Assembly: GCA_963555985.3 (NCBI GenBank)
Contig: OY820591.1
Coordinates: 2,976,001-3,040,000, forward strand
Length of the DNA: 64,000 nucleotides
Origin: Dehalococcoidia bacterium
Lineage (GTDB): Bacteria; Chloroflexota; Dehalococcoidia; Bin125
Reading direction: 5' to 3'
The position numbers and the translations under genes are program-made. Below, one piece after another: positions 1 through 64,000 of this stretch. Under the pieces are notes generated by a model. The model searched no databases and was not told the origin of the DNA. It saw only the letters and a program-made list of their open reading frames with translations. Positions within the stretch are counted from its first letter, which is position 1. Each line of letters starts with the position of its first letter.

Positions 1-75
1 CAGCTCGGGGAAGTCGGGCGCAACGGCAAGGACAGAACCCTCGTCTTCGCGCAAGGTGATCGGATAGGCGAGCAT
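1..75 (-). CDS. hicB: HicB-family antitoxin, 5' part (runs off window)
   Basis: Manual translation MLAYPITLREDEGSVLAVAPDFPEL; ATG overlaps hicA stop (TAATG). Confidence 0.85.
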   Translation of the reverse strand, partial: MLAYPITLREDEGSVLAVAPDFPEL

Positions 76-263
76 TAGTCCAACCCCAAGTCCTTCTTGA
101 TCTTGGCAACCAGGCCGGGGCCGAGTTCCTTGCGGCCACCGTGCATCGGCAGCTGGCTGGTGCGGTCTCCGCGCCGAACAGTGAGATGTCCACTGCCTCC
201 CTTGTGCGTGTGGAACGTGCAGCCCCGCTTCTTCAGCCAACGGCGAAGTTCAGAGGCGTTCAT
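75..263 (-). CDS. hicA: HicA-family mRNA interferase toxin
   Basis: 62 aa, ELRRWL..GC...GSGH..V....PMH..KEL..GL...IKKDLGL pattern. Confidence 0.92.
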   Translation of the reverse strand: MNASELRRWLKKRGCTFHTHKGGSGHLTVRRGDRTSQLPMHGGRKELGPGLVAKIKKDLGLD

Positions 264-271
264 TGACTCTG

Positions 272-300
272 ATCATGCGCGGCAGCGACGGCGATGTCAA
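272..300 (-). promoter_or_regulatory. sigma70-type promoter of hicAB
   Basis: TTGACA-17 bp-CATGAT, 8 nt before ATG (leaderless-like). Confidence 0.65.
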
Positions 301-437
301 CGCAGGCCTGCCGGAGTAAGCCCTAAGTCTTGCCCGGCCTCCTTCCAGCCAACCCCCTCACCTGATGCGTTAGCCTGCGCATAGTTAGAACCCACTCTGA
401 TGCGCGGGATACCCGTGCGTGGAAATGAGGCACTCGG

Positions 438-1610
438 ATGAAGGTCGGCGTTCACTTCAACTTCCAGAACTACACCGATTGGGACCGCTTCGACGCCCAG
501 CAGATCGCCGAAGAACCGGTGATCACCGACCAGCAGGTCTACGAGGAAGACATCCACCTGGGCGGCCTGGTGGAACCGCTCGGTTTCGACTCCTACTGGT
601 GCATCGACCACCACTTCTCGCCCTACATCATGACCTCCGGGGCGATGCAGAACATCACCTACTTCGCCGGCAAGACGGAGCGGATCGACTTCGGCACGAT
701 GGTGATCGTGCTGCCCTGGTACGACCCGGTCGCGATCGCCGAGCAGATCACGGTGCTCGACAACATGCTGATGGGCCGCCAGCTCACGCTCGGCTTGGGC
801 CGCGGCGCGGCCAAGCGCGAGTTCGACGCCTTCCGCTCGCCGATGGGCGAGTCCCGCGACCGTTTCATGGAGTCGCTGGAGGTCGTGCGCAAGGCGCTGA
901 CCCAGGAGTTCTTCTCGCACGAGGGCGACTTCTACACGATCCCCGAGACCACGATCCGCCCGCGTCCGCGCAACGCTCAGCGCCTGCTCGACTCGATGCG
1001 GGTCGCCTGGATCTCGCCGGAAACGCTCGAAATCGCGGCCAACGCCGGCCTGGGGATGCTCTTCACCAACTCCAAGCAGTGGCACGAGTACCAGGCCGAC
1101 GTACAGCGCTTCAATGAGATCCGGGTCGGGCACGGCTGGGAGCCGCGCCAGCCCACCGTGGTTGCCAACGTCGCCTGCTTCGACACTGAAGAAGAGGCCT
1201 GGGACGTCATGCTCCAGCACGTCGGCGAGTTCCAGGAGAGCGTTGAGCGCCACTACCACTTCTCCGAGTCGGCCCGCTTCGCGGCGACCAAGGGCTACAA
1301 GTACTACGCCGAGTTCGGCAAGACCAACGAGAAGACCACCCCGCTCCAGCGCGCCCAGTTCGCCGCCACCCCCCAGGCCTGGGGCACGCCCGACCAGGTG
1401 ATCGAGAAGCTGAAGCACATCCAGCAGATGACCGCCGCCGAAGAGATGATCATGAACTTCCGGATCAGCGGCGGGATGCCGGCCGACACCGCCGAGCGCA
1501 GCATGAGGCTGTTCGCCAAGGAAGTCCTGCCCGCGATCCACGAGCTCGAAGGCACGATGCCGGAAGAGCTGTCGGGGCGCGCCGTCGGCGAACCGGTCTC
1601 CGCTGACTAG
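438..1610 (+). CDS. LLM-class flavin-dependent oxidoreductase
   Basis: GFDSYWCIDHHF, LGLGRG, WGTPDQV, SMRLFAKEVLP luciferase-like motifs. Confidence 0.92.
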   Translation: MKVGVHFNFQNYTDWDRFDAQQIAEEPVITDQQVYEEDIHLGGLVEPLGFDSYWCIDHHFSPYIMTSGAMQNITYFAGKTERIDFGTMVIVLPWYDPVAIAEQITVLDNMLMGRQLTLGLGRGAAKREFDAFRSPMGESRDRFMESLEVVRKALTQEFFSHEGDFYTIPETTIRPRPRNAQRLLDSMRVAWISPETLEIAANAGLGMLFTNSKQWHEYQADVQRFNEIRVGHGWEPRQPTVVANVACFDTEEEAWDVMLQHVGEFQESVERHYHFSESARFAATKGYKYYAEFGKTNEKTTPLQRAQFAATPQAWGTPDQVIEKLKHIQQMTAAEEMIMNFRISGGMPADTAERSMRLFAKEVLPAIHELEGTMPEELSGRAVGEPVSAD

Positions 1611-1614
1611 ACGG

Positions 1615-2751
1615 ATGTCAGACATCGATCTGCAAGGCAGTTGCGACCCACGCTTTAGCGTCGTCCGCGACGCCTTCGCCGCCAACTGGTCCGCCCACGA
1701 TGAGGTCGGCGCGTCGCTCTGCGTGATCGTGGGCGGTGAGACCGTGGTTGATCTCTGGGGCGGTTATGCCGACGCCGAGCGTTCCCGTTCGTGGGAGCGC
1801 GACACGATCGCCAACGTCTATTCCTCGACCAAGGGCATCGCCGCGGTCGCAGCCGCGATGCTGGTTGATCGCGGCCAACTTGATGTCGAGCGACCGGTGA
1901 TCGACTACTGGCCCGAGTTCGGTCAGGCGGGCAAGTCTGAGATCAAGGTCAAACACCTGCTCACGCACGAGGCCGGACTCGCGGGCGTGGATGAGGAACT
2001 CCCGGACGGCGCCGTGCTGGACTGGGAGCGCATGATCGGAGCGCTCGAACGCCAGGCGCCGATGTGGACGCCCGGCGAGGGCATGGGCTACCACGCGATC
2101 ACCTACGGCTGGCTGGTTGGGGAGATCATTCGCCGGATCGATGGCCGCACCTGCGGAGAGTTCGTCCGCGACGAGATCGCCGGCCCGCTCGGTGTGGACT
2201 TCTTCATCGGTTTGCCCGAGTCGGAAGACGCTCGCACTGCCGCCCTGATTGCCGCGCCCGGCACCGGGCCGATCGGGAGCGGCGCACAGGACACGCTCGC
2301 CGGTCACGCGCTTGGACTCGCGGCCCCAAGACTGGCGGGAACGGTCAACTCGCGCGAATGGCGGGCAGCGGAGCTGCCTGCTGCCAACGGTCACGGCAAC
2401 GGACGCGCGATGGCCGCGATCTATTCCGCCCTCGCTCAGGGCGGCGAAGGCCTCTTGTCGCAAGAGGCGGTTGAGGCCTGCGGCGCGACCGAGTATGTCG
2501 CCCGCGAAGACCTGGTGCTCGGCTTCCTCGTGCGCCGCTCGCTCGGATTTATCCTCAGCACCGCCGGCGGGCGCTATGAGTGGGGTCCCAACCCGCGCAC
2601 CTTCGGGCACTCCGGCGCCGGCGGCTCGCTCGGCTTCGCCGACCCCGATGCGCAGATCGGTTTCGGCTACGTGATGAATCAGATGTCGGCCGGTCTGGGC
2701 GCGGATCCGCGCTGGAAGCCGATGATCGATGCGGTCTACGCGAGCGTGTGA
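1615..2751 (+). CDS. Serine hydrolase (beta-lactamase class C/esterase family)
   Basis: SSTK (SxxK), LLTHEAGL, YH, FGHSGAGGS. Confidence 0.92.
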   Translation: MSDIDLQGSCDPRFSVVRDAFAANWSAHDEVGASLCVIVGGETVVDLWGGYADAERSRSWERDTIANVYSSTKGIAAVAAAMLVDRGQLDVERPVIDYWPEFGQAGKSEIKVKHLLTHEAGLAGVDEELPDGAVLDWERMIGALERQAPMWTPGEGMGYHAITYGWLVGEIIRRIDGRTCGEFVRDEIAGPLGVDFFIGLPESEDARTAALIAAPGTGPIGSGAQDTLAGHALGLAAPRLAGTVNSREWRAAELPAANGHGNGRAMAAIYSALAQGGEGLLSQEAVEACGATEYVAREDLVLGFLVRRSLGFILSTAGGRYEWGPNPRTFGHSGAGGSLGFADPDAQIGFGYVMNQMSAGLGADPRWKPMIDAVYASV

Positions 2752-2811
2752 AATTCCAGTCATCTGACGCTGCGGTATGGTGAGTTCTCCGAACAGCTCG
2801 GGGAGGTCGAA

Positions 2812-3102
2812 GTGACCACAGAGCAGCGATGGAAACCGATCAAGCCTGCTCCGCCAGTGAGCTTCGATGAGTCGCCCCAGGAGTTACGCAGACGGCACGT
2901 GCAGGCCGAGCGCAACTGGAATTACCTACACGAGATTTGGGACGAGCTCCTGCGCGATCACCGTGGCAAGTGGTTAGTTATCTGGGGCGACCAGCATCTG
3001 CTCATCGGCGATGAGCCGGCAGACGTGCTGAACGATTTGCCGGGTGTTGAACGTAGCCATTGCCTCTTTCGGGTGATCGCCCCCGAAGAGGACTTTCACT
3101 AG
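2812..3102 (+). CDS. Small DUF5678-like protein
   Basis: ELLRDHRGKWLVIWGD pattern; GGAGG RBS; coupled to the downstream protease-like gene. Confidence 0.55.
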   Translation: MTTEQRWKPIKPAPPVSFDESPQELRRRHVQAERNWNYLHEIWDELLRDHRGKWLVIWGDQHLLIGDEPADVLNDLPGVERSHCLFRVIAPEEDFH

Positions 3103-3106
3103 CCGT

Positions 3107-3580
3107 ATGCAATTCTATGGGCGCGTCGATCCCGCCCAACGCTTTCGTGATGGCGCGATCAGCGGCGGTCGTGCATGGATGTATATGCGTGTCGCGATCC
3201 CTGAGCCGGGACGCTGGACTTGGCTGTTGATCGACACTGCTGCCACTACATCGGTGCTTCAGCCGCGTGACGCAGCCGAGATCCTTGGCAGTGCTTTCTG
3301 GGATATCGACTTCTCCCGTGATCCTCGCAGGATCCAGTCTGTCGGCGTCGGCGGAGTTGTGAGTCGAGTCGTCCGACAAGCATTGCTCGAAATCCTCTCA
3401 AGCGAGGATGAACTGTTTCGGCTCAACCTCCCCATCCTGATCGCTGAGCCTGTTCCCTCAATTCCCTCCGACGCCGGCAACTGGCGACTCCCCAGCCTGC
3501 TTGGACGCGACTTCCTGCGGCACTTTCGGCTCGAACTGAGCTACGGCGACGCTCCGCAGGTGCTGCTGGAAACGCTTTAG
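3107..3580 (+). CDS. Retropepsin-like (clan AA) aspartyl protease
   Basis: LIDTAATTSVL, VGVGG flap, SLLGRDFL. Confidence 0.7.
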   Translation: MQFYGRVDPAQRFRDGAISGGRAWMYMRVAIPEPGRWTWLLIDTAATTSVLQPRDAAEILGSAFWDIDFSRDPRRIQSVGVGGVVSRVVRQALLEILSSEDELFRLNLPILIAEPVPSIPSDAGNWRLPSLLGRDFLRHFRLELSYGDAPQVLLETL

Positions 3581-4413
3581 GCGGCGAAGCGTTTGCTGCC
3601 TCGATTGAGGTGGTAGCGCAGTTCTGCCTCCGTTCGTTTCCGCTTGGCCGGCGTCCAGCCCAGTTCGCGGGCCAGCTTCAGCGCCGGTTGGCGTGTGCCT
3701 GCTGAGAAGGGGCCGCGCGTCTCGTGGAATGTGTTGATGCGCACGCTGGAGACGCCGGTCTCGATGATCTTCCGCGCGAACGCCGCCGGATCATCCAGCG
3801 GCAACAACGGCGAGACTCCAATCCCGGTGCGAATTCCGGCGTCCGCAATCTTCGCTACCGCCTCTAGTCGCCGCTCGATGCTCGCGCACTGCGGCTCAAA
3901 CTTGCGCCGCACCTCTTCCGAGTCGGTGGTGATGCTCAGATTGACGCGGATGCGCTCGAACTCTTGGAAGAGATCGATGTCCCGCGCTGCGATCGGGCTG
4001 CGCGTCTGCACGGTCAGGTTCGCGCCCCGTCGCGCGAGGATGGGCAGCAACGAGCGGGTGAGTTCCAGCCGCTGCTCAATCGGCTGATAGGGATCGGTTG
4101 CGCTGCTCATCAGCACCGACTTGCCGCGCAAATCCACCCGCGAGTTGCGCAGCTTCTCGACCGCGTTCGTCTTCACCCGCACCCAGCGCCCCCACTGCTC
4201 CCGCTGATCGTCGTCGGGCACGAAGAAGGCCGCGTAGCAGTAGGTGCAGGCAAAGGTGCAGCCCTGATAGGGGTTCAGCGAGAAATCCACCGCCGACAGC
4301 CGCCCCGCCGGCCGATGCAGAATGGCGGACGCATCCGCATAGAGCACATCGGCAGGGCCAAGGCTGTCCGGTCGGTTCGAGGAGGGGTTGGGGTCAAAGA
4401 GAGTGAGTTGCAT
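3577..4413 (-). CDS. SPL-like radical SAM protein (DNA repair photolyase family)
   Basis: LNPYQGCTFACTYCYA, SSATDPYQPIE; start reset to MQLTLF behind a TTGCAT-17-TACTAT promoter. Confidence 0.88.
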   Translation of the reverse strand: MQLTLFDPNPSSNRPDSLGPADVLYADASAILHRPAGRLSAVDFSLNPYQGCTFACTYCYAAFFVPDDDQREQWGRWVRVKTNAVEKLRNSRVDLRGKSVLMSSATDPYQPIEQRLELTRSLLPILARRGANLTVQTRSPIAARDIDLFQEFERIRVNLSITTDSEEVRRKFEPQCASIERRLEAVAKIADAGIRTGIGVSPLLPLDDPAAFARKIIETGVSSVRINTFHETRGPFSAGTRQPALKLARELGWTPAKRKRTEAELRYHLNRGSKRFAA

Positions 4414-4707
4414 AGTGAAGAATAGTACATGCGTATCACTCAGAATGCAACAGGGGTTCGTTATTCTCTGTGCATCCCCAGAAACAGAGGCCGCTGCGGA
4501 CGCTGCGTTCTTCCCTCTTCCCTGCACTACTGAGATCGCCGAGCTTGTGGCACCGTCATACCCGCGCTTGTCGTGGAGCCTGTTTCCGCGAAGGGCGAGC
4601 TTTGCGAAAGTCCACTGCGGGCGGCGGAGGACTTGGAGGAGCGGAGCTCGTGATGTGAGGTCGGTAGTACGTCCAGATGTAGAGGTGGCTTCGGACTTGG
4701 TTGCTTC

Positions 4708-4758
4708 GAGATTCCCGCCTGCGCGGGAATGACGGAATTTGGGATTACGCGCAGGTCT
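4708..4758 (+). repeat. REP family 1 (GATTCCCGC..GCGGGAATGAC) with extended tail; empty equivalent of the IS30 target
   Basis: Same ~50-bp unit at 60555-60600 and 40460-40500. Confidence 0.85.
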
Positions 4759-4762
4759 CTTT

Positions 4763-4803
4763 AGGGACAGAGGGGGGTCCCTCTCAACTCGGAGAGGGAC
4801 CCC
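4763..4803. repeat. Half REP family 2 unit fused to a terminator-like hairpin
   Basis: TAGGGACAGAGGGGGGTCC; GGGTCCCTCTC-loop-GAGAGGGACCC. Confidence 0.6.
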
Positions 4804-4833
4804 GCAACCGATCTGCCTCAACCCGAACAGGCC

Positions 4834-6543
4834 CTAGCGGGCGCCCCGAATCAGCTGACCCGGACGCGCGCCCGTTTCCTCGCCGTGGCGCGCGATCACT
4901 TCGCCGCTGACGACTGTGGCGATATAGCCGCGTGACTTCTGGATCAGGCGCATGGCGTCGGTAGGGAGATCGTGGACGGCCTGCGGGCGCTCCAGTTGCA
5001 GCGCCTCGTAGTCGATCACGTTGACATCGCCCTTCTTGCCGACTTCGAGCGTGCCGCGGTCGCCGAGACCGTAGAGTGCGGCGGTGTCGTGCGTCATGCG
5101 CTTCACGACCCACTCCAGGGGCAGCTTTTCGCCGCGGCTGCGGTCGCGGGTCCAGTGCGTGAGCATGAAGGTCGGCATGGAGGCGTCGCAGATCACGCCG
5201 CAGTGGGCGCCGCCGTCGGAGAGGCCCATCGCCACGCGCGGGTGCATCATCATCTCGCGGGTCGCGTCGAGGTTGCCCTGGGCGTAGTTGAAGAGCGGGG
5301 CGAAGAGCACGTTGTCGCCGTCGCCCGCGCTGAGGAAGTCGTAGGCGAACTCCAGCGGGGTCTGAGCGGCGGCTTCGGCTTGGGCCGTGACCGACTCGTC
5401 CGGCGTCGGTTCGTAGTTGGGCGGGTCGCTCATCGGGTAGAGCTTGTCCCACATGATGAAACCGAGCGCCGCGTCGGGAGCCGCGACTTCGCTCAGGATC
5501 CGCTCGCGCCGCTGCGGGTCGCGCATCGCGGCCGCGCGCTCTTCCCAGGCCAGTTCGTCCAACTCGCGGTAGCTGGGGGAGTGGATGAACGGATGCCGCC
5601 CGCGCAGAGTGAGCAGCAGCGAGATACCGCGCGCCGCCACCTGCGGGTAGAGCTCCGCGCCGTCTTCCTGGGCCTCCAGCGAGCGCTCCAGCGCCTCACG
5701 CCAGGCCTCGGGGTCGTTGTCGTACTGGACCATCGCGAAGCTCACGGGCCGCTCGATTTCGGCCGAGAGCTTGTGCATCCAGGAGATCTCCAAGTCAGGC
5801 GCATTCGCGTCGTCGCCGGTCACGCCTGCGGGAGCGACCTCGTAGATTCCGGTACCGAGTTCCTTCAGCGCCTTCCCGATCCCGAACAGCTCGTCCTCAG
5901 CGGCGAACGTGCCCGGAACCGGCTCACCGTCAATCGCGCGGTGAGCAAGCGTGCGCGAGGTGGAAAACCCCAACGCCCCGGCCTTGAGTCCCTCTTTGAC
6001 GATCGCTGCCATCTCCTGAATGTCCTCAGGATTGGCGTCCTCGTTGCGAGCGCCGCGGTCGCCCATCACGTAGGCGCGAACGGCGCCGTGCGGGACCTGG
6101 GTGCCGATGTCAATCGCCTTGGGCAGCGTGTCGAGGAAGTCGAGGTACTCCGGGAACGATTCCCAGTTCCACTGAATGCCCTCGGCCAGAGCCGAGCCGG
6201 GGATGTCCTCGACGCCCTCCATCAGGCCGATCAGCCAGTCGCGGCGGTTGGGCGCGGCCGGCGCGAAGCCGACCCCGCAGTTGCCGAAGACGACCGTGGT
6301 GACGCCGTGCCAGAACGAGGGCGTGAGCAGCGGATCCCAGGTGATCTGTCCGTCGAAGTGGGTGTGGATATCGACGAAGCCGGGGGTGACCAACAGACCG
6401 TCGGCGTCAATCTCTTCGCGTCCAAGATCGTTCACCTCGCCGACAGCGGCGACGACGCCGTCGTCAATGGCGACATCGGCCTTGCGCGCCGCAGCGCCGG
6501 TACCGTCAACGACGAGTCCGTTGCGGATGACGAGATCGTGCAT
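4834..6543 (-). CDS. N-acyl-D-amino-acid deacylase family amidohydrolase
   Basis: PGFVDIHTHFD, GVTTVVFGNCG, SDGGAH; start at MHDLVIRNG. Confidence 0.92.
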   Translation of the reverse strand: MHDLVIRNGLVVDGTGAAARKADVAIDDGVVAAVGEVNDLGREEIDADGLLVTPGFVDIHTHFDGQITWDPLLTPSFWHGVTTVVFGNCGVGFAPAAPNRRDWLIGLMEGVEDIPGSALAEGIQWNWESFPEYLDFLDTLPKAIDIGTQVPHGAVRAYVMGDRGARNEDANPEDIQEMAAIVKEGLKAGALGFSTSRTLAHRAIDGEPVPGTFAAEDELFGIGKALKELGTGIYEVAPAGVTGDDANAPDLEISWMHKLSAEIERPVSFAMVQYDNDPEAWREALERSLEAQEDGAELYPQVAARGISLLLTLRGRHPFIHSPSYRELDELAWEERAAAMRDPQRRERILSEVAAPDAALGFIMWDKLYPMSDPPNYEPTPDESVTAQAEAAAQTPLEFAYDFLSAGDGDNVLFAPLFNYAQGNLDATREMMMHPRVAMGLSDGGAHCGVICDASMPTFMLTHWTRDRSRGEKLPLEWVVKRMTHDTAALYGLGDRGTLEVGKKGDVNVIDYEALQLERPQAVHDLPTDAMRLIQKSRGYIATVVSGEVIARHGEETGARPGQLIRGAR

Positions 6544-6666
6544 GTTTTGTCCTTCACATCGGCTGTTGCGCGGAAGCGCATGGCTGGAGGGCGCACCAAT
6601 CAGGTGCGCCTTGATGCGCGCAGTATGCCAGATCAACCGTCATGCCGCGCGTGAGCGGTCGGATTC

Positions 6667-6791
6667 GTCCAGTTTCAGCCGGTGTTGTCCAATCTTGTCC
6701 AAATGTGTCCAATCCTGTCCAAGTGGTTCCAAGGAGTTCCAATGTCGTCCAACCGCGTCCAACGGCTTTTGCCAGGGTTTAGCTCGTCCAA
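6667..6791 (-). repeat. Phased 10-bp repeat array, unit TTGGA(C/A)NNNN
   Basis: (G/T)TCCAA at 6687, 6697, 6707, 6717, 6727, 6737, 6747, 6757; extra units at 6667 and 6786. Confidence 0.92.
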
Positions 6792-7270
6792 GCGTTGGTT
6801 GGGGTATGTCCGTCGCTCGCAGCGGCCTCTTGTCGATGTTGCTGTTCCTCGTATTCGGCATATTCCTTCCAGGCGACGACCCTGCCCTGGTATTCCACAG
6901 CTTGCTGGCGCTGTAGCTCGTCGTGATCGGCGAGTTGGGGCAGGGAGGCGAGCAGGAGGCGGAGTTCACGGGCGGCGTGGAGGCGATCTTTGACCGGGAT
7001 CGATTCCTGGTCGCCGCTCGGGGCGACGATCTGGAGAATGCTGTCGAGCAGCTGATCGACGGCGACGGCTTGCAGGAGTTGGAAGCGATGTCGCTCGTAT
7101 TCCTGGAGGTAGTTGGCTGCGGTGCCGCGAGAGCAACCCATTTGCTCGGCGATTTGGCGCAATTTGAGTCCCTTGGCGCGGAGCCGTCCGGCTTCGAGGA
7201 GCAATGGGCGGCGTTCGAGGGGAGGCAGTTCGAGCGGTTCCGCTTCGGTGTGTTTGGGATGACAGGACAT
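6779..7270 (-). CDS. Orphan helix-turn-helix protein
   Basis: GLKLRQIAEQMGCSRGTAANYL HTH; GAGGAG RBS; start MSCHPK. Confidence 0.75.
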   Translation of the reverse strand: MSCHPKHTEAEPLELPPLERRPLLLEAGRLRAKGLKLRQIAEQMGCSRGTAANYLQEYERHRFQLLQAVAVDQLLDSILQIVAPSGDQESIPVKDRLHAARELRLLLASLPQLADHDELQRQQAVEYQGRVVAWKEYAEYEEQQHRQEAAASDGHTPTNAWTS

Positions 7271-7290
7271 GTGTGGACTCCTCGGTTGTT

Positions 7291-7332
7291 GTACAGATAT
7301 TCGATTATGGCCTGAGGAGGCCGAGTCGTCAA
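7291..7332 (-). promoter_or_regulatory. sigma70 promoter with LexA-like box
   Basis: TTGACG-17-CATAAT followed by GAAT-ATCT-GTAC (7291-7302). Confidence 0.65.
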
Positions 7333-7380
7333 ACGGCTGGCTCGCCCTATGTACAGCAGGATTCATTGCGGCGAGGGAGC

Positions 7381-7719
7381 TCAGCGGGGACGTTCGGGAG
7401 CGACGGCGAGGAAGGGGAACAGGGCAATGAAGGTGAGCAGGCTGGCCAGACCCCAGCGAATCGGATCACGCCCCTTGATCCGCGCCAGCCACGCCGCCAG
7501 GGCCGCATAGCCCACCCAGAGCACGCCCCAGGTCCAGCCGACCGCCTCGACGAAATCGTCGGGTTCGTTCTCCTCCGACACTTCAGCCGCAGTCTCGTTG
7601 TCCGACTGGTCGCCGGCATAATCCACAAGCGCGACGATGAACGGAATCCAGATCACATACAGCAGGATCGCGATCGCCAAACGATCGCGCGGCCAGAGCC
7701 AAGCGCGGAGGCCGCTCAC
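7381..7719 (-). CDS. Small membrane protein
   Basis: Three hydrophobic segments; ARIKGRDPIRWG motif; overlaps the upstream stop. Confidence 0.7.
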   Translation of the reverse strand: MSGLRAWLWPRDRLAIAILLYVIWIPFIVALVDYAGDQSDNETAAEVSEENEPDDFVEAVGWTWGVLWVGYAALAAWLARIKGRDPIRWGLASLLTFIALFPFLAVAPERPR

Positions 7720-8666
7720 CGCTGATGCACCAGCCGCTCACCCGGAATTGGAGAGCGGGCGTGAACGACGTAATCGCTCCGAATCGAGCCGACGTAGAGA
7801 TCGCACATGTCGTCGCCGCCCCAACTCACATTGGTCGGCGATTGCATGATCTCTCCCTCCAAGTCCTCGATCATCGTCACCACCTCAAACGACGGCGTAA
7901 TCGCCACCACCTTGTTCGACATCGGCAGCGTGACCCAGAGATTGCCCTCCTGGTCGAAGCCGCAACCGTCGGTCAGCCCCAACTCGCCCCGCTGCTGCGC
8001 ATTCAGCGGCCGCATCGCCTCGAGATCCGCCACCTTCTTGCCCAACTGCGGCCCATAGACCTCCGGCTCGCCCACGCTCCCATCGGCGTTGATCGGGTAG
8101 CGCAAGACATGACAGCCGGTGGTCGAGCAGACGTAGGCGTTCTCCTCGCCCGGATCCATCGTGATCCCGTTGGCGAACTCAATCTCCGTCGCCAGCATCG
8201 TCAGCGAGCCGTCGGTCTCAATGCGGAAGAGGAATCCGTCCGGATCGCCGGAAAACGCACCCGCGCCGCTGCGTGAGGTCGAATGCGTCACCCAAATCCG
8301 CCCCTGCGAGTCGACGTGCGGATAGTTCGACGCGACCAGCGGAATCCCGTCGATCTCGTCGGCCAGGACCTCGATCTCGCCGGTGTCCACATCCAGGCGC
8401 TGCACCGGACCAGGCTGACCGCCGGGATCGATCCCGCCGACGTTGGCGATGATGATTCGGCCCTGCTGGTCCATATTGTTGCCGTTGGGCGCGCCGCCGG
8501 CGTTGCCGACGCGGTTGAGCGTTCCATCGGGCAGAGCTTCAGCCGCCGCCGACGCCTGATCCGACATCCAGATCCGCCCGTCGCGCGAGACGACCACATC
8601 TTCGGGGCGCTGCACCCCGATCCCGACTTTGCTCAGTTGCGACTTGTGAATGGGCGTGAGCGGCAT
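7716..8666 (-). CDS. SMP-30/gluconolactonase family protein
   Basis: RPEDVV, PNG, FANGI, DGCGFDQEGNLWV, PTNVSWGG. Confidence 0.9.
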   Translation of the reverse strand: MPLTPIHKSQLSKVGIGVQRPEDVVVSRDGRIWMSDQASAAAEALPDGTLNRVGNAGGAPNGNNMDQQGRIIIANVGGIDPGGQPGPVQRLDVDTGEIEVLADEIDGIPLVASNYPHVDSQGRIWVTHSTSRSGAGAFSGDPDGFLFRIETDGSLTMLATEIEFANGITMDPGEENAYVCSTTGCHVLRYPINADGSVGEPEVYGPQLGKKVADLEAMRPLNAQQRGELGLTDGCGFDQEGNLWVTLPMSNKVVAITPSFEVVTMIEDLEGEIMQSPTNVSWGGDDMCDLYVGSIRSDYVVHARSPIPGERLVHQR

Positions 8667-8694
8667 GGTCTGTCTCCTGATTCATGCGCGTTGG

Positions 8695-9120
8695 CTACAA
8701 GAGGGAGTCGTGGTCGAGCAGGGAACGCGCGAGCGCGTCGTCGTCAGTCGTGACCGCGACGATAGCCTCTCCCGCTTGCCGATGCACGATGTGGATCGTG
8801 CGGACGTTGAGTTGATGTTGGCCGAAACGCTGGGCGACAGTGGCCAACGCGCCGGGCCGATCGGGCAGATGGAAGACAATCGCGTCGGAGCTGACGGCGC
8901 GCAGATCGACTTCGAGCAACGCGCGCAGAGCTCGGTCATCGTCGCTGGTGCTGAGCGTGATCACCCCCAGCGCGCCCGCGTGACGCCCGTCGATCGCTTC
9001 GATGTTGATCTCCGCTTTGGCCAGCGCCCCGGTCACTTGCGCCAGTCCGCCCGGTTGCGGAGGCACGATCACAATGATCCGGGGACGACTGCGAAGCTCG
9101 TCTGAGGAAGCGTGGCTCAT
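8695..9120 (-). CDS. Tandem ACT-domain protein
   Basis: QPGGLAQVTGALAKAEINIEAI and DRPGALATVAQRFGQHQLNV. Confidence 0.85.
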   Translation of the reverse strand: MSHASSDELRSRPRIIVIVPPQPGGLAQVTGALAKAEINIEAIDGRHAGALGVITLSTSDDDRALRALLEVDLRAVSSDAIVFHLPDRPGALATVAQRFGQHQLNVRTIHIVHRQAGEAIVAVTTDDDALARSLLDHDSLL

Positions 9121-9138
9121 GTCTGTCTGCTCGACTGG

Positions 9139-10242
9139 TCATTCCAGGCAATCGCTGACGACCTGATCGATCATCTCGCGGGTTACGTGGGGCATGGTGA
9201 TCAGGTGGGCGATGTCTTCGTAGGGCGCCAGTTGCCAGCGCAAGAGCACATCCGGCGAGGGGCGCGGGAAGACGACGGTGGCGCTGTTCTTCGCCCGCCA
9301 GGCGGGAATCCCGTGCGCGTTGAACTGTCCGACCGCATACTCGGCAGTATCGAGCATCCCCGCCACGAGTTGGCGAAACCCCTCCGGCCCGTGCTTGGTC
9401 AGCGCGTACCAGATGATCATCGGCGTGATCGCGTTGCGCGAGCCGAGCAGCGTCGTATCCAGCGCGCCGACATACTCAATCGCCCGTCCGATCTGCGCGG
9501 TGTACTCCTTCCGCGTCACGACCACGCCGCAGGGCAGCGGCGATCCGATCAGCTTGTGACCGGAGATCGCGATGCTGTCGATCCCGCTGTCGAAGCCGAA
9601 CGGCTGCGGATCCTCGACGAAGGGCAGGATCATCCCGCTCAGCGCGGCGTCGGCGTGGATGTACGAACGCGGCAGCGCCAATTCTTCGATGAGCTCGCGG
9701 ATCTGGTCCAGATTGTCCACGGCGCCCTTCATCGTGGTGCCGATGTTGGCCACGATCAGCGCCGGGACATCGCGGTTGATCCGGATCGATTCGCGCAGGT
9801 CGTCGTAGTCGAGCTCGCCGTTCTCCTGGCTGCGGATCATGATGTTGCGAATCTTGAGCACGTGCAGAATTTTGAGCACCGAGTAGTGCGTGTCCTGCGA
9901 GAAATAGGCGATCGGCTCACGCAACAGCTCGCGCCCCACGTAGATGCCGTACATGTTGCCTTCGGTACCGCCGGCAGTGACATAGCCCCAGGCCTCATCG
10001 ACCGGCAGACGCATCAGCTCCGCGATCTTGCGCACCACTTCGCGCTCGGTCTCGTGCGTGTTCGACTGATAGCGCGAGTAGCCGAAAGGATCGCCCACGT
10101 TGTTCGCCGCGAACCGCAGCAGCGGATAGAGCTCGGAATAGTCGAAGTCGAGATTGACCGGATAGCCGGCCGTGAACGGACCCAGCAGTTTGAACTCGGA
10201 GAGCACCTGCTGAATGCGATGGCCGATTTCAGACTGGCTCAC
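9139..10242 (-). CDS. hdc: PLP-dependent histidine decarboxylase-like (group II; serine decarboxylase not excluded)
   Basis: GYPVNLDFDY, NNVGDPF, GGTEGN, THYS, HADAAL, SGHK (PLP Lys); GTG start after GGAG. Confidence 0.8.
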   Translation of the reverse strand: MSQSEIGHRIQQVLSEFKLLGPFTAGYPVNLDFDYSELYPLLRFAANNVGDPFGYSRYQSNTHETEREVVRKIAELMRLPVDEAWGYVTAGGTEGNMYGIYVGRELLREPIAYFSQDTHYSVLKILHVLKIRNIMIRSQENGELDYDDLRESIRINRDVPALIVANIGTTMKGAVDNLDQIRELIEELALPRSYIHADAALSGMILPFVEDPQPFGFDSGIDSIAISGHKLIGSPLPCGVVVTRKEYTAQIGRAIEYVGALDTTLLGSRNAITPMIIWYALTKHGPEGFRQLVAGMLDTAEYAVGQFNAHGIPAWRAKNSATVVFPRPSPDVLLRWQLAPYEDIAHLITMPHVTREMIDQVVSDCLE

Positions 10243-10280
10243 ACGACGCTCCGCGCGATCTCTGCGCCGCCTAGCGTAGA

Positions 10281-10958
10281 TCACGACTCCGCGCTCGGAC
10301 AGCGATCCCGCAGCACGCACTCCCCGCACCGAGGCGACCGCGCCTGACACACCCGCCGCCCGTGACGAATGATTGAGACGTGAAACCCGTAGTAATGCTG
10401 CTCGGGCATCTGCGCCTCCAGCATGTCATGCGCCGCCACCGCGCTCGTCTTCGCGCCAATCAAGCCCAACCGCTGCGACACCCGATGCACGTGCGTATCC
10501 ACCGGCAGCGCCGGCCGCCCCAGCGAGAACAACAGCACGCACGCCGCCGTCTTGGGGCCGATCCCGGGAAGTTCGGTCAGCCACGCCTTCGCCTCTTCAA
10601 TTGGCATCGTCGCCAAGCGTGAGGCGTCCCATTCCGGCCCCAGCCGCTCCCGCAACTGCGCCAGCAGCGCCTGCATTCGCGGAGCCTTCGTCCGCGCCAG
10701 CCCGCCCGGACGAATCACCTCCTCCAACTCCTCAACGGGCGCTTCGAGCACCGCGTCCCAGTCGGGATAACGTTTGAGCAAGGCCTGAAACGCCCGCCCG
10801 GAGTTCGTATCCGACGTGTTCTGCGAAAGCAGCGTCAGCACCAACTCCGTCACCGGATCATGAGTCGCCCGCCAGGGCGTCAGCGGCGCTTCCCTGGTCA
10901 GGCGATTGATGATCGCCGAGGGTCGGAGTGGTCTTGGGGGCTTGCGAGTACGTGGCAT
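10281..10958 (-). CDS. nth: Endonuclease III-family HhH glycosylase
   Basis: LSQNT, LPGIGPKTA, PVDTHVHR, CX6CX2CX5C Fe-S motif. Confidence 0.88.
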   Translation of the reverse strand: MPRTRKPPRPLRPSAIINRLTREAPLTPWRATHDPVTELVLTLLSQNTSDTNSGRAFQALLKRYPDWDAVLEAPVEELEEVIRPGGLARTKAPRMQALLAQLRERLGPEWDASRLATMPIEEAKAWLTELPGIGPKTAACVLLFSLGRPALPVDTHVHRVSQRLGLIGAKTSAVAAHDMLEAQMPEQHYYGFHVSIIRHGRRVCQARSPRCGECVLRDRCPSAES

Positions 10959-10971
10959 CGCCCGTGTGAGG

Positions 10972-12270
10972 CTAGCGCTGCGCTTGTAGCGACTCGCCGG
11001 AACTGTGCGGCGCCCGCGGCGCGGGATAGTCGTCCGGATCGAAGGGGCGGTGGTAGAGGAATTGCATCAGTACGACACAGGCTTCGGTGTGCAGCAAGCG
11101 GGCGACATCCCATTGATCGGGAGCCGCCTCCCGGCGCAGGTCGTCGAGCCATGAGTAGCCGATGTCTTCCAGGTTGTCGAGCAGCGGCTGCTCACCTCTC
11201 GCTCGCATTGTCTTCAGCCGATAATCCACGCAGTCAACCAACGCTCTCCGGTTCGCCTCTTCGTTCGAGCTCAGGTAGACACTTCGCAGTACGATGAACC
11301 TCCAGAAATAGGCCCATGCGGCCGCTACATACGTGTCCTTCGGAGTCTCCGGCAACTTTCCCAAAGGGTTCGCCCCCATCACCATATCCCTCCATGTAAG
11401 CGTCATCTTCGACTGTTGCCGCAACTCAAGTGTGACGAGGCGATTGATCGTATCCCACACCGTCTTGCGAAACTTAGCGCTGTCTTGCGCCGCCTGCTTC
11501 TTGCGAAACTCATCGCCGTCTTGCGCCGCCTGCTTGTCCTCAGCACCCTTGCCCCCGGCACCCCGTGGCTTCAACCAATTCTTCCAAACCTGCTGCACCC
11601 GGTCCAAGTTGAAAAAAACCTTCGACAGATTCTTCACCGTCCCGTTCAGTTCCAGAAACTCCGCGAGCATATTCGCAAACGCCTTCGGCGGTTCCTGCGC
11701 AATCGCAACCGGCGGCCGCAACAGCGCTCGCGGCTTGCGGTACAGCAGCAGCATCACTACCCGCAACCCGACCTCCATCCGCAGCGAACGCTCGAACCCA
11801 AGCTCCAGCCGATCCCACTCATCCAGCCGATCGAACACCTCGTGCAGCATCTCACGGTACTCCGGCGGCAGCTCGGGGTGATTGAACCACGCCAACACAC
11901 CCCTAACCACACCCCGCTCAACCGCGTCAATGTCCGGAACGATGCTGAACGCTTCCTCAATCCCGGGCGCCATCCGGCTATCCGAACCTCGCCCACGCCC
12001 ACCCTCGTGGCGTTCCTCCCAAATCGCTTCCACCATCAACTTCACTCCCGGCCCGTCTAGGTCTGCGTAGGCGCCCATCTTGAGACTCAGCGCATCCACC
12101 ACCCAGGCGTCCAAATAGCTCAGCATCGCATCCGGGTCTTTCTCGGCGATCTCGTCTCCATGATCCTCAATCAACTCCCAATTCCGAGAACCCTTGATGA
12201 AGAAGAGCACGATCTGACGCGCAGTCAGGTCGAGCCAGTACTCAGCGTTGGGGTGAGCCGGACGTGTCAT
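10972..12270 (-). CDS. Hypothetical protein (orphan accessory gene)
   Basis: Long ORF with atypical codon use and a 12-aa internal duplication; start uncertain. Confidence 0.65.
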   Translation of the reverse strand: MTRPAHPNAEYWLDLTARQIVLFFIKGSRNWELIEDHGDEIAEKDPDAMLSYLDAWVVDALSLKMGAYADLDGPGVKLMVEAIWEERHEGGRGRGSDSRMAPGIEEAFSIVPDIDAVERGVVRGVLAWFNHPELPPEYREMLHEVFDRLDEWDRLELGFERSLRMEVGLRVVMLLLYRKPRALLRPPVAIAQEPPKAFANMLAEFLELNGTVKNLSKVFFNLDRVQQVWKNWLKPRGAGGKGAEDKQAAQDGDEFRKKQAAQDSAKFRKTVWDTINRLVTLELRQQSKMTLTWRDMVMGANPLGKLPETPKDTYVAAAWAYFWRFIVLRSVYLSSNEEANRRALVDCVDYRLKTMRARGEQPLLDNLEDIGYSWLDDLRREAAPDQWDVARLLHTEACVVLMQFLYHRPFDPDDYPAPRAPHSSGESLQAQR

Positions 12271-12316
12271 CGGTGTGTTCACGTTTGCGCTAGGGTAGCA
12301 GGCCACCAGATCCAAG

Positions 12317-12390
12317 CGCCGGCCAGCAGCGGCAGTTCCAACCAATCGCTCAACGCTCCTACATCACCCGAAAAACCCCCGCCGGAGGTA
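12317..12390 (-). pseudogene. Degenerate copy of the geranylgeranyl reductase 3' end
   Basis: Aligns to 13210-13289 (CATCACCCGAAAAA, TCCAAC, CCCGCC shared). Confidence 0.65.
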
Positions 12391-12402
12391 CGCGCACGCT
12401 CG

Positions 12403-13131
12403 TTAGCTTGGAGACTCTCGCTCTCGCAGGCGGCGCAGTTCGGCTTCCAGTTCCAGGCGAGCGGCGCGTTCCGCGAGCAGCGCCGCGCGTTCGACTTCAA
12501 GCTGCTCTTGGAGGCTGTCCAAGGTGGGGATGTGCTCGCCGGTGGCGGGGTCGTACCAGCCGAGTTGGGGATCATCGCGCTCCCAGCGCAGCCAGAGGTT
12601 CAGCACCTGGCTCTCGCCTTGCAAGACGCCCGGCTCGAGCTCGATGATCTCGATCGGCTCATAGCGCTCGCCGACCAGCCGGTCGCCCGCCAGACCGACG
12701 CCGTAGAACTCAGCCGTGAAGTCATAGCGCCAGTACTCGGGGATGCCGAGGGCGGCGTACTCTTCGCGTTTTGGCCCCAGGTCGACGCCGGCGGTGCTCC
12801 GGGAGGCGACTTCGAGGACGAAGTCGGGCGGCTTGCCCTGCTCGGAGATCACGTAGCCGCCCGTTTCGAAGAAGAGCTCAACATCGACGTCGAAGGCGAT
12901 CATGATGTCGGGCCGGCGCAACGGTGTAAATCCGGGGTAGGCGGCGATCCACTCTTCGGCGACGAACAGGGTCGTATCGGGGTCGCCGAGATGCTTCGCC
13001 ACAATGTGCGAGTTGTGCGGATTGTGGACGTATCGGTAGGAGGTCACTTCGTCCGGCTCACGCTCCGGCGGGTCCGGCAGACGAAAGCGGACCAAAGTCT
13101 GGGTGGTTGGGTTGACATCAGCGCTGGACAT
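12403..13131 (-). CDS. Uma2-family PD-(D/E)XK endonuclease
   Basis: PDIMIAF, PDFVLEVASRST, YAALGIPEYWRYD. Confidence 0.92.
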   Translation of the reverse strand: MSSADVNPTTQTLVRFRLPDPPEREPDEVTSYRYVHNPHNSHIVAKHLGDPDTTLFVAEEWIAAYPGFTPLRRPDIMIAFDVDVELFFETGGYVISEQGKPPDFVLEVASRSTAGVDLGPKREEYAALGIPEYWRYDFTAEFYGVGLAGDRLVGERYEPIEIIELEPGVLQGESQVLNLWLRWERDDPQLGWYDPATGEHIPTLDSLQEQLEVERAALLAERAARLELEAELRRLRERESPS

Positions 13132-13184
13132 GTCGCTCCGCTTGGCCTCCTCAGTCTAGGGCGTGGGCGTGGGTGAATGAGCGC

Positions 13185-14330
13185 TCAGGCGAGGGCGCGT
13201 TGAGCCAACCCGCCGCCAGGCAACCTACCCAACTCCAACGCATAGCTCGACTCCCCCCGCATCACCCGAAAAAACGCCCGCCAGAGATAGTTCACCCAAT
13301 CCGACACCCGCAGCGCCAGCCACGGCCAGGTCGTCACACACCAGTAGTAGAGCCGCGAAATCGTCCGCGCCGCGTCCAACTCCGGCTGAATCTCCCGATT
13401 CACCGCCGCCGTATACGCCCCGGCCGCATCCCCGTCCGCCAAGACCGCATCGCCCGCCAGCCGCGCCGAATGCACCGCATACGCAATCCCCTCCGCCGTG
13501 AACTCGTCCGCCAGACCGGCCGCATCCCCGACCAGCAGCGCGTTCCCTTGCGCCACTGGCTCAGCCACAGAGCGCCGATAACGGATCGGATGCCCCTGCA
13601 CCTGCTCGATCCGCGCCTCCTCCAGCCCCAGACGATGCAGATACTGCTCCGCCTGACGCCGAATCCGCCGCCCCCGCTTGGGCGCAGTCACGACACCCAC
13701 CGACAGCCTCCCCTGCTTCGGGAACACCCAGCCGTAGCCCCACGGGCGGTAGCCCACATCCACATTCGCCGCCCGCTCCCAATGCGCCAGCGCCGCCGCC
13801 GGCGCGCCGACCTCCAACTCATAGGCCGCGCTCCGCGTCGGCGCAGCCGCAATCCCCAACTGCCGCGAGACAACCCCCGTCGCCCCGTCCGCCGCGATCA
13901 GCCGCCGACCCCGCTCAGTCCCGCGAGCGCTCTCAACCTCGATCCAGTCATCAACTTCGACAACCGACTGCACCGGACAGTCCTCACGCAGGACAGCCCC
14001 GGCCGCAACCGCCGCCTCAGCCAGATGCTGATCGAATCGATCCCGCATCACCATCCACGCAAGCGGTTTCGGCGAGGTCTTGCGAAACTGCGGAGCGCCC
14101 AGATTCGAGACGTCAATCGTATCCACAAACCCCTCCGCAACCCCCTCAATCCCAACCTCAAGCAGCCCCAACGTCCGAACCGGCACCCCGCCCCCGCAAG
14201 CCTTATACCGAGGCAGCGAGTGCCGCTCCAGCATCAGCGTCCGAGCGCCGCCCAACGCCAACCGCCGAGCCGCCGTCGCCCCCGCCGGCCCCGCCCCAAC
14301 CACAATCACGTCCCAAGCCGCGCCACTCAT
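13185..14330 (-). CDS. Geranylgeranyl reductase family FAD oxidoreductase
   Basis: VGAGPAG, KACGGG, ADG, YGWVFPK, VGDAAG, EGIAYA. Confidence 0.9.
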   Translation of the reverse strand: MSGAAWDVIVVGAGPAGATAARRLALGGARTLMLERHSLPRYKACGGGVPVRTLGLLEVGIEGVAEGFVDTIDVSNLGAPQFRKTSPKPLAWMVMRDRFDQHLAEAAVAAGAVLREDCPVQSVVEVDDWIEVESARGTERGRRLIAADGATGVVSRQLGIAAAPTRSAAYELEVGAPAAALAHWERAANVDVGYRPWGYGWVFPKQGRLSVGVVTAPKRGRRIRRQAEQYLHRLGLEEARIEQVQGHPIRYRRSVAEPVAQGNALLVGDAAGLADEFTAEGIAYAVHSARLAGDAVLADGDAAGAYTAAVNREIQPELDAARTISRLYYWCVTTWPWLALRVSDWVNYLWRAFFRVMRGESSYALELGRLPGGGLAQRALA

Positions 14331-14376
14331 GCCGGCAGCCTACTCCCACCTCCCCCCCAAATCTCCCCCAAGAAAC

Positions 14377-14420
14377 CTCTCCCCCTTGAGGGGGAGATGC
14401 CCCGTAGGGGCAGAGGGGGT
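14377..14420 (-). repeat. REP family 2 double-hairpin element
   Basis: CTCTCCCCC..GGGGGAGA plus TGCCCC-GTA-GGGGCA-GAGGGGGT. Confidence 0.85.
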
Positions 14421-14457
14421 GAGAACGCCACAACCCAAAAGAACCCACATTCGCCTT

Positions 14458-15020
14458 CCGACAACCACAACACACCCAACCAGTTTGTAACCCGAACATC
14501 AGAACATATAAACTCACCTATCCAAAACACAGGTTCCCAAGAAAGGAACAACCCCATGCCCTTCCCCCACACCTACCAGTCCAGCATGACCGGCGTCGGC
14601 CAACTCGCCCACTCCGACGAAGCCGGACACGTCCGCATCAAAGCGCTCGCCCTCCTCATCCGCGAACTCTCCCCGTCCAACGCCAAGAGCCGCGAGATCC
14701 AGCACGCCCTCGACCTCGAACCCCACCCCGAACCCGCGCCCAAACCCAACCACTCCCCCCGCCTGCCCGAAACTCCGCTCACTCCTGAGCAGAAAAAGGA
14801 CTTCCACCTCCACCCGGACAGGGACGAGTTCTTCAAAGCCTACGAAAAGATCGACGCCATCATGCGCGGCGAAGACGTGCCCCCGATGGACGACGACGAC
14901 AGCCTCGAAGAAGAGGAAGAGCCGCAGTAATCCCCCGACCGCAAGCGGCAACCCCACCTCGTTTTTTTCTCACAGCCCCCGCGAGGCCGCGAACCGCGAC
15001 CGCCCAGTCCCTACCGTGCC
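14458..15020 (+). repeat. Dispersed ~560-bp promoter-ORF-tail element, copy 1
   Basis: Homologous to 37175-37714 (inverted). Confidence 0.9.
14556..14930 (+). CDS. Hypothetical protein of the duplicated element
   Basis: AAAGGA RBS; TTGTAA-18-TAAACT promoter; paralog at 37263-37619. Confidence 0.75.
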   Translation: MPFPHTYQSSMTGVGQLAHSDEAGHVRIKALALLIRELSPSNAKSREIQHALDLEPHPEPAPKPNHSPRLPETPLTPEQKKDFHLHPDRDEFFKAYEKIDAIMRGEDVPPMDDDDSLEEEEEPQ

Positions 15021-15089
15021 CCGCTCCACGCCTTCCGGCTATACTGCCTGCGCCCGCGAGCGGCTGCGGGTGACGTGCAGGAGCGAGTC

Positions 15090-16271
15090 ATGGACTATCA
15101 ATTCACCGAATCCGACGAAACCTTCCGCAGCGAAGTCGTCGACTTCATCGACAACAACTGGGTCCCGCCCGAGGGTACGAACGAACCGGGCGACGACTCC
15201 TTCTACGAGGCCGAGCGCGCCTTCGAGAAGCGCGCCGCCTCCAAGGGCTGGCTGACGATGGCCTGGCCGGAGGAGTACGGCGGTCGCGGCGCCAGCCACA
15301 TCCAGCAGATGATCTACCGCGAGGAAGCCGCCTATCGCGGCGCGCCCGGCTCCGGCGGGCAAGGCATCTCGATGGTCGGCCCCTGTCTGATGCTGCACGG
15401 CACCGAGGCCCAGCGCCAGGAGCATCTGCCCCGGATCGCCAACGCCGAGTCCTACTGGGCCCAGGGCTTCTCCGAGCCGGGCAACGGCTCCGACCTCGCC
15501 GGCCTCCAGACCCGCGCCGTCCGCGACGGCGACGACTTCGTGATCAACGGCCAGAAGATCTGGACCTCAGGCGCGCACTACGCCGACTGGATCCACGTGC
15601 TCACCCGCACCGATCCCGAAGCGCCCAAGCATCGCGGCATCTCCTACTTCCTGCTCGACATGAACACCCCGGGCATCGAGGTGCGGCCATTAATCAACAT
15701 GCTCGGCGAACACGGCTTCAACGAGGTCTACTTCACCGATGTGCGCGTGCCCGCCAGCAACATGCTGGGCGAGTACAACCGCGGCTGGTATGTCGCCGCC
15801 ACCCTGCTCGACTTCGAGCGCTCCGGCGTCCAGTGGTCGGCCACCTCACGCAAGAGCGTCGAGCTGATGACCGAGTACGCCGCCGACCGCCCAGGCCGGC
15901 GCGGCGGCGCCACGCTGATCGACGACCCGGGCGTCCGCAACGGGCTCGCCAACCTGGCGATCGAGTCCGAGATCTCGAAGCTGATCTCCTATCGCGTAGT
16001 CTGGATGCAGTCCCAAGAGCTGGTCCCCAACCACGAAGCATCGATGTCGAAGATGTTCGGCTCCGAACTGGGCCAGCGCGTCGCCCGCTTCGGCGTCAAC
16101 ATGATGGGTCTGCACTCCCAGCGAATCGACCCCGATGATCCCGACGCACCGCTGGCGGCGAGAATCGGCCGCGCCTACATGTCCACCGTGCCCAGCACCA
16201 TCGCCGCCGGAACCTCAGAAATCCAGCGCAACATCATCGCCACCCGAGGCCTCCAACTCCCGCGCCAGTAG
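15090..16271 (+). CDS. Acyl-CoA dehydrogenase
   Basis: QGFSEPGNGSDLA, NGQKIWTS, GTSEIQRNII. Confidence 0.95.
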   Translation: MDYQFTESDETFRSEVVDFIDNNWVPPEGTNEPGDDSFYEAERAFEKRAASKGWLTMAWPEEYGGRGASHIQQMIYREEAAYRGAPGSGGQGISMVGPCLMLHGTEAQRQEHLPRIANAESYWAQGFSEPGNGSDLAGLQTRAVRDGDDFVINGQKIWTSGAHYADWIHVLTRTDPEAPKHRGISYFLLDMNTPGIEVRPLINMLGEHGFNEVYFTDVRVPASNMLGEYNRGWYVAATLLDFERSGVQWSATSRKSVELMTEYAADRPGRRGGATLIDDPGVRNGLANLAIESEISKLISYRVVWMQSQELVPNHEASMSKMFGSELGQRVARFGVNMMGLHSQRIDPDDPDAPLAARIGRAYMSTVPSTIAAGTSEIQRNIIATRGLQLPRQ

Positions 16272-16350
16272 CGAAGCTCGTGAAATTGTGCCATTGGTCA
16301 GAGATCATGGCATGATGGAACAAACGGGCTGGAGAGACCGGAGCAGAGCA

Positions 16351-16524
16351 ATGAGCGAGGAAAAGTCGGCAACTAGATCGCCGAAACGAGTGATGAGTGA
16401 CGATCTGTTTGAACAGATCGAGAAGGCTAGGGTGATCCGCGAGGAAACCGCGAAATCACGTGCGGGACGGCGCCTGATCGTGCCGTTTCGCGACGCGCTT
16501 CCGACAAAGCGAGTAGATCGTTGA
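16351..16524 (+). CDS. Small hypothetical protein
   Basis: GGAG RBS; stop overlaps the TTG start of the next gene. Confidence 0.45.
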   Translation: MSEEKSATRSPKRVMSDDLFEQIEKARVIREETAKSRAGRRLIVPFRDALPTKRVDR

Positions 16525-17387
16525 GTGATCCGGAGGTGGATTCGACCGGATTCAATGGTCCGTCTCGAACACCGTTGTTCGAGGCGGCTCATTCCGACCG
16601 GTACGCCCGGCAGCGGCTGATTCGCGAATACCAGGCTCGGTTTGGTTGCCGACTAGTGGCGCTCATCGGCGAGTTCGAACCGTACAGTGTTTCTGTCTTC
16701 GAGGAGACTCTGTACGACGCCGAGCCGAGCCAGAAGCTACACGTTCTGCTGAGAACCACGGGAGACGATGGCGAAGTCGCCTTACGTTTAGCTCGGCAAG
16801 CGCATGCCCGAACAAGTGAACTAACAGTCATTGTTCCCGACATCGCTAAGAGTGCGGGGACTTTGTTCGTGCTTGGCGCACATCGCATCCTCTTGGGGCC
16901 GACGAGCGACCTGGGGCCAACGGATCCTCAGTTCAGAAGGGCAGATGGCAGGCCAATCGCCGCCAAGTCCATCATCGCAGCTGTGGATTACGCATTAGAA
17001 GCTGTTGCGGAGCATCCTCAATCTCTTCAGCTGCATGCGGCGCTACTTGCGGAGACGACAGCGCTTGATGTCCAGCAAGCTAGGGATGCCATGGAGTATG
17101 CGGATGATCTTCTGATTGAGGCACTTGCATGTCAGCCGGAGCGGTCACTGACTGACGTGAAGTCGCTTGGCGAGCAGTTGAAAGAGCCACTCATTGGTGA
17201 ACCAAACGACCATGGAGCAAGTGTTTCCGCAGATCAAGCGCTCAAACTTGGGCTTCCGGTCGTGAAGCTGGATCCCCTAAGTGATCAATGGCGCATGATC
17301 TGGCGACTATGGACCAGATACTTCATTTTGGGCAAAGTGAGCGCTTACGAAAGCGAGCGCGCTTCTCACATCTTCGACGAGAGCTAG
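16521..17387 (+). CDS. SDH-family ClpP-fold serine protease
   Basis: VPDIAKSAGT, LGPTDPQ, NDHG; more AT-rich than its neighbours. Confidence 0.8.
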   Translation: MSDPEVDSTGFNGPSRTPLFEAAHSDRYARQRLIREYQARFGCRLVALIGEFEPYSVSVFEETLYDAEPSQKLHVLLRTTGDDGEVALRLARQAHARTSELTVIVPDIAKSAGTLFVLGAHRILLGPTSDLGPTDPQFRRADGRPIAAKSIIAAVDYALEAVAEHPQSLQLHAALLAETTALDVQQARDAMEYADDLLIEALACQPERSLTDVKSLGEQLKEPLIGEPNDHGASVSADQALKLGLPVVKLDPLSDQWRMIWRLWTRYFILGKVSAYESERASHIFDES

Positions 17388-17463
17388 CTGTTACCCCAGG
17401 ACAGACATTGGCAGGAATGCCGCGCAGCGGCCTACTCTGATTTTGCTCCTCGCAACAATAACC

Positions 17464-17521
17464 CCTACGTGCTCCTGCACGTGACCCACAGCGACTCCAA
17501 TCAGCACATCAGCAGTGTCCC
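17464..17521 (-). pseudogene. Diverged copy of the DinB-like gene 3' end
   Basis: Encodes DVLIGVAVGHVQEHVG versus DVLIGVAVGHVREHVG at 18792-18850. Confidence 0.88.
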
Positions 17522-17646
17522 AACGCCCCTCGCCACGCGCGTCGGCTGCGCCTACATGTCTTCGGTACCCAGCACGATCGTGGAGGGCATGTCGGAAGTC
17601 CAGCGCAACATCATCGCGACTCGCGGACGCCAACTCCTGCGCCAGT
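17518..17646 (+). pseudogene. Diverged copy of the acyl-CoA dehydrogenase 3' end
   Basis: PLATRVGCAYMSSVPSTIVEGMSEVQRNIIATRGRQLLRQ versus 16139-16271. Confidence 0.9.
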
Positions 17647-17723
17647 TCGGACGCGACATCTACATGAAAACGCGGCACAATGGAGAGGACATCGAACCAG
17701 TAGCGAGAGGGCGGTGCTGCAAC

Positions 17724-18752
17724 ATGGATGATCAGCGCGACGACGCCCTCGACCTCATCCATCGCTATGGCCCCGAGTACGGCGGCGGACTTGCCAATCA
17801 TGCGCCGATGGCCGTTGACTCGTTGGTCGGCCTGGGCCGCTCCAGCGACGTCCCCGTCTGGCTCGACTGGTACAGCCGCTCGCTCGATGATCCCCCGCGT
17901 GGCTTCGGCCCCATTCCCACAGATGGCTGGCGAGAGTACCTCGGCCGCCACGACCGCTCCGCCGACTGGGTCGCCTTCTTCCAACGTGAAATCGACAGCG
18001 ACGGCTGGCAAGCTGCGCTCGGCGCCTGGGTTCCGCGTTTAATCCCCGGCCTGGCCGCTGCGGCGACCCACGGCGTCCTGCGCACCGCCCACGCCGTACG
18101 CGGACTCTCCGCCTCCGACACCCCCGCTCGCCGCCGCGAGCTCGCCGAAGGTCTGGGCTACTGGGCCGCCACCTGGCAGTCTCTGCCCGGAGAGCCGTCC
18201 GCCGCTGCTGCGCGCCTGTCTTCCGAAGCGATCACCGATGTCCCCCGCCTGCACGAACCCGGCTTCGTCATCGAGGGCATGATCACCGACGGGCTCCGCC
18301 AGATCGGCGACGATCCCGCCTTCGCCGGCCTGATCGATCTGGCTGTACCCGCTCAGCCCTCGGACTTCCTCTCCGATCTCACCCGCACCACCGCACGCTG
18401 GTTCCTGAGCGATCGCGCTGCTCCGATCGTCTTCGTTCACACTGTCACCGCGCCCTCAGCGCTGCGCTTTCTCACGCCCTATCTCTCCCCACAAACCGCT
18501 CAGCAGGCGTCGCGCTACGCCTGGCAAACCTGCGCCGCGCTCTACGCCTGGTACATGCTCGAAGAGCCGTCCTGGAAGCCAATGGACGAACCCGTGCACG
18601 ATCACGCCGACCTGATCGAGCGCGCCGTCGCCGCCCGCGGCCCGCACACGATCAAGTTCGTCGACGCCTGCCTGCGTGAGCACGCGCTCGAGCCCGATTC
18701 GGCCTACCTCTACGCCGCTGCCGCTGCCGCCGAGCGGGTCGGCGAATGGTGA
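17724..18752 (+). CDS. Questin oxidase family protein
   Basis: GLANHAPM, AATHGVLRTAHA, ELAEGLGYWAA, VHTVTAP, HTIKFVDAC. Confidence 0.8.
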   Translation: MDDQRDDALDLIHRYGPEYGGGLANHAPMAVDSLVGLGRSSDVPVWLDWYSRSLDDPPRGFGPIPTDGWREYLGRHDRSADWVAFFQREIDSDGWQAALGAWVPRLIPGLAAAATHGVLRTAHAVRGLSASDTPARRRELAEGLGYWAATWQSLPGEPSAAAARLSSEAITDVPRLHEPGFVIEGMITDGLRQIGDDPAFAGLIDLAVPAQPSDFLSDLTRTTARWFLSDRAAPIVFVHTVTAPSALRFLTPYLSPQTAQQASRYAWQTCAALYAWYMLEEPSWKPMDEPVHDHADLIERAVAARGPHTIKFVDACLREHALEPDSAYLYAAAAAAERVGEW

Positions 18753-18766
18753 TCGAGGCGGTGTCG

Positions 18767-19261
18767 TTAGCGGGCGCTTCCGAGCAAATCTCCGACATGC
18801 TCTCGGACATGCCCTACGGCGACCCCGATCAGCACATCCAGCAGCGTCCCCTCAACCCCGCCCGCCGATCGGGTCGGCTGCAACAGCAGCGCCTCATCCG
18901 CAGCCCGAATCGCGTCAATCGTCTCCGCCCGGTTGCGCCGAAACTCGGTCAGCAGTTGCTCGACCGGCTGATCCTCGCGCCGCGCCACCTGCTTGGCGTT
19001 GTAGGCGTCCATGTCGAAACCGGCGCCGCCGCCCTGCGGGACATCGCCGCCCGCGGCGCGCTGCTCGGCGCGCTCGATCAGGCGCGGATACGTCCACTCG
19101 ATCGCCGCGATGTGGGCGAGCAGTTGTCGCGCGTTCCAGCCCTGCTCATACACCCCGCGCTCAAATGCCTCTGCCGGCAACTGCGCGACCGCCTCCTGAA
19201 ATTCTTCGCCGTCGCGTTGCAGCGCTGCGATCAACTCTTCGCGCGTCCGGATCTCGCTCAT
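18767..19261 (-). CDS. DinB/maleylpyruvate isomerase N-terminal-like protein
   Basis: WNARQLLAHIA and C-terminal HVREH. Confidence 0.8.
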   Translation of the reverse strand: MSEIRTREELIAALQRDGEEFQEAVAQLPAEAFERGVYEQGWNARQLLAHIAAIEWTYPRLIERAEQRAAGGDVPQGGGAGFDMDAYNAKQVARREDQPVEQLLTEFRRNRAETIDAIRAADEALLLQPTRSAGGVEGTLLDVLIGVAVGHVREHVGDLLGSAR

Positions 19262-20121
19262 GACTCGGGCCACTCCGCTCCCGTCAGCTCGCATGAAGCT
19301 TCCCAGAGCCGCTCGCTGGCGGCAAGATCCCGCGCATGAGCGTTCAGCTGCTGCGCACGGTGACGGTTGTAGTACGCGCCCGCCTGACTCTTCCGGCCCG
19401 GTTCCGTCGCAAGCTCCACAATCGGGGCCGCCCCCTTCGCTTCGCTCAGCAGCAGCGGCTGGAGCAGTCGCCAGGTCACGCCCCACAGACCGGTCGCATC
19501 GCCGTCCGCGCCGAGCCGCGAGCGCACGCCGCCGGGATGCGCCGCGAACGCCGCCAGCCCCGAACCGAAGTAGCGCCGGTGCAGTCCCCGCGTGAACAGC
19601 ACGTTGGCCAGCTTGGAGACGGCATACGGATAGAACCCGCCCCAACGACGCTCCAGCTGCAAATCGTCGACCGGCATCGCCCCCGCCCGGCGGTAGAGCA
19701 TCGAACTGACGTTAATCACGCGCGGATCGCCGCTCTGGAGGATGTTCGGCAGCAACAGCGAGGTGAGCAGGAAGTGACCGAAATGGTTCACCTGCATCAT
19801 CATCTCGAGGCCGTCGTCGGTCACGGCGCGCTGGGAGCGATTCACGCCCGCGTTGTTGATCAAGACATCGATCTGCGTTTCGGCGTTGACCTGCGCCGCC
19901 GCTGCGCGCACCGACTCCAGGCTGGCAAGGTCGAGCATCACCAGCTCGACCTCCCCCGATCCGCTCGCGTCGGCGGCGGCGCGGCGGATGTCGCCGACCG
20001 CAGCCTCGCCGCGCTCGGGGCTGCGAGCAGTCGCCAACACCCGCCAGCCTTGCTGGACAAGGGCAGTCGCGGCCGCCTTGCCAATCCCGCTGTTCGCTCC
20101 GGTGATGAGTACAGTGGCCAT
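19258..20121 (-). CDS. Short-chain dehydrogenase/reductase
   Basis: TGANSGIG, NNAG, YAVSK. Confidence 0.92.
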   Translation of the reverse strand: MATVLITGANSGIGKAAATALVQQGWRVLATARSPERGEAAVGDIRRAAADASGSGEVELVMLDLASLESVRAAAAQVNAETQIDVLINNAGVNRSQRAVTDDGLEMMMQVNHFGHFLLTSLLLPNILQSGDPRVINVSSMLYRRAGAMPVDDLQLERRWGGFYPYAVSKLANVLFTRGLHRRYFGSGLAAFAAHPGGVRSRLGADGDATGLWGVTWRLLQPLLLSEAKGAAPIVELATEPGRKSQAGAYYNRHRAQQLNAHARDLAASERLWEASCELTGAEWPES

Positions 20122-20127
20122 CGTCGA

Positions 20128-20475
20128 TCACTCCAATACTGGTTGTACCTGATACAGGACTTCGGGCTGTGGTTCGGAGGTGCTACAGCGGCGGGGACCG
20201 CCGTAGAGGCTGATCCCCAGTTCGCGCAGCGCAGTAAGGATCGCGCCCAGCTTCGGCTCGCCATCACACGCGAGCGACTCATAGAGACTCGAAGGGCTGG
20301 ACTGGAGCTCATGTCCCGTCCTGGTCATCTCCTGATAGCGCGCAATATCGTCAAGCACTTTGGCCACCAGCAACGCGTCATCCTCCTGAAGCGCCGCGTC
20401 GAGGTAGCCGATGCAGTCTTCGTGACCCTCAAGATCTTCAGCGGGATCCCATGGGTAGGTCTCAGTCTTGCTCAT
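20128..20475 (-). CDS. Addiction module antidote (HI1420/HigA-like)
   Basis: PWDPAEDL, YLDAAL, SLYESL..DGEPK. Confidence 0.82.
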   Translation of the reverse strand: MSKTETYPWDPAEDLEGHEDCIGYLDAALQEDDALLVAKVLDDIARYQEMTRTGHELQSSPSSLYESLACDGEPKLGAILTALRELGISLYGGPRRCSTSEPQPEVLYQVQPVLE

Positions 20476-20492
20476 TGCGGTAGGCCTCCGAC

Positions 20493-20783
20493 TCACAACT
20501 CTTCCGCGAGCGCAATGGCTCGCCTAATGTCTCGCGCCTGGCTGCCTTTGTCGCCTCCTGCAAGCAGGATCACCACAGCCCCATCCCGCTCGGTGAAGTA
20601 AATGCGGTAGCCGGGGCCGCTGTGGATGCGGAGCTCCCAGACACCGCTGCCGACGAACCGGATATCGCCTCGATGACCCATCTGTAGACGAGACACCCGA
20701 GACCTGATGCGACGTTTCGCTTGCCGGTCCTGAAGCCCTGCGAACCAGCGACGGTAGATCTCTGTGGCGCGTATCTCCTTCAT
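20493..20783 (-). CDS. RelE/ParE-superfamily killer (HI1419/HigB-like)
   Basis: VWELRIHSGPGYRIYF, LLAGGDKGSQARDI. Confidence 0.9.
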   Translation of the reverse strand: MKEIRATEIYRRWFAGLQDRQAKRRIRSRVSRLQMGHRGDIRFVGSGVWELRIHSGPGYRIYFTERDGAVVILLAGGDKGSQARDIRRAIALAEEL

Positions 20784-21805
20784 CGTCGCCGTGACCCCGA
20801 GTCTAGCCCGCTGAACCAGCGCACGGCGTCCGCGAAGGCCTGCGCCAACGACGTCTGCGGCAACTCCAGCTCACGAATCGCTTTCGCGGGGTCGAACCAC
20901 TGCCGACGACGGGCCAGACGTACCCCGGCGATGGTGGCGCGGGGTGTCTGCCGTCGCAGGACGGCGATCAGGTATTCGTCAACGACTGCCGCCGCAAAGG
21001 CGATGGATGACGGCAGCGCCAGCCTCGGCGGCGCGACCCCGCCCGCGAGCGCCGTGCGAGCGATGATCTCGCGCAACGTCAGATTGCCCTCGGCATGACC
21101 GAGCAGATAGCGCTCACCGATCTGTCCCTGATCGATCTGACCCGCCGCCAGCACATGACCCTCGGCCACATCCGACACATGCACGATGTTCAAACCCGCG
21201 CTGCGAATGTAGGCCGGCATCGCACCGCGGGAGGCGTCGCGGATCAAGCGTCCCGTCGGCGTCGGTTTCAGATCGAGCGGCCCGATCGGCGCGGTCGGCA
21301 AGACTGCTACGGCCGGTAATCCCTCCTCCGCGACCAACTCATGCACCAATTGTTCGCTGGCGATCTTCGTCGCCTCATACGGTCCCGGAGCGGCTTCGAG
21401 CGACGCCCACTGGCGCTCATCAGCCGGAAATTGCGGGTCGGCCGGTGCCCCCACCGCCGCCACCGAGGACGTATGCACCACCCGTTCGAGGCCGTGCCGT
21501 AGTGCGGCCAACATCAACGCGCGGGTACCCTCAACGTTCGCCTGCCAGATCGCCGAACGACCACGGCGGCTGAGGTCATAGCGCGCGCCGACGTGAAAGA
21601 GGGTGTCTACCCCCGCGACCGCGCGATCCAATGACGCATGGTCGGTCAGATCACCCTCGCAGATTTCGACAGCGAGACCATCCAGATTGCGGCGGTCGCT
21701 GTTGGGCCGCACCAGCACGCGCAGATCCAGCTGACGCTTCAGCGCCGCACGGACCACATGCGCCCCGATAAAGCCGTTGGCCCCGGTCACGAGCGCGCGT
21801 TGCAC
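20780..21805 (-). CDS. hpnA: Hopanoid-associated NAD-dependent epimerase HpnA-like
   Basis: TGANGFIG, HTSSVA, PIGPLDLKPTPTG, DVAEGH. Confidence 0.78.
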   Translation of the reverse strand: MQRALVTGANGFIGAHVVRAALKRQLDLRVLVRPNSDRRNLDGLAVEICEGDLTDHASLDRAVAGVDTLFHVGARYDLSRRGRSAIWQANVEGTRALMLAALRHGLERVVHTSSVAAVGAPADPQFPADERQWASLEAAPGPYEATKIASEQLVHELVAEEGLPAVAVLPTAPIGPLDLKPTPTGRLIRDASRGAMPAYIRSAGLNIVHVSDVAEGHVLAAGQIDQGQIGERYLLGHAEGNLTLREIIARTALAGGVAPPRLALPSSIAFAAAVVDEYLIAVLRRQTPRATIAGVRLARRRQWFDPAKAIRELELPQTSLAQAFADAVRWFSGLDSGSRRR

Positions 21806-21813
21806 GCGCCACC

Positions 21814-22512
21814 TCAGTCAGGCGCGAGCGCCGGAATCAGCACCGTCAGCGCCCGCTCCAACTCTTGCAGCGCCGCCCGCCGTTGCAGCCCCAACTCCGC
21901 CAACTCGCGCAGCAGACGCGGACGCCGAATCGCGCCCAGGGTGATGTCCAGCGCGGTCGGCACATCCCGCCGCCACTGCCCGAACTCGACCGGAATATCG
22001 TCGTCCAACGCATCCAGGACGACCCGCAGCGTGAGGAAAGGCACATCCGCCGCCGCGCACGCCTCCGCCCATTCGCTGTCCTCCATCTGCACGATCTGAG
22101 CGCCCGATTCAGCCGCCGCGACCTTCTCGCTCCGCGTGAACAGCACCCGCGGCGTCGTGATGCTGATCGCCGGACGCCAGTAGAAGTCGGCTTGATTCAG
22201 CATCCGCTGCGCACGCTTGTAGAGCGGACTGTCCAAGTCCCACTCGGCGCCGTCCGCTTGCCGCACGACTTGCGTCGGCAGCGTCAGCGCCGGACGACGC
22301 ATATCGTTCGTCAGACCCCCGGCCACGCCCACGCTCAGGATCGCCGTGATCTCCTCCGGATCGCTCGTCTCCAACAACTCTTCCGCCGCATCCCGCGCTC
22401 GCACCGGCCCAATCCCGCTCGTGATCAAGCGCACCCGCCCCGGACCAGCGATCGCCGCGCCTCCGCGCGCGGTATCCGCTTCCCAAGGCAGCGCCGTGAC
22501 AACGATCAGCAT
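21814..22512 (-). CDS. Nucleoside phosphorylase-like (HpnG-like)
   Basis: SGIG, VGVAGGL, VQME, LRVVLD; adjacent to hpnA. Confidence 0.7.
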   Translation of the reverse strand: MLIVVTALPWEADTARGGAAIAGPGRVRLITSGIGPVRARDAAEELLETSDPEEITAILSVGVAGGLTNDMRRPALTLPTQVVRQADGAEWDLDSPLYKRAQRMLNQADFYWRPAISITTPRVLFTRSEKVAAAESGAQIVQMEDSEWAEACAAADVPFLTLRVVLDALDDDIPVEFGQWRRDVPTALDITLGAIRRPRLLRELAELGLQRRAALQELERALTVLIPALAPD

Positions 22513-22603
22513 TCACAGAGTGTCGCATACATTCGCGGTTCGGTCGCAGGCGTAGACTGTCTGCATCAGCCATTGTCCCGCCAGACCACTGAGAGCACCC
22601 ACG

Positions 22604-23389
22604 ATGTATGAAACCCTCCTTTACGACATTGACGACGGCATCTGCACGATCACGTTGAACCGCCCCGAGTCGCTGAACGCGCTCAACGGGACGATGCTGA
22701 ATGAGCTGCCCCTCGCCTGCGAACAGGCCGCAGCCGACGACGAGGTGCGAGTCGTGATCCTCACGGGCGCGGGGCGGCTCTTCTGCGCCGGCGGCGACCT
22801 CAAAGACACCGGACGCGGCGACATTCGCAACCTCGAGCAGAGCATCTATAACCTGACCCACTCGGAGCGCACCTCGATCCTCCTGCACCAGATGCCGAAA
22901 CCGACGATCGCCGCGATCAACGGCGGCGCGGCCGGTGCGGGTTGCTCGATCACCCTCGCCTGCGACCTGCGCTACATGTCGACGACGGCGTATCTCTACA
23001 CCGCGTTCCTCAAGGTCGGCTTCTCCGGCGACTTCGGCGGCACCTGGACGCTGCCCCGTCTGGTCGGGATGGGCAAGGCGCGTGAGATGTACCTGCTCCC
23101 CGATCGCGTACAGGCAGAGGAGGCGTTGTCGCTCGGTCTGGCCAACGGGGTGTTCGATCCGGAAGAGCTGATGCCGAACGTGCTCCAGGTGGCGGCGCAG
23201 TTGCGAGACTCGCACCCCGGCGCAATCGCGCAGATCAAGAACAACCTCAACGATGCCTTCACGATTCCGCTCTCGGAGGCCGTCCGCCGCGAGGCGGATC
23301 GGATGCGTCGCGTGGGCGAGAGCGAGGATTCGATCGAGGCACGGCGGGCGTTCGTCGAGAAGCGGCGTCCGGTGTTTAAAGGCAGGTGA
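22604..23389 (+). CDS. Enoyl-CoA hydratase/isomerase
   Basis: LNRPESLNAL, FCAGGDL, PKPTIAAING. Confidence 0.93.
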   Translation: MYETLLYDIDDGICTITLNRPESLNALNGTMLNELPLACEQAAADDEVRVVILTGAGRLFCAGGDLKDTGRGDIRNLEQSIYNLTHSERTSILLHQMPKPTIAAINGGAAGAGCSITLACDLRYMSTTAYLYTAFLKVGFSGDFGGTWTLPRLVGMGKAREMYLLPDRVQAEEALSLGLANGVFDPEELMPNVLQVAAQLRDSHPGAIAQIKNNLNDAFTIPLSEAVRREADRMRRVGESEDSIEARRAFVEKRRPVFKGR

Positions 23390-23432
23390 GTCGAGCGGCC
23401 CGCTGAGGGCAGCAGTCTGAGAGAGGTGCGTC

Positions 23433-24200
23433 ATGTTGCGAATGCGGCAGATCTGCCTGGTGGCTGAGGATCTGGACATGATCGAGGCGCACCTGCGGGG
23501 CGTCTTCGGACTTGAGGTCTGTCACCGCGATCCCGGCGTGGGTCAATTCGGCCTGCACAACTTCCTGATGCCGATCGGCAACTCGTTCCTCGAAGTCGTC
23601 TCGCCGATGATGCCCGGTACGGCTGGCGGACGCTACTTGCGGCGGCGCGGCGGCGACGGCGGCTACATGGTGATCATGCAGTGCGCCGACATGGCGGCGC
23701 GGCGCGCCCGAGTCGCAGAGCTTGGCATCCGCCTGATCACCGATGGGGGGAACGATCAGACGGACGGGATCCAGCTCCATCCGAAGGATCTGCCCGGGGC
23801 GATCGCTGAACTGCGCTGGAATACCGGCGACGACCAACTCGATGGTCCCTGGAATCCGGCCGGCGACCACTGGCTGCCGGCCAAGCGCGAGCACGTGATC
23901 ACGGCAATGACGGCGGCTGAGTTGCAGAGCGATGATCCGGCCGGTATGGCCGCCCGCTGGTCGGAGGTCTTGCAGATTGAGACCGGTTCCGACGAGGACG
24001 GACATCCGACGATTGCGTTGGATGACGCGACGCTGCGATTCGTGGAGGCGACCGATGGTCGTGGCGAAGGTCTGGGCGGGCTGGATGTGGCGACTGTGGA
24101 TCGGGGGCACGTGGTGACGACGGCGCGACATCACGAGCTTGAGGTGTCGGAGGATGAGTCGGTGGTGAACCTCTGCGGGGTGCGCTTCCGATTGGTGTAG
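23433..24200 (+). CDS. VOC/glyoxalase-like protein
   Basis: LRMRQICLVA, FLEVVSP, GGDGGYMVI, QLHPKD. Confidence 0.82.
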   Translation: MLRMRQICLVAEDLDMIEAHLRGVFGLEVCHRDPGVGQFGLHNFLMPIGNSFLEVVSPMMPGTAGGRYLRRRGGDGGYMVIMQCADMAARRARVAELGIRLITDGGNDQTDGIQLHPKDLPGAIAELRWNTGDDQLDGPWNPAGDHWLPAKREHVITAMTAAELQSDDPAGMAARWSEVLQIETGSDEDGHPTIALDDATLRFVEATDGRGEGLGGLDVATVDRGHVVTTARHHELEVSEDESVVNLCGVRFRLV

Positions 24201-24208
24201 TTCGCGCG

Positions 24209-24493
24209 TCAGTCGTCCTGGGGAGGGGATTCGAGTCCCTCGTAGGCCACCTCTCGCAGCGCGATCCGCGTGACGGTGATCTCACGCACACCCGGACCGG
24301 GTTCGAAGACGATTCGGTAGCCGTCCTCGCGGACTCGGAATCTGAGTACGTTGGCCCGCATCCGCAGCGTGTCAGGCCCGTAGGGATCCCGCTCCAATTC
24401 GCGCAGCACTCTGCGCACGCGGCTTTTGGGATCGGGAGCGAGCGTGGCACGCTGCTGCTTAGCCTCGTCGGTCAGTGAGACACGGAAGCGCAC
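24209..24493 (-). CDS. RelE/ParE-family toxin
   Basis: FRVSLTDEAK, LERDPY, RFRV.GYRIVF, R..AY. Confidence 0.75.
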   Translation of the reverse strand: MRFRVSLTDEAKQQRATLAPDPKSRVRRVLRELERDPYGPDTLRMRANVLRFRVREDGYRIVFEPGPGVREITVTRIALREVAYEGLESPPQDD

Positions 24494-24495
24494 CG

Positions 24496-24834
24496 CTAAT
24501 CATCGTCCTCGTCTTCAAGCTCGTCCAAGTACGTCACGCGGCCAGCCAGCGCGTCCGCTCGCGCTTTGCGACCGATCGCATCGAGCCGCTCTTCGGCCTC
24601 GGGTGTGTAGTCAGCCGGGTAGGCGATGCCTACGCCGTACTCAGGGTCGAACATTGGCACCCAGGTGCGGCCTTGATCGTCGAACATCAGCCACTTGCGG
24701 CGCTTCTCGGACCATTGCCATCCGGGATGTTCGCGGGTGAAATCGTCGAACAGCATTCCCTTGTGCAGCCGGATTTCCGACATGGGCGTGATCGGACGGG
24801 CTTCCGAAGTACTGTCTGTTTGCTCGAGAACCAT
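24496..24834 (-). CDS. Putative antitoxin (unrecognised family)
   Basis: GGAGG RBS; directly upstream of the toxin; acidic tail ADALAGRVTYLDEL. Confidence 0.6.
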   Translation of the reverse strand: MVLEQTDSTSEARPITPMSEIRLHKGMLFDDFTREHPGWQWSEKRRKWLMFDDQGRTWVPMFDPEYGVGIAYPADYTPEAEERLDAIGRKARADALAGRVTYLDELEDEDDD

Positions 24835-24984
24835 GACCGCCTCCCTCTTGGCTACAGGATATCGGGTTGAGGGAGGCTGCCTCGGCTGCCAAACCAGACG
24901 AACCAGATTAGGTGGCCCAGAGTGCCGCGCTCTGTCCACTTTGCGACAGAGCGGCTGCCCCATTCACTGGACTGCTCCGTTTCA

Positions 24985-25010
24985 TGCTACTGTATATAGA
25001 ACTCCAGTAC
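24985..25010 (+). promoter_or_regulatory. Extended -10 promoter with LexA-like box
   Basis: TGcTACTGT then GAAC-TCCA-GTAC (24999-25010). Confidence 0.65.
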
Positions 25011-25035
25011 CGCAAGCGAAGGTGGAGCTTCCGAC

Positions 25036-25452
25036 ATGGCAATTTCCTCCCGTCACCGCCAGCGCGTTCTCAAAGCCCGCCGCGCTCGCGCCCGCAGCAA
25101 CGACGAACTCGTGCAATCCGACCGCGCACAGCTGAACGAACCTGAACACTCTGAACACGTTTTCTCCCAGCTAGCACAGGAAAAACGCAATCTTCACCCC
25201 GTGGAAAAATTTCTCGCTGAACAACCTGAACACCCCGATCAACCCGATCTCCTCATCTCCGACGAGCTGCTCCGCGAACCGATCCGCGCCCTCCGCCGGA
25301 TCTACGATGTGACCGTTGAACTCTTCCCCCACCTCCGGGGCAAATCCTACGAAGAGGTCTGCGATTTCCTCGGCACGGAAGAAGCCCGGACCTTCGACGA
25401 AAAATACGAAGCCCGCTTCGCTGAGTTGGACGACGACGAATGGTGGTACTGA
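25036..25452 (+). CDS. Orphan protein containing phased CTGAAC repeats
   Basis: GGAG RBS; basic N-terminus, acidic C-terminus. Confidence 0.65.
   Translation: MAISSRHRQRVLKARRARARSNDELVQSDRAQLNEPEHSEHVFSQLAQEKRNLHPVEKFLAEQPEHPDQPDLLISDELLREPIRALRRIYDVTVELFPHLRGKSYEEVCDFLGTEEARTFDEKYEARFAELDDDEWWY
25132..25249 (+). repeat. Phased repeat module CTGAAC x3 - spacer - CTGAAC x2 / CCGATC x2
   Basis: Units at 25132, 25142, 25151, 25217, 25226, 25235, 25244. Confidence 0.8.
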
Positions 25453-25478
25453 TCGAGTACGGCGTGAGGCTCGCTGAC

Positions 25479-26486
25479 TCAGCGAATCGCGCCCACGAAC
25501 GAGCGGACGCCGCGACGGAGATTCGTGGTCGCGTCGATCACAGCCGACGCCTCATAGCCCGAATGCACCATGCAATCCACACACTTCGGATTGCCGCTGG
25601 CGACGCCGTAGTTCTCCCACTCGGTCTCTTCGATCAGCTCTCGGAAGCTGTCCGCGTAGCCCTCGTCCATCAGGTAGCAAGGGCGCTGCCAACCGAAGAC
25701 GGTGTAGGTGGGATTGCCCCAGGGCGTGCAGTCGTATTCGATCTCGCCTTTGAGGAAATCGAGGAAGAGCTGGGAGTGATTGAAGTTCCAGTGCTTGGGC
25801 GGATCGTTGAGGATGTCGCGGAAGAGTTCTTTGGTCTGGTTGCGGGCCAGGAAGTGCTCTTGGTCGGGCGCCTTCTCGTAGGGGTAGCCGGGCGAGATCA
25901 TCAGACCATCGACGCCGATCTCCATCAGTTTGTCGAACATTCCGCGAATGCGGTCGGGCTGCGCGCCGAGGAAGAAGGTGCTGTTGGTCGTGACCCGGAA
26001 GCCGCGCTCCTTGGCTGCCTCGATCGCGCGAATGGCGATCTCCCAAACCCCGTCGCGGCAGACCGAGACGTCGTGATCGTGCTCGAGCCCGTCTACATGC
26101 ACCGAGAAGGTGAGGTACGGGTTGGGCTCGAACTGATCGAGCTTGCGCTCGAGCAGGATGGCGTTGGTGCAGAGGTAGACGAACTTCTTGCGCTCGGTGA
26201 AGCCGTTGGCGATCTCGACGATCTCGTTGTGAATCAGCGGCTCCCCGCCGGCGATCGCGACGACGGGCGCGCCGCACTCCTCGACTGCGTCCCAGCACTG
26301 CTGCGGGCTCAGCCGCCGCCGCAAGATTTCGGTCGGGTGCTGGATCTTGCCGCAACCCGCGCATTCGAGGTTGCACTGGAGCAACGGCTCCAGCATCAGC
26401 ACCAGCGGATAGCGTTCAGTCCGGCGCAGGCGCTGTCCCATGACATACTTGCCAACCTGGATCGTTTGCCGCAACGGGGTGGCCAT
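25479..26486 (-). CDS. hpnH: Adenosyl-hopene transferase HpnH (radical SAM)
   Basis: YPLVLMLEPLLQCNLECAGCGK, CTPWGNPT, CVDCMVHSGYE. Confidence 0.92.
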   Translation of the reverse strand: MATPLRQTIQVGKYVMGQRLRRTERYPLVLMLEPLLQCNLECAGCGKIQHPTEILRRRLSPQQCWDAVEECGAPVVAIAGGEPLIHNEIVEIANGFTERKKFVYLCTNAILLERKLDQFEPNPYLTFSVHVDGLEHDHDVSVCRDGVWEIAIRAIEAAKERGFRVTTNSTFFLGAQPDRIRGMFDKLMEIGVDGLMISPGYPYEKAPDQEHFLARNQTKELFRDILNDPPKHWNFNHSQLFLDFLKGEIEYDCTPWGNPTYTVFGWQRPCYLMDEGYADSFRELIEETEWENYGVASGNPKCVDCMVHSGYEASAVIDATTNLRRGVRSFVGAIR

Positions 26487-26549
26487 GAGCGTTCCGTCCG
26501 CTAGGTCTGGGTTCGCGCAGGGGCGCGGATATTCCTCAGAAGTTGCAGT

Positions 26550-27185
26550 TTAGCAGTCCGCGCCTGCCGAGCGCGAGGCGTCGCTGTCAAGCAGTGTAGA
26601 GAGCGCCAGCGCGCGTTGGTAGCTCTCGGGCGTATTTAGGTTCAGCAAACAGAGTGGATCGCCGCTTTCCACGAAGATCGTGCGCTCCGCGTAGCGGCGG
26701 CGCAAGGCGCGAATGCCTTCGCCCTGCTCCGTAACGGTTTGCAGGTCCAGGAGCAGCTCGCTGCGGAACAGGGGCGGATGCCCGTTGCGGCCGTCGCAGC
26801 GCGGCACCGCGATCAGAGCGTCCGAGTCTCGCGCGAGCGCCTCTGCGCAAGCGCGAATCGCGGCAAGCGAACAGGGCGAATCGACGCTGGCGACGACCAC
26901 GCCCCCAACACTCGGCGGAATTGCCCGAGCGCCGGTGCGAATCGAGCCCGCCCGGCCCTCGCGCCAGGCATGATTGGTCACGCAGCGCACGGCGGGATGA
27001 TCGGGCGCGGCCGATCGCACCAGCCGCTCATGCGCGCCCAGCACGACAATCACAGGCGCACAGCCCGCCTCTAGCAGCGCCTCTGCCTGCGCCGCGACGA
27101 GCGGCTGCCCGCCCCAATCGAGCAACTGCTTGGGACGCCCCATTCGGGTCGAAGCGCCGGCGGCGAGCAGGATCGCGGCGTTCAT
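26550..27185 (-). CDS. MocA/MobA-like nucleotidyltransferase
   Basis: LLAAGASTRMGRPKQLL, GHPPLF, NLNTPESY. Confidence 0.88.
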   Translation of the reverse strand: MNAAILLAAGASTRMGRPKQLLDWGGQPLVAAQAEALLEAGCAPVIVVLGAHERLVRSAAPDHPAVRCVTNHAWREGRAGSIRTGARAIPPSVGGVVVASVDSPCSLAAIRACAEALARDSDALIAVPRCDGRNGHPPLFRSELLLDLQTVTEQGEGIRALRRRYAERTIFVESGDPLCLLNLNTPESYQRALALSTLLDSDASRSAGADC

Positions 27186-27802
27186 TCGAGCCGGTCGCGC
27201 AAGAGGTTCAGCAGCCGCCGGATGCAGTCTTCGACGCCGGCGAGCGCGTCTGCGTCGGTGACTTCGCCCACGCCGTAGGGCTGCGCTTCGCTGCGGGCGG
27301 TCTGCGCGGCGAGGTCGATGATCCGATCATCGAGGCTGCGTCCGCGCACGAGGCTCTCGATCTGACGCGCCCGAATCGGATAGGGCGCGACGCCGACGAT
27401 GATGAAGGCGGCGTCGCCGTTGCGGTTGAGACGGGCAGCGGCGCTGATCGGGGATGTGCGCGATCCCGCCATCGCCGTCACCGCCCCGCGCGGCATTCGC
27501 GGCATCACCAGCGCAATCGCGGGCCGTGCCCCTTCGCGCCCGTCGATATCCACGCCGCCGACCGCGAGCAGGCGCTCGTCCAGCGGGACTTCTTCCCCGT
27601 TGCTCAAGCGCAGTTCCGCGTCATGCACCAGCAGCGCGGCGGTCAGGCTGTCGTCCTGCGGGTCTTCCAGGCAGACGCGGAGCGGACTGACCGAATCGCC
27701 GATCGGGAACCAGTCGGCGAGCGCGTCGTTGCGCCGTCCGGCGAGCGCCAGTACCGATTCGGTCAGCGGGATCGCGGTATCGAGGGTTTCGGCGCGGGGC
27801 AC
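27182..27802 (-). CDS. CoxM/XdhB-like protein, C-terminal part only
   Basis: AALLVHDAEL, GVAPYPIRARQIE..GRSLDD; no N-terminal FAD-binding motifs seen. Confidence 0.55.
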   Translation of the reverse strand: MPRAETLDTAIPLTESVLALAGRRNDALADWFPIGDSVSPLRVCLEDPQDDSLTAALLVHDAELRLSNGEEVPLDERLLAVGGVDIDGREGARPAIALVMPRMPRGAVTAMAGSRTSPISAAARLNRNGDAAFIIVGVAPYPIRARQIESLVRGRSLDDRIIDLAAQTARSEAQPYGVGEVTDADALAGVEDCIRRLLNLLRDRLE

Positions 27803-28186
27803 TCAGGCTTGCTGCTTTCGCCAGTCGGCGAGCGCCTTCTTGAGCGCCCCAGCCGCGAGCACGGAGCAGTGAATCTTGCTCTTCGGCAATCCGCCCACGG
27901 CCTCCACGAAGTCCTGCCGCTTCAGCGCAGCCGCCTCCGTGACCGGCATCCCTTTGAGCACAACCGTGGCCATCGAGCTCGTCGCAATCGCAGCCCCGCA
28001 GCCGCGAGTCTGGAAGCGCGCATCCGCAATCGCATCGCCCTCGATCCGCAGCATCAAGCGCATGTGATCGCCGCAGACCGGATTACGGTCCTCACCCACT
28101 GCGTTCGCGTCGGCAAGCTCACCGGCATTGCGCGGGTTGCGGAAGTGATCGAGCACGGTCTCGTTGTAGGCGTGGTCGTCAGCCAT
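27803..28186 (-). CDS. iscU: Fe-S cluster scaffold IscU/NifU
   Basis: DHFRNPRNAG, NPVCGD, GCGAAIATSS, KIHCSVL. Confidence 0.93.
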   Translation of the reverse strand: MADDHAYNETVLDHFRNPRNAGELADANAVGEDRNPVCGDHMRLMLRIEGDAIADARFQTRGCGAAIATSSMATVVLKGMPVTEAAALKRQDFVEAVGGLPKSKIHCSVLAAGALKKALADWRKQQA

Positions 28187-28209
28187 GATCTTCCCTGTCT
28201 GCGGGCAGT

Positions 28210-29415
28210 TTACCGCGCTAAATCGAGGATCAGACGCAAGAGGACGCGCAGCGCGCGGCTGCGATCTTCGGGCGAGAACCACTCGCGCACGCTGTGTTGA
28301 TTGTCGGAGCGCCCACCCCAGGAGAGCGCGATCGCAGGCACGCCCGCAGCGATCGCAGCGTTCGCGTCCGTTGACGATCCAATCAGCCGAGGCGTCAAGT
28401 CCTCTGTCCGCAGCGCAGCCTGAGCGCTGCGAACGAGAGTGGAATCAATCGGCGTCGTACCGGCAGGGCGGTCGCCGATCTTCGTGAGTCGCGGTTCGAG
28501 GGCGGCAGTGGGACGGCGCTCCAGTTCCCGCTGATGACCCCAGGCGACAGCGTCGCGGAAGTGCTCTTCGAGGCGCTCAAGCTGGGCCGGATCCTCGCTG
28601 CGCAGATCGACTTCGACTGCCGCCGACTCCGGGATCGCGTTGACGCTCTCGCCTCCGCGCACGACGCCGATGTTGTAGGTGGTGCGCGGCTGATTGGGCG
28701 TGCGCAGTTGCGCCAGCCGCTCCGACGCCGCAGCCATCGCAAAGATTGGGCTGTAGCGCCCGAAGTGCCCCCAGCTATGCCCGCCCCCGCCGCGCCACTC
28801 CACCAGATAGCGACGCGAGCCGATCCCGCGGTGCACGATCACGCTTGCGTCGGAGTGGTCGATCGTGATGAAGGCCGCTGCTCGCCGACCTTCCGACGTG
28901 TCAAAGTAGGCCCGCGCCCCGCGCAGATCGCCGCGCCCCTCTTCGCCGACGGTGGTGAGGAAGATCAGCTCCCGCTCGGTCTCGATCCCCGCAGCGGACA
29001 GCGTCCGCGCGAGCGCCAGCAGCGCCGCCAGTCCCGCCGCCGCGTCGGAGATGCCGGGCGCGTGATACTCATGCGCCGCGACGATCTCGCCTTTGCGATA
29101 GGGATTGGGTTGGCCGGGCCGGGCGACGGTCACGGGCTGTTCGGCGCTGAAGACGGTATCGAGATGGGCGCTAACGACGATCGCGCCGCCGGCCGAGCGT
29201 CCTGGACGACGCCCGATCACGTTTCCGATCGCGCTGCGCTCGACTCGCAGCCCAGCTGCCGCGAACGCATCCGCCACGTAATCCGCTCGCGCTCCTTCCT
29301 GTCCGGTGGGCGCGGGGATTTCGCAGAGTGTGATCTGTTCGTCGAGGATTGCCTCGGCTTGCTGCTCGAACCACGTCGCGGCAGCCGTGAACTGATCGGT
29401 TGCGCGCATGGACAT
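28210..29415 (-). CDS. M20/M25/M40 family metallo-hydrolase
   Basis: SAHLDTV, GEEGRGDLRG, GGHSWG, SVNAIP, SSTDAN. Confidence 0.88.
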   Translation of the reverse strand: MSMRATDQFTAAATWFEQQAEAILDEQITLCEIPAPTGQEGARADYVADAFAAAGLRVERSAIGNVIGRRPGRSAGGAIVVSAHLDTVFSAEQPVTVARPGQPNPYRKGEIVAAHEYHAPGISDAAAGLAALLALARTLSAAGIETERELIFLTTVGEEGRGDLRGARAYFDTSEGRRAAAFITIDHSDASVIVHRGIGSRRYLVEWRGGGGHSWGHFGRYSPIFAMAAASERLAQLRTPNQPRTTYNIGVVRGGESVNAIPESAAVEVDLRSEDPAQLERLEEHFRDAVAWGHQRELERRPTAALEPRLTKIGDRPAGTTPIDSTLVRSAQAALRTEDLTPRLIGSSTDANAAIAAGVPAIALSWGGRSDNQHSVREWFSPEDRSRALRVLLRLILDLAR

Positions 29416-29873
29416 CAGAGATCGAGTCCCAGCGCCTCGAAGACGGCTTGGTAGTGCTCGAAATTCATCGGCTGATAGAAGGGGATCGCGAGGACGATCT
29501 CGCCCTCCGGGTCGCAGACGAACGCCGCCCGTTGAGCGCGGCGGCTGTCCTCGTCGAGCACGCCGAAGGCGGTTGCGGCGGCGCGATCGAGATCGCTGAG
29601 GAGCGGGAACGGCAACTCGTAGGTCTCAGCGAAGACGGCGTGGCTCAGCGGGTCGTCAACACTGATCGCGACCACGCTCGCTTCGAGTTCGTCCAGCATC
29701 TCGAGGTCGTCGCGGAAGGCGCAGAGCTGGGTCGTGCAGAGCGGGGTGGCGTCCTCCTGGTAGAAGAGGATCACCAGTGGCCCGTCTTCAAGCAGGTCGT
29801 AGAGCGCGAGCGGCCCGTCCAGGCTTTCGAGACTGATATCGGGCAGTTGATCTCCGGCCTGGAGCGCGGTCAT
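29415..29873 (-). CDS. Peroxiredoxin (BCP-like)
   Basis: FYQEDATPLCTTQLC, AISVD, FPLLSD. Confidence 0.88.
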   Translation of the reverse strand: MTALQAGDQLPDISLESLDGPLALYDLLEDGPLVILFYQEDATPLCTTQLCAFRDDLEMLDELEASVVAISVDDPLSHAVFAETYELPFPLLSDLDRAAATAFGVLDEDSRRAQRAAFVCDPEGEIVLAIPFYQPMNFEHYQAVFEALGLDL

Positions 29874-31060
29874 GCGTCGCTCCTCTCCGGCAGACCCGGC
29901 AGGGACCCGATGTTGCCGCGAGCAGCGGCCAGGACGGCGATGCGGCCCAGCCCCGCCGAATCGGTCAGGACGTCCACCGCCCGGCGGGCGGCCAGATAGT
30001 CGCCCATCGCGCCTCGAGCTTCTGCGACCGGCGGCAGAATCGCGGCTCCGAGCGCTCGCAACCATTCGGCCTGGCTGACGATGGGATATGGGTTGAGTCC
30101 GGCGTCTCCTGATGCGTGCTGAAATTGATCGAGATCGATGTGGCAAGTGATGTCTTGCTCGCCGGGGTGGAGATAGGGATCGTCGCCGGGGACGTGCCGG
30201 CGCATGGTCATCAGCGTGCCCTCCCGCCGCCAGGGGGCGTAGAGGCGCTCGCGCTCGTAGCCATAGTCGAAGAGCAAAAGGAGGCTGCGGTTGCTGTTGA
30301 GCTTGGCGGCAAGCCGTTGCATCATGTCGGCTCGAAGCGGGCTGAGCTCGGCGATCTGCCCCTCGGAGGCTGATGCACCCGGATGATCCCGCAGTGGGTC
30401 GATCAGGCATGTGTCCGATAGCGCTTCGGGAAGATCGTGGAAGCCGGCGGCTGGGCTATAGCCCGCGCGCAGTTCGCGCCATTCGCCTTCCCGGTATTGG
30501 AGCCGGTGAACAGGCAGCGCGTCCAGCAGTTCGTTGGCGACGATCAGGTGCTGGTCTGCGCTCAACTCATTGATGTGCGGGAGTGATTCGAGCGGCCTTG
30601 TCAACGGTTGCAGGCGTGCTCGTTGGCGGGCGGCGGCGTGCGGATTCGGTTCGATCAGGCTGAGTTGTAAGGCCTCGGCGCAATTGGGTGCGTGGTTGTG
30701 GAGCCAGCGCAGCAACGCTTCCTGCATGGCACCGGTACCGGGGCCGATTTCGGCGATCCGGAACGGATCCGGCCGCCCAAGTTGCTCCCAGAGGGCGAAG
30801 ATGAGATACGCGACCGCGCTACCGAAGATCGGGTGAACCTCGGGACTGGTGAGGAAGTCGCCGTCGGTACCGACGGTGGGGGCGTTGCGGCGGTAGTAGC
30901 CATGTTGCGGGTGGTAGAGGCAGGCGTCCATCCAGTCGGCGAAGCTGATCGGACCGTGCGTCGTGATGCGCTCGGCGAGGATGGCGGCGAGGGGTGTATC
31001 GAGCACGGGCGCGGCTGCGGCGGAGAGTGGGTCGAAGGGGGGCGCGCCGGTGCGGGTCAT
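29870..31060 (-). CDS. MidA/NDUFAF7-family SAM-dependent methyltransferase
   Basis: GDFLTSPE, EIGPGTG, ANELLDALP, DYG, QDITCHID. Confidence 0.9.
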   Translation of the reverse strand: MTRTGAPPFDPLSAAAAPVLDTPLAAILAERITTHGPISFADWMDACLYHPQHGYYRRNAPTVGTDGDFLTSPEVHPIFGSAVAYLIFALWEQLGRPDPFRIAEIGPGTGAMQEALLRWLHNHAPNCAEALQLSLIEPNPHAAARQRARLQPLTRPLESLPHINELSADQHLIVANELLDALPVHRLQYREGEWRELRAGYSPAAGFHDLPEALSDTCLIDPLRDHPGASASEGQIAELSPLRADMMQRLAAKLNSNRSLLLLFDYGYERERLYAPWRREGTLMTMRRHVPGDDPYLHPGEQDITCHIDLDQFQHASGDAGLNPYPIVSQAEWLRALGAAILPPVAEARGAMGDYLAARRAVDVLTDSAGLGRIAVLAAARGNIGSLPGLPERSDA

Positions 31061-31098
31061 GGGGTGAGTATAGGAAGGGGAAGCTGAGCCGCGGAACG

Positions 31099-31128
31099 CA
31101 GAACGACCGCCCGCAGGCGGTCGCTCTG
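31099..31128. terminator. Hairpin downstream of yjbQ
   Basis: CAGAACGACCGCC-loop-GGCGGTCGCTCTG. Confidence 0.55.
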
Positions 31129-31149
31129 GATGCACCGAACCGGTGTTGG

Positions 31150-31704
31150 TTAGCCGTTGACTTCGACAGCTCCTGCCAGCGACGGCGCGACCTGCTCGGC
31201 GACGCCGAGCACGCTGACGCTGACGCAGCGATCGCGGGGTTCGTCGAGTTCGACCAGGAAGATCGATTGGAACTCGCCGATGTGCAGTTCGCCGTTGAGC
31301 ACAGGCACAGTCTCGGAGGTGCCGAGCAGGATGTGCTGGCAGTGCGAGTGGCCGTTCTCCGGCTCGTTCTCGTGCATGTTGACGGTGCGGATGTCGAAGT
31401 CGTTGTGGCGGTAGTAGACATTCGCGGGCGCCCACGCGATCAGGCGGTCGCGCAGGTCGTCAAGCAGCAAGGGCTCGTGCTCTTGCAGGATGATGGCGGC
31501 GGTCGTGTGCTGCGAGAAGATCGATACCTGCCCGAAGGCCACACCCGAGCGATGCACGATGGCGCGCACATCGTCGGTAATGTCGCGGAACGACGGGCCG
31601 TGCTCGGTGCGGTAGCGCAGCTCGTCGTGGACGTGGTGGAAGCCGTGTGGAGCGGGCGTCGCAACGGGCAGCGGGACCGTGCCGTTGGTAGACGCGCGGG
31701 CCAT
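31150..31704 (-). CDS. yjbQ: YjbQ family protein
   Basis: DITDDV, HTTAAI, NGHSHC, FLVELDEPR. Confidence 0.88.
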   Translation of the reverse strand: MARASTNGTVPLPVATPAPHGFHHVHDELRYRTEHGPSFRDITDDVRAIVHRSGVAFGQVSIFSQHTTAAIILQEHEPLLLDDLRDRLIAWAPANVYYRHNDFDIRTVNMHENEPENGHSHCQHILLGTSETVPVLNGELHIGEFQSIFLVELDEPRDRCVSVSVLGVAEQVAPSLAGAVEVNG

Positions 31705-31870
31705 TCCTCCCTCATTTTCACGCGCTGCAAGGATGATCGGGATGTAGAAGATGAGAGCGCTCGCGGGCGGCTTGCAGCATTCCGTCCACTGGGCTGCTTG
31801 TCAATATACCGCAGTGCGTCCGTGTCTGTGTTCGGAATCGGGCGCAGCGTGGGGGAGCTGGCGACCGGAG

Positions 31871-32752
31871 CTATCGGCCGCCTGCTCCGCCCGGTTGATC
31901 TTCGACGCCGAGACGCACCCGCACCCGCTCCACGATTGCCGCCACGCGGCTTGCGTCCGGAGCGTTGGCGGCGTGCTCCTGGTACTGCTGGAGGTCGTCG
32001 AGGGCCTCGATGTATTGACCGGTCTGATAGCAGAGCAGCCCGCGGTCGCGGCGGTCTTCGAGCGACCAGGGCGAGAGCGCGAGCATGTAGTCGGTTGCCT
32101 CGATGGCGGCGGCGTAATCGCGTTTGCGGACGCAGGTGCCCTTGAGGTTGGTCAGGATCCGCTGCAAGATTTGGCGCTTGGTGACGGCGGCGAGGAATGA
32201 ATCGGGATTGGGTCCGCCGCCGAAGTTGGTGGCGCGCAGGCGTTCGGAGAGGGCGTCGCGTTCGATCTCGCGCCCTGCGTGGAACGGGTCCAGGTAGCGC
32301 TCGCGTTCGCCGTCGTCGTACTTGACGAGGAAATGGAAGGGCGCGCCGACGCCGTGTAGTTCGATTCCGGCGCGGCGGCCGACTTCCAGCATCACCGCCG
32401 CGAGCGTGATTGGCATTCCGCGTCCGGTCGCCAGCGTTGCGTGGAGGCAGCAGTTGATCGGCTCGTAGTAGGTCTGGGTGTCGCCGCGAAACTGGTGGGT
32501 CTCGAAGAGCACTTGGCGGAGCCGCTCCACGCGCTCAGGCAGGGGGCGTTCCTCAGGCACGGCACGGACTTCTTGGGCGAGTTCGCCGAGCCGCTGGAGG
32601 GCGGTCAGCTGATCGAGTTGCGGCTCTACGATCCGCCCGATCAGGAAGCAGCAGAGGTCGAGCCGGACAGCGTGGTCGGCGCCGCGCGCCAGCGCTCCGA
32701 ACTGGCGCGCGCGCTCGAGTTTTACAAAATCTTCGCTCAGATCGGCAGCCAT
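31871..32752 (-). CDS. SirB1-family transglutaminase-like/TPR protein
   Basis: GMPITLA, PFHFLV, LDPFHAG, RILTNLK, RDRGL. Confidence 0.88.
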   Translation of the reverse strand: MAADLSEDFVKLERARQFGALARGADHAVRLDLCCFLIGRIVEPQLDQLTALQRLGELAQEVRAVPEERPLPERVERLRQVLFETHQFRGDTQTYYEPINCCLHATLATGRGMPITLAAVMLEVGRRAGIELHGVGAPFHFLVKYDDGERERYLDPFHAGREIERDALSERLRATNFGGGPNPDSFLAAVTKRQILQRILTNLKGTCVRKRDYAAAIEATDYMLALSPWSLEDRRDRGLLCYQTGQYIEALDDLQQYQEHAANAPDASRVAAIVERVRVRLGVEDQPGGAGGR

Positions 32753-32868
32753 GCGGCGAGGCTAGCAGGATGCGCTTGCGCTTGCCCGATTATGATGGAT
32801 CTATCAGCTCGAGAGGGCTGAGATGCAGACACGTGGCGGCCCGTTTGAGCGAGGAGCGAGCGTCGCCC

Positions 32869-34332
32869 ATGGCTCAGCAACAGACCACCCGCGCCGGTCT
32901 GCCGATTGACCGCAAAGCGCGGCTGCGAATCCCCCCGCACCACGTCACCAAGCAGACCCCGCACGACCGCATCCACAACTGGGACGAGGTCTACTTCGGC
33001 TACACCGCCGGCCCGGCGATGTTTGAGGCGCAGCGCTGCATCCAGTGTCCGGCTGCGCCCTGCATCGTGGCCTGTCCGATCGACAACGACATCCCCGGCG
33101 CGCTCGCGTTCCTCGAAACCGGACGCCTTGCCGAAGCAGCAGCCGTGTTTCGCCAGACCTCGGAGATGCCGGAACTCTGCGGGCGTCTCTGCCCGCAGGA
33201 AGCGCTCTGCGAAGGCTCCTGCGTGGTCGGGAAGAAGGCCAAGCCAGTCGCGATTGGCAAGCTGGAGGCGTTTCTCGGCGATTGGGATCGCGACCAGCGC
33301 GGCGGCTTCCCGATCCCGACACCCGACCACGAGAGCGGGCAACGAGTCGCGGTAGTCGGCTCCGGCCCGGCCGGTCTGGCTGTCGCCGAGCAGATGCGCG
33401 CCGTCGGACACGATGTGACGGTGTTCGAGGCTTGGCCCTCCGGCGGCGGGGTGCTGCGCTACGGCATTCCCAACTTCAAGACGGCTAAAGACATCGTGGA
33501 CGAGAAGATCGCCGCGCTCGAAGCGGGCGGGGTGCAGTTCTGCTTCAACACACGAGTCGGTGTGGACGTAGGTTGGGACGAGCTGGCCGAGTACGACGCG
33601 GTTTTCCTCGGTCACGGCGCGGGCTTGGGCAAGGCGCTCAGAATCGACGGCGAGCAACTGGCCGGGGTCTACAGCGCTACCGAGTTCCTTGTCCGCGCCA
33701 ACCTTGAGCCTGAGCACTTGCCCGCAGCGATGCGCTCCGCTCCCCATGTCGGCCGGCGGGTGGTTGTGGTCGGCGGCGGCGATACCTCGATGGACTGCGT
33801 GCGCTCCGCCGTCCGTCTGGGCGCCGAGAGCGTGACGCTGCTCTACCGCCGCACCGAGAACGAGATGATCGGGCGCGAAGAGGAGCGCCGACACGCGCGC
33901 GAGGAAGGCGTGATCTTCGAGTACCTCACCACTCCGGTACGGCTGTTGGGCAAAGACGGCGCGGTCACCGGCGTGGAATGCGTGCGGATGAAGCTGGGCG
34001 AACCGGACGAGAGCGGCCGCCGCCGTCCGCAGCCGATGCCCGGCTCCGAATTCGTGATTGACGCGGACGCTTTCGTGGTCGCAGTGGGCTACGACGTGGG
34101 ACGCGATCTCTTCGGTCCCGATGCTGGCATCGATGTCAACGACTGGGGTGAGGTGCTGGTCGATGAGCAGGGGCGGACGTCGCGTCCCGGTGTCTTCGCC
34201 GGCGGCGACAACGTGATCGGGGCAGATTTGGTGGTGACGGCGCTGCGCGGGGCGCATCAGGCGATTCCGGGGATGAAGCGCTACCTCGAAGAGCGCCTGC
34301 TTGAGCACGCTCTGGCCGCCGCCGCGGGCTAG
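32869..34332 (+). CDS. GltD/NfnB/SudA-like NAD(P)H flavo-Fe-S oxidoreductase
   Basis: RCIQC..APC..ACP, CGRLCPQE.LCE, GSGPAG, GGGDTSMD, FAGGD. Confidence 0.9.
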   Translation: MAQQQTTRAGLPIDRKARLRIPPHHVTKQTPHDRIHNWDEVYFGYTAGPAMFEAQRCIQCPAAPCIVACPIDNDIPGALAFLETGRLAEAAAVFRQTSEMPELCGRLCPQEALCEGSCVVGKKAKPVAIGKLEAFLGDWDRDQRGGFPIPTPDHESGQRVAVVGSGPAGLAVAEQMRAVGHDVTVFEAWPSGGGVLRYGIPNFKTAKDIVDEKIAALEAGGVQFCFNTRVGVDVGWDELAEYDAVFLGHGAGLGKALRIDGEQLAGVYSATEFLVRANLEPEHLPAAMRSAPHVGRRVVVVGGGDTSMDCVRSAVRLGAESVTLLYRRTENEMIGREEERRHAREEGVIFEYLTTPVRLLGKDGAVTGVECVRMKLGEPDESGRRRPQPMPGSEFVIDADAFVVAVGYDVGRDLFGPDAGIDVNDWGEVLVDEQGRTSRPGVFAGGDNVIGADLVVTALRGAHQAIPGMKRYLEERLLEHALAAAAG

Positions 34333-34334
34333 CG

Positions 34335-34775
34335 CTACTCCGCCGGGGAGCAGCCCGGCGCGCCTGGGATATCCACCTCCGAGACAATCTCCTCAGCCGC
34401 GTTGCGGCAGAGCACGACTTCGGCGTCGCGGTCGTCGCGCGGGTTGGAGATCTGGTGGATCGCTCTTGGCGGGACGTAGAGGAAGTCGCCCGTCTTCACA
34501 TCGTGGACGTGCTCCAGATTGGGGCCGTAGCTCATCCGGATCGGCCCCTGGAGGATGTACATCGCGGTTTCGCAGTTCACATGCCAGTGCGGGGTGGAGT
34601 ACATCCCGGGCGGAATCTTCTGGCGGGTCATGAAGACTTCTTCGGAGCCGGAGAGGTCGCCGGAGACGCCGAACTGGATCGCCATCCCGGACCGGTGATT
34701 CGACCACTCGGCGTCGGCGCCGCTGGTCATTTCGATCATCCCGTGGAGCTCGGAGCGGTCGATTTCGGTCGTCAT
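34335..34775 (-). CDS. Cupin domain protein
   Basis: PHWHVNCETAMY, GDFLYVPPRAIH. Confidence 0.85.
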   Translation of the reverse strand: MTTEIDRSELHGMIEMTSGADAEWSNHRSGMAIQFGVSGDLSGSEEVFMTRQKIPPGMYSTPHWHVNCETAMYILQGPIRMSYGPNLEHVHDVKTGDFLYVPPRAIHQISNPRDDRDAEVVLCRNAAEEIVSEVDIPGAPGCSPAE

Positions 34776-34843
34776 CGAGGCCTCCTGGCGGTTGCGGCTG
34801 TCGCTTTGGGGACGATATCAGGCGGGTAGGGCGAACTGGCCGG

Positions 34844-34891
34844 ACCCCCCTCTGTCCCTACGGGACATCTCCCCCCGCAGAGGGGGGGAGA
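34844..34891 (+). repeat. REP family 2 double-hairpin element
   Basis: CCCCCCTC-TGTCCC-TAC-GGGACA-TCTCCCCCC..GGGGGGAGA. Confidence 0.85.
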
Positions 34892-34917
34892 ACTGATCTG
34901 CTTTGCGTGGAGGTTTT

Positions 34918-36333
34918 CTAGGAGTCGTCTGCGGCTTCCACCTCTGTGGGGGCAGAGGGCGGGCCGATGCTGTGGGCCCAGTCGTCTACCAGCCAGCGGC
35001 CACCGATCAGGATGAGTTCCAGGCGGAGCCAGTCGGTTTCGCTGAACTGGAGATAGAGGCGGGCGCGGTTGGGGTTGAGCGCGTCGGCGAGGGGGACTTG
35101 TTGCAGGAGCTCGCCGCCCAAGCCGATCGATTGCATCTTGACCAGGTCGCGCTGAACGTCCTGGCTGCTCTCCCAGCCCCAGATCGTGAGCGCTTCGGGT
35201 CCGGCCAGGGCGAGGATGGTAGGAGCGTCGCCGTCGCGTAGGGCCTGGAGGAAGGTGAGGCCGGCGGCGGCGAGTGCGGCTGCCTGGGCCTCGTTGGCGA
35301 TCGCGGTGGTGGGCAGACCGCTGCGCACGCTGATCCGGTAGGCGCCGATCAGTTGGCGCTGACCCAGGCTGTTGGAGGCGGTCACGACTTCGACCCGCCA
35401 GACGCCGTCCTGTTCGGCCTGGAAGCTGATCTCGGAATCGAGTCCGTGCCCGCCGTCGTCGTCGGTCTGTTGGAGGATGCCTTCGGGGTTGAAAATCTGC
35501 GCGAACACGTCCACGCCGGTATCGCCGTCCACGGTGACGTAGAGTTGCTCCCCCGCGCTCGCCTGAAACTCGAAGACATCGACATCGCCCGGTGTGTTGA
35601 GCACCCCGTCGACGTGCGCGCCGACGCCCATCACCGCGTTGTCGTCGTCTGCGGCGATGCTGAGCCGATCGAGGCGGATCACGAAGCTCCCGACGGAGTT
35701 GGCGTCGAACGCGCCGACCCTGATGTTCTGGCGTCCCTCGGTCGGGATCTGGACCACGAGCAGGCTGTCGCGGTTGGCGGCGGAGAGATCGTCGTTGACC
35801 GCGATCTCGGTGAGATCGGGTTGGAGCAAGGTGAGGATCGGGTCCATCCCGTCCTTACCGTCCACCTTGATTCGCACCCACTCGCCGGCAGTCGCCTCAA
35901 AGCGGAACTGTTGCGGTTCGTCGATTGAGGCGATGTTGGACTCGATCGGCGCGCCGTCGGGGAGATCGTCGGTGGCGGGGTCGAAGTCGACGGCGGGATC
36001 CTCTGCTTCCTGCTCGGCCTCCGGCTCATCAGTTGCCTGAGACTGCTGCTCCTGGGATTGCGCCGCCGTCTGCGCGGCGGCTTGCTGCTCCGGCTCCGGT
36101 TGGCTCTCTTGCTGAGCCGGGGCGGTCTGTGTTTGCTGAGCGGCGCTGGTCTCGCTCGCTGTCTGTCCGTCCGCCGCGATCGGTTCGGCCTCTTCTTGGC
36201 TGACCGGCTGTACTTGGGTCTCGACAGGCTGATCGTCGCCGCAGGCGGCAGCGACAAAGAGGGCGGGAGCGGCGACGATCAGGGCCAAGCCGAGGCTGAG
36301 CCGCGAGCCGGCGGCAGGGAGAGGAATGCGCAT
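34918..36333 (-). CDS. Lipoprotein with pre-peptidase C-terminal (PPC)-like domains
   Basis: Lipobox AAAC, Q/E-rich linker, two DPILTL..NDD/DDGG..DS domains. Confidence 0.75.
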   Translation of the reverse strand: MRIPLPAAGSRLSLGLALIVAAPALFVAAACGDDQPVETQVQPVSQEEAEPIAADGQTASETSAAQQTQTAPAQQESQPEPEQQAAAQTAAQSQEQQSQATDEPEAEQEAEDPAVDFDPATDDLPDGAPIESNIASIDEPQQFRFEATAGEWVRIKVDGKDGMDPILTLLQPDLTEIAVNDDLSAANRDSLLVVQIPTEGRQNIRVGAFDANSVGSFVIRLDRLSIAADDDNAVMGVGAHVDGVLNTPGDVDVFEFQASAGEQLYVTVDGDTGVDVFAQIFNPEGILQQTDDDGGHGLDSEISFQAEQDGVWRVEVVTASNSLGQRQLIGAYRISVRSGLPTTAIANEAQAAALAAAGLTFLQALRDGDAPTILALAGPEALTIWGWESSQDVQRDLVKMQSIGLGGELLQQVPLADALNPNRARLYLQFSETDWLRLELILIGGRWLVDDWAHSIGPPSAPTEVEAADDS

Positions 36334-36538
36334 CAGATGTTCCGTAGCGTCACCCGAGACCGCCCCATGGTGCATTCACCGTTCACTACACGTTCACTAT
36401 ACGTCGTGGGGCGGGCGATCGGAGCGCTCAGCTGGGGACGGGATGATGGCCTGATTGCCCGCGCTGCGGGCGCGGCATATACTGCGAGCGCTTGAGGGAT
36501 GCGCCGGCGCGGGAGCGCCGTCGGACAGGGAGTGCGCC

Positions 36539-37045
36539 GTGGCCTACGAGATCGTTGAGACCTGCATCGGCTGTACGGCCTGCACCAACCGCTGTCCCAC
36601 CAACGCGATCTGGGGCGAGCGCAACGCGATTCACTACATCGACCCGGCGCTCTGCATCGACTGCGGGGCCTGCGGCGCGGTCTGTCCGGTCGAGTGCATC
36701 CTCGACGACGACGGCGACATCTGCCGTAAGTTCGCGCGGAAAGAGTGGCCCAAGGCGGTCGTGGACGCGGACAAGTGCATCGGCTCGGGCTGCGAGATCT
36801 GCATCAACGTCTGCCCCTTCGACGCGCTGGAGCTGGACTTCACCGACGCCGCCTCCGACTTCTTCGGTCAGGCCGTGGTGATTGAGAAGAACTGCACGGG
36901 TTGCCGGCTCTGCGAACAGTCCTGCGGCTGGGACGCGGTGCATATCTACCCGGAGCGCGACCTGCTGAAGAAGCTCTACTACCCGAACGACAAGCCGACG
37001 CCGGGACAGGAGAAGTTCCTGCGTGCGAAGGCGGGTTCGCGGTAG
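36539..37045 (+). CDS. Polyferredoxin (4x 4Fe-4S motifs)
   Basis: CIGCTAC..CP, CIDCGAC..CP, CIGSGCEIC..CP, CTGCRLC..C; GTG start. Confidence 0.88.
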   Translation: MAYEIVETCIGCTACTNRCPTNAIWGERNAIHYIDPALCIDCGACGAVCPVECILDDDGDICRKFARKEWPKAVVDADKCIGSGCEICINVCPFDALELDFTDAASDFFGQAVVIEKNCTGCRLCEQSCGWDAVHIYPERDLLKKLYYPNDKPTPGQEKFLRAKAGSR

Positions 37046-37174
37046 GGGCGATTTTCGCAACTTTCAGGTTCGCTTTTCTTCCTGCGATGTCGCGGGTGGG
37101 TTGGGTTGGTCGGACCCCCCGCCTTCGCGGGGACGAGCTCTCCAGGGGAGATCGCTCTAGGGGGAGAGGGTTGA

Positions 37175-37714
37175 GGCACGGTAGGGACTGGGCGGTCGCG
37201 GTTTGCGGCCTGACGGGGGCTGTAAGAAAAAAACGAGGGTGTCGCCGCTTGCGGTCGGGGGATTACTGCGGTTCTTCCTCTTCTTCGAGGCTGTCGTCGT
37301 CGTCCGGCAGAGGGACGTCTTCGCCACGCATCAGGGCCACGGCGATGGCGTGGGGATGGAGGTGGAGTTCTTTCTTCTGCTCGGGCGTAAGGGGTGCTTC
37401 GGGCAGGCGGGGGGAGTGGTTGGGTTGGGGTTTGGGCGCGGGTTCGGGATGGGGTTCGAGGTCGAGCGCGTGGTGGATCTCTCGGGTCTTGGCGTTGGAG
37501 GGGGAGAGTTCGCGGATGAGGAGGGCGAGCGCTTTGATGCGGACGTGGCCGGCTTCGTTGGAGTGGGCGATCTGGCCGACGCCGGTCATGCTGGACTGGT
37601 AGGTGTGGGGGAAGGGCATGGCGGGTTGTTCCTTTCTTGGGGATTCCAGGACTCTTGAGCTTATCTGGATGGATGTTCGGGTTGCAAGTTGGTTGGGTGT
37701 GTTGTGGTTGTCGG
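37175..37714 (-). repeat. Dispersed promoter-ORF-tail element, copy 2
   Basis: Inverted homolog of 14458-15020. Confidence 0.9.
37263..37619 (-). CDS. Hypothetical protein of the duplicated element
   Basis: MPFPHTYQSSMTGVGQ.. near-identical to the 14556 ORF; TTGCAA-18-TAAGCT promoter. Confidence 0.75.
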   Translation of the reverse strand: MPFPHTYQSSMTGVGQIAHSNEAGHVRIKALALLIRELSPSNAKTREIHHALDLEPHPEPAPKPQPNHSPRLPEAPLTPEQKKELHLHPHAIAVALMRGEDVPLPDDDDSLEEEEEPQ

Positions 37715-37740
37715 TTTGGGGGTTGGGTGCTGGTCACGGC

Positions 37741-37971
37741 GAGATACCCGCGACGGAGCGCGGGTATGACGGAGGTGGTTGGGGGTGGGTATGACGGAGT
37801 TTGGCGGGTGTTGGGGTGTCTGTGCTGGGTGTGGCGTTCTCACCCCCTCTGTCACTTCGTGACATCTCCCCCTTGAGGGGGAGAGGGGATCAAGGGGGAG
37901 ATTTTGGGGAGGTGGGATGGGGGTTGGTGCTGGTCGCGGCGAGATTCCCGCGGCAAGCGCGGGAATGACGG
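37741..37971. repeat. REP cluster: family 1 at 37741 and 37941, family 2 at 37842-37885
   Basis: GAGAT(A/T)CCCGCG..CGCGGG(T/A)ATGACGG twice; TGTCAC-TTC-GTGACA element. Confidence 0.85.
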
Positions 37972-38003
37972 AGTCGGGGCGAGATTGACGATTGCGTGTT
38001 GGT

Positions 38004-39047
38004 CTAGCGGTCGTGGATGTCCTCGAGGAAGGAGCGGTCGAGGGCGGCGTCGAGATCGACTGGATTCTCCAGCGCGCCGTATTCGAGCAGGACGTCTGCG
38101 AGGGCTTGGAACTGGGCTCGGGTGAACCAGCCGACGCCGTTGGCGTCGGTGAGGTCGCTGACGGCGTTGGCGAGTTCGATGTCGAGGATGAAGCGTTCGT
38201 GGACGAGGTCGGGTTCGCGCTCGGTGATGAACTTGGTGGTGGACTCGATGGCGGCGGCGGGATCGTCCTGAGCGAACTCAAACGCGCGCACAGTCGCGGC
38301 GAGGAAGCGGGCGAGCTTTTCGCGGTTGTCCTCGTCTTCGAGGAACTCTTCGGTCACGAGGTAGACCACGCCCAGGGTGGGCACTTTGTAATCGGCCGCC
38401 TCGAAGACGATGATCTCCTCGCCCAAGACGCGGGTGAGGGTGTCGGGTTCGTTGGAGAGGAAGACGGGGTAGACGTCGACTTCGCCTTCGGCGAGGACGA
38501 CGGGGTTGAATCCGGTGGGGACGATTTCGACGTCGTCCACGGTCATGCCGTGTGCGGCCAGCATGGCGTGGAACTCGGCCTGGATGATGCCTTTGGTGCC
38601 GACCACTTTGCCGCGGAAGTCGGCGGGCGATTCGATCCCGCTTGACTTGAGCACGGCGTAGCCGAAGTCGCCCACTTGCCCGAAGAGCATCACGGCGACG
38701 TAGGGCGCGCCGGAGTTGGCGCGGATCTGGAGGAACTCGGAAGCGGGCAGGGTAGTGATGTCGATCTCGCCGCTGACGAGGAGATTCTTGTGTTCGCCGC
38801 CGAAGCCGGCGTGGGCAATCTCGACCTCGAGGCCCTCGTCGGCGAAGAAGCCTTGATCGTCGGCGACGTAGACGGCGACGAAGGGCAGGTTGGCCTGGGG
38901 GATGAAACCGCCCATGTAGCTGATGCTGAGGGTGTCGGAGGTGTCGTCGCCGCAGGCGCTCAGAGCGGCGCCAACGAGGGCGGCGAGCAGAAACAACGAC
39001 GCGACGAAGGCACCGCGCGCGCGGCGTGACTGCAAACGAATAAGCAT
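38004..39047 (-). CDS. NMT1/THI5-like ABC substrate-binding lipoprotein
   Basis: Lipobox LSAC, YVADDQGFFADEGLEV, GIESPADFRGK; GGAGA RBS. Confidence 0.85.
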   Translation of the reverse strand: MLIRLQSRRARGAFVASLFLLAALVGAALSACGDDTSDTLSISYMGGFIPQANLPFVAVYVADDQGFFADEGLEVEIAHAGFGGEHKNLLVSGEIDITTLPASEFLQIRANSGAPYVAVMLFGQVGDFGYAVLKSSGIESPADFRGKVVGTKGIIQAEFHAMLAAHGMTVDDVEIVPTGFNPVVLAEGEVDVYPVFLSNEPDTLTRVLGEEIIVFEAADYKVPTLGVVYLVTEEFLEDEDNREKLARFLAATVRAFEFAQDDPAAAIESTTKFITEREPDLVHERFILDIELANAVSDLTDANGVGWFTRAQFQALADVLLEYGALENPVDLDAALDRSFLEDIHDR

Positions 39048-39319
39048 GGGAACCATCTCCAGCGGCTGAGAGCGCCGGTCATCTCACTCTTTGCACCGGA
39101 CCGGCAGTCGGAGCCGCCTCCGCAGGGTTGCTGCGGCGATAGCGACCAGTTAGAGCGTATCGGCGGGTTGGTCTAGCCGCAATCGGAGACTGATGCGTAA
39201 CTCCCGAGTTGTCGAATTTCCGCTATTCCGACTCAATGAGGAGTCCAGTGCTGAGCAGATACGGAGACTGGATTCCCGCGTTCGGAGAGCTTTGCACAAT
39301 CCCCGATCTGAGCGTTTTG

Positions 39320-40336
39320 TCATTCTTGCGAAAGCGAGAAGGTGGGTTCACATTGCAACTGCAACAACTGCCGACCGAAGACTTCGGCCGGGGAGAGGTA
39401 GTCGAGGCACTGGCGGGGGGTGTTGTTGTACAACTGCAGCACTTCGATCAAACGCGCGAGGCTGAGTTGGGCGAGGTCGAGCCGGCGCGGCAGGACCCGG
39501 CGCAGGCGTCCGATCGCATTCTCGATCCCGCCCTTCTGCCAGGGCGCGTAGGGGTCGCAGAAGAAGGTCTCCACGCCCAGCCGGTGCAGTTCGTAGTGGC
39601 GGGCGAACTCGGTCCCGTTGTCGAACGCGACCGTGCGCCGCAGGGCGGGCGGCCAGGCGCGGAGCAGGCTGAGCAGCAGGCGCGCGACCGGAGCGGCCGC
39701 CTTGCCCGCCACGGGCAAGCCCACGAGCAGCCGCGAGGAGCGCTCGTGCAGCATCAGCAGGAGCGGACCGCCGCGCCCGAAGAGCATCAGGTCGGCCTCC
39801 CAGTGACCGGCTTCGAGCCGCCCGGCGGCCGCCGCCGGGCGCTCGCTCAGGGGCCGCCGCAGTTGGATGCGCTCGACCGAACTGCCGCCTTTGCGCCCGC
39901 GCCAACCGCGTTTCGCCTTGCGCCGCGGCAGATACTGGCGCCAACCGCCGCCGCGGCCGGGCTTGGCCCGCGAGGCTTGGGCGTAGATGAAGCGGTAGAT
40001 GCTCTCGTGCGAGATCACCGGCGCGCCCGCCTCGCGCGCCAGCCGGCCTGCGACCTGTTGCGGCGAGAGCCCGCGGGCCAACTCGCGCAGCACCCGCGCG
40101 CGCAGCTGATCGTCGCGTTCCAGCCGCGAACCGCGCCAGCGCCGCGCCTGGGCCTGTTGCTGGGCGTAGTCGGGACGGTAGCCGTCGCGCGCCGTGTTGC
40201 GTTTCAGCTCTCGAGCAATCGTCGATGGCGAGCGATCCAGAGCTGCAGCGATCTGCCGGATCGAGCGCCCCTCGGCCTGTAAGCGGGCAACCGCGCATCG
40301 CTCCGCCAGGTCCAACTGCGTGTACTGCGCGCCCAT
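39320..40336 (-). CDS. IS30 DDE transposase
   Basis: RSPSTIARELKRN, SHESIY, GHWEADL, FDNGTEF, PWQKGGIEN. Confidence 0.95.
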   Translation of the reverse strand: MGAQYTQLDLAERCAVARLQAEGRSIRQIAAALDRSPSTIARELKRNTARDGYRPDYAQQQAQARRWRGSRLERDDQLRARVLRELARGLSPQQVAGRLAREAGAPVISHESIYRFIYAQASRAKPGRGGGWRQYLPRRKAKRGWRGRKGGSSVERIQLRRPLSERPAAAAGRLEAGHWEADLMLFGRGGPLLLMLHERSSRLLVGLPVAGKAAAPVARLLLSLLRAWPPALRRTVAFDNGTEFARHYELHRLGVETFFCDPYAPWQKGGIENAIGRLRRVLPRRLDLAQLSLARLIEVLQLYNNTPRQCLDYLSPAEVFGRQLLQLQCEPTFSLSQE

Positions 40337-40380
40337 GGTCTCACCTCAATCATCTGTCGCACTTCGTCTGTGAGACTAGG
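39341..40380 (-). mobile_element. IS30-family insertion sequence, copy 1 (1040 bp)
   Basis: Imperfect 26-bp IRs, 3-bp TSD (GAA on +), splits a REP family 1 hairpin. Confidence 0.93.
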
Positions 40381-40408
40381 GAATCCACGTCTCACTCGAT
40401 ACGCCGCA

Positions 40409-40518
40409 TGGATTCCCGCTTTCGCGGGAATGACGGAAACGGGAGTTTGCAAAGGCCTCCCTGCGCGGGAATGACGGAATTTGGGATTAGGCGCAGGCCT
40501 CCGTTCGCGGGGATGACG
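40409..40518 (+). repeat. REP family 1 cluster
   Basis: TGGATTCCCGCTTTCGCGGGAATGAC plus two partial tandem units. Confidence 0.85.
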
Positions 40519-40557
40519 ATCAAGTGTTGGTCTGGTGAGCGTCGATCTGTAGAGGCT

Positions 40558-41850
40558 CTAGTTGATCACCCCAGCTGCGCGGAGCTCCTCAATCTCCGTG
40601 TCTCCATAGCCGGCCTCGCGCACGATCGCCTCCGTGTCCCGGCCCAGGGGCGGGGACGAGCCTTGGGCTGCGGTGGGCGTCGCGCTCATCTTGAGCAGCG
40701 GGCCGACCTGACGCTGGGAGCCGGAGAGGTCGTGGTTCAGCTCGACCACCATCTCGTTTGCAGTGATCTGCGGATCATCGGCTAACTCCTCCGGGAAGCG
40801 GATTGGGCCGCTGGGGACGCCGTGCTCCTCAAAGCGTTGGAGCCAGTGTTCGGTGCTGTGGGCGCGAACATGGGCTTCGACCTCTCGTACGCGGACGGCG
40901 GCGTTGGCGAGGGCATCGGCCATTGCGGCTGGATTGGTCAAATCGAGCTCGGGGTCGGCGAAGCCGAGGAAGTCGGTGTCGAGCGCGGCCCGTACTTTGG
41001 CCCAGAGCGAGGCCGAGAGCGCGCCGATGGCGACCGCGCCGTCGCTGGTCTCGTAGCAGCGGTAGTAGATATTCAGCGCCCCGGCCGGGCCGCGTTCCTG
41101 ATAGGCGTCCTGCAGCTCGGCGTAGGAAGCGTTGGCCGCACGCAGTTGATTGACGTTCGCCATCTTCTGCTCCACCGCTGCATCCGCCGCCGGCAACTGC
41201 ATCACCGAGCTGCCCTGCATCGCCAGCGCCGAGTTGAGCAGCGTCGTCTCCACCATCTGACCTTCGCCCGTGCGCTCGCGGTGATAGAGCGCCGCGCAGA
41301 CGCCCCAGGCGATTACGATCCCGGTCGCGTAGTCGGCTACCGGCGCGGAGACCGGGGAGGGCGCGACGCCGGCCGCGTCGAGCTTGCCGTCGAGCGCCAT
41401 TAGTCCCGACACCGCCTGCGCCACGATGTCGTAGCCCGGCCGCTGGGACCAGGGACCGCGCCGCCCGAAGGCGGTGTTATCGACGTAGATCAGGTCGGGT
41501 TTGAGCGCGCGCAGGGTGCCGTAGTCGATTCTGAGCCGCTCGGCGACGTCGGGGCGGTAGTTGATCACTACCACGTCCATCTTCGAGACCAGGCGGTGGA
41601 CGATTTCCTGCGCCTCCGGCTCGCGCAGCGCCAGTACGAGCGAGCGTTTGCCCCGATTGAGCGATTGGAACCACTTCGACTCGCCCGGCATGAACTGGGA
41701 GAACTGCCGCCAAGCTTCGCCTTCGGGGGGTTCGACCTTGATCACTTCCGCGCCCATATCGGCGAGATTCTGGCAGCCGAAGGGTCCGGCGATAATCTGC
41801 GAGAACTCAAGCACGCGAATGCCGTTGAGGGGTCCGGAGTGGTCAGCCAT
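40558..41850 (-). CDS. CaiB/BaiF CoA transferase
   Basis: PLNGIRVLEF, LADMGAEVIKVE, LNRGKRS, RPGYD. Confidence 0.93.
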   Translation of the reverse strand: MADHSGPLNGIRVLEFSQIIAGPFGCQNLADMGAEVIKVEPPEGEAWRQFSQFMPGESKWFQSLNRGKRSLVLALREPEAQEIVHRLVSKMDVVVINYRPDVAERLRIDYGTLRALKPDLIYVDNTAFGRRGPWSQRPGYDIVAQAVSGLMALDGKLDAAGVAPSPVSAPVADYATGIVIAWGVCAALYHRERTGEGQMVETTLLNSALAMQGSSVMQLPAADAAVEQKMANVNQLRAANASYAELQDAYQERGPAGALNIYYRCYETSDGAVAIGALSASLWAKVRAALDTDFLGFADPELDLTNPAAMADALANAAVRVREVEAHVRAHSTEHWLQRFEEHGVPSGPIRFPEELADDPQITANEMVVELNHDLSGSQRQVGPLLKMSATPTAAQGSSPPLGRDTEAIVREAGYGDTEIEELRAAGVIN

Positions 41851-41921
41851 GATGTCTTCTATCCTCCAGCTTGACACAGGTCGCCGCTCAGTATCGGCGA
41901 TGCTCTGGTGAGGGGATAGCA

Positions 41922-43709
41922 ATGCGGTTGTTGTGGCTACTACTGGTATCGGCGCTACTTGGCGGGCTAGCGCTCAGCGCCTGCAAGGACTCCATTCCCT
42001 CTGCGGATGAGCGCGAGGTCGTGGAGCGCGAGGTCGCGGAGCGTGAAGAGGCGACGCCGCAGCCGGTGGCGGAGATGCAGGTGCGATTCGTCGATGACAC
42101 CGAATCCGCCGGTCTGAGCTACGTGCAGCACGTGAAGAACGAACCCCCGGAGTGTCTCTTCGACAATCTGATGCGCGCGACCGAAGCGGAACGGGAAGGC
42201 ACGCTCTGCGACGCCGAGCGGATGACCGGCGGCGCGGCCGCCGGCGACTTCGACGGCGACGGGGCGACCGATCTTTTGGTCACGCGGCTCGATGGGTACG
42301 ATCTGCTGTTCCGCAATATGGGCGACGGGCGTTTCGTCGATGTCTCGGCGTCGGCCGGGCTGGCGCGCTGGAATCTGGCCTCGAACGGGGCGGCCTGGGG
42401 CGATATCGACAACGACGGCGACCTTGATCTGTTCATCACGACGGTCGGCGATACGCGCCACTATCTGTTCATCAACGATGGCGCGGGCGGGTTCAGCGAA
42501 GCGGCGATTGAGCGCGGCGCCGCGGTCGATACGGGCGACCGGCGGATTGGGTTCTCGGCCTCGTTCGGGGACTACGACCGCGACGGTTTCCTCGATCTGC
42601 ATGTGACCGAGTGGCGGCCGTCTCAGTTGGTGGGCGAAGCGCAAGCGGGAGTGGTGCTGCTGCGCAATCGGGGCGCGGAGGCTCCGGGCTACTTCGAGGA
42701 TGTGACCGAGGCAGCCGGCGTGGTGATGGCCGGAGTGGTCTCGCAGACTCAATCGGAGTTGACGGAGGGGACGTTTGCGTTCGGCTCGACCTTCGTCGAT
42801 CTCGATGACGACGGCTGGCCCGATCTGGCGATCGCGTCCGACTTCGGCACGAGCCGGTTGTTCTGGAACAACGGCGACGGCACCTTTACGGACGGCACAT
42901 TGGCGGCAAGCGTCGGCACGGCGCAGAACGCGATGGGGACGACCTTCGGCGATTTCGACGCCGACGGCGACTTCGACTGGTTCGTCACCTCGATCTATTC
43001 GACTCAATCCGGGAGTCCGGGCGGCGAAGAGCCCGGGACCAAGGACGGCAACCGGCTCTTCCGCAACGAGGGCGGGCGGCGGTTTGTCGATGCGACCGAC
43101 GCCGCCGGGGTGCGCGACGGCTCCTGGGGCTGGGGTGCTGCGTTCTTCGACGCGGACAACGACGGCGATCTCGATCTGACGATGACCAACGGGATGGAGA
43201 TGATGCCCGGCTACCACGCCGACGCGATGCGCTACTGGGAGAACAACGGCGCAGGCGTCTTCCGCAGCCGCAGCACGGAGGTCGGCCTGGACGACATTGA
43301 GGACGGCAAGGGCTTGCTGGTCTTCGACGCGGACAACGACGGCGATCTCGATGTGTTCGTGGTCAACAACGCCTCGCCGCCGCGCTTCTACCGGAACGAG
43401 TCGGAGTCGGCGGGCGCTTGGCTGCGGATCTCGCTGGAAGGCACCGAGAGCAATCGTCAGGGTTTGGGCGCGCGGGTCTTCGTGCGGGCGGCGGGCTTGC
43501 CGGAGCAGATCCGGGAGATGGGAGTCTCCAGTCACTTCCTGGGTCAGAGCGAGTCGGAGTTGCACTTTGGGTTGGGAGGGGCGGACGAGGCGGTCGTGAT
43601 CGTGCAGTGGCCCGCATCTGGGGTGGTGACGACGCTGCGCGAGGTACCGGCGAACTCGTGGATTCGGGTCGTGGAGGGCGAGTCGGGATTTGAAGTGGTT
43701 GGGGGGTGA
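41922..43709 (+). CDS. CRTAC1/ASPIC-UnbV family FG-GAP repeat lipoprotein
   Basis: Lipobox LSAC; multiple GD(F/Y/I)DxDGxxDL repeats; C-terminal LHFGLG..VQWP. Confidence 0.88.
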   Translation: MRLLWLLLVSALLGGLALSACKDSIPSADEREVVEREVAEREEATPQPVAEMQVRFVDDTESAGLSYVQHVKNEPPECLFDNLMRATEAEREGTLCDAERMTGGAAAGDFDGDGATDLLVTRLDGYDLLFRNMGDGRFVDVSASAGLARWNLASNGAAWGDIDNDGDLDLFITTVGDTRHYLFINDGAGGFSEAAIERGAAVDTGDRRIGFSASFGDYDRDGFLDLHVTEWRPSQLVGEAQAGVVLLRNRGAEAPGYFEDVTEAAGVVMAGVVSQTQSELTEGTFAFGSTFVDLDDDGWPDLAIASDFGTSRLFWNNGDGTFTDGTLAASVGTAQNAMGTTFGDFDADGDFDWFVTSIYSTQSGSPGGEEPGTKDGNRLFRNEGGRRFVDATDAAGVRDGSWGWGAAFFDADNDGDLDLTMTNGMEMMPGYHADAMRYWENNGAGVFRSRSTEVGLDDIEDGKGLLVFDADNDGDLDVFVVNNASPPRFYRNESESAGAWLRISLEGTESNRQGLGARVFVRAAGLPEQIREMGVSSHFLGQSESELHFGLGGADEAVVIVQWPASGVVTTLREVPANSWIRVVEGESGFEVVGG

Positions 43710-43787
43710 GGTCGGAGCGCGTCTCACTGCGGCAAACGTTGCGGGAGCGACAGACAGAGGGGGGCGGGCTGTGCGATCCTGAAGCCA

Positions 43788-43893
43788 GGACTGGACGGGA
43801 GGCCGGCCGGGAGCTGAAGCGGTGTGAAGCCCGCCAACCATCAACAGGCGGCACTGAGAGCCTCGCGGACGGGCCACTGGGAACACACAGTCC
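43788..43893 (+). ncRNA. Candidate structured leader RNA (unassigned)
   Basis: GGACTG/CAGTCC closing stem, GCGG-loop-CCGC, GAGGC/GCCTC. Confidence 0.35.
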
Positions 43894-43914
43894 GCCTAGA
43901 TCGATCCCTCCCCC

Positions 43915-45042
43915 ATGTCTCGCAGAAACAATGAACACGTCTTCGACGTTGTAGTCGTCGGCGCTGGCGCCGCAGGGGTGGGCGTCGCGGTCACGATCAT
44001 GCATGCCGGCATCGAAAACTTCGTGGTGCTCGATCGCCGCAGCGTCGGCTCTTCGTTCGCGTCGTGGCCAGCGGAGACCCGCTTCATCACACCGTCGTTT
44101 GCAACGAATTCGATCGGCATGCTCGATCTGAACTCGATCGCGATCGGAACGTCGCCCGCCTATAGTTTGGGCGTCGAGCACCCGACCGGCCAGGACTACG
44201 CCAGGTATCTGCGCGGCGTCGCGCGGTTCTTTGAACTGCCGGTGCGCGACGATGTCGACGTCGTGCAGGTCGCTGCGGTTGACGGGGGCTTTCGCATCAG
44301 TACGGTCGGCGAGGTCCTGCGAGCCAAGCACGTCATTTGGGCCGCCGGTGAGTTCCAGTACCCGCAGCTCAGTGGGTTTGAGGGCAGCCAATGGTGCCGA
44401 CATACCGCGTCCATCGCGAGTTATGAGGCGCTTGACGGCGATGACTTCATCGTGGTGGGCGGTTACGAAAGCGGCATTGACGCGGCCTATCACCTGGCCT
44501 GGTGCGACAAGCGGGTGCAGGTGTTCGACATGGGTTGCCCGTGGGAGGAAGAGAGTTCTGATCCGAGCATCGCGCTCTCCCCGTTCACGCTTGAGCGGAT
44601 GCATGAGCAGCCGTTCGCTGAGCAGGTGGAGTTATTTCCGAATACGACTGTCGAATCGGTCGCCCGCGTGGACGGCGCGTATGAGGTGACGGTTCAGGAC
44701 GGGCGTCGGTTTCATACGCGCGCGCAGCCGCTCCTGGCGGGCGGGTTTGAAGGCAGCCACCGCTTAGTCGCGGATCTGTTTGAGCAGCGCGAAGACGGCT
44801 CCCTGCTGCTGAGTGAAGACGACGAATCGACCATCTCGCCGGGCATATTCCTCTGCGGTCCCGCCGTTCGCCACAACGATCACATCTTCTGCTTCATCTT
44901 CAAGTATCGGCAGCGTTTCGCGGTCGTCGCCAAAGCGATTGCGACCTCGCTCGGTCTGCCGGCGGAAGCGTTGGAGGAGTATCGCAAGTGGGGGATGTAT
45001 CTCGATGATCTCTCCTGCTGTGGTCAGCAGTGCGCATGTTGA
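43915..45042 (+). CDS. NAD(P)/FAD-dependent oxidoreductase with Cys-rich C-terminus
   Basis: VGAGAAG, FITPSF, WAAGEFQYP, GGYESGID, FCFIFKYR, DDLSCCGQQCAC. Confidence 0.85.
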   Translation: MSRRNNEHVFDVVVVGAGAAGVGVAVTIMHAGIENFVVLDRRSVGSSFASWPAETRFITPSFATNSIGMLDLNSIAIGTSPAYSLGVEHPTGQDYARYLRGVARFFELPVRDDVDVVQVAAVDGGFRISTVGEVLRAKHVIWAAGEFQYPQLSGFEGSQWCRHTASIASYEALDGDDFIVVGGYESGIDAAYHLAWCDKRVQVFDMGCPWEEESSDPSIALSPFTLERMHEQPFAEQVELFPNTTVESVARVDGAYEVTVQDGRRFHTRAQPLLAGGFEGSHRLVADLFEQREDGSLLLSEDDESTISPGIFLCGPAVRHNDHIFCFIFKYRQRFAVVAKAIATSLGLPAEALEEYRKWGMYLDDLSCCGQQCAC

Positions 45043-45254
45043 TCGGGAACGGGCACGAGGACAGCGCAGGGCGCAGTCGGCTGGCCCGGGCGCTGAGCTT
45101 CAAGTGGCTCGGGCAAACGGTCGCCAGCCTGTGCTGGATGGCCAGCATGTTGGCGTACGGGATCGAGTCCGGCGGGGATTGGCTGCAACTGTGCGCCGCC
45201 TCCGCCTGGCTGCTGGCCAACCTGGCGGCGCTTGCGCCTGTCGATGCTGACTGA
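45036..45254 (+). CDS. Small two-TM membrane protein
   Basis: KWLGQTVASLCW..GDWLQL; overlaps the upstream stop. Confidence 0.65.
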   Translation: MLIGNGHEDSAGRSRLARALSFKWLGQTVASLCWMASMLAYGIESGGDWLQLCAASAWLLANLAALAPVDAD

Positions 45255-45259
45255 CGGCG

Positions 45260-46321
45260 TTACGCCTCAGTGTTGATTTCGCTGATCAGGTGCATGAAGT
45301 GTTCGAGGTTGGCGATCCGGTCTCGGACCGTTTCGCCTTCGACGCCGGCTCGGAAGGTGTTGACGCCGGCGTCTCGGTAGACGCGCAGGCGCTGCTTGAT
45401 GTCCTCGTCGTTGCCGATCACGTTGATCTTGTAGGCGAGTTCGACGGGGACGCGCTCGCGGGCGAGATCGCGTTCGCCTGAGATCCAGAGGCGCTGGACC
45501 TCTTTGGCGGCGTCGGCCCAGCCCTGGCGGCAGAAGGCGTCGTTGTAGAAGTTGGTCTTGGCCGAACCCATCGCGCCGAGGGTGAACGCAATCCCACGCG
45601 CGTGGCGGGCGGCGTCGCGCTCGGGATCGTCGCTGAACACCACTCCTCCGCCTGCTTCGAGGTCGATCTCGTCGATGCTGCGGCCCGCACGCTCGGCGCC
45701 GATACGGATGTCTTCGAAAAAGACATTGGCGGTTTCGGGGATGAAGGAGGAGGCGAGCCAGCCGTCGGCGACTTCGCCGCACATTTGCAGGCTGCGCGGT
45801 CCGAGCGAGGCCATGTAGATCGGCGGCGGCTCGACCGGGGGCGAACCGGAGCGGATCGCCTTGCCCTCGCCGCCGGGCAGGGGCAAGGTGTAGTGCCAGC
45901 CGTCGTAGACGACGCGCTCGCCGTTGCAGACCATGCGCACGATCTCGGCGGTCTCCTTCAGCCGCGAGGTGGCGCGGGCGAAGGGCACGCCGTGCCAGCC
46001 TTCGACGACCTGCGGCCCCGAGGTACCGAGACCGAGCATGAAACGGCCGCCCGACATCGATTGCAGGCTCATCGCGGTCATGCCGATCAGGGCCGGCGTG
46101 CGGGTGCCGCCCTGGATGATGCCGGTACCGAGCTTGATCGTCTCGGTCTTGCCGGCCAGGTAGGCGAGCGGCGTGATCCCGTCGTAGCCCCAGGCTTCGG
46201 CGGACCAGATCGAGTAGACGCCCAGCTTCTCCGCTTCTTGGGCGTAAAGCGCGGCGGAATCCCAGTCGTCGATGCGGTCGCGGTGGAGGCCGATGGCGAC
46301 CCGCATTGGTTGTCTGCTCAT
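45260..46321 (-). CDS. LLM-class F420-dependent oxidoreductase
   Basis: WSAEAWG, LGTSGPQVVEGWHG, GEVADGW. Confidence 0.9.
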   Translation of the reverse strand: MSRQPMRVAIGLHRDRIDDWDSAALYAQEAEKLGVYSIWSAEAWGYDGITPLAYLAGKTETIKLGTGIIQGGTRTPALIGMTAMSLQSMSGGRFMLGLGTSGPQVVEGWHGVPFARATSRLKETAEIVRMVCNGERVVYDGWHYTLPLPGGEGKAIRSGSPPVEPPPIYMASLGPRSLQMCGEVADGWLASSFIPETANVFFEDIRIGAERAGRSIDEIDLEAGGGVVFSDDPERDAARHARGIAFTLGAMGSAKTNFYNDAFCRQGWADAAKEVQRLWISGERDLARERVPVELAYKINVIGNDEDIKQRLRVYRDAGVNTFRAGVEGETVRDRIANLEHFMHLISEINTEA

Positions 46322-46866
46322 GCGGGGTAGCCCTCGGTTTCCTTGATCGCGTTGACCTGGTTGACGTGGTCGAGGTCGTGGACGCGCTGGAACATGAACC
46401 AGGCGCGTGAGTGGAGCGGACCGAAGAAGGGATGGGCGGGGCGGGGTTCGAAGGCGGGCGGCTCAGGCAGGCCGTCGATCACGTTGCTGAACTGGCGTGA
46501 ATCGTCGAGCAAGGCGTCGACCAGCTCGGGCCAGGAGAGTTCGGCGGCGCGCTGCGCGGGATCGATCGCGCCGATGCCTTGCGGCCCGAGATTGGGTTCG
46601 CGCCCGTAGGCGAGGTTGGCGATCATGTCGGCGTTGCGGCGGGAGCCATCGAGCACGTGCTGGGCGACTTCCTCGACGCTCCAATCGTCGGGACCGGGTT
46701 TCCAGGCGGCCTGCTCGGTCGTGACGCGATTGAGCGTGTTGAGGAACTCGATGCGAGCATCGACGACGCGGGGCCAGAGATCGATCCAGCGGTACTTCTC
46801 GCCCTGCGACAACAGATAGCTGGAGACGCGCTGGCGTTCGTTGTCTTCGACTGGTCGTTGTGGCAT
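46318..46866 (-). CDS. DinB family protein
   Basis: WSVEEVAQH, HPFFG, HDLDHVNQ. Confidence 0.85.
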   Translation of the reverse strand: MPQRPVEDNERQRVSSYLLSQGEKYRWIDLWPRVVDARIEFLNTLNRVTTEQAAWKPGPDDWSVEEVAQHVLDGSRRNADMIANLAYGREPNLGPQGIGAIDPAQRAAELSWPELVDALLDDSRQFSNVIDGLPEPPAFEPRPAHPFFGPLHSRAWFMFQRVHDLDHVNQVNAIKETEGYPA

Positions 46867-46889
46867 CAAACCCCTCCTGAAAGGTGCTC

Positions 46890-47004
46890 GTCATACCCGC
46901 ACCAGGCGCGGGTATCTCGCCGTATTCGAGACGTCCATGCTCCGTTCAGCGAGATTGCCCCCCGATCATGTCGGGGGCAGGCTACGCCAAGTTCGGCAAT
47001 GACG
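46890..47004. repeat. REP family 1 inverted doublet
   Basis: GTCATACCCGC..GCGGGTATCTC and GAGATTGCC..GGCAATGAC. Confidence 0.75.
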
Positions 47005-47012
47005 ACGCTGGA

Positions 47013-47834
47013 TTACCGCCCTTGGAAGTTTGGCTCCCGCTTTTCCATGAAGGAGCGGACGCCTTCCTTGAAGTCGTCGGAGCGGAAGAGGGGCAGGAGC
47101 TGGAGGTAGATGTGGTCGACCGCGGCCTCGAACGGCTCGTCCATACCGAGCCGCATCATGCGCTTGGTCGCCTGGATCGAGAGCGGCGCGTTGGCGGCGA
47201 TCTCGTCGGCCAGTTCGAGGGTGCGAGCCATCAGTTCGTCGTGCGGGACGACCTCGTTGACCAGGCCCACATCCAGCGATTCCTGAGCATCAAGCACGCG
47301 GCCGCGGAAGGCGACCTCGGCCGCTCGCGCCCAGCCCAGCAGTCGCGGCAGGATCCAGGTGCCGCCCGATTCGGGCAGGACGCCGCGCTTGGCGAAGACG
47401 GCGCCCATCTTGGCCTGGTCGGAGGCGATGCGGATGTCGGCGAGCAGGGCCATGTCCATGCCGTAGCCGGCAGCCGCGCCGTTGAGCGCGCAGATCACCG
47501 GCTTGTCCATCTTCTGAAGCACGACCGGCGGGGCGTCGCGCAGGTCGAAGAGCGAGTAGCCGGGCGCGCCGATGTTGCTTTCGCCGGTTCCCTGGAGGCG
47601 CTGCTGCTGGTCGACCAGGTCGAGGCCGGCGCAGAAGCCGCGGCCGGCGCCGGTCAGGACGATCACGCGGATGTCCGGCTCGCGCTGGCAGGCGATCAGC
47701 TGGGCCGAGAGCGCCTCAAGCATTTCGCTAGTGATCGCATTCAGGCGCTCCGGGCGGTTGAGCGTGATGATCGCGACGTGTCCGCGCTGTTCGAAGAGCA
47801 GGGTGTCGGTGGCGGGCGCGGTCAGAGTAGTCAT
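47013..47834 (-). CDS. Enoyl-CoA hydratase/isomerase
   Basis: LNRPERLNAI, FCAGLDL, KPVICALNG. Confidence 0.93.
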   Translation of the reverse strand: MTTLTAPATDTLLFEQRGHVAIITLNRPERLNAITSEMLEALSAQLIACQREPDIRVIVLTGAGRGFCAGLDLVDQQQRLQGTGESNIGAPGYSLFDLRDAPPVVLQKMDKPVICALNGAAAGYGMDMALLADIRIASDQAKMGAVFAKRGVLPESGGTWILPRLLGWARAAEVAFRGRVLDAQESLDVGLVNEVVPHDELMARTLELADEIAANAPLSIQATKRMMRLGMDEPFEAAVDHIYLQLLPLFRSDDFKEGVRSFMEKREPNFQGR

Positions 47835-47935
47835 GGTGCCTCCAGTTGGTTGGTATCTCCCTGAGTGTACCTGCGGCTTACGTTTCTGTTCCCCGCGTCC
47901 GCGGGGGATGGGAGGGAGGTGGGTTCAGCGGCCTG

Positions 47936-50380
47936 TTAGGTGGCGGCTTGGGCGAGTTCGGCGATTGGCGCGTCCTCCCCGCTGGCGGTGAACCGGAATT
48001 CGCCGTCGGCGTAGTTGACGGTGATCGTTGCTCCGGCGGGGATGTTGTCTCCGATCAGGAGCTTGCTCAGCGGGTTTTCGATCTTGCGCTGGATCAACCT
48101 GCGCAACGGTCTGGCGCCGAAGGCGGGATCGTAGCCCTCGCTGGCGAGTTGGCGGCGGGCGGCGTCGCTGAACTCGATGCTGTGGCCCAGCTCTGAGAGT
48201 CGCGCTTGTTCCTCATAGGCGATCAGGTCGACGATTTGCAGGAGTTCGTTCTCGCTGAGCGGATCGAAGACGACAATCTCGTCCACCCGGTTGAGGAATT
48301 CGGGGCGGAAGAAGTCGCGCAGAGCTCGGGCGGAGGTCTGAGCTTTCTCGTCGTGTGAACCGTTGAAGCCGAGGCTGCCCGTGGGGCGTGAGGTCGTGCC
48401 GAGGTTGCTGGTCATGATCACGACCGTGTTGCGGAAGTCGACCGTGCGGCCCTGACCGTCGGTGATCCGTCCATCGTCGAGCACTTGCAGGAGCAGGTTG
48501 AAGACGTCGGGGTGAGCTTTCTCGATCTCGTCCAGCAGCACGACGCGGAAGGGTCGGCGGCGCACGAGCTCGGTCAGGCCGCCGCCGTCGTCATAGCCGA
48601 CATAGCCCGGAGGCGCGCCGACGATCCGGCTGACCGTGTGGCGCTCCTGGTATTCGGACATGTCGAGTCGGACGAGCGCATCTTCGGAGTCGAAGAGGTA
48701 CTCAGCCAGCGCCTTGGCCAGTTCAGTTTTGCCGACGCCGGTCGGTCCGACGAAGATGAAGGAGCCGATCGGCCGGGTGGGATCTTTGAGTCCGGCGCGG
48801 GCGCGGCGGATCGCGTCGGAGACGACGGTGACCGCATCGGACTGTCCGATCACGCGGCTGTGCAGCTCTTCCTCGATTCGGAGCAGGCGGGCGTCGTCGT
48901 CGTCCAGCATCCGTGAGACGGGGATACCGGTGATCTCACCGACCAGTTGGGCGATGTCGTGTTCGGTGACGGTGTCGCGCTGGGGGCGTTCGGCGTTCCA
49001 GTCGTCGCGGTTGGCGCGGTACTGCTGTTGGATTTGCAGCAGCTCCTGCTTGATTCGGGCGGCCGCTTCGTAGTCCTCGCGCTGGGCGGCGGCTTCCTGC
49101 TCGTCCTTGAGCGCATCCACGCGGCGCTGTAACTCCACCACCTGCGACGGCAGCGACTGATTGTCGATCACCAGGCGTGAGGCGGCCTCGTCGATCAGAT
49201 CGATCGCTTTGTCCGGCAGCCGCCGCTCGGTGATGTAGCGGTGACTGAGGCGAGCGGCGGCGTCGAGCGCGTCGTCGCCGATGTGGAGTTGGTGGTGCGC
49301 CTCGTAGCGCGGCCGAACCGCGCGCAAGATCTGGTCGGTGTCTTCGAGCGAGGGTTCGTCGAGGTAGACCGGGGCGAAACGGCGTTCGAGCGCGGCGTCC
49401 TTCTCGATCTGCTTGCGGTATTCGTCGAGCGTGGTCGCGCCGACGACGCGGAGTTCGCCGCGCGCGAGCGGCGGTTTGAGCATGTTGGCGGCGTCGATCG
49501 CGCCTTCGGCGGCGCCCGCGCCGACGAGCGTGTGCAGTTCGTCGATGAACAGCATCACGTCGCCATCCGACTCGCGCACCTCGTCGATCACCGACTTCAG
49601 CCGCTCCTCGAATTCGCCGCGAAACTTCGCGCCCGCCAGCAGCAGACCGAGATCGAGCGCCATCAGGCGCTTGCCGCGCAGGTTGTCGGGCACATCGTCG
49701 TCGGCGATGCGCTGGGCCAGACCCTCGGCGACGGCGGTCTTGCCGACGCCGGCTTCGCCGATGATCACCGGGTTGTTCTTGGTGCGGCGGTTGAGAATCT
49801 GGAGCACGCGCCGGATTTCGAGATCGCGGCCGACGACCGGATCGAGCTTGCCTTCATCGGCCAGGCGGGTGATGTCGGTCGCGTAGCGTGCGAGCGCGTT
49901 GTAGTTGTCCTCCGCGTTGGGCTGATCGACGCGGCGGCTGCCGCGGATCTGTTGCAGGGCGGTGTAGAGGCGCTCGGTCGTGATCTGGTGGGCGCGCAGG
50001 ATCTGGGCGGCGTCGCCGCTGTCTTCGGCGGCCATTGCCAGCAACAGATGCTCAACGCCGACATACTCGTCGTTGAGCCGTTGTGCTTCGAGGTTGGCGC
50101 GCTCCATCAACTGCACGATCCGAGGGGTGACGGTGAGTTGGACCACGTCGTAGCCGAGCCGGGGGCGTTGGTCGAGGGCGCGCTCGGCGTCGGCGCGGAA
50201 GCGGGGGCGGTCGACCTCGAGTGCGTTGAGTAGGTCATGAGCGAGTCCGTCTTCGACGCCGGCGAGTCCGGCGAGCAGGTGCTCGCTGTCCCACTGGGCG
50301 TGGCGCTTCTGGCGCACGAGTTGCTGGCTCGCTTCGAGCAGTTGCTGGGCCTGTTGGGTGAAACGGTCTCGTCGCATCAT
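47936..50380 (-). CDS. Clp AAA+ ATPase (ClpC-like short UVR-type middle domain; ClpB/ClpC family)
   Basis: Clp-N repeats, [35 protein letters not shown]. Confidence 0.93.
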
Positions 50381-50425
50381 GGTGAGGCTCCGATCTGGCG
50401 TGGGTTTGGCGGGGTGAGCGAGCGT

Positions 50426-50752
50426 CTAGGGACGCTGGCGGAGGCGGCGCGGGAGGATCGGCGGACGCTGGGCCAGTTCCTCTCGCAGTTGCTCGTTCTC
50501 GGCTCTGAGGGCGCGGATCTCCTCGCGTTGGCGGAGGATGATGTCAGCCCCGGGCAGATTGACGCCAAGGTCTTCGATCAGGCGGCGGATCTCACACAGG
50601 CGGTCGATGTCGGCCTGGGAGTAGAGGCGCTGACGCCCAGGCGAGCGGGCGGGGAAGACGAGTCCCTCGCGCTCGTAGGCGCGGAGCGTCTGTTGATGCA
50701 CGCCGACGAGTTGGGCGGCGATCCGGATCGTGAAGATGGGCTGATCGCTCAT
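50426..50752 (-). CDS. hspR: HspR-like MerR-family repressor
   Basis: AAQLVGVHQQTLRAYEREGL, LGVNLPG; lies between dnaJ and clp. Confidence 0.85.
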   Translation of the reverse strand: MSDQPIFTIRIAAQLVGVHQQTLRAYEREGLVFPARSPGRQRLYSQADIDRLCEIRRLIEDLGVNLPGADIILRQREEIRALRAENEQLREELAQRPPILPRRLRQRP

Positions 50753-51714
50753 GCGGAGGCTCCGTCCTCGAGTTGTTGGAGTTGGCGGAAGAGGTCGCGC
50801 TGGGCGTCGCTGAGTTTGTTCGGCAGCCGGAGTTGGACGGTGGCGAGCAGATCGCCGCGTCCCGATTGCTTGAAGCGGGGCATTCCCTGTCCGCTGAGGC
50901 GGAAGACGCGCCCCGACTGGGTACCGGCGGGGATGCGCAGCGCGAGCTGGCCGGTGAGCGTGGCGATCGTGGTCTCGCCGCCCAGCGCGGCGGTAGTCAC
51001 GGGCACCGGGACGTCGACCAGGAGATCGTCGCCGCGGCGCTCGAAGCGGGTGTCGTCGGAGACGTTGATCAGCAGATAGAGATCGCCGGGTGGACCGGCG
51101 GGCGACGGATCGCCTTGACCGCTGATTTTGATTCGGGAGCCGTTGTCCACGCCTGAGGGGATCGTGACCTCGATCCGCTTGCGGTTGTGTGGGGTCTGGA
51201 TCATGCGGGTGGCGCCGTCAAAGGCTTCGCGCAGGCTGACGGTGACGGGATGCTCGCGGTCGCGTCCGCGCGCCGGTGCTGCGGTTCGTCCGCCGAAGAG
51301 GTCGCCGAAGATGCCGCCGAGGTCGCCGAGGTCGCCGCTGTCGAAACTGAACTGGGTTGGTCCGCCGCCGAATCCGGACGGATCAAACCCACCCTGCGCG
51401 AACTGCTCGAAGATGCGCGGATCGACGTTGCCGCTAAAGCCGCCGAATCCGCCCGCGCCCCGCTGCCGCTGCAATTCCTCAAGCTGCTCGGCGTGTTCCC
51501 ACTGCTCGCCCCACTTATCGTAGGCGGCGCGTTTGTCGGTGTTGCCGAGTACGTCGTGGGCGGCGTTGATCGCTTTGAAGCGCTCCTCGGCGTGCTTGTC
51601 GCCGCCGGTCACGTCGGGGTGGTACTGTCGCGCCAGGCGGCGGTAGGCGGCGGTGATGTCGCGTTCGGAGGCGTCCGGGGAGACGCCGAGGGTCTGGTAG
51701 AAGTCGCTAGGCAT
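50749..51714 (-). CDS. DnaJ/CbpA-type co-chaperone (no zinc finger)
   Basis: J-domain with HPD, G/F region, C-terminal domain. Confidence 0.92.
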   Translation of the reverse strand: MPSDFYQTLGVSPDASERDITAAYRRLARQYHPDVTGGDKHAEERFKAINAAHDVLGNTDKRAAYDKWGEQWEHAEQLEELQRQRGAGGFGGFSGNVDPRIFEQFAQGGFDPSGFGGGPTQFSFDSGDLGDLGGIFGDLFGGRTAAPARGRDREHPVTVSLREAFDGATRMIQTPHNRKRIEVTIPSGVDNGSRIKISGQGDPSPAGPPGDLYLLINVSDDTRFERRGDDLLVDVPVPVTTAALGGETTIATLTGQLALRIPAGTQSGRVFRLSGQGMPRFKQSGRGDLLATVQLRLPNKLSDAQRDLFRQLQQLEDGASA

Positions 51715-51727
51715 GACGTGCATCCTC

Positions 51728-51802
51728 TTTGAGTGGAAGCATATCAGGTTCTCGCGTTGGCATATCTGGAATTCGGAAATAGTTGATTAGATAACACTAA
51801 AG
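51728..51802. promoter_or_regulatory. Two HAIR-like HspR operators
   Basis: TTTGAGT-N7-TATCAGG (51728) and GTTGATT-N7-ACTAAAG (51782) versus CTTGAGT-N7-ACTCAAG. Confidence 0.6.
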
Positions 51803-51806
51803 TTTA

Positions 51807-51835
51807 TTGACGTTGTTTACTCCGCTGCGTACTGT
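51807..51835 (+). promoter_or_regulatory. sigma70 promoter of hsp20
   Basis: TTGACG-17-TACTGT. Confidence 0.7.
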
Positions 51836-51886
51836 GGCCGCAGAGCCGCCGAACCGAATCTCCGGCGGAAGAAAGGACACCCCAAC

Positions 51887-52315
51887 ATGACTCATCTCGC
51901 CGTTCGAGACCCCTTCGCTGCGTTCAGCCCCTTCGCCCGGCGCGCGTTTCCTCGCACCGGCGGCGGCCGCAGTTGGATGCCGGTCAACATCTACGAGACC
52001 GAGGGCGGCGTCGCGATCGATGCCACGCTGCCCGGCTTCGAGCGCGACGACATCGCGGTCACCCACGAGGACGGCCGCCTCACGATCCGCGCCGCGCACG
52101 ATGTGGAATCGTGCGAAGACGAGCGCCACGATCACCAGGACCGCCGCTACCGTCACCGTGAGGTCTACCGACGCCAGCTGGAGCGCAGCTTCGACATCGG
52201 CGACCGCTATGAGGCCGGCACGATTCAGGCCGAGCTGCGCAACGGCGTCCTGCACCTCGAGCTCAAGCGCTCAGGCGAGGCCGAACCGAAGCAGATCGAG
52301 ATCAACGTCAACTGA
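51887..52315 (+). CDS. Hsp20/alpha-crystallin small heat shock protein
   Basis: PVNIYET, LPG, ERSF, AELRNGVL. Confidence 0.92.
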   Translation: MTHLAVRDPFAAFSPFARRAFPRTGGGRSWMPVNIYETEGGVAIDATLPGFERDDIAVTHEDGRLTIRAAHDVESCEDERHDHQDRRYRHREVYRRQLERSFDIGDRYEAGTIQAELRNGVLHLELKRSGEAEPKQIEINVN

Positions 52316-52337
52316 GGTCTCGGCGATCCGAGCACAG

Positions 52338-52372
52338 CGGCGAAGCCCCCGCGAGGGGGTTTCGCCGTGTTT
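52338..52372 (+). terminator. Intrinsic terminator after hsp20
   Basis: CGGCGAAGCCCCC-GCGA-GGGGGTTTCGCCG-TGTTT. Confidence 0.8.
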
Positions 52373-52422
52373 GGCGTTGGTTCCAGCTTGACTCTGAGCG
52401 CCGGCGGCTCCAGTCTGAGGCC

Positions 52423-52974
52423 ATGCCGTCCCGAATGCTCGCCTTGGTGCCGGATGAGCAGGCGCGCGCCCAGATCGATCTGGTGCGCGCGCTCTACGAC
52501 CGCGAGCGGGTGGACGGCACCCCGCCGCATGTGCCCTTGACCAACGGTCTGGACTCCCACTACCCGCTGGATGATTTGCAGCAGATGCTGGAGATCATCC
52601 TGGGCGTCTTTCGGCCCTTCATGCTGGAACTCGGCGAGGCAGTCGCCTGGTACGACGATGGGGAGCATCTGCTGCAAGTAGTAGCGCTGCAAGGGAGCGA
52701 GGACGCGCAGCGGATCGCGGGCGCGATCTACCGCGACCTGTTCCCCGAGCAGACGCCGCAGCCGCCGTTCCGGTCGCGCTCACCCCTGGAGCGGACGACG
52801 CTCACGCTGGGGCGGTTCGGGCGCGAACGCGAGGCGGCCGACGCGGTTACGGCGCTAGCTGCGCAGCGCTACTTCCTGGTCGTGACGCACGCGGGGATCT
52901 TCGACGAAGAGGAAGGCGGCGGCTGGCGTCTCCGGCGCGCCCTGCCGCTCGGCGGGATGGTGGCCGACGTCTAG
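52423..52974 (+). CDS. 2'-5' RNA ligase-like (2H phosphoesterase fold), degenerate motifs
   Basis: PPHVPL, PFMLEL, TTLTLGR. Confidence 0.6.
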   Translation: MPSRMLALVPDEQARAQIDLVRALYDRERVDGTPPHVPLTNGLDSHYPLDDLQQMLEIILGVFRPFMLELGEAVAWYDDGEHLLQVVALQGSEDAQRIAGAIYRDLFPEQTPQPPFRSRSPLERTTLTLGRFGREREAADAVTALAAQRYFLVVTHAGIFDEEEGGGWRLRRALPLGGMVADV

Positions 52975-53061
52975 CGGCCTGCCGGAAGTGGCAACGTATC
53001 CACTCGCATCCTCTCCCCCGCATCGCGGCACCTGTCCCCGCGTAGGGAGAGCTTTGCCTAA

Positions 53062-53175
53062 GTCATACCCGCGCTTGCCGTGGAGCCTGTCCCCGTCCTG
53101 TGGGATATCTCGCTGTGATCTGCACCGTCGTCGCGCACACGGCGAGATTGCCGCGGCGGAGCGCGGCAATGACGG
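53062..53175. repeat. REP family 1 inverted doublet
   Basis: GTCATACCCGCGCTTG.. (also at 4555) and GAGATTGCCGCG..CGCGGCAATGACGG. Confidence 0.75.
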
Positions 53176-53370
53176 AAACATCGACTCGCGCAAAGCTCTC
53201 CGCAAGCAGGGGCAACAGAGGAGGTCCGGCCACCCCCAACCCAACTGTGACCCCCGCAACATCTCGCCCACAATCCAGATCCGCCACAGAACGCCCGTCC
53301 GTATACGATCAACCCCGCTCACCCCCGCGACCGCAACCGACGGAACCCCCCATGACCGCCAACACCGAAT

Positions 53371-53530
53371 CTAGACAGACCTGGACAAACCTGTACGCAC
53401 GCCCCAATTCCGCTCCAATCAGCCCCAAATCCAGCCGAATCGGGACTTTTCTGGACAAATCCGGACTACCTGACGCCCAATTCCCCGCCTACGACCGCAT
53501 ATTCACCTCTCCCGCCCAAAAAAATCTTCC
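53371..53530 (+). repeat. Phased 10-bp repeat module (CTGGAC-like) with A-tract tail
   Basis: Units at 53371, 53381, 53391, 53441, 53451, 53461. Confidence 0.7.
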
Positions 53531-53674
53531 ACCCGCCCTGAGGATGTTGCAACGGTCTCCGGGCCGGGACGGAGATTGGCGGCTTCTGCACTCAGCACGG
53601 GCGATGTCAGGTACCCTCAGAGCAGTCGCGGCGTTCGGGTCTGCCGCGTGTTCGCGATCGCGTGGGGGTGTGTC

Positions 53675-54376
53675 ATGCCGGTCGTTACCGTATCGAGTCA
53701 GTACGGCGGAGGCGCGCGCGATGTCGCGCGCCGCCTGAGTCGGCAGATGGGCTTGGAGTACATCGACCAAACCGTGCTGGTCGATGCCTCGCGGCAGTTG
53801 GGCCGGACCGTGACGGAGGTGGCCGAGAAGGACGAGCGCACCGATTCGCTGCGCGCCCGCTTGGGCCACTTTTTGCAGCGGGCGCTGGAACGCTCGGCCG
53901 CCGGCGGCGCCATCGATCCGATGCTCGGCTCGGGCAACCTTGAGCTGATGCTCTCGCAGAGCTACCAGGAGCTCTCCGACGGCGGCTCCGGAGTGGTGGA
54001 CGACCGCGCGATCCTGGCGACGACCAGCCAGATCATCGAGTCGATTGCGCAGCGCGGGGATGTCGTGATTATCGGCCGGGGCAGTCAGATGATCCTGCGC
54101 GGCGATCCGAGCGCGACGCATGTCCAGCTGGTGGCGGAACCCGCTCTGGCGTTGGCGCGAGTACAGGAGTGGGAAGGCGTCGATGCCGAGACAGCGGCGC
54201 GCCGGATCGAGGAATTCAACAAGGGCCGGGCCGAATTCCACAAGAAATTCTGGCAAGTCGATGTCTGGTCGCCCGTCTTGTACGACCTCGTGATCAACAC
54301 GACCCACGTGAGCTACGCGCAGGCGGTGGAGTTGATCGCGGAAGTGGCGGAGATGAAAGCGGGCGCGAGGGTCTAG
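53675..54376 (+). CDS. Cytidylate kinase-like family protein
   Basis: VVTVSSQYGGGA, VVIIGRGSQ, YDLVINT. Confidence 0.88.
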   Translation: MPVVTVSSQYGGGARDVARRLSRQMGLEYIDQTVLVDASRQLGRTVTEVAEKDERTDSLRARLGHFLQRALERSAAGGAIDPMLGSGNLELMLSQSYQELSDGGSGVVDDRAILATTSQIIESIAQRGDVVIIGRGSQMILRGDPSATHVQLVAEPALALARVQEWEGVDAETAARRIEEFNKGRAEFHKKFWQVDVWSPVLYDLVINTTHVSYAQAVELIAEVAEMKAGARV

Positions 54377-54660
54377 CGCCCGCCGCTGCGAGCCAGCGAG
54401 CGGAGCACGGCTTCAGCCGCCTCCAGACGCGGGGCCATCCCGAAGGGTCCGTGAATTTGCAGGCCCTCGGAATCGATCCGCTCGCGCGGGCCGATCGCTT
54501 CGCGGTATTGAGCCAGCGCAGGGTGATCTTCGCCGAGCAGATCGGTCAGCAATTCTTCGGCGGAGTCGCGCCAGCGCATGAAGTCGTCGGTAGTGGGACC
54601 GATCGCGCGGATGTAGCGGGCACGTTCGAGCAGGTCATTGATGAGCGTGTTGGCGTCCAT
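54373..54660 (-). CDS. Hypothetical protein
   Basis: Clean ORF; TACACT-N6-ATG leaderless-type start. Confidence 0.6.
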   Translation of the reverse strand: MDANTLINDLLERARYIRAIGPTTDDFMRWRDSAEELLTDLLGEDHPALAQYREAIGPRERIDSEGLQIHGPFGMAPRLEAAEAVLRSLARSGGR

Positions 54661-54690
54661 GGGCAAAGTGTAGCGGAGGGATTGGAGGTC

Positions 54691-54735
54691 TCCGTCATTG
54701 CCGCGCTCCGCCGCGGCAAGCGCGGGTATGACGGA
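54691..54735. repeat. REP family 1 fused doublet
   Basis: CCGTCATTGCCGCG..CGCGGGTATGACGG. Confidence 0.75.
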
Positions 54736-54773
54736 GTTGTAGGTGTGGGTATGGCAGTGGTCTACCGGATCTC

Positions 54774-55358
54774 CTAGGCCGGCCAGTGCTCGAGCGATGC
54801 CCCCGCACGGTCACGCCAATCGAGGCGCAGCCCAGCCGGATAAGCAACTGCTAGGGGTCGCGGCAGTCTGCATGTGAGCCGCGCGGGGACGGGGCCGTCC
54901 ATCAGGATCGCGGTTTCGTTGGGGTGCTCGTAGAAGTGGGGGCGTTCTCCCACGGCTCGGAAGCCGTGTCGTTGATAGAGGCGTTGCGCGGCGAGATTCG
55001 ATTGGCGCACTTCGAGCTCGATGGTGTCGATCTCGAGCCGTTGGGCGAGACGGAAGAGCGTTTGCAGGAGCAGCGCGCCCAAGCCTTGCCGTTGATGTTC
55101 TGGGTTGACGGCGAAGTTGGCGAGATGCAGCTGATTGGGCAGGCTCCAGCAGACGAAGTAGCCAAGCAGCCGCTCGGCATTGAGCGGAATCTCCCGATCG
55201 GCGCAGAGCAGGTAGAGGATGCTGATCCGCGACTCGATCAGCTCGGTCTCGAATGCGGCTTCGCTCCAGGCCGAGCGAGCGAAGATGCGGCGGTCAAGTG
55301 CGGCGACGACGGGGACGTCATCCAGGCTGAGATGACGAAGGGTGAGATTGGCGGTGAT
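54774..55358 (-). CDS. rimI: RimI-like GNAT acetyltransferase (no canonical start; ATC proposed)
   Basis: Frame reads ITANLTLRHLSLDDV..SAWS..LANFAVNPEHQRQGLG..LEVRQSN..LY..GF..R..FY. Confidence 0.8.
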   Translation of the reverse strand: MTANLTLRHLSLDDVPVVAALDRRIFARSAWSEAAFETELIESRISILYLLCADREIPLNAERLLGYFVCWSLPNQLHLANFAVNPEHQRQGLGALLLQTLFRLAQRLEIDTIELEVRQSNLAAQRLYQRHGFRAVGERPHFYEHPNETAILMDGPVPARLTCRLPRPLAVAYPAGLRLDWRDRAGASLEHWPA

Positions 55359-55523
55359 GGCGGCGTCTCTGTGCTGGTGAGGGCGGAAGATGGCTTGCGG
55401 GTGTGAGAGTTGCCTGCGAGATAGGGGCGGGTTGGGCAGACCTCTATAATGCCTGTGGACTATGAGCTTATTCGACCTGCGTTCCGCCGGAGCGTCTTTC
55501 CATCAACCGGCTGGAGCGAGACC

Positions 55524-57404
55524 GTGACCGCCCTCTCTGCCAGTGCTCCGCGCGCGCGATGGCCGCGCATGCCCGCCTCGGTGATCACCGTCGGGCGGAT
55601 CATGCGCTTCGCCCTTCCCTACTGGAAGGGCCTGCTGATCACGATGATCGCGATTCTGGCCACGGCCGGCTTCGCGGTGGCGACGCCGGTGCTTTTGCGC
55701 TGGGCTGTGGACACCGCAATCGACACCAGGATCGTCAACGGCGACACCGTTGTTGGAGTCACCGGCTGGCTGGTCGCGGTTGCGGGCGTGGCGCTGGTCG
55801 GCGCCGCCGTGCTGCGCGGTACCACGATGTTCATCCAGCGTTACCTGGCCGAATGGGTCGGCCAGACCGTCGCCTACGACCTCCGCAACGCGATTTACCA
55901 ACGCCTGCAAACACTCTCGTTCCGCTTCCACGACGGCGCGGAGACCGGTCAGATCATGGTGCGCGCGACTCAGGATGTCGAAGTGGTGCGGATGTTCATC
56001 AACTTCGGCGGTGTGCAGCTGACCTTCACGGTCGTGCTCACGGTCGTGACTGCGGTGCTGATGCTGGCGACGAACTGGCCGCTGACGCTGATGATCTGGG
56101 GAATTCTGATCGTGATTTCGGCGCGCTCCGCGATCGTCGCGCGGCAGCTGCGCCCGATCTGGAACGATGTGCAGGAGTCGCAGGCGCGGCTGGGGATCGT
56201 GCTCCAGGAGGCGCTCTCGGGCATCCGCGTGGTGAAGGCGTTCGGACGCGCCGATTTCGAGGGCAAGAAGTTTGGCCGCGCAGCGGGCTGGTTGCAGCAG
56301 CGCTCCTACGACGCCTCCATGGTGCAGGCGGTGAATATGCCGCTGATGACCGCGCTCGGGGCACTGGCGGTGGTGATCACGATCTGGTACGGCGGACGCC
56401 AGGTGATCAACGGCAGTCTCACGGTCGGCGATCTGACCATGTTCCTGATGTACCTCACCATCTTGCAGATGCCGATTCGCGGTCTCGGCTGGATGGTGAT
56501 GATGGTCCCCCGCGCGGCGACGGCGGGTGTGCGCATCTTCGAGATTCTCGATCAGGAGTCGGAAGTGCAGGATCGTCCCGGCGCAGCTGCGCCGACGAAC
56601 CCGCGAGGAGCGCTGCACTTTGACAACGTTGCATTCGCCTACGATCCGCGCTCGCCGGTTCTGCACGGGATCGAGTTAGAAGCCAGACCCGGCGAGTTGA
56701 TCGCCCTGCTTGGACGAACCGGGTCGGGCAAATCGACGATCGTGAACCTGATTCCGCGTTTCTACGACGTCAGCCAGGGCGCTGTCCGCTTCGACGATGT
56801 GGATGTGCGCGATTGGCCGCTCGAAGAACTCCGCCGACAGGTCGCGATCGTGCAGCAGGAAGTGTTCCTCTTCGCCGCCTCACTGAAGGAGAACATCGCC
56901 TACGGCCGCCCTGACGCGACGGACGAGGAGATTGAAGCGGCGGCGAAGCTGGCGCGGATTCACCACTTCATCAACCGTCTGCCGGAGAAGTACGACACTT
57001 GGGTGGGAGAGCGGGGCGCGAATTTCTCCGGCGGTCAGAAGCAGCGGATCGCGATCGCGCGGGCTCTGCTGATGGACCCGCGTGTGCTGATCTTTGACGA
57101 CTCCACCTCCAGCGTGGACGCGGCCACCGAGTTTGAGATCCAGCAGGCGATGGCGGCGCTGATGCGCGGTCGCACGACCTTCGTGATCGCGCACCGCCTG
57201 CGCTCCGTGCGTGAAGCCGATCAAATCCTGGTGCTTGACCAGGGCCGGATCGTACAGCGCGGCAAGCATCACGAATTGCTCGAAGAGGGCGGTCTCTACC
57301 GCGAGATCTATGAGCTGGAGCTGCGCGATCAGGAGTCCGCCGCCGAGTCCGAATCCGGAGAGCCGGTCGAAGCGGCTGTCGCAGCCGCGGGCGGGAGCAG
57401 CTAA
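55524..57404 (+). CDS. ABC exporter, fused permease/ATPase
   Basis: TMD plus GRTGSGKS, FSGGQKQR, FDD (degenerate Walker B); GTG after GGAG. Confidence 0.92.
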   Translation: MTALSASAPRARWPRMPASVITVGRIMRFALPYWKGLLITMIAILATAGFAVATPVLLRWAVDTAIDTRIVNGDTVVGVTGWLVAVAGVALVGAAVLRGTTMFIQRYLAEWVGQTVAYDLRNAIYQRLQTLSFRFHDGAETGQIMVRATQDVEVVRMFINFGGVQLTFTVVLTVVTAVLMLATNWPLTLMIWGILIVISARSAIVARQLRPIWNDVQESQARLGIVLQEALSGIRVVKAFGRADFEGKKFGRAAGWLQQRSYDASMVQAVNMPLMTALGALAVVITIWYGGRQVINGSLTVGDLTMFLMYLTILQMPIRGLGWMVMMVPRAATAGVRIFEILDQESEVQDRPGAAAPTNPRGALHFDNVAFAYDPRSPVLHGIELEARPGELIALLGRTGSGKSTIVNLIPRFYDVSQGAVRFDDVDVRDWPLEELRRQVAIVQQEVFLFAASLKENIAYGRPDATDEEIEAAAKLARIHHFINRLPEKYDTWVGERGANFSGGQKQRIAIARALLMDPRVLIFDDSTSSVDAATEFEIQQAMAALMRGRTTFVIAHRLRSVREADQILVLDQGRIVQRGKHHELLEEGGLYREIYELELRDQESAAESESGEPVEAAVAAAGGSS

Positions 57405-59416
57405 TGGGCATGATGGGCGGCGGGATGGCGGGCGGCTGGTCGTCCAATCTGGGCGGCGGCGGTCACGGTCCGCGCAGCGGTTGGGCCAGTTCGCGCATGT
57501 CCACCGACGGCTGGGAGAAGGAATACGGCACTCTCTACAACCCGCAGTTGGTGCGCCGCTTCGGTCGCTACATCGCTCCGCACAAGAAGCGTCTGTTTGC
57601 GGCAATCGCGGCGAATGCGCTCTTCGCCGTCGCGTTCAACATCCAGGTGTTCGTGGTCTATCAGGCCGTACAGGGCGCGCTCGATGAGGGTGTGCTCTCA
57701 ACCCTCGATTGGATTGCCGGCGCGTTCCTCGCGATCGTCGTCCTCTCCTGGCTGACGGAGTTCTTACGCCAATGGCTGATGGCCAACGTCGGACATCCGA
57801 TCCTGCGCAAGATGCGCCAGGACGTGTTTGATCACCTAATGCGACTAGAACATCGCTTCTATGACCGCGGCGAAGTCGGCGCGATCATGTCGCGCGTCAC
57901 CTCCGATGTACAGGTCTTGCAAGAGATGCTGACCAGCGGCGTGCTGACCGTGATCGGCGATATTTTCGGACTCGTGATCATCATGGCGGTGATGCTGGTG
58001 ATCGACTGGCAACTCGCGCTGGTGGCGTTCGCGGTGCTGCCGATTCTGGTGGTGGCGATGGCCTGGTGGAGCAAGCGCGCGCGGCGGGTGTTCCTGGAGA
58101 CGCGGGTGGCGATTGCGGCAGTCAACTCGACCTTGAACGAAGACCTCAACGGCGTGCGCGTCGTGCAAAGCCTCAACCGCGAAGGCGAGAACGCGCGCCG
58201 CTTCGACCGGATTAACAACTGGAACCTGCGCGCGACCCGCCGGGCGGGAATGCTCTCGGCGGCGATCATGCCGCTGGTGGAGATCCTGATCGCGGTGGCG
58301 ACGGCGCTGATCATCGTCGTGGCAGCGATCCGGCTGAGCAATGGCTCGATCACTGAGGAGGTCGGCATCGCGGCGATCATCGCGTTTGCGATCGGGATTC
58401 AGCGCTTCTTCGACCCCGTTCGGGATCTGGTTCTGCAATACACGATGTTCCAGCGCGCGATGGCGGGCGCCGAGCGAGTGTTCGAGGTGCTGGACACGCC
58501 GCCGGAAATTGAGGACGCCGCCGATGCACGAGACCTGCCCGATATCGCCGGACATGTGCAGTTCGACAATGTCTCGCTGGAGTACGTGGAGGATGTGCGG
58601 GTGCTCTTCGATCTCGATCTGGAAGTCCAACCCGGTGAGACCGTCGCTCTGGTGGGCGAAACTGGAGCGGGCAAGACTTCGATCACCTCGCTGATTACGC
58701 GCAACTACGAGGTCACTGAGGGGGCCGTGCGGATCGACGGCAACGATGTGCGCGAGGTGACGCGGGCCTCGTTGGTGCATCGCGTGGGCGTGGTGCTGCA
58801 AGACCCCTTCCTATTCTCCGGCACGGTGCTTGAAAACATCATGTACGGAAATCTGGAGGCGACGCGGGAGCAGGCGATCGCGGCGGCGGAAGTCGTCGGC
58901 GCGCACGAGTGGATCATGCGTCTGCCGCAGGGTTACGACACGCCGCTGGCGGAACGGGCGCAGAATCTGTCGATCGGGCAGCGTCAGCTCGTCGCGTTTG
59001 CGCGGGCGATTCTCTCCGACCCGCGCATTCTGATTCTGGATGAGGCGACTGCGAACGTGGACTCGCAGACCGAAGCGCTGATTCAGCAGGCGATTGCACG
59101 AGTGCTGCGGGGACGCACCGCGTTCGTGATTGCGCACCGATTGAGCACGATCCGCTCGGTGGATCGGATCATCGTGCTCGAATACGGCCGAATCATGGAG
59201 ATGGGTTCGCACGACGAACTGCTTGATCTGGACGGCTACTACGCCAAGCTCTACCGGATGATGTACGCGGAGCAGGAGAGCGTCGAGTTCGACGAGGATG
59301 CGGCGTTGGCGGTGCTGGACCGGATGCGGGAACGGACGAGCGCGAACGGTCGCAATGGCGCCAATGGCGCCGGCGCTCGCACAGAGTCAAACGAACCAGC
59401 CCTCGCCCTCGACTGA
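57404..59416 (+). CDS. ABC exporter, fused permease/ATPase (heterodimer partner)
   Basis: GETGAGKT, LSIGQRQ, LDEAT, AHRLST. Confidence 0.93.
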   Translation: MGMMGGGMAGGWSSNLGGGGHGPRSGWASSRMSTDGWEKEYGTLYNPQLVRRFGRYIAPHKKRLFAAIAANALFAVAFNIQVFVVYQAVQGALDEGVLSTLDWIAGAFLAIVVLSWLTEFLRQWLMANVGHPILRKMRQDVFDHLMRLEHRFYDRGEVGAIMSRVTSDVQVLQEMLTSGVLTVIGDIFGLVIIMAVMLVIDWQLALVAFAVLPILVVAMAWWSKRARRVFLETRVAIAAVNSTLNEDLNGVRVVQSLNREGENARRFDRINNWNLRATRRAGMLSAAIMPLVEILIAVATALIIVVAAIRLSNGSITEEVGIAAIIAFAIGIQRFFDPVRDLVLQYTMFQRAMAGAERVFEVLDTPPEIEDAADARDLPDIAGHVQFDNVSLEYVEDVRVLFDLDLEVQPGETVALVGETGAGKTSITSLITRNYEVTEGAVRIDGNDVREVTRASLVHRVGVVLQDPFLFSGTVLENIMYGNLEATREQAIAAAEVVGAHEWIMRLPQGYDTPLAERAQNLSIGQRQLVAFARAILSDPRILILDEATANVDSQTEALIQQAIARVLRGRTAFVIAHRLSTIRSVDRIIVLEYGRIMEMGSHDELLDLDGYYAKLYRMMYAEQESVEFDEDAALAVLDRMRERTSANGRNGANGAGARTESNEPALALD

Positions 59417-59514
59417 CACTCAGCACCTCTCCCTCTGGAGACCTGCGCGTACATCATTGATCGTCGGGATTCGATCTGTCTTCGTGCTTGCTGAGCAGAT
59501 AGCCGGATGGATTC

Positions 59515-60554
59515 CCTAGTCTCACAGACGAAGTGCGACAGATGATTGAGGTGAGCCCATGGGCGCGCAGTACACGCAGTTGGACCTGGCGGAGCGATGC
59601 GCGGTTGCCCGCTTACAGGCCGAGGGGCGCTCGATCCGGCAGATCGCTGCAGCTCTGGATCGCTCGCCATCGACGATTGCTCGAGAGCTGAAACGCAACA
59701 CGGCGCGCGACGGCTACCGTCCCGACTACGCCCAGCAACAGGCCCAGGCGCGGCGCTGGCGCGGTTCGCGGCTGGAACGCGACGATCAGCTGCGCGCGCG
59801 GGTGCTGCGCGAGTTGGCCCGCGGGCTCTCGCCGCAACAGGTCGCAGGCCGGCTGGCGCGCGAGGCGGGCGCGCCGGTGATCTCGCACGAGAGCATCTAC
59901 CGCTTCATCTACGCCCAAGCCTCGCGGGCCAAGCCCGGCCGCGGCGGCGGTTGGCGCCAGTATCTGCCGCGGCGCAAGGCGAAACGCGGTTGGCGCGGGC
60001 GCAAAGGCGGCAGTTCGGTCGAGCGCATCCAACTGCGGCGGCCCCTGAGCGAGCGCCCGGCGGCGGCCGCCGGGCGGCTCGAAGCCGGTCACTGGGAGGC
60101 CGACCTGATGCTCTTCGGGCGCGGCGGTCCGCTCCTGCTGATGCTGCACGAGCGCTCCTCGCGGCTGCTCGTGGGCTTGCCCGTGGCGGGCAAGGCGGCC
60201 GCTCCGGTCGCGCGCCTGCTGCTCAGCCTGCTCCGCGCCTGGCCGCCCGCCCTGCGGCGCACGGTCGCGTTCGACAACGGGACCGAGTTCGCCCGCCACT
60301 ACGAACTGCACCGGCTGGGCGTGGAGACCTTCTTCTGCGACCCCTACGCGCCCTGGCAGAAGGGCGGGATCGAGAATGCGATCGGACGCCTGCGCCGGGT
60401 CCTGCCGCGCCGGCTCGACCTCGCCCAACTCAGCCTCGCGCGTTTGATCGAAGTGCTGCAGTTGTACAACAACACCCCCCGCCAGTGCCTCGACTACCTC
60501 TCCCCGGCCGAAGTCTTCGGTCGGCAGTTGTTGCAGTTGCAATGTGAACCCACC
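59515..60554 (+). mobile_element. IS30-family insertion sequence, copy 2 (1040 bp)
   Basis: Near-identical to copy 1; TTC TSD at 59512-14 and 60555-57 inside a REP. Confidence 0.93.
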
Positions 60555-60575
60555 TTCCCGCCTGCGCGGGAATGA
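59559..60575 (+). CDS. IS30 DDE transposase
   Basis: Same protein as copy 1 except the last residues, which are encoded by target DNA. Confidence 0.95.
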   Translation: MGAQYTQLDLAERCAVARLQAEGRSIRQIAAALDRSPSTIARELKRNTARDGYRPDYAQQQAQARRWRGSRLERDDQLRARVLRELARGLSPQQVAGRLAREAGAPVISHESIYRFIYAQASRAKPGRGGGWRQYLPRRKAKRGWRGRKGGSSVERIQLRRPLSERPAAAAGRLEAGHWEADLMLFGRGGPLLLMLHERSSRLLVGLPVAGKAAAPVARLLLSLLRAWPPALRRTVAFDNGTEFARHYELHRLGVETFFCDPYAPWQKGGIENAIGRLRRVLPRRLDLAQLSLARLIEVLQLYNNTPRQCLDYLSPAEVFGRQLLQLQCEPTFPPARE

Positions 60576-60647
60576 CGGAAATGGGGATTACGCGCAGGTC
60601 TCCTCTGGGGGAGGCCACGGGCTGCACGCTCAGCTTCGGAAACGCTG

Positions 60648-61730
60648 CTAGCTCGCATCGAACAGTGTGCCTTGATCGGGCCCGCCGTTTGGGGGCGTCA
60701 GGCCCAGGTGACTCCATGCGGCCGGCATGGCGATGCGGCCCCTTGGGGTGCGGGCGAGGAAGCCCAGCTGCATCAGGAACGGCTCGTAAACGTCCATGAC
60801 CGTATCGGTCTCTTCGGCGATGGCGGCGCTGAGGGTGTCCAGGCCGACAGGGCCGCCATCGAAGCGGGTGATCAGGGTGTGGAGGAGGCCGCGGTCGCGT
60901 TCGTCGAGGCCGAGTTCGTCGATTTGGAGGCGGGAGAGGGCTTCGTCGGCGACGGCTTCGGTGATCACGCCGTCGGCGCGGACTTCGGCGAAGTCGCGCA
61001 CGCGGCGAAGCAGGCGGTTGACGATCCGGGGAGTGCCGCGAGCGCGGCGGGCGAGCGTCTCGGCGCCAGCGGGTTCGAGCTCGACATTGAGCGCGTGAGC
61101 GGAGCGCTTCACGACGAGTTCGAGTTCTTCGGGGCTGTAGAAGTCGAGCCGCTGGACGATGCCGAAGCGGTCGCGCAGGGGCGGAGAGAGCATGGCGAAG
61201 CGGGTGGTCGCGCCGACCAGGGTGAAGGGTTTGATCGCGAGACGGACGCTGCGCGCGCCGGGTCCTCTGCCGATCAGCACATCAAGGGCGAAGTCCTCCA
61301 TCGCCGGATAGAGCACTTCTTCGACACCGCGCGGGAGGCGGTGAATCTCGTCGATGAAGAGCACGTCGTGGGTTTGGAGGGTGCTGAGCAGGCTGGCGAG
61401 GTCGCCCGGGCGCTGAATGGCGGGGCCGGAGGATGGTCGCAGGCTGACGCCGAGTTCGGCGGCGACGATGCGGGCCAGCGTGGTCTTGCCCAGTCCGGGC
61501 GGGCCGTAGAGGAGCAGGTGATCGAGCGGCTCTTCGCGCGCGCGGGCTGCATCGACTGCGATTCCCAACGCTTCATGCGCTGTGGCCTGGCCGACGAACT
61601 CGGTCAGGCGGGAAGGCCGCAGGGAGCGCTCGCCGGCGTCGGACTCGCTCTGATGCGCGCCGTCGACGATCCGGCCGACGGCTGCGCCTTCCTGTTCGGC
61701 GCTGTCGTTGGCAGGTGTCTCGTCAGGCAT
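60648..61730 (-). CDS. ruvB: Holliday junction branch migration helicase RuvB
   Basis: [38 protein letters not shown]. Confidence 0.96.
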
Positions 61731-61741
61731 GGTGCAGGAAC

Positions 61742-62323
61742 TCAGACACGCTGCAAGAAGGCGTTGCGGGACTCGACGGCGAGCGGGTGCAGTTGCTGCC
61801 CCGAGGCGAGTTGCTGACTGAGGCGGCGCTCGAGAAAGAGCGTGGCAGCGGCATAGAGGTCGCGTTCGGCGGCGGCGGCAACGACGGCCAGACCAGGATC
61901 GCGCTTGACTTTGTTCGGATCCACCTTGTCGGCGAGGAAGACGGCTAGCGCTTCTTCGGAGAGATCGGGATGGGCAGTGGTGTGGTAGTGGATCGCGCTG
62001 AGGATGTCGTCGTGCTCGATCTCCAGTTCGCGGGCGGCGTAATGCGCGGCGAGCGGGCCGTGCAGAACGATCGGCGCGGCGCGATCGGCGTCGGTGATCG
62101 TGAGTCCGCGAGCGCGGGAGCGTTCGAGGATGTCGGCGGGGTCGAGGTGGCGGAAGAGATCGTGTCCGGTTGCGGCGGCGGCGCAGACTTCGGGGTCGAG
62201 CTCGTGGATTTGGGCGAGGTGGAGTGCGCCGTCGATCACGCGCTGGGTATGCCGGCGGAGCGGCTTGGGCCGGTCGGTCAGCGCGGTCTCGAAGCGGGCT
62301 CGAGCCTCAGCGGGGGAGGTCAT
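61742..62323 (-). CDS. yqeK: YqeK-family HD hydrolase
   Basis: [32 protein letters not shown]. Confidence 0.8.
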
Positions 62324-62331
62324 GGGCACTG

Positions 62332-62916
62332 CTACTCGGGGCGCTCAAGCTGGACGCCGATGAAGTTGCTGACCGCATCGGCGACATCCAGCGACTCGCG
62401 TTCGGTCGGGAAGCGGCCCACGCGGAGCTGGGTTCCGTCGGCGAAGTTGAGATAGTTGCTGTAGGAGCCGCTGAATTGGAGCAGGAGCGGGCGCGAGCGT
62501 TGGCGCGTGATGCGCACGGTTTCCACGTCGTAGAGCTCGAAGCTCCAGTCGCGGTTGATCACCCAGAGCATCGATTGATGCACACGCCCGACATCAGCGC
62601 TGAGATCGAAGTCGATTTCGAGCACGTCTCCGCCGATCACGCCGAGGATCGCCCAAAGAATGCCGCCGCCGAAGTAGCCGGCGGCGGCGCCGATCAGCAG
62701 GGCGCCGATCAGGTCGTCGCCGCCGATCAGCAGGGCGGCGATGATCGCGCCGATCACGCCTGGAACCGCGCCGTAGGCCCAGTTGGGCAGAGGCGACCAA
62801 AAGGTGCGCACGCGCATCGTGTCGGAATTGGGGAAGGAGAGTCTGGCGATCGAGGAGCGCGTGGTCGGTTGCTGATCCTCGGAGCGGGCGGGTCGGCGTC
62901 GGCGTCGCTGTGACAT
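62332..62916 (-). CDS. Hypothetical membrane protein
   Basis: Gly-rich TM hairpin plus soluble C-terminal domain; in line with yqeK-ruvB. Confidence 0.7.
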   Translation of the reverse strand: MSQRRRRRPARSEDQQPTTRSSIARLSFPNSDTMRVRTFWSPLPNWAYGAVPGVIGAIIAALLIGGDDLIGALLIGAAAGYFGGGILWAILGVIGGDVLEIDFDLSADVGRVHQSMLWVINRDWSFELYDVETVRITRQRSRPLLLQFSGSYSNYLNFADGTQLRVGRFPTERESLDVADAVSNFIGVQLERPE

Positions 62917-63001
62917 GCACTTGAGGCTAGCCGATGCGCGCAGAGGCGCGAACGTTCCGCCTCACCCTTATCCTGAGCGTGGATAGCGAGAGGACGTTGC
63001 G

Positions 63002-63214
63002 ATGCGGCGATTCGGCGCGTTGTTGGTTGGCATCGCGGTGTGGATGTCGACGTACGGGGTCACGTTCGCAGCGGAGTCCGGGAGCCGCTATTCGGCGCCG
63101 GTCTGGGTCTGGGCGGCCGCGGGCGGCGCAACGGTCGGACTTGGGATCGCGGGATTTCTGATTGGCGTCTGGTTTCACCGCAAGCGGGAGCGTTTGGAGC
63201 GCGAGGGGGAGTGA
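63002..63214 (+). CDS. Small membrane protein
   Basis: GAGGA RBS; signal peptide, TM helix and basic tail. Confidence 0.6.
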   Translation: MRRFGALLVGIAVWMSTYGVTFAAESGSRYSAPVWVWAAAGGATVGLGIAGFLIGVWFHRKRERLEREGE

Positions 63215-63234
63215 TCGGGACGAGGGAAGGCGGG

Positions 63235-63357
63235 TGGATAGTTTGGATGGGTGGTTTGTTTTTTCCCAGGGCGGGTGAATCGACGATCTCCTGTTTTGGC
63301 TGGGAGAATCGCTGATCGGGGGTGGATGATTCTGGATAGTTTTGGATGGATTTGGAT
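63235..63357 (-). repeat. Phased repeat module ATCCA x4 - spacer - x2
   Basis: TGGAT at 63235, 63244, 63323, 63333, 63343, 63353; spacer similar to 25160-25210. Confidence 0.8.
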
Positions 63358-63374
63358 AGTGCTGCGGAGGTTCC

Positions 63375-63426
63375 GGACCCCCCTCTGCCGCTGCGCGGCA
63401 TCTCCCCCCGCAGTGCGGGGGGAGAG
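63375..63426 (+). repeat. REP family 2 double-hairpin element
   Basis: CCCCCCTC-TGCCGC-TGC-GCGGCA-TCTCCCCCC..GGGGGGAGA. Confidence 0.85.
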
Positions 63427-63483
63427 TTCTGCAACGCGCGGGTCGGTCTGAGTCTGGGCAGCAGCTAGCGACGCAGCGGGGGT

Positions 63484-63717
63484 TTAGGCCAGTACCGCGA
63501 TCAGGATGCCTGTACACGTGCCCATCGCGGCGATGATCAGGCCTCCCACAGTGATGACGACCTTGATGATGTCGAGCTTGGCTTCGGAAATGATCTTCCT
63601 GACGCGCTGTTCGAGGTCGTCGTCAAGCGCGGCCATAAACTTGCCCGCATCCTCATCTCCCCACTTTGCCCGAATGACGTCGTACAGGCGGATATGCGGC
63701 AACACGCTCACTGTCAT
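63484..63717 (-). CDS. Small coiled-coil protein with C-terminal TM (DUF1640-like)
   Basis: AAGGAG RBS; LYDVI..WGDEDA..KLDIIK followed by TM. Confidence 0.6.
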   Translation of the reverse strand: MTVSVLPHIRLYDVIRAKWGDEDAGKFMAALDDDLEQRVRKIISEAKLDIIKVVITVGGLIIAAMGTCTGILIAVLA

Positions 63718-63779
63718 CTCCTTGCTAGAGACGATCCACCGCCATCTTACCGAATGCCGCCTGGTCAGAGAGTGCAGCG

Positions 63780-64000
63780 CTAGATGTTGAGCAGATCCGC
63801 GACCTTCTCGCGGTGGTGGTCGGCGTCGCCCCACATCAGCTCGGCCATCTTCTGGCGGCGGAAGTAGAGCTGGATGATGTACTCCTTGGTGAAGCCGATG
63901 CCGCCGTGGATCTGCTGGCCGTGGGCGACCACGCGGCGGGTGGCGTCGGAACACCAGGCCTTGGCCATGGCGACCTGGAGGTCGGCGTCGGGCTCGTTCT
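63780..64000 (-). CDS. Acyl-CoA dehydrogenase, 3' part (runs off window)
   Basis: VAMAKAW, QIHGGIGFTKEY, YFRR, WGDADHHRE. Confidence 0.9.
   Translation of the reverse strand, partial: NEPDADLQVAMAKAWCSDATRRVVAHGQQIHGGIGFTKEYIIQLYFRRQKMAELMWGDADHHREKVADLLNI

Follow-up and report, generated by a model that had tools for sequence, protein, structure and literature searches.

An IS30-family insertion sequence inserts at the foot of NTS/SRM-like hairpin repeats and takes its transposase stop codon from the target

Two copies of a 1040-bp insertion sequence of the IS30 family lie in the window, the whole 64,000-nucleotide stretch of DNA analyzed here. Both interrupt a dispersed hairpin repeat at an identical base and point the same way relative to it. 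Their transposase frames contain no stop codon inside the element and terminate at a TGA supplied by the repeat. The site and orientation specificity and the target-derived stop recur in related elements, and an internal stop is missing throughout the clade. Taken together, the data probably reflect an IS30-family clade, distributed over several phyla, that targets NTS/SRM hairpins and for which the borrowed TGA is a tolerated by-product.

Element anatomy and transposase family

Copy 1 occupies positions 39341–40380 on the minus strand and copy 2 positions 59515–60554 on the plus strand. The edges were defined by the limits of identity between the copies, which differ in one base (C42A in copy 1), and both edges of copy 2 coincide with the start or end of Logan contigs covering the repeat body. 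The element is bounded by an imperfect left (59515–59542, plus strand) and a right terminal inverted repeat (60527–60554, plus strand). The end motif of the left repeat is kept in 79 relatives and that of the right repeat is likewise kept in relatives. When the ends of copy 2 were aligned directly without gaps, the left repeat matched the reverse complement of the right one at 15 of 28 positions. These repeats were absent among the 25 longest pairs returned by a repeat finder because they are too imperfect.

Copy 2 is flanked by a TTC duplication at 59512–59514 (left) and 60555–60557 (right), the latter doubling as the first target-encoded codon (F). On the element strand of copy 1, the TTC triplets are located at 40381–40383 and 39338–39340 (GAA on the plus strand). 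Both copies display ..GGATTC on one side and TTCCCGC or TTCTCGC..GAATGAC on the other. The transposase ORFs (copy 1: 39320–40336, minus strand; copy 2: 59559–60575, plus strand) encode 338 amino acids each. The frame reads the right inverted repeat, which codes for the last element-encoded residues (..LQLQCEPT), through its final base and reaches the TGA of GAATGAC 18 nt past the element end. This stop is found at 60573–60575, within the split repeat, in copy 2 and as TCA on the plus strand at 39320–39322 in copy 1. The final six codons and the stop are target DNA, giving the tails TFPPARE in copy 2 and TFSLSQE in copy 1. The coordinates, TTC duplications and shared orientation of the two 1040-bp copies at the same hairpin base as well as the missing internal stop, the protein length and the two tails had been proposed from the sequence alone and were borne out.

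Each copy splits an NTS-type repeat. In copy 2 the left part (ATGGATTC) covers 59507–59514 and the right part 60555–60578 (both plus strand), the latter consisting of a 7-bp stem, a 4-nt loop, the second stem strand and TGACGG. In copy 1 the left part (GTGGATTC on the element strand) covers 40381–40388 and includes the TTC triplet at its element-proximal end. The right part (39317–39340, minus strand) is degenerate, with six of seven stem pairs, and holds the other TTC and the borrowed TGA. A neighboring repeat of the same family (..ATGGATTCCCGCTTTCGCGGGAATGACGG; 40408–40437, plus strand) is unoccupied and exemplifies an empty site. RNA folding of the right hairpin of copy 2 yielded −17 kcal/mol with the stem formed. 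Shuffled versions of this 56-nt sequence folded equally well (z −0.92), so that stability by itself is not evidence. Between 59400 and 60700, the region of the integrated copy, neither a sigma-70-type promoter nor an intrinsic terminator was found.

IS30-family elements carry terminal inverted repeats of about 20–30 bp and duplicate 2–3 bp of target DNA. The transposase matched the curated IS30-family model NF033563 of NCBIfam over its entire length (profile positions 1–267 of 267; E 3.2e-64; 217.2 bits, cut-off 80) and contains an HTH_38 domain at residues 5–47 and an rve domain at residues 176–265. D182, D239 and E272, whose putative catalytic role is assigned from position, are invariant across five relatives. 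Their spacings of 57 and 33 residues fit the DDE core of the family, D-(54–61)-D-(33)-E (PMC2516522). By the curated model, the helix-turn-helix and DDE spacing, and the terminal repeats with target duplication, the element is a member of the IS30 family. The best 120 database relatives were all named only 'IS30 family transposase'.

Target repeat and copies in the host genome

The genome contains 10 full-length copies with 99.9–100% identity and no solo ends. Nine of them use the same base and the same orientation of the hairpin repeat; the tenth lies outside any hairpin, and its ORF runs on to 408 amino acids. As the 3.33-Mb genome has about 151 oriented copies of the repeat, corresponding to roughly 150 sites against 6.7 million position-orientation combinations, the use of one base and orientation by nine of ten copies demonstrates a site preference beyond chance. 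The sequence-only reading had named copies at non-REP sites as a refuting observation, and the tenth copy is of this kind. Equal 3-bp duplications flank seven of the nine hairpin copies (8/10 overall). The TTC duplication described for the window copies is not universal, since two of the nine have TTT on the left and TTC on the right. Among assembled Logan contigs of four public runs, none bridged across the element as an empty site would, and no joined-ends form was detected. Internal 'skips' in the run contigs came from other, diverged elements of the metagenomes. The cumulative GC skew of contig C1 climbs near-monotonically (minimum at 0.27 Mb, maximum at 3.04 Mb), and origin and terminus could not be placed from it.

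The sequence-only reading had called the target a REP. It is indeed a dispersed hairpin repeat, but not of the RAYT-associated type: its sequence matches NTS/SRM repeats, and a search for Y1 transposases (PF01797) in the genome, estimated to be 96% complete, gave no match at E ≤ 0.01. Using the 28-nt NTS consensus and the SRM search pattern of PMC11893778, we found 81 repeat copies with at most one mismatch to the consensus and 137 with at most three. The SRM pattern matched 209 times in the genome compared with 29, 32 and 53 times in three mononucleotide shuffles of contig C1. After in silico removal of the element, the copy 2 site fitted the SRM pattern and deviated at one position from the NTS consensus. 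According to Chenal et al. (2025), NTS/SRM repeats belong to Ssn GIY-YIG single-strand nucleases and are arranged as NTS-ssnA-NTS (PMC11893778). GIY-YIG ORFs of 96 and of 113–114 amino acids are present in the genome (PF01541, E 2e-16 and 8e-15). Like in the published layout, the 96-aa single-domain gene is situated between hairpins in inverted orientation, four in total. PDB and NCBIfam searches with the GIY-YIG genes returned no specific name; their size, domain and flanking hairpins suggest putative nucleases of the Ssn type. The matches to consensus and pattern likewise point to a host repeat of the NTS/SRM kind, probably associated with such nucleases.

Related elements and the role of the borrowed stop

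We parsed 79 of 80 foreign loci, the best 80 of at least 564, from about 38 other assemblies. The bins with members of the clade belong to Chloroflexota, Nitrospirota, Binatia and Proteobacteria. All copies of the relatives G022 (4/4), G019 (7/7) and G007 (6/6) reside in the hairpin. In 59 of the 79 parsed loci a hairpin with at least six of seven pairs directly follows the element end, and in 67 a TGA is found at +19, where the frame ends, six codons past the element, in 66. Target duplications of 3 bp are equal in 68 loci and unequal in 11. Directly before the duplication, 67/79 loci have the triplet GGA or AGA and none has TCA, which means that no reversed insertion was seen among these loci. 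All clade members examined lack an internal stop, and throughout the clade the element ends on a codon boundary.

These data lead us to favor the following course of events. The element, probably active judging from its 10 nearly identical copies, is minimal, with 1040 bp, a single DDE transposase gene and terminal repeats of about 27 bp. The transposase of the clade would select NTS/SRM hairpins of the host for landing. Insertion takes place at the three bases making up the hairpin foot, on the side away from the CGTCA head of the repeat. Because the orientation is always the same, a complete hairpin comes to lie directly behind the transposase gene. If the hairpin has its usual 7-4-7 form, the conserved TGAC follows 18 nt on and in frame, so that the protein gains a six-residue, target-encoded tail of the F-x-x-x-x-E type and ends. 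The element anatomy, the specificity for site and orientation, the absence of an internal stop across the clade and the derivation of the stop from the target are direct observations, whereas the route of movement, the benefit of the landing site and the by-product role of the stop are inferred. A dispersed intergenic repeat may offer a safe harbor, and the borrowed stop would be a tolerated by-product of a compact element meeting a conserved TGAC and not a requirement.

Movement presumably follows the copy-out-paste-in route of IS30, which proceeds via joined ends (PMC9333248). In simulated junctions of right and left ends, a sigma-70-type promoter (TTGAAA-N16/17-TAGACT) appeared in 53 of the 79 relatives, as compared with 1/79 for the integrated left junction. 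The window element, whose junction hexamers are TTGCAA and TAGTCT, gave no junction promoter by the criteria used. At positions 3–5 of the left end, a triplet resembling a stop (TAG, TAA or TGA) was considered as frame end in the joined-ends circle and rejected, because it is TGG in four relatives and out of frame with a 2- or 3-bp spacer.

The sequence-only reading had gone further and proposed a dependence on the repeat that couples correct targeting to proper termination. In this scenario the element could dispense with a stop of its own because correct landing in the repeat provides one, so that only correctly landed copies produce a proper, active transposase and mis-targeted ones limit themselves. 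The stop-less clade with its element end on a codon boundary is what adaptation to the TGA would look like, and the frame ends after exactly six target codons in 9/10 own copies in addition to the 66 foreign loci. Moreover, 101 of the best 120 protein clusters have the short six-codon-type tail. The TGA at +19 is retained in 11 of the 79 foreign loci with a hairpin that is weak under the 7-4-7 model, including L095, whose target is not obviously a repeat; these loci might indicate that an in-frame TGA is selected for and is more than a by-product. However, TGA is carried by 145 of the 151 oriented hairpins (96% of the empty ones), so that its presence in all nine occupied hairpins shows no enrichment and the comparison is powerless. 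The frame match represents a single ancestral state common to the clade, for which the prior probability was one in three. Furthermore, lineages without an in-frame TGA persist in several near-identical copies, their tails ranging from 9 to 161 codons. The hairpins occupied in G007 have a 6-nt loop, which places the TGA out of frame, and five copies with 99.2–99.5% identity have ORFs of 341–477 amino acids. L056, L060, L088 and L098, from alphaproteobacterial and other bins, are inserted in hairpins ending in CGAC and have ORFs of 394–490 amino acids, an own stop never having been acquired. Nineteen of the 120 protein clusters read on, some of them with 50–106 member sequences. Together with the hairpin-less genomic copy, these lineages and the lack of TGA enrichment leave the proposed dependence unsupported, and we regard adaptive coupling as doubtful.

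A related possibility is that the clade is specifically adapted to Ssn-type repeats. The asymmetric flanks would set the orientation, TGAC would serve as stop, the hairpin over the last codons would brake or stabilize the transposase message, and insertions would disarm nuclease sites. A cut at the repeat foot would part the hairpin from the bases just past the palindrome and thereby disarm one site per insertion. The Ssn paper singles out the cytosine just after the palindrome (PMC11893778). We consider this specific adaptation rather unlikely. If true, the clade would take part in how Ssn/NTS systems spread and turn over across phyla.

Since the right end is always followed by a complete hairpin, the hairpin might instead be part or product of the element, either because the true right end lies beyond it or because the hairpins are footprints or miniature derivatives; in that case the element would not borrow its stop. 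This is very improbable. While the element bodies are 99.9–100% identical, the adjoining hairpins differ in loop (CCTG, CTTT, CCTA, CCTT) and stem (CCCGC, CCAGC, CTCGC), and about 142 hairpins exist without an element. The left and right flanks of each hairpin copy are parts of the same repeat subfamily, and taking the 3-bp duplication into account restores an intact repeat. In addition, the element ends are unlike the repeat, and the same repeat has been published for other phyla as an Ssn nuclease motif (PMC11893778). That the copies spread by segmental duplication or by recombination between repeats in place of targeted transposition is hardly credible: the unequal triplets at two own and 11 foreign insertions fit some post-insertion recombination between copies, but most duplications are equal, flanks past the repeat are unrelated with identity ending precisely at the element ends, and the same pattern recurs in the foreign assemblies of several phyla. 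Targeted insertion into a pre-existing repeat, with the stop as by-product, is the reading we retain.

Comparison with known systems

REP targeting and target-supplied stops are each known from other families; the present data would add the IS30 family and its target. They also account for the odd ends of many 336-aa proteins called 'IS30 family transposase' in metagenomes, and annotation should treat the final six residues of such proteins as host repeat and not as transposase. A precise, oriented and repeat-specific DDE transposase provides a simple model for the reading of asymmetric hairpin sites. The Ssn nuclease partner of the repeat was described only in 2025. In our literature search, no description of IS30-family targeting of REP or NTS repeats and no entry for 'CGTC-REP' was found. 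The accessible text of the Ssn paper does not contain the word 'IS30', nor does it link the repeat to an IS30 clade (PMC11893778).

IS30 of E. coli is longer than the present element, and its frame ends inside the right repeat. Its hot spots are not known to be repeat families of the host, and it inserts at their symmetry center. The element described here resembles IS30 and IS1655 of Neisseria meningitidis in transposase family, a single ORF filling the element, imperfect ends, a 2–3-bp duplication and strong target specificity. In contrast to IS30, it inserts at the foot of a hairpin repeat in a fixed orientation and has its stop in the target. Sequence-specific target choice at nearly palindromic hot spots is documented for IS30 (PMC9333248), and IS1655 was scored as repeat-associated in just 2/13 and 2/6 copies (PMC1525189).

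By function, the element is a REP-targeting insertion sequence, since most copies in a genome share a single insertion position within an extragenic palindromic repeat. Such targeting, which the sequence-only reading had correctly ascribed to IS3 and IS110 elements, is documented for IS1397 and ISKpn1 (IS3), IS621, ISPpu9, ISPpu10 and ISPa11 (IS110) and ISRm22 (IS4) (PMC1525189). As in our case, a dispersed extragenic palindromic repeat is entered at a fixed point, and few if any copies in a genome lie elsewhere (PMC1525189). These elements differ in transposase family and chemistry, and their targets are RAYT-type REPs or other repeats and not NTS/SRM. The survey, in its accessible text, covers IS3, IS110, IS4, IS256 and IS5 without IS30; it reports no borrowed stop and does not use the term 'stop codon' (PMC1525189).

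For target-supplied stops, the known setting that had been put forward was the TA site of IS630-type elements. The documented precedent proved to be a different one, the IS481 family (ISLxc2, ISLxx4; NCTAGN target), in which host DNA at the site of insertion provides the transposase stop (PMC2516522). There the stop (TAG) is part of the duplicated target; in the present element it lies 18 nt past the element end and 15 nt past the duplication, in the conserved flank of the hairpin.

Anatomy and genomic copies of the element

The window contains two 1040-bp copies of a compact IS30-family element, copy 1 at 39341-40380 (minus strand) and copy 2 at 59515-60554 (plus strand), which differ in an alignment by a single base (C42A). 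The reading frame spans the right inverted repeat up to the final base, and insertion generates a 3-bp duplication. Read on the element strand, both copies are directly preceded by ..GGATTC and followed by TTC and the remainder of a stem of 7 bp, then a loop of 4 nt, the returning 7-bp arm and TGAC. The two copies, their coordinates, the flanking TTC and the repeat orientation are all present as described by the sequence-only reading. The sole long sense ORF begins at position 45 of the element and remains open up to and including the element's final base, while the stop is provided by the TGA of GAATGAC beyond the element end. In both copies this results in a transposase of 338 aa (tails TFPPARE and TFSLSQE). 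An ORF listing confirmed the missing internal stop, both 338-aa frames, the repeat-derived TGA and both tails.

The transposase was assigned to the IS30 family (NF033563, E 3.2e-64, 217 bits versus a cut-off of 80) and carries HTH_38 at its N terminus together with a weak match to the rve core. Residues D182, D239 and E272 did not vary when the protein was aligned with four relatives (60-85% identity), and their spacings of 57 and 33 fit those quoted for the IS30 family (PMC2516522). The terminal inverted repeats are imperfect (15 of 28 positions match). Antisense or alternative-frame ORFs of 139-357 aa also cover the element (59251-59670 and 59613-60542 on the minus strand, 39209-40282 on the plus strand); such long ORFs are expected at 65% G+C and lack support as genes.

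BLASTN of the source assembly (11 contigs, 3.33 Mb, 65% G+C) revealed 10 full-length copies of 99.9-100% identity, every one on contig C1, which contains the window, and no solo element ends. Four copies are identical, five carry C386T and one C42A. The cumulative GC skew of C1 climbs almost monotonically across 2.8 Mb (minimum 0.27 Mb, maximum 3.04 Mb) and is not two-armed.

Position and orientation are strictly chosen within an asymmetric hairpin repeat. Nine of the ten copies occupy the identical base of this repeat in the same orientation, and all nine encode 338 aa. Since the adjoining hairpins vary by site in loop (CCTG, CTTT, CCTA, CCTT) and stem (CCCGC, CCAGC, CTCGC) around a constant element, and left and right flanks share one repeat subfamily, the repeats were in place before the element inserted. 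Flanking triplets were TTC/TTC in seven of the nine; at C1:259917 and C1:1954870 (loci L018 and L010) the left triplet was TTT and the right one TTC. The tenth copy (C1:2308130-2309169) is inserted between two genes of CoA-transferase family III, where no hairpin is present. Its flanking triplets are AAG/AAG, and the frame continues for 76 codons to yield 408 aa. Copies at sites outside the repeat, named in advance as evidence against the sequence-only reading, thus amount to one in ten.

Public read evidence came as contigs assembled from four runs. These terminate at the element boundaries, one beginning at 59515 and another finishing at 60554. In run X1 element-body contigs were approx. 10-fold deeper than the flank contig (165 versus 15.7), which is compatible with roughly ten copies, contig depth not being equal to copy number. 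Neither an empty site nor joined ends were seen in the assembled contigs of the four runs.

Identity of the hairpin repeat

The target, designated REP family 1 at the outset, is a repeat of the NTS/SRM type associated with Ssn GIY-YIG nucleases. The 28-nt Neisseria Transformation Sequence reads CGTCATTCCCGCGMAVGCGGGAATCYRG and is supplied together with a degenerate SRM pattern; SsnA, a GIY-YIG enzyme of 94 aa with a single domain, cleaves single-stranded DNA only, near the repeat, and its gene is frequently bordered by NTS repeats (PMC11893778). The NTS consensus matched 81 genomic sites with at most one mismatch and 137 with at most three, and the SRM pattern gave 209 matches versus 29, 32 and 53 in three shuffled versions of C1. 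After excision of the element in silico, the copy 2 site fits both. Two small GIY-YIG ORFs were detected in the genome (PF01541, E 2e-16 and 8e-15). A 96-aa single-domain gene outside the window (G000:C1:84724-85014; L109:1489-1779), a candidate Ssn-type gene by size, domain and flanking hairpins, is bordered by two hairpins on each side in inverted orientation, which corresponds to the published NTS-ssnA-NTS layout. The second ORF of 113-114 aa (L110:1438-1782) lies amid variant hairpins (GATTGCCGCG.., GATACCCGCG..). No RAYT-type Y1 transposase was found in the genome, estimated to be 96% complete. Because of the consensus and SRM matches, the hairpin-flanked GIY-YIG gene and the negative result for a Y1 transposase, the original designation holds for a targeted, dispersed hairpin repeat and gives way to the NTS/SRM type as to its kind.

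In the published repeat orientation the insertion point falls on the final three bases of the stem's 3′ arm, on the side opposite the CGTCA head and the mapped cut. A census counted approx. 151 oriented hairpins in the genome, 145 of them followed by TGA and nine occupied. Beside copy 1, positions 40405-40520 of the window harbor a short array of one full hairpin and subsequent partial units (..CGCGGGAATGACGG.., ..CGCGGGGATGACG..), resembling the mosaic arrays around Neisseria dRS3 repeats.

Related elements and their target sites

Within the same family and class, five of 41 genomes, the source genome included, contain a match at E <= 1e-30. All four copies in G022 (85% identity) occupy the same repeat, again at the identical base, and encode 338 aa. 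In G019 (60%), all seven copies occupy the equivalent place of a variant, TTCCTGC..GCAGGAATGAC. The intact copy (L003) encodes 337 aa, with the TGA as its stop; the remaining six, at different sites (L009, L013, L017, L020, L023, L025), share a 10-nt-longer replaced segment and a broken frame. Apparently a defective variant has spread, and the intact copy may have mobilized it in trans. All six copies in G007 (59-61% by tblastn, 60-63% in the 41-genome search) lie at a hairpin foot. Five have a 6-nt loop, with the TGA out of frame in four and a CGAC flank in the fifth, and in the sixth CGAC follows a loop of 4 nt. Their ORFs comprise 341, 395, 430, 405, 477 and 363 aa, and five copies are 99.2-99.5% identical to one another.

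A scan with one genome per species found 564 relatives. The best 80, from approx. 38 assemblies, originate mostly from Dehalococcoidia/Chloroflexota bins and also from Binatia, Nitrospirales, Alphaproteobacteria and one Verrucomicrobiota bin; 79 loci were parsed, the missing one being a G022 copy already counted. A hairpin of at least six out of seven pairs directly 3′ of the element end and a TGA starting at +19, six target-encoded codons past the end, were present in 56 of the 79 loci. Eleven combined a weaker hairpin with a retained TGA at +19, three a good hairpin with CGAC in place of TGA, and nine had neither. Equal 3-bp duplications on both sides (68/79) and GGA or AGA before the duplication (67/79) prevailed, while TCA, indicative of reversed orientation relative to the repeat, occurred in none of the 79. 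The comparison of flanks and stops proposed by the sequence-only reading thus placed nine of ten own copies in the hairpin and the frame end exactly six codons past the element in 66 of 79 foreign loci. Alternative stems, TACCGGC..GCCGGTATGAC and TGCCCGC..GCGGGCATGAC, are targeted likewise with duplications of TAC or TGC. In L040, L042, L082 and L095 the hairpin is shortened, degenerate or absent, the TGA nevertheless being exactly at +19; L095 additionally has unequal flanking triplets, and TGGATTC occurs a second time in its right flank. Unequal triplets (2/9 own, 11/79 foreign) could result from point mutation, inter-copy recombination or imprecise repair.

In the protein collection 6616 of the 8000 scored candidates reached E <= 1e-40. 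Among the best 120 clusters, 83 have a length of 336 aa, 101 carry the six-residue hairpin-encoded tail (86 by script, 15 by eye) and 19 read through, typically with W or R at the stop position, some with 50-106 member sequences.

The borrowed stop and the probable transposition route

The conserved TGAC of the repeat supplies the stop whenever the hairpin geometry is 7-4-7. While targeting and the repeat as stop source withstood the analysis, the proposed dependence, by which correct targeting is coupled to proper termination, is not supported. A TGA follows 96% of empty hairpins anyway, so its presence at occupied hairpins is uninformative. Moreover, lineages without an in-frame TGA retain several near-identical copies and have gained no stop of their own, many proteins in the collection are read-through forms, and one source-genome copy lies outside any repeat. 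A minority case can be made for adaptation of the element to the TGA, as the element ends at a codon boundary in the whole clade, the TGA at +19 is retained in eleven loci with poor hairpins and the short-tailed form is commonest by far. Overall, the evidence stands against a strict dependence on the repeat's stop.

The element would move via the copy-out-paste-in route of IS30 (PMC9333248). In support of this route, simulated joining of the right end to the left end across a spacer of 2 or 3 bp created a sigma-70-type promoter (TTGAAA-N16/17-TAGACT) for 53 of the 79 relatives, compared with 1 of 79 at the integrated left junction. In these relatives (L030-L108) the right end contributes TTGAAA 12 nt from the tip and the left end TAGACT or TAAACT from the third base, so that the predicted promoter corresponds to an IS30-style junction promoter. 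The simulated junction of the window's own element fails the promoter criteria, and the integrated copy has neither a sigma-70-type promoter nor an intrinsic terminator. The dispersed intergenic repeat may offer a safe harbour for insertion. As the stem itself is palindromic, orientation would be read from its flanks, GA before and TGAC after the stem.

Target-supplied stops are familiar from IS630-type elements, and the frame of the IS30 prototype ends inside its own right repeat. Stops supplied by the target are also described for IS481-family elements (PMC2516522). A survey of REP targets names IS3, IS110, IS4, IS256 and IS5, and reports IS1655 as repeat-associated in just 2 of 13 and 2 of 6 copies (PMC1525189); IS30 is absent from the text of the Ssn paper (PMC11893778). 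Neither IS30-family targeting of REP, NTS or dRS3 repeats nor target-supplied stops in this family were found described in the literature library searched; ISfinder or TnPedia may hold an entry on either. REP-targeting insertion sequences, the IS30 family and the target-supplied stop are all known kinds, to which the element adds the Ssn-associated NTS/SRM repeat as target.

Follow-up and report, generated by a model that had tools for sequence, protein, structure and literature searches.

The site parC of plasmid R1 consists of two direct-repeat blocks around a core promoter (core roughly 40–50 bp) and is bound by ParR, and pacA of P1 carries hexanucleotide repeats on either side of the cut region (4 + 3 hexamers). 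The lambda origin lies within gene O, and lambdoid O proteins and iterons co-vary. REP/BIME, ERIC and Correia elements and MITEs are short multi-copy repeats, and Rickettsia palindromic elements (RPEs) sit in frame in genes. Four iterons and an AT-rich stretch make up lambda ori (PMC3349717), and a review (PMC9611059) places the P22 pac site in the TerS gene and depicts T4-like TerS as a simple helical hairpin.

The cassette family described here, two copies of which lie in the 64,000-nucleotide stretch of Dehalococcoidia DNA that was analysed (the window), resembles each of these systems in part. Like lambda ori in O, it combines phased repeats with an A/T-rich stretch in a coding region, between the DNA-binding and C-terminal parts of the protein; unlike lambda ori, its repeats flank an inverted-repeat core, it has no replication partners and no detectable O similarity, and it occurs in 18–21 gene copies plus dozens of copies outside such genes (solos) per chromosome. 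As with pac in small-terminase genes (P22 gene 3, P1 pacA), a cis site lies within the gene of a putative HTH reader, and the layout of TerS, with an HTH and a helical oligomerisation part, is comparable to that of the HTH family reported below; the cassette differs in being multi-copy and dispersed, with neither phage context nor a terminase family match. Two phased direct-repeat blocks flank a core as in parC of R1, but the cassette core has no promoter consensus, is accompanied by no partition genes and sits in a coding region. Like dispersed repeats, the cassette is short, multi-copy, mostly intergenic and variable in copy number, and some copies are translated as in RPEs; unlike them, it consists of direct repeats around a core, shows no terminal inverted repeats and no target duplication, and in genes it occupies one fixed place of one family with conserved synonymous sites. 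In the literature on Chloroflexi, Dehalococcoidia repeats and iterons we found no description of these elements; among the matches listed, the unit words occur only in unrelated primers and the 25-base core in no paper.

The 63-kb module is a solo, non-coding copy (full profile match at 63196–63390, minus strand; nhmmer C1 3039390–3039196, E = 2e-23). Its left array (63323–63357, minus strand) contains four ATCCA units in exact 10-bp phase, at 63353–63357, 63343–63347, 63333–63337 and 63323–63327, and one further, out-of-phase ATCCA at 63347–63351 that was absent from the list in the earlier note. The conserved core TTCTCCCAGCCAAAACAGGAGATCGTCGA (63280–63308, minus strand) has a short inverted repeat, TCTCC/GGAGA, inside. 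It is followed by TTCACCCGCCCTGGGAAAAAACAAAC, ending at 63254; as read from the sequence, a variable stretch and then an A-run (TTCACCCGCCCT GGGAAAAAACAAAC) occupy 63254–63279 on the minus strand, and TTCACCC...GGGAAAAAACAAAC forms the part between the core and the right array. The right array (63235–63248, minus strand) consists of two ATCCA copies spaced 9 bp (63244–63248 and 63235–63239). Outside the cassette, the REP that had been noted beside it is confirmed as a REP-type hairpin of a separate repeat family (63401–63425, given without strand). The sole frame open through the cassette (63060–63434, minus strand) has GC1/2/3 values of 0.62/0.65/0.62, unlike local genes, and no remnants of the HTH family were detected around the module by a C-terminal motif HMM and frame composition.

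The 25-kb module is a gene-embedded copy (full profile match at 25086–25283, plus strand; nhmmer C1 3001086–3001283, E = 2.8e-37). All of its parts lie on the plus strand: a left array of three CTGAAC units spaced 10 and 9 bp (25132–25156), a spacer with core TTCTCCCAGCTAGCACAGGAAAAACGCAA, variable stretch and A-run GGAAAAATTTCTC (25162–25215), and a right array of two CTGAAC units spaced 9 bp (25217–25231). The arrays were read from the sequence, and the spacer from a pattern match and the sequence.

Both layouts read as the earlier note had described them, with ATCCA units at 63 kb and CTGAAC units at 25 kb on a conserved scaffold, and the spacer it considered common to the two modules withstands the shuffle check it had proposed. 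Local alignment of the two spacers (48–49 bases) gave a score of 26, reached by 0 of 2000 dinucleotide shuffles (mean 12.7, sd 2.4, maximum 25), and the window contains exactly two matches to the 22-base pattern TTCTCCCAGCNNNNACAGGANA, against a shuffle expectation of 0.01; two matches were reached in 0 of 100 shuffles. Sequence comparison thus supports the homology of the two modules, and further copies exist. What the earlier note had not foreseen is that both modules belong to a dispersed family of about 50 copies, which is integral to a protein-coding gene family.

A profile built from 14 seeds, preceded by a fuzzy search, gave 56 nhmmer matches at E < 1e-3 in the 3.33-Mb genome (65% G+C). 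The true count is about 45–48 loci once two additional arrays that adjoin another match, and about eight matches on small contigs repeating C1 loci, are discounted. The cassette is about 130 bp long and comprises three to four direct repeats in 9–10 bp phase, the inverted-repeat core, the A-run and one to three further repeats; aligned copies follow the plan of units at 9–10 bp, TTCTCCCAGCCAnCACAGGAGATC, 12–14 variable bases, GAAAAAATTCTCC and one to three further units. Both ends bear one unit type in one orientation, and terminal inverted repeats are absent. Over all 56 matches, AA dinucleotides left of the core are periodic at lags of 10 (z = 16.5) and 9 (z = 9.7), and every unit variant is A-rich at one common phase.

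Tabulation of the flanking units, which had also been proposed as a check, showed that the left unit predicts the right one across the 56 matches, so that units switch together as claimed. At least two C[CT]GAAC units lie on the left in 35 matches and also on the right in 31 of these, with right-hand ATCCA in only one of the 35. At least two ATCCA units lie on the left in five matches, four of which have ATCCA on the right: the 63-kb copy, C1 58692, C1 1850248 and a small-contig duplicate of the latter. A further, truncated ATCCA-type copy is found at C1 745171. Co-switching of units by itself is no proof of function, because subfamily copies share units by descent.

That no convincing ORF or promoter was attached had also been claimed. 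No promoter was found at either copy, but an ORF of 138 aa (25036–25452, plus strand) encloses the 25-kb cassette. It matches nothing in Pfam, PHROG or NCBIfam and aligns with the alignment A1 of a family of HTH proteins (hhalign probability 93.9%, E = 1.6e-7, residues 37–113 on columns 159–222); the C-terminal motif HMM matches it at C1 3001315–3001371 (E = 1.1e-4). Linker and C-terminal domain are kept and the HTH is absent, and the 25-kb module thus lies inside a truncated paralog of this family.

The genome contains 21 matches to the N-terminal domain HMM of the family, and 17 of the 47 long cassette matches lie in 12 same-strand HTH-family loci. Nine of the 21 have no profile-detected cassette, including a divergent paralog in the window (6779–7366, minus strand; C1 2983216–2982929, E = 2.1e-14), which is the only paralog above a Pfam cut-off (HTH_23, 27.8 bits; cut-off 24.6). 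In the cassette-bearing paralogs every Pfam HTH match (HTH_38, HTH_23, HTH_11, Sigma70_r4) stays under its cut-off, the nearest being HTH_38 at 26.9 vs 27. The proteins are about 200–300 aa long. Their N-terminal 45 residues resemble sigma-70 region 4 and LuxR-GerE-type HTH domains (TIGR02985, E = 4.8e-6; TIGR02937, E = 1.3e-5), with scores under the curated cut-offs, as are the resemblances to DeoR and to Pfam Sigma70_r4 and Sigma70_r4_2; the family scans touch the HTH alone. Unlike proteins with sigma-70 region 4, the family has no sigma regions 2 or 3, and the remainder, namely a helical hairpin, a disordered linker and C-terminal helices, matched no described family. In an AlphaFold model of one member (mean pLDDT 71), a three-helix N-terminal HTH and a helical hairpin (residues 35–124) precede a disordered Pro/Glu/Gln-rich linker and two short C-terminal helices (..FPHLKGQS..FLDQ..AAG). 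The cassette lies in the linker-coding region, and arrays occupy the equivalent gene position in relatives from two further genera. Homologs number 166 at E ≤ 1e-3; where the source is named, they come from Chloroflexi or Chloroflexota MAGs, and named genome records with the family are Chloroflexota or Dehalococcoidia MAGs. The gene family is lineage-specific.

Nucleotide conservation within these genes was measured on 29 full-length genes from 52 loci of 15 named MAG records, 24 of which were retained at <90% identity (mean amino-acid identity 61%). Eleven core codons have a conservation of 0.957 over all nucleotides and 0.955 at third positions, compared with 0.817 and 0.758 in the HTH region, and they form the top 11-codon window over the entire gene. 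Non-preferred codons are kept in the core (ACG in 22 of 23, AGT in 21 of 24, CCA in 23 of 23), and other conserved Thr columns are mostly ACC; the A-run codons are invariant (GAA 21/21, AAA 22/22), against a genomic preference for codons ending in G or C. The core codons build a 9–12 bp inverted repeat, ACGATCTCC N11 GGAGATCGT, in which the Thr codon ACG pairs with CGT of ATC-GTC.

The embedded repeats obey no single reading frame. A count over 10 loci, two of which gave no units as the wrong frame had been chosen, placed 17, 38 and 16 embedded C[CT]GAAC units in the three codon phases, and T is unused (0/16) in the phase where TGA would result. In the linker of relatives, C[CT]GAACAAAC recurs at a 10-bp period and consecutive units translate as LN, PEQ and TRT. 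Because the core nucleotides are the best conserved and the repeats occur in all three frames, selection acts on DNA or RNA and not on the peptide. The in-gene core is thus shown, by codon-level comparison, to be held by nucleotide-level selection, which is better evidence for function than the co-switching of units. The earlier interpretation as a functional, diversifying cis element is partly supported, and descent alone would give the co-switching; its term "specificity sites" describes a putative role.

The gene family and the arrays co-occur across related genomes. Eight of 41 relatives have the HTH family, and phased CYGAAC arrays (at least three array windows) were detected in these same eight. 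In 65 genomes of the taxonomic family, 28 of the 31 with the HTH family had at least three CYGAAC array windows, as did three of the 34 without it (Fisher 8e-12, related genomes not being independent); embedded arrays are included in these counts. Within genus g7 alone, at least three windows occurred in 19 of 22 genomes with the family vs 3 of 15 without. The reversed-pattern control gave 0–2 per genome, with 10 in one genome. A BLAST search with one solo against the 41 genomes reached full-length relatives in only one other genome, for which reason the profile and patterns were needed. The cassette family is specific to a few Dehalococcoidia genera.

We tentatively favor, with a probability of roughly 0.4, the reading that the cassettes are iteron-like binding arrays for the HTH paralogs, with putative binding, that have spread like a MITE. 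As in iterons, at least three helically phased direct repeats with units 9–10 bp apart are present; linked replication or partition genes were not recurrent at the 21 HTH loci, as judged by ORF size and order. As in MITEs, the element is multi-copy and variably present (56 matches, a cassette upstream of dnaN in 2 of 11 genomes, and arrays ranging from 0 to 314). The phased repeats would be read by the N-terminal HTH, which resembles sigma-70 region 4; region 4 of ECF sigma factors reads GGAAC-type -35 words. Proteins might align on both sides of a core bent by its inverted repeat and A-run, associating along the array via the helical hairpin; a homodimer prediction for residues 1–130 scored 0.02. 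With a site of its own in every gene, the protein and its target would be inherited and diversify together, which may have produced the subfamilies with units CTGAAC, ATCCA/GACCA and CTGAAA. Solos would be sites that spread without the gene in MITE-like fashion and might serve as trans targets near gene starts, affecting the neighboring genes, or be merely tolerated. Covariation of recognition helix and unit type was tabulated roughly and not counted as evidence, since an embedded site is physically tied to its gene.

Several observations count against this iteron-like reading. Co-occurrence and gene-unit covariation would equally arise from solos that are simply derivatives of the genes; the nine cassette-free family matches, the decayed left arms of solos and the variable loop between the arms speak against it, as do the insertion-like behavior of the dnaN cassette and the neutral orientation of solos in the relative G019. 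The arrays could also be explained as curved DNA by phased A-tracts alone. If the arrays are HTH binding sites, these uncultured Dehalococcoidia would harbor a natural library of protein-site pairs in which DNA reading by a sigma-4-type helix could be studied, and they would illustrate a route for a regulator and its target to spread and diversify jointly. Even if selfish, the family would be a clear bacterial example of a DNA signal that overprints a protein linker and is maintained at synonymous sites in different species. On the practical side, cassettes and genes break metagenome assemblies and inflate the counts of "hypothetical proteins" in this lineage.

The best-surviving alternative, on balance unlikely, is a selfish repeat devoid of host function, in which solos are MITE-like or gene-fragment copies of the HTH-gene interior that were spread by recombination or by a putative transposase, are tolerated mainly in 5' intergenic regions and bear units that simply mark descent. 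Array counts differ widely among related genomes in keeping with such spread, from 3 to 314 three-unit windows (0 to 314 over all genomes), with the maximum in G019. In G019, 193 four-unit windows share one fixed unit order and are therefore a copied sequence. The element to which they belong is about 250 bp long; its core, CCGACCAGATAGG, is distinct, and it also has a comparable TCACCC...GAAAAAAACAAAC part and an additional TTGACA array; the TCACCC...GAAAAAAACAAAC layout is common to the G019 solos and the 63-kb copy. Ten G019 solo loci showed no orientation preference (four co-oriented, four opposed, two without a called gene).

The locus upstream of dnaN, the one orthologous site that was compared, also accords with a selfish repeat. 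A full cassette was found there in 2 of 11 genomes (this genome and G018), both with the core variant CAGCrGCAAAT and colinear with the few other stretches that remain alignable; this cassette core has outlasted the surrounding spacer sequence. G072 has a possible remnant, and in the other eight genomes the spacer is short and contains no cassette. A block of the form ATATCGnnnnnnnnnGTGATCA adjoins dnaN in 11 of 11 genomes, downstream of the cassette position. From its presence in two of 11 genomes and the separate conserved promoter-proximal block, the dnaN cassette behaves as an insertion and not as a required promoter. Intermediates exist as well, namely C1 1392690, where HTH and C-terminal remnants flank a cassette on both sides, and the 25-kb ORF without HTH. 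HTH gene units are duplicated between flanking REP hairpins (99.8% identity over 1056 bp), and MAG contigs often terminate inside these genes. At the 63-kb copy, the long contigs X1 and X2 from other sequencing runs carry an identical cassette and end within the REP hairpin, and no insertion polymorphism was detected in reads and contigs of four runs over the surrounding 18 kb.

Selfish spread is at odds with the lack of terminal inverted repeats and with a search that revealed neither a transposase nor target duplications, the latter examined at HTH-unit boundaries (adjoining REP hairpins). A core fixed at synonymous sites in genes of many species is not expected of a neutral passenger. In addition, solos in tandem gene contexts are co-oriented with the genes in 16 cases vs 2 opposed (binomial 0.0013).

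A related view, which we consider clearly unlikely, treats the HTH gene with its internal cassette as a self-contained selfish or regulatory module in which a DNA-binding protein resembling sigma region 4 and its iteron and inverted-repeat site move, duplicate and switch specificity together and seed solos; the ATCCA subfamily, whose units are identical to DnaA-box-like words that also adjoin dnaN, could then mimic or compete for replication-initiator sites.

Promoter-proximal architectural DNA is a quite improbable explanation, under which phased A-tracts curve the DNA upstream of gene starts and tune transcription without HTH proteins. The 10-bp AA periodicity and the common A-rich phase of all unit variants suit curvature, and so does the placement of solos. 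When genes are crudely taken as ORFs of 100 aa or more whose GC3 and GC2 are coding-like, 29 of 30 long matches outside HTH loci are intergenic, and 24 of these 29 precede a co-oriented downstream gene; besides the solos in tandem contexts, eight lie between divergent and three between convergent genes. Several solos stop 19–38 bp short of a start codon. The downstream genes are ordinary and varied; six of 10 N-terminal fragments scored above a Pfam cut-off, matching DNA polymerase III beta, ribosomal protein L19, an HflX-type GTPase, biotin carboxylase, a family III CoA-transferase and an NAD-binding flavoprotein. Such a role is opposed by the absence of sigma-70-type promoters (-35/-10 at 16–18 bp) from both window copies, with none in 62800–63800 and 24800–25600 vs 0.2 expected, and by the promoter-proximal block of dnaN, which is conserved without the cassette. 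A candidate 71-codon ORF near the 63-kb copy (63002–63214, GC3 0.82), if real, would place that copy between the ends of two genes and not upstream of 62332–62916. Curvature also leaves the conserved in-gene core unexplained. Judged by eye, the core did not fit the consensus spacings of sigma-54 or ECF promoters.

An RNA element, in which an mRNA or 5'-leader hairpin, with slippage or pausing at the A-run, controls the C-terminal part of the HTH protein or a downstream gene, is highly unlikely. The stem arms are kept while the loop of the inverted repeat varies from 5 to 11 nt across copies, which is more readily reconciled with a hairpin than with a fixed-spacing dimer site. The pairing of ACG with CGT and the invariant A-run codons are in line with such an element, and 5' leaders must contain many solos. 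Against it, RNAalifold on 24 aligned copies gave no consensus structure on either strand (energy 0.0), with a hairpin in a subset of copies only, and Rfam covariance models at gathering score had no match in the whole window. In solos, the inverted repeat frequently has a decayed left arm, which is uncompensated in most of them, and the A-run leaves no room for a second reading-frame product. Scans for terminators detected none near the 63-kb copy and two terminator-like sites in the 25-kb window vs 0.8 expected, none of them within the cassette.

We regard as very improbable a replication or packaging site, at which the HTH protein would act as an initiator or a small terminase whose origin or pac site lies within the gene that encodes it. 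The protein layout of HTH, helical hairpin, flexible part and short C-terminal docking domain would suit such a role, as would a site within the gene's own coding region whose repeats flank a core with an A-rich stretch; parallels are offered by P22 pac and T4-like TerS (PMC9611059) and lambda ori (PMC3349717). Against it, Foldseek found nothing at E ≤ 0.001 in PDB or BFVD, with terminase small-subunit rows at E = 0.5 or more, and no terminase or replication family was among the PHROG or NCBIfam matches. A wide VIA-align search returned only generic helical hairpins (Z 9–10) and a DeoR-type HTH (Z 8.6), and the top score of an Atlas search, 0.88, fell to a cluster with Terminase_5, which is a lead only. 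Comparison by size and order of the ORFs beside the 21 HTH loci revealed no recurrent partner genes, with neighboring ORF sizes varying from locus to locus, and 18–21 copies per chromosome plus dozens of solos misfit a single origin or pac site.

Selection on a conserved peptide motif only (..FSQPxQEI..EK..) is contradicted by the data and has a negligible chance of being correct, for although the TTC TCC CAG frame is open over the core in most copies and translates as FSQP.QEI or ISSPEQEIV, TGA stops occur in this frame within the left array of many solos, units lie in all three phases, third positions and rare codons are fixed, and the open frame at 63 kb has a non-coding composition.

Two minor observations concern replication signals. 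The 25-kb copy was considered as an oriC marker and dropped, because dnaA lies near 64 kb of C1, a long way from the window; the cumulative GC skew of C1 is too noisy to place an origin. The DnaA box has the consensus TTATCCACA, and by eye all six units of the 63-kb copy match 6–7 of its nine positions. The words CTATCCACC and TCATCCACC also occur upstream of dnaN in relatives.

The spacer upstream of dnaN, which separates this gene from one for a HAD-type hydrolase, was compared among ten relatives (L063-L067 and L153-L157) and the window's own genome, in which the spacer lies at 171540-172420 of the main contig (C1). These spacers contain the DnaA-box-like words TGTCCACA, CTATCCACC, and GTCATCCACC, together with a conserved AT-rich block, ATATCGATAACCTAAGTGATCAATACTTGG, and probably represent the chromosomal origin in this taxonomic family. 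The dnaA gene is located away from this region, at about 64 kb of C1. Two of the six ATCCA units in the solo, non-coding cassette at window 63235-63357 (-), namely CTATCCACC and TCATCCACC, are letter-identical to box-like words adjacent to dnaN in the relatives.

Additional 10-bp-phased arrays built from different units, including three copies of ATCCAGAC and arrays of the GATCTGGA types, were identified upstream of genes in the window's genome (C1 2247700-2247910 (-), C1 2740484, and C1 1103219), and phased arrays of varied unit therefore seem to be a general trait of its 5′ spacers. The solo elements of G019, a relative genome rich in CYGAAC arrays, carry a second array upstream of the CYGAAC array, in which TTGACA is repeated six times at a spacing of about 11 bp (about 1380-1480 of the oriented locus L125). 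No second array of the TTGACA type was found in the window's genome.

Members of the HTH gene family, in which many cassettes are embedded, also occur without one. The divergent paralog at window 6779-7366 (-), which scores above the cut-off for HTH_23, belongs to a subgroup of nine cassette-less genes in the genome, three of which (C1 2572187, 581887, and 1925646) share 94-99.8% identity with one another. REP-type hairpins flank HTH gene units on one or both sides, and the boundaries of duplicated units are located within REPs (C1 2572067-2573122, 582007-580952, and 999331-1000133, together with paralogs). The C-terminal domain of the group-1 paralog at C1 2798824-2799594, matched by the HMM at 2799405-2799515, is out of frame with the N-terminal part; this paralog is either a gene broken by a frameshift past the A-run of the cassette or a candidate for slippage.

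Around the cassette-bearing ORF at window 25036-25452, the examined stretch covered 24209-24963 (-) and 25001-26000. G+C content is reduced (0.60-0.62) in the stretch holding this ORF, which is adjoined by two small ORFs with no match in Pfam and neighbored by a radical-SAM/DUF3463 gene (25479-26486).

Among the 52 loci extracted from named MAG records, 14 come from contigs that end inside the HTH gene, mostly close to the linker (L086, L093, L102, L106, L109, L110, L112-L117, L120, and L121), so that short-read assemblies are evidently broken by the cassette.
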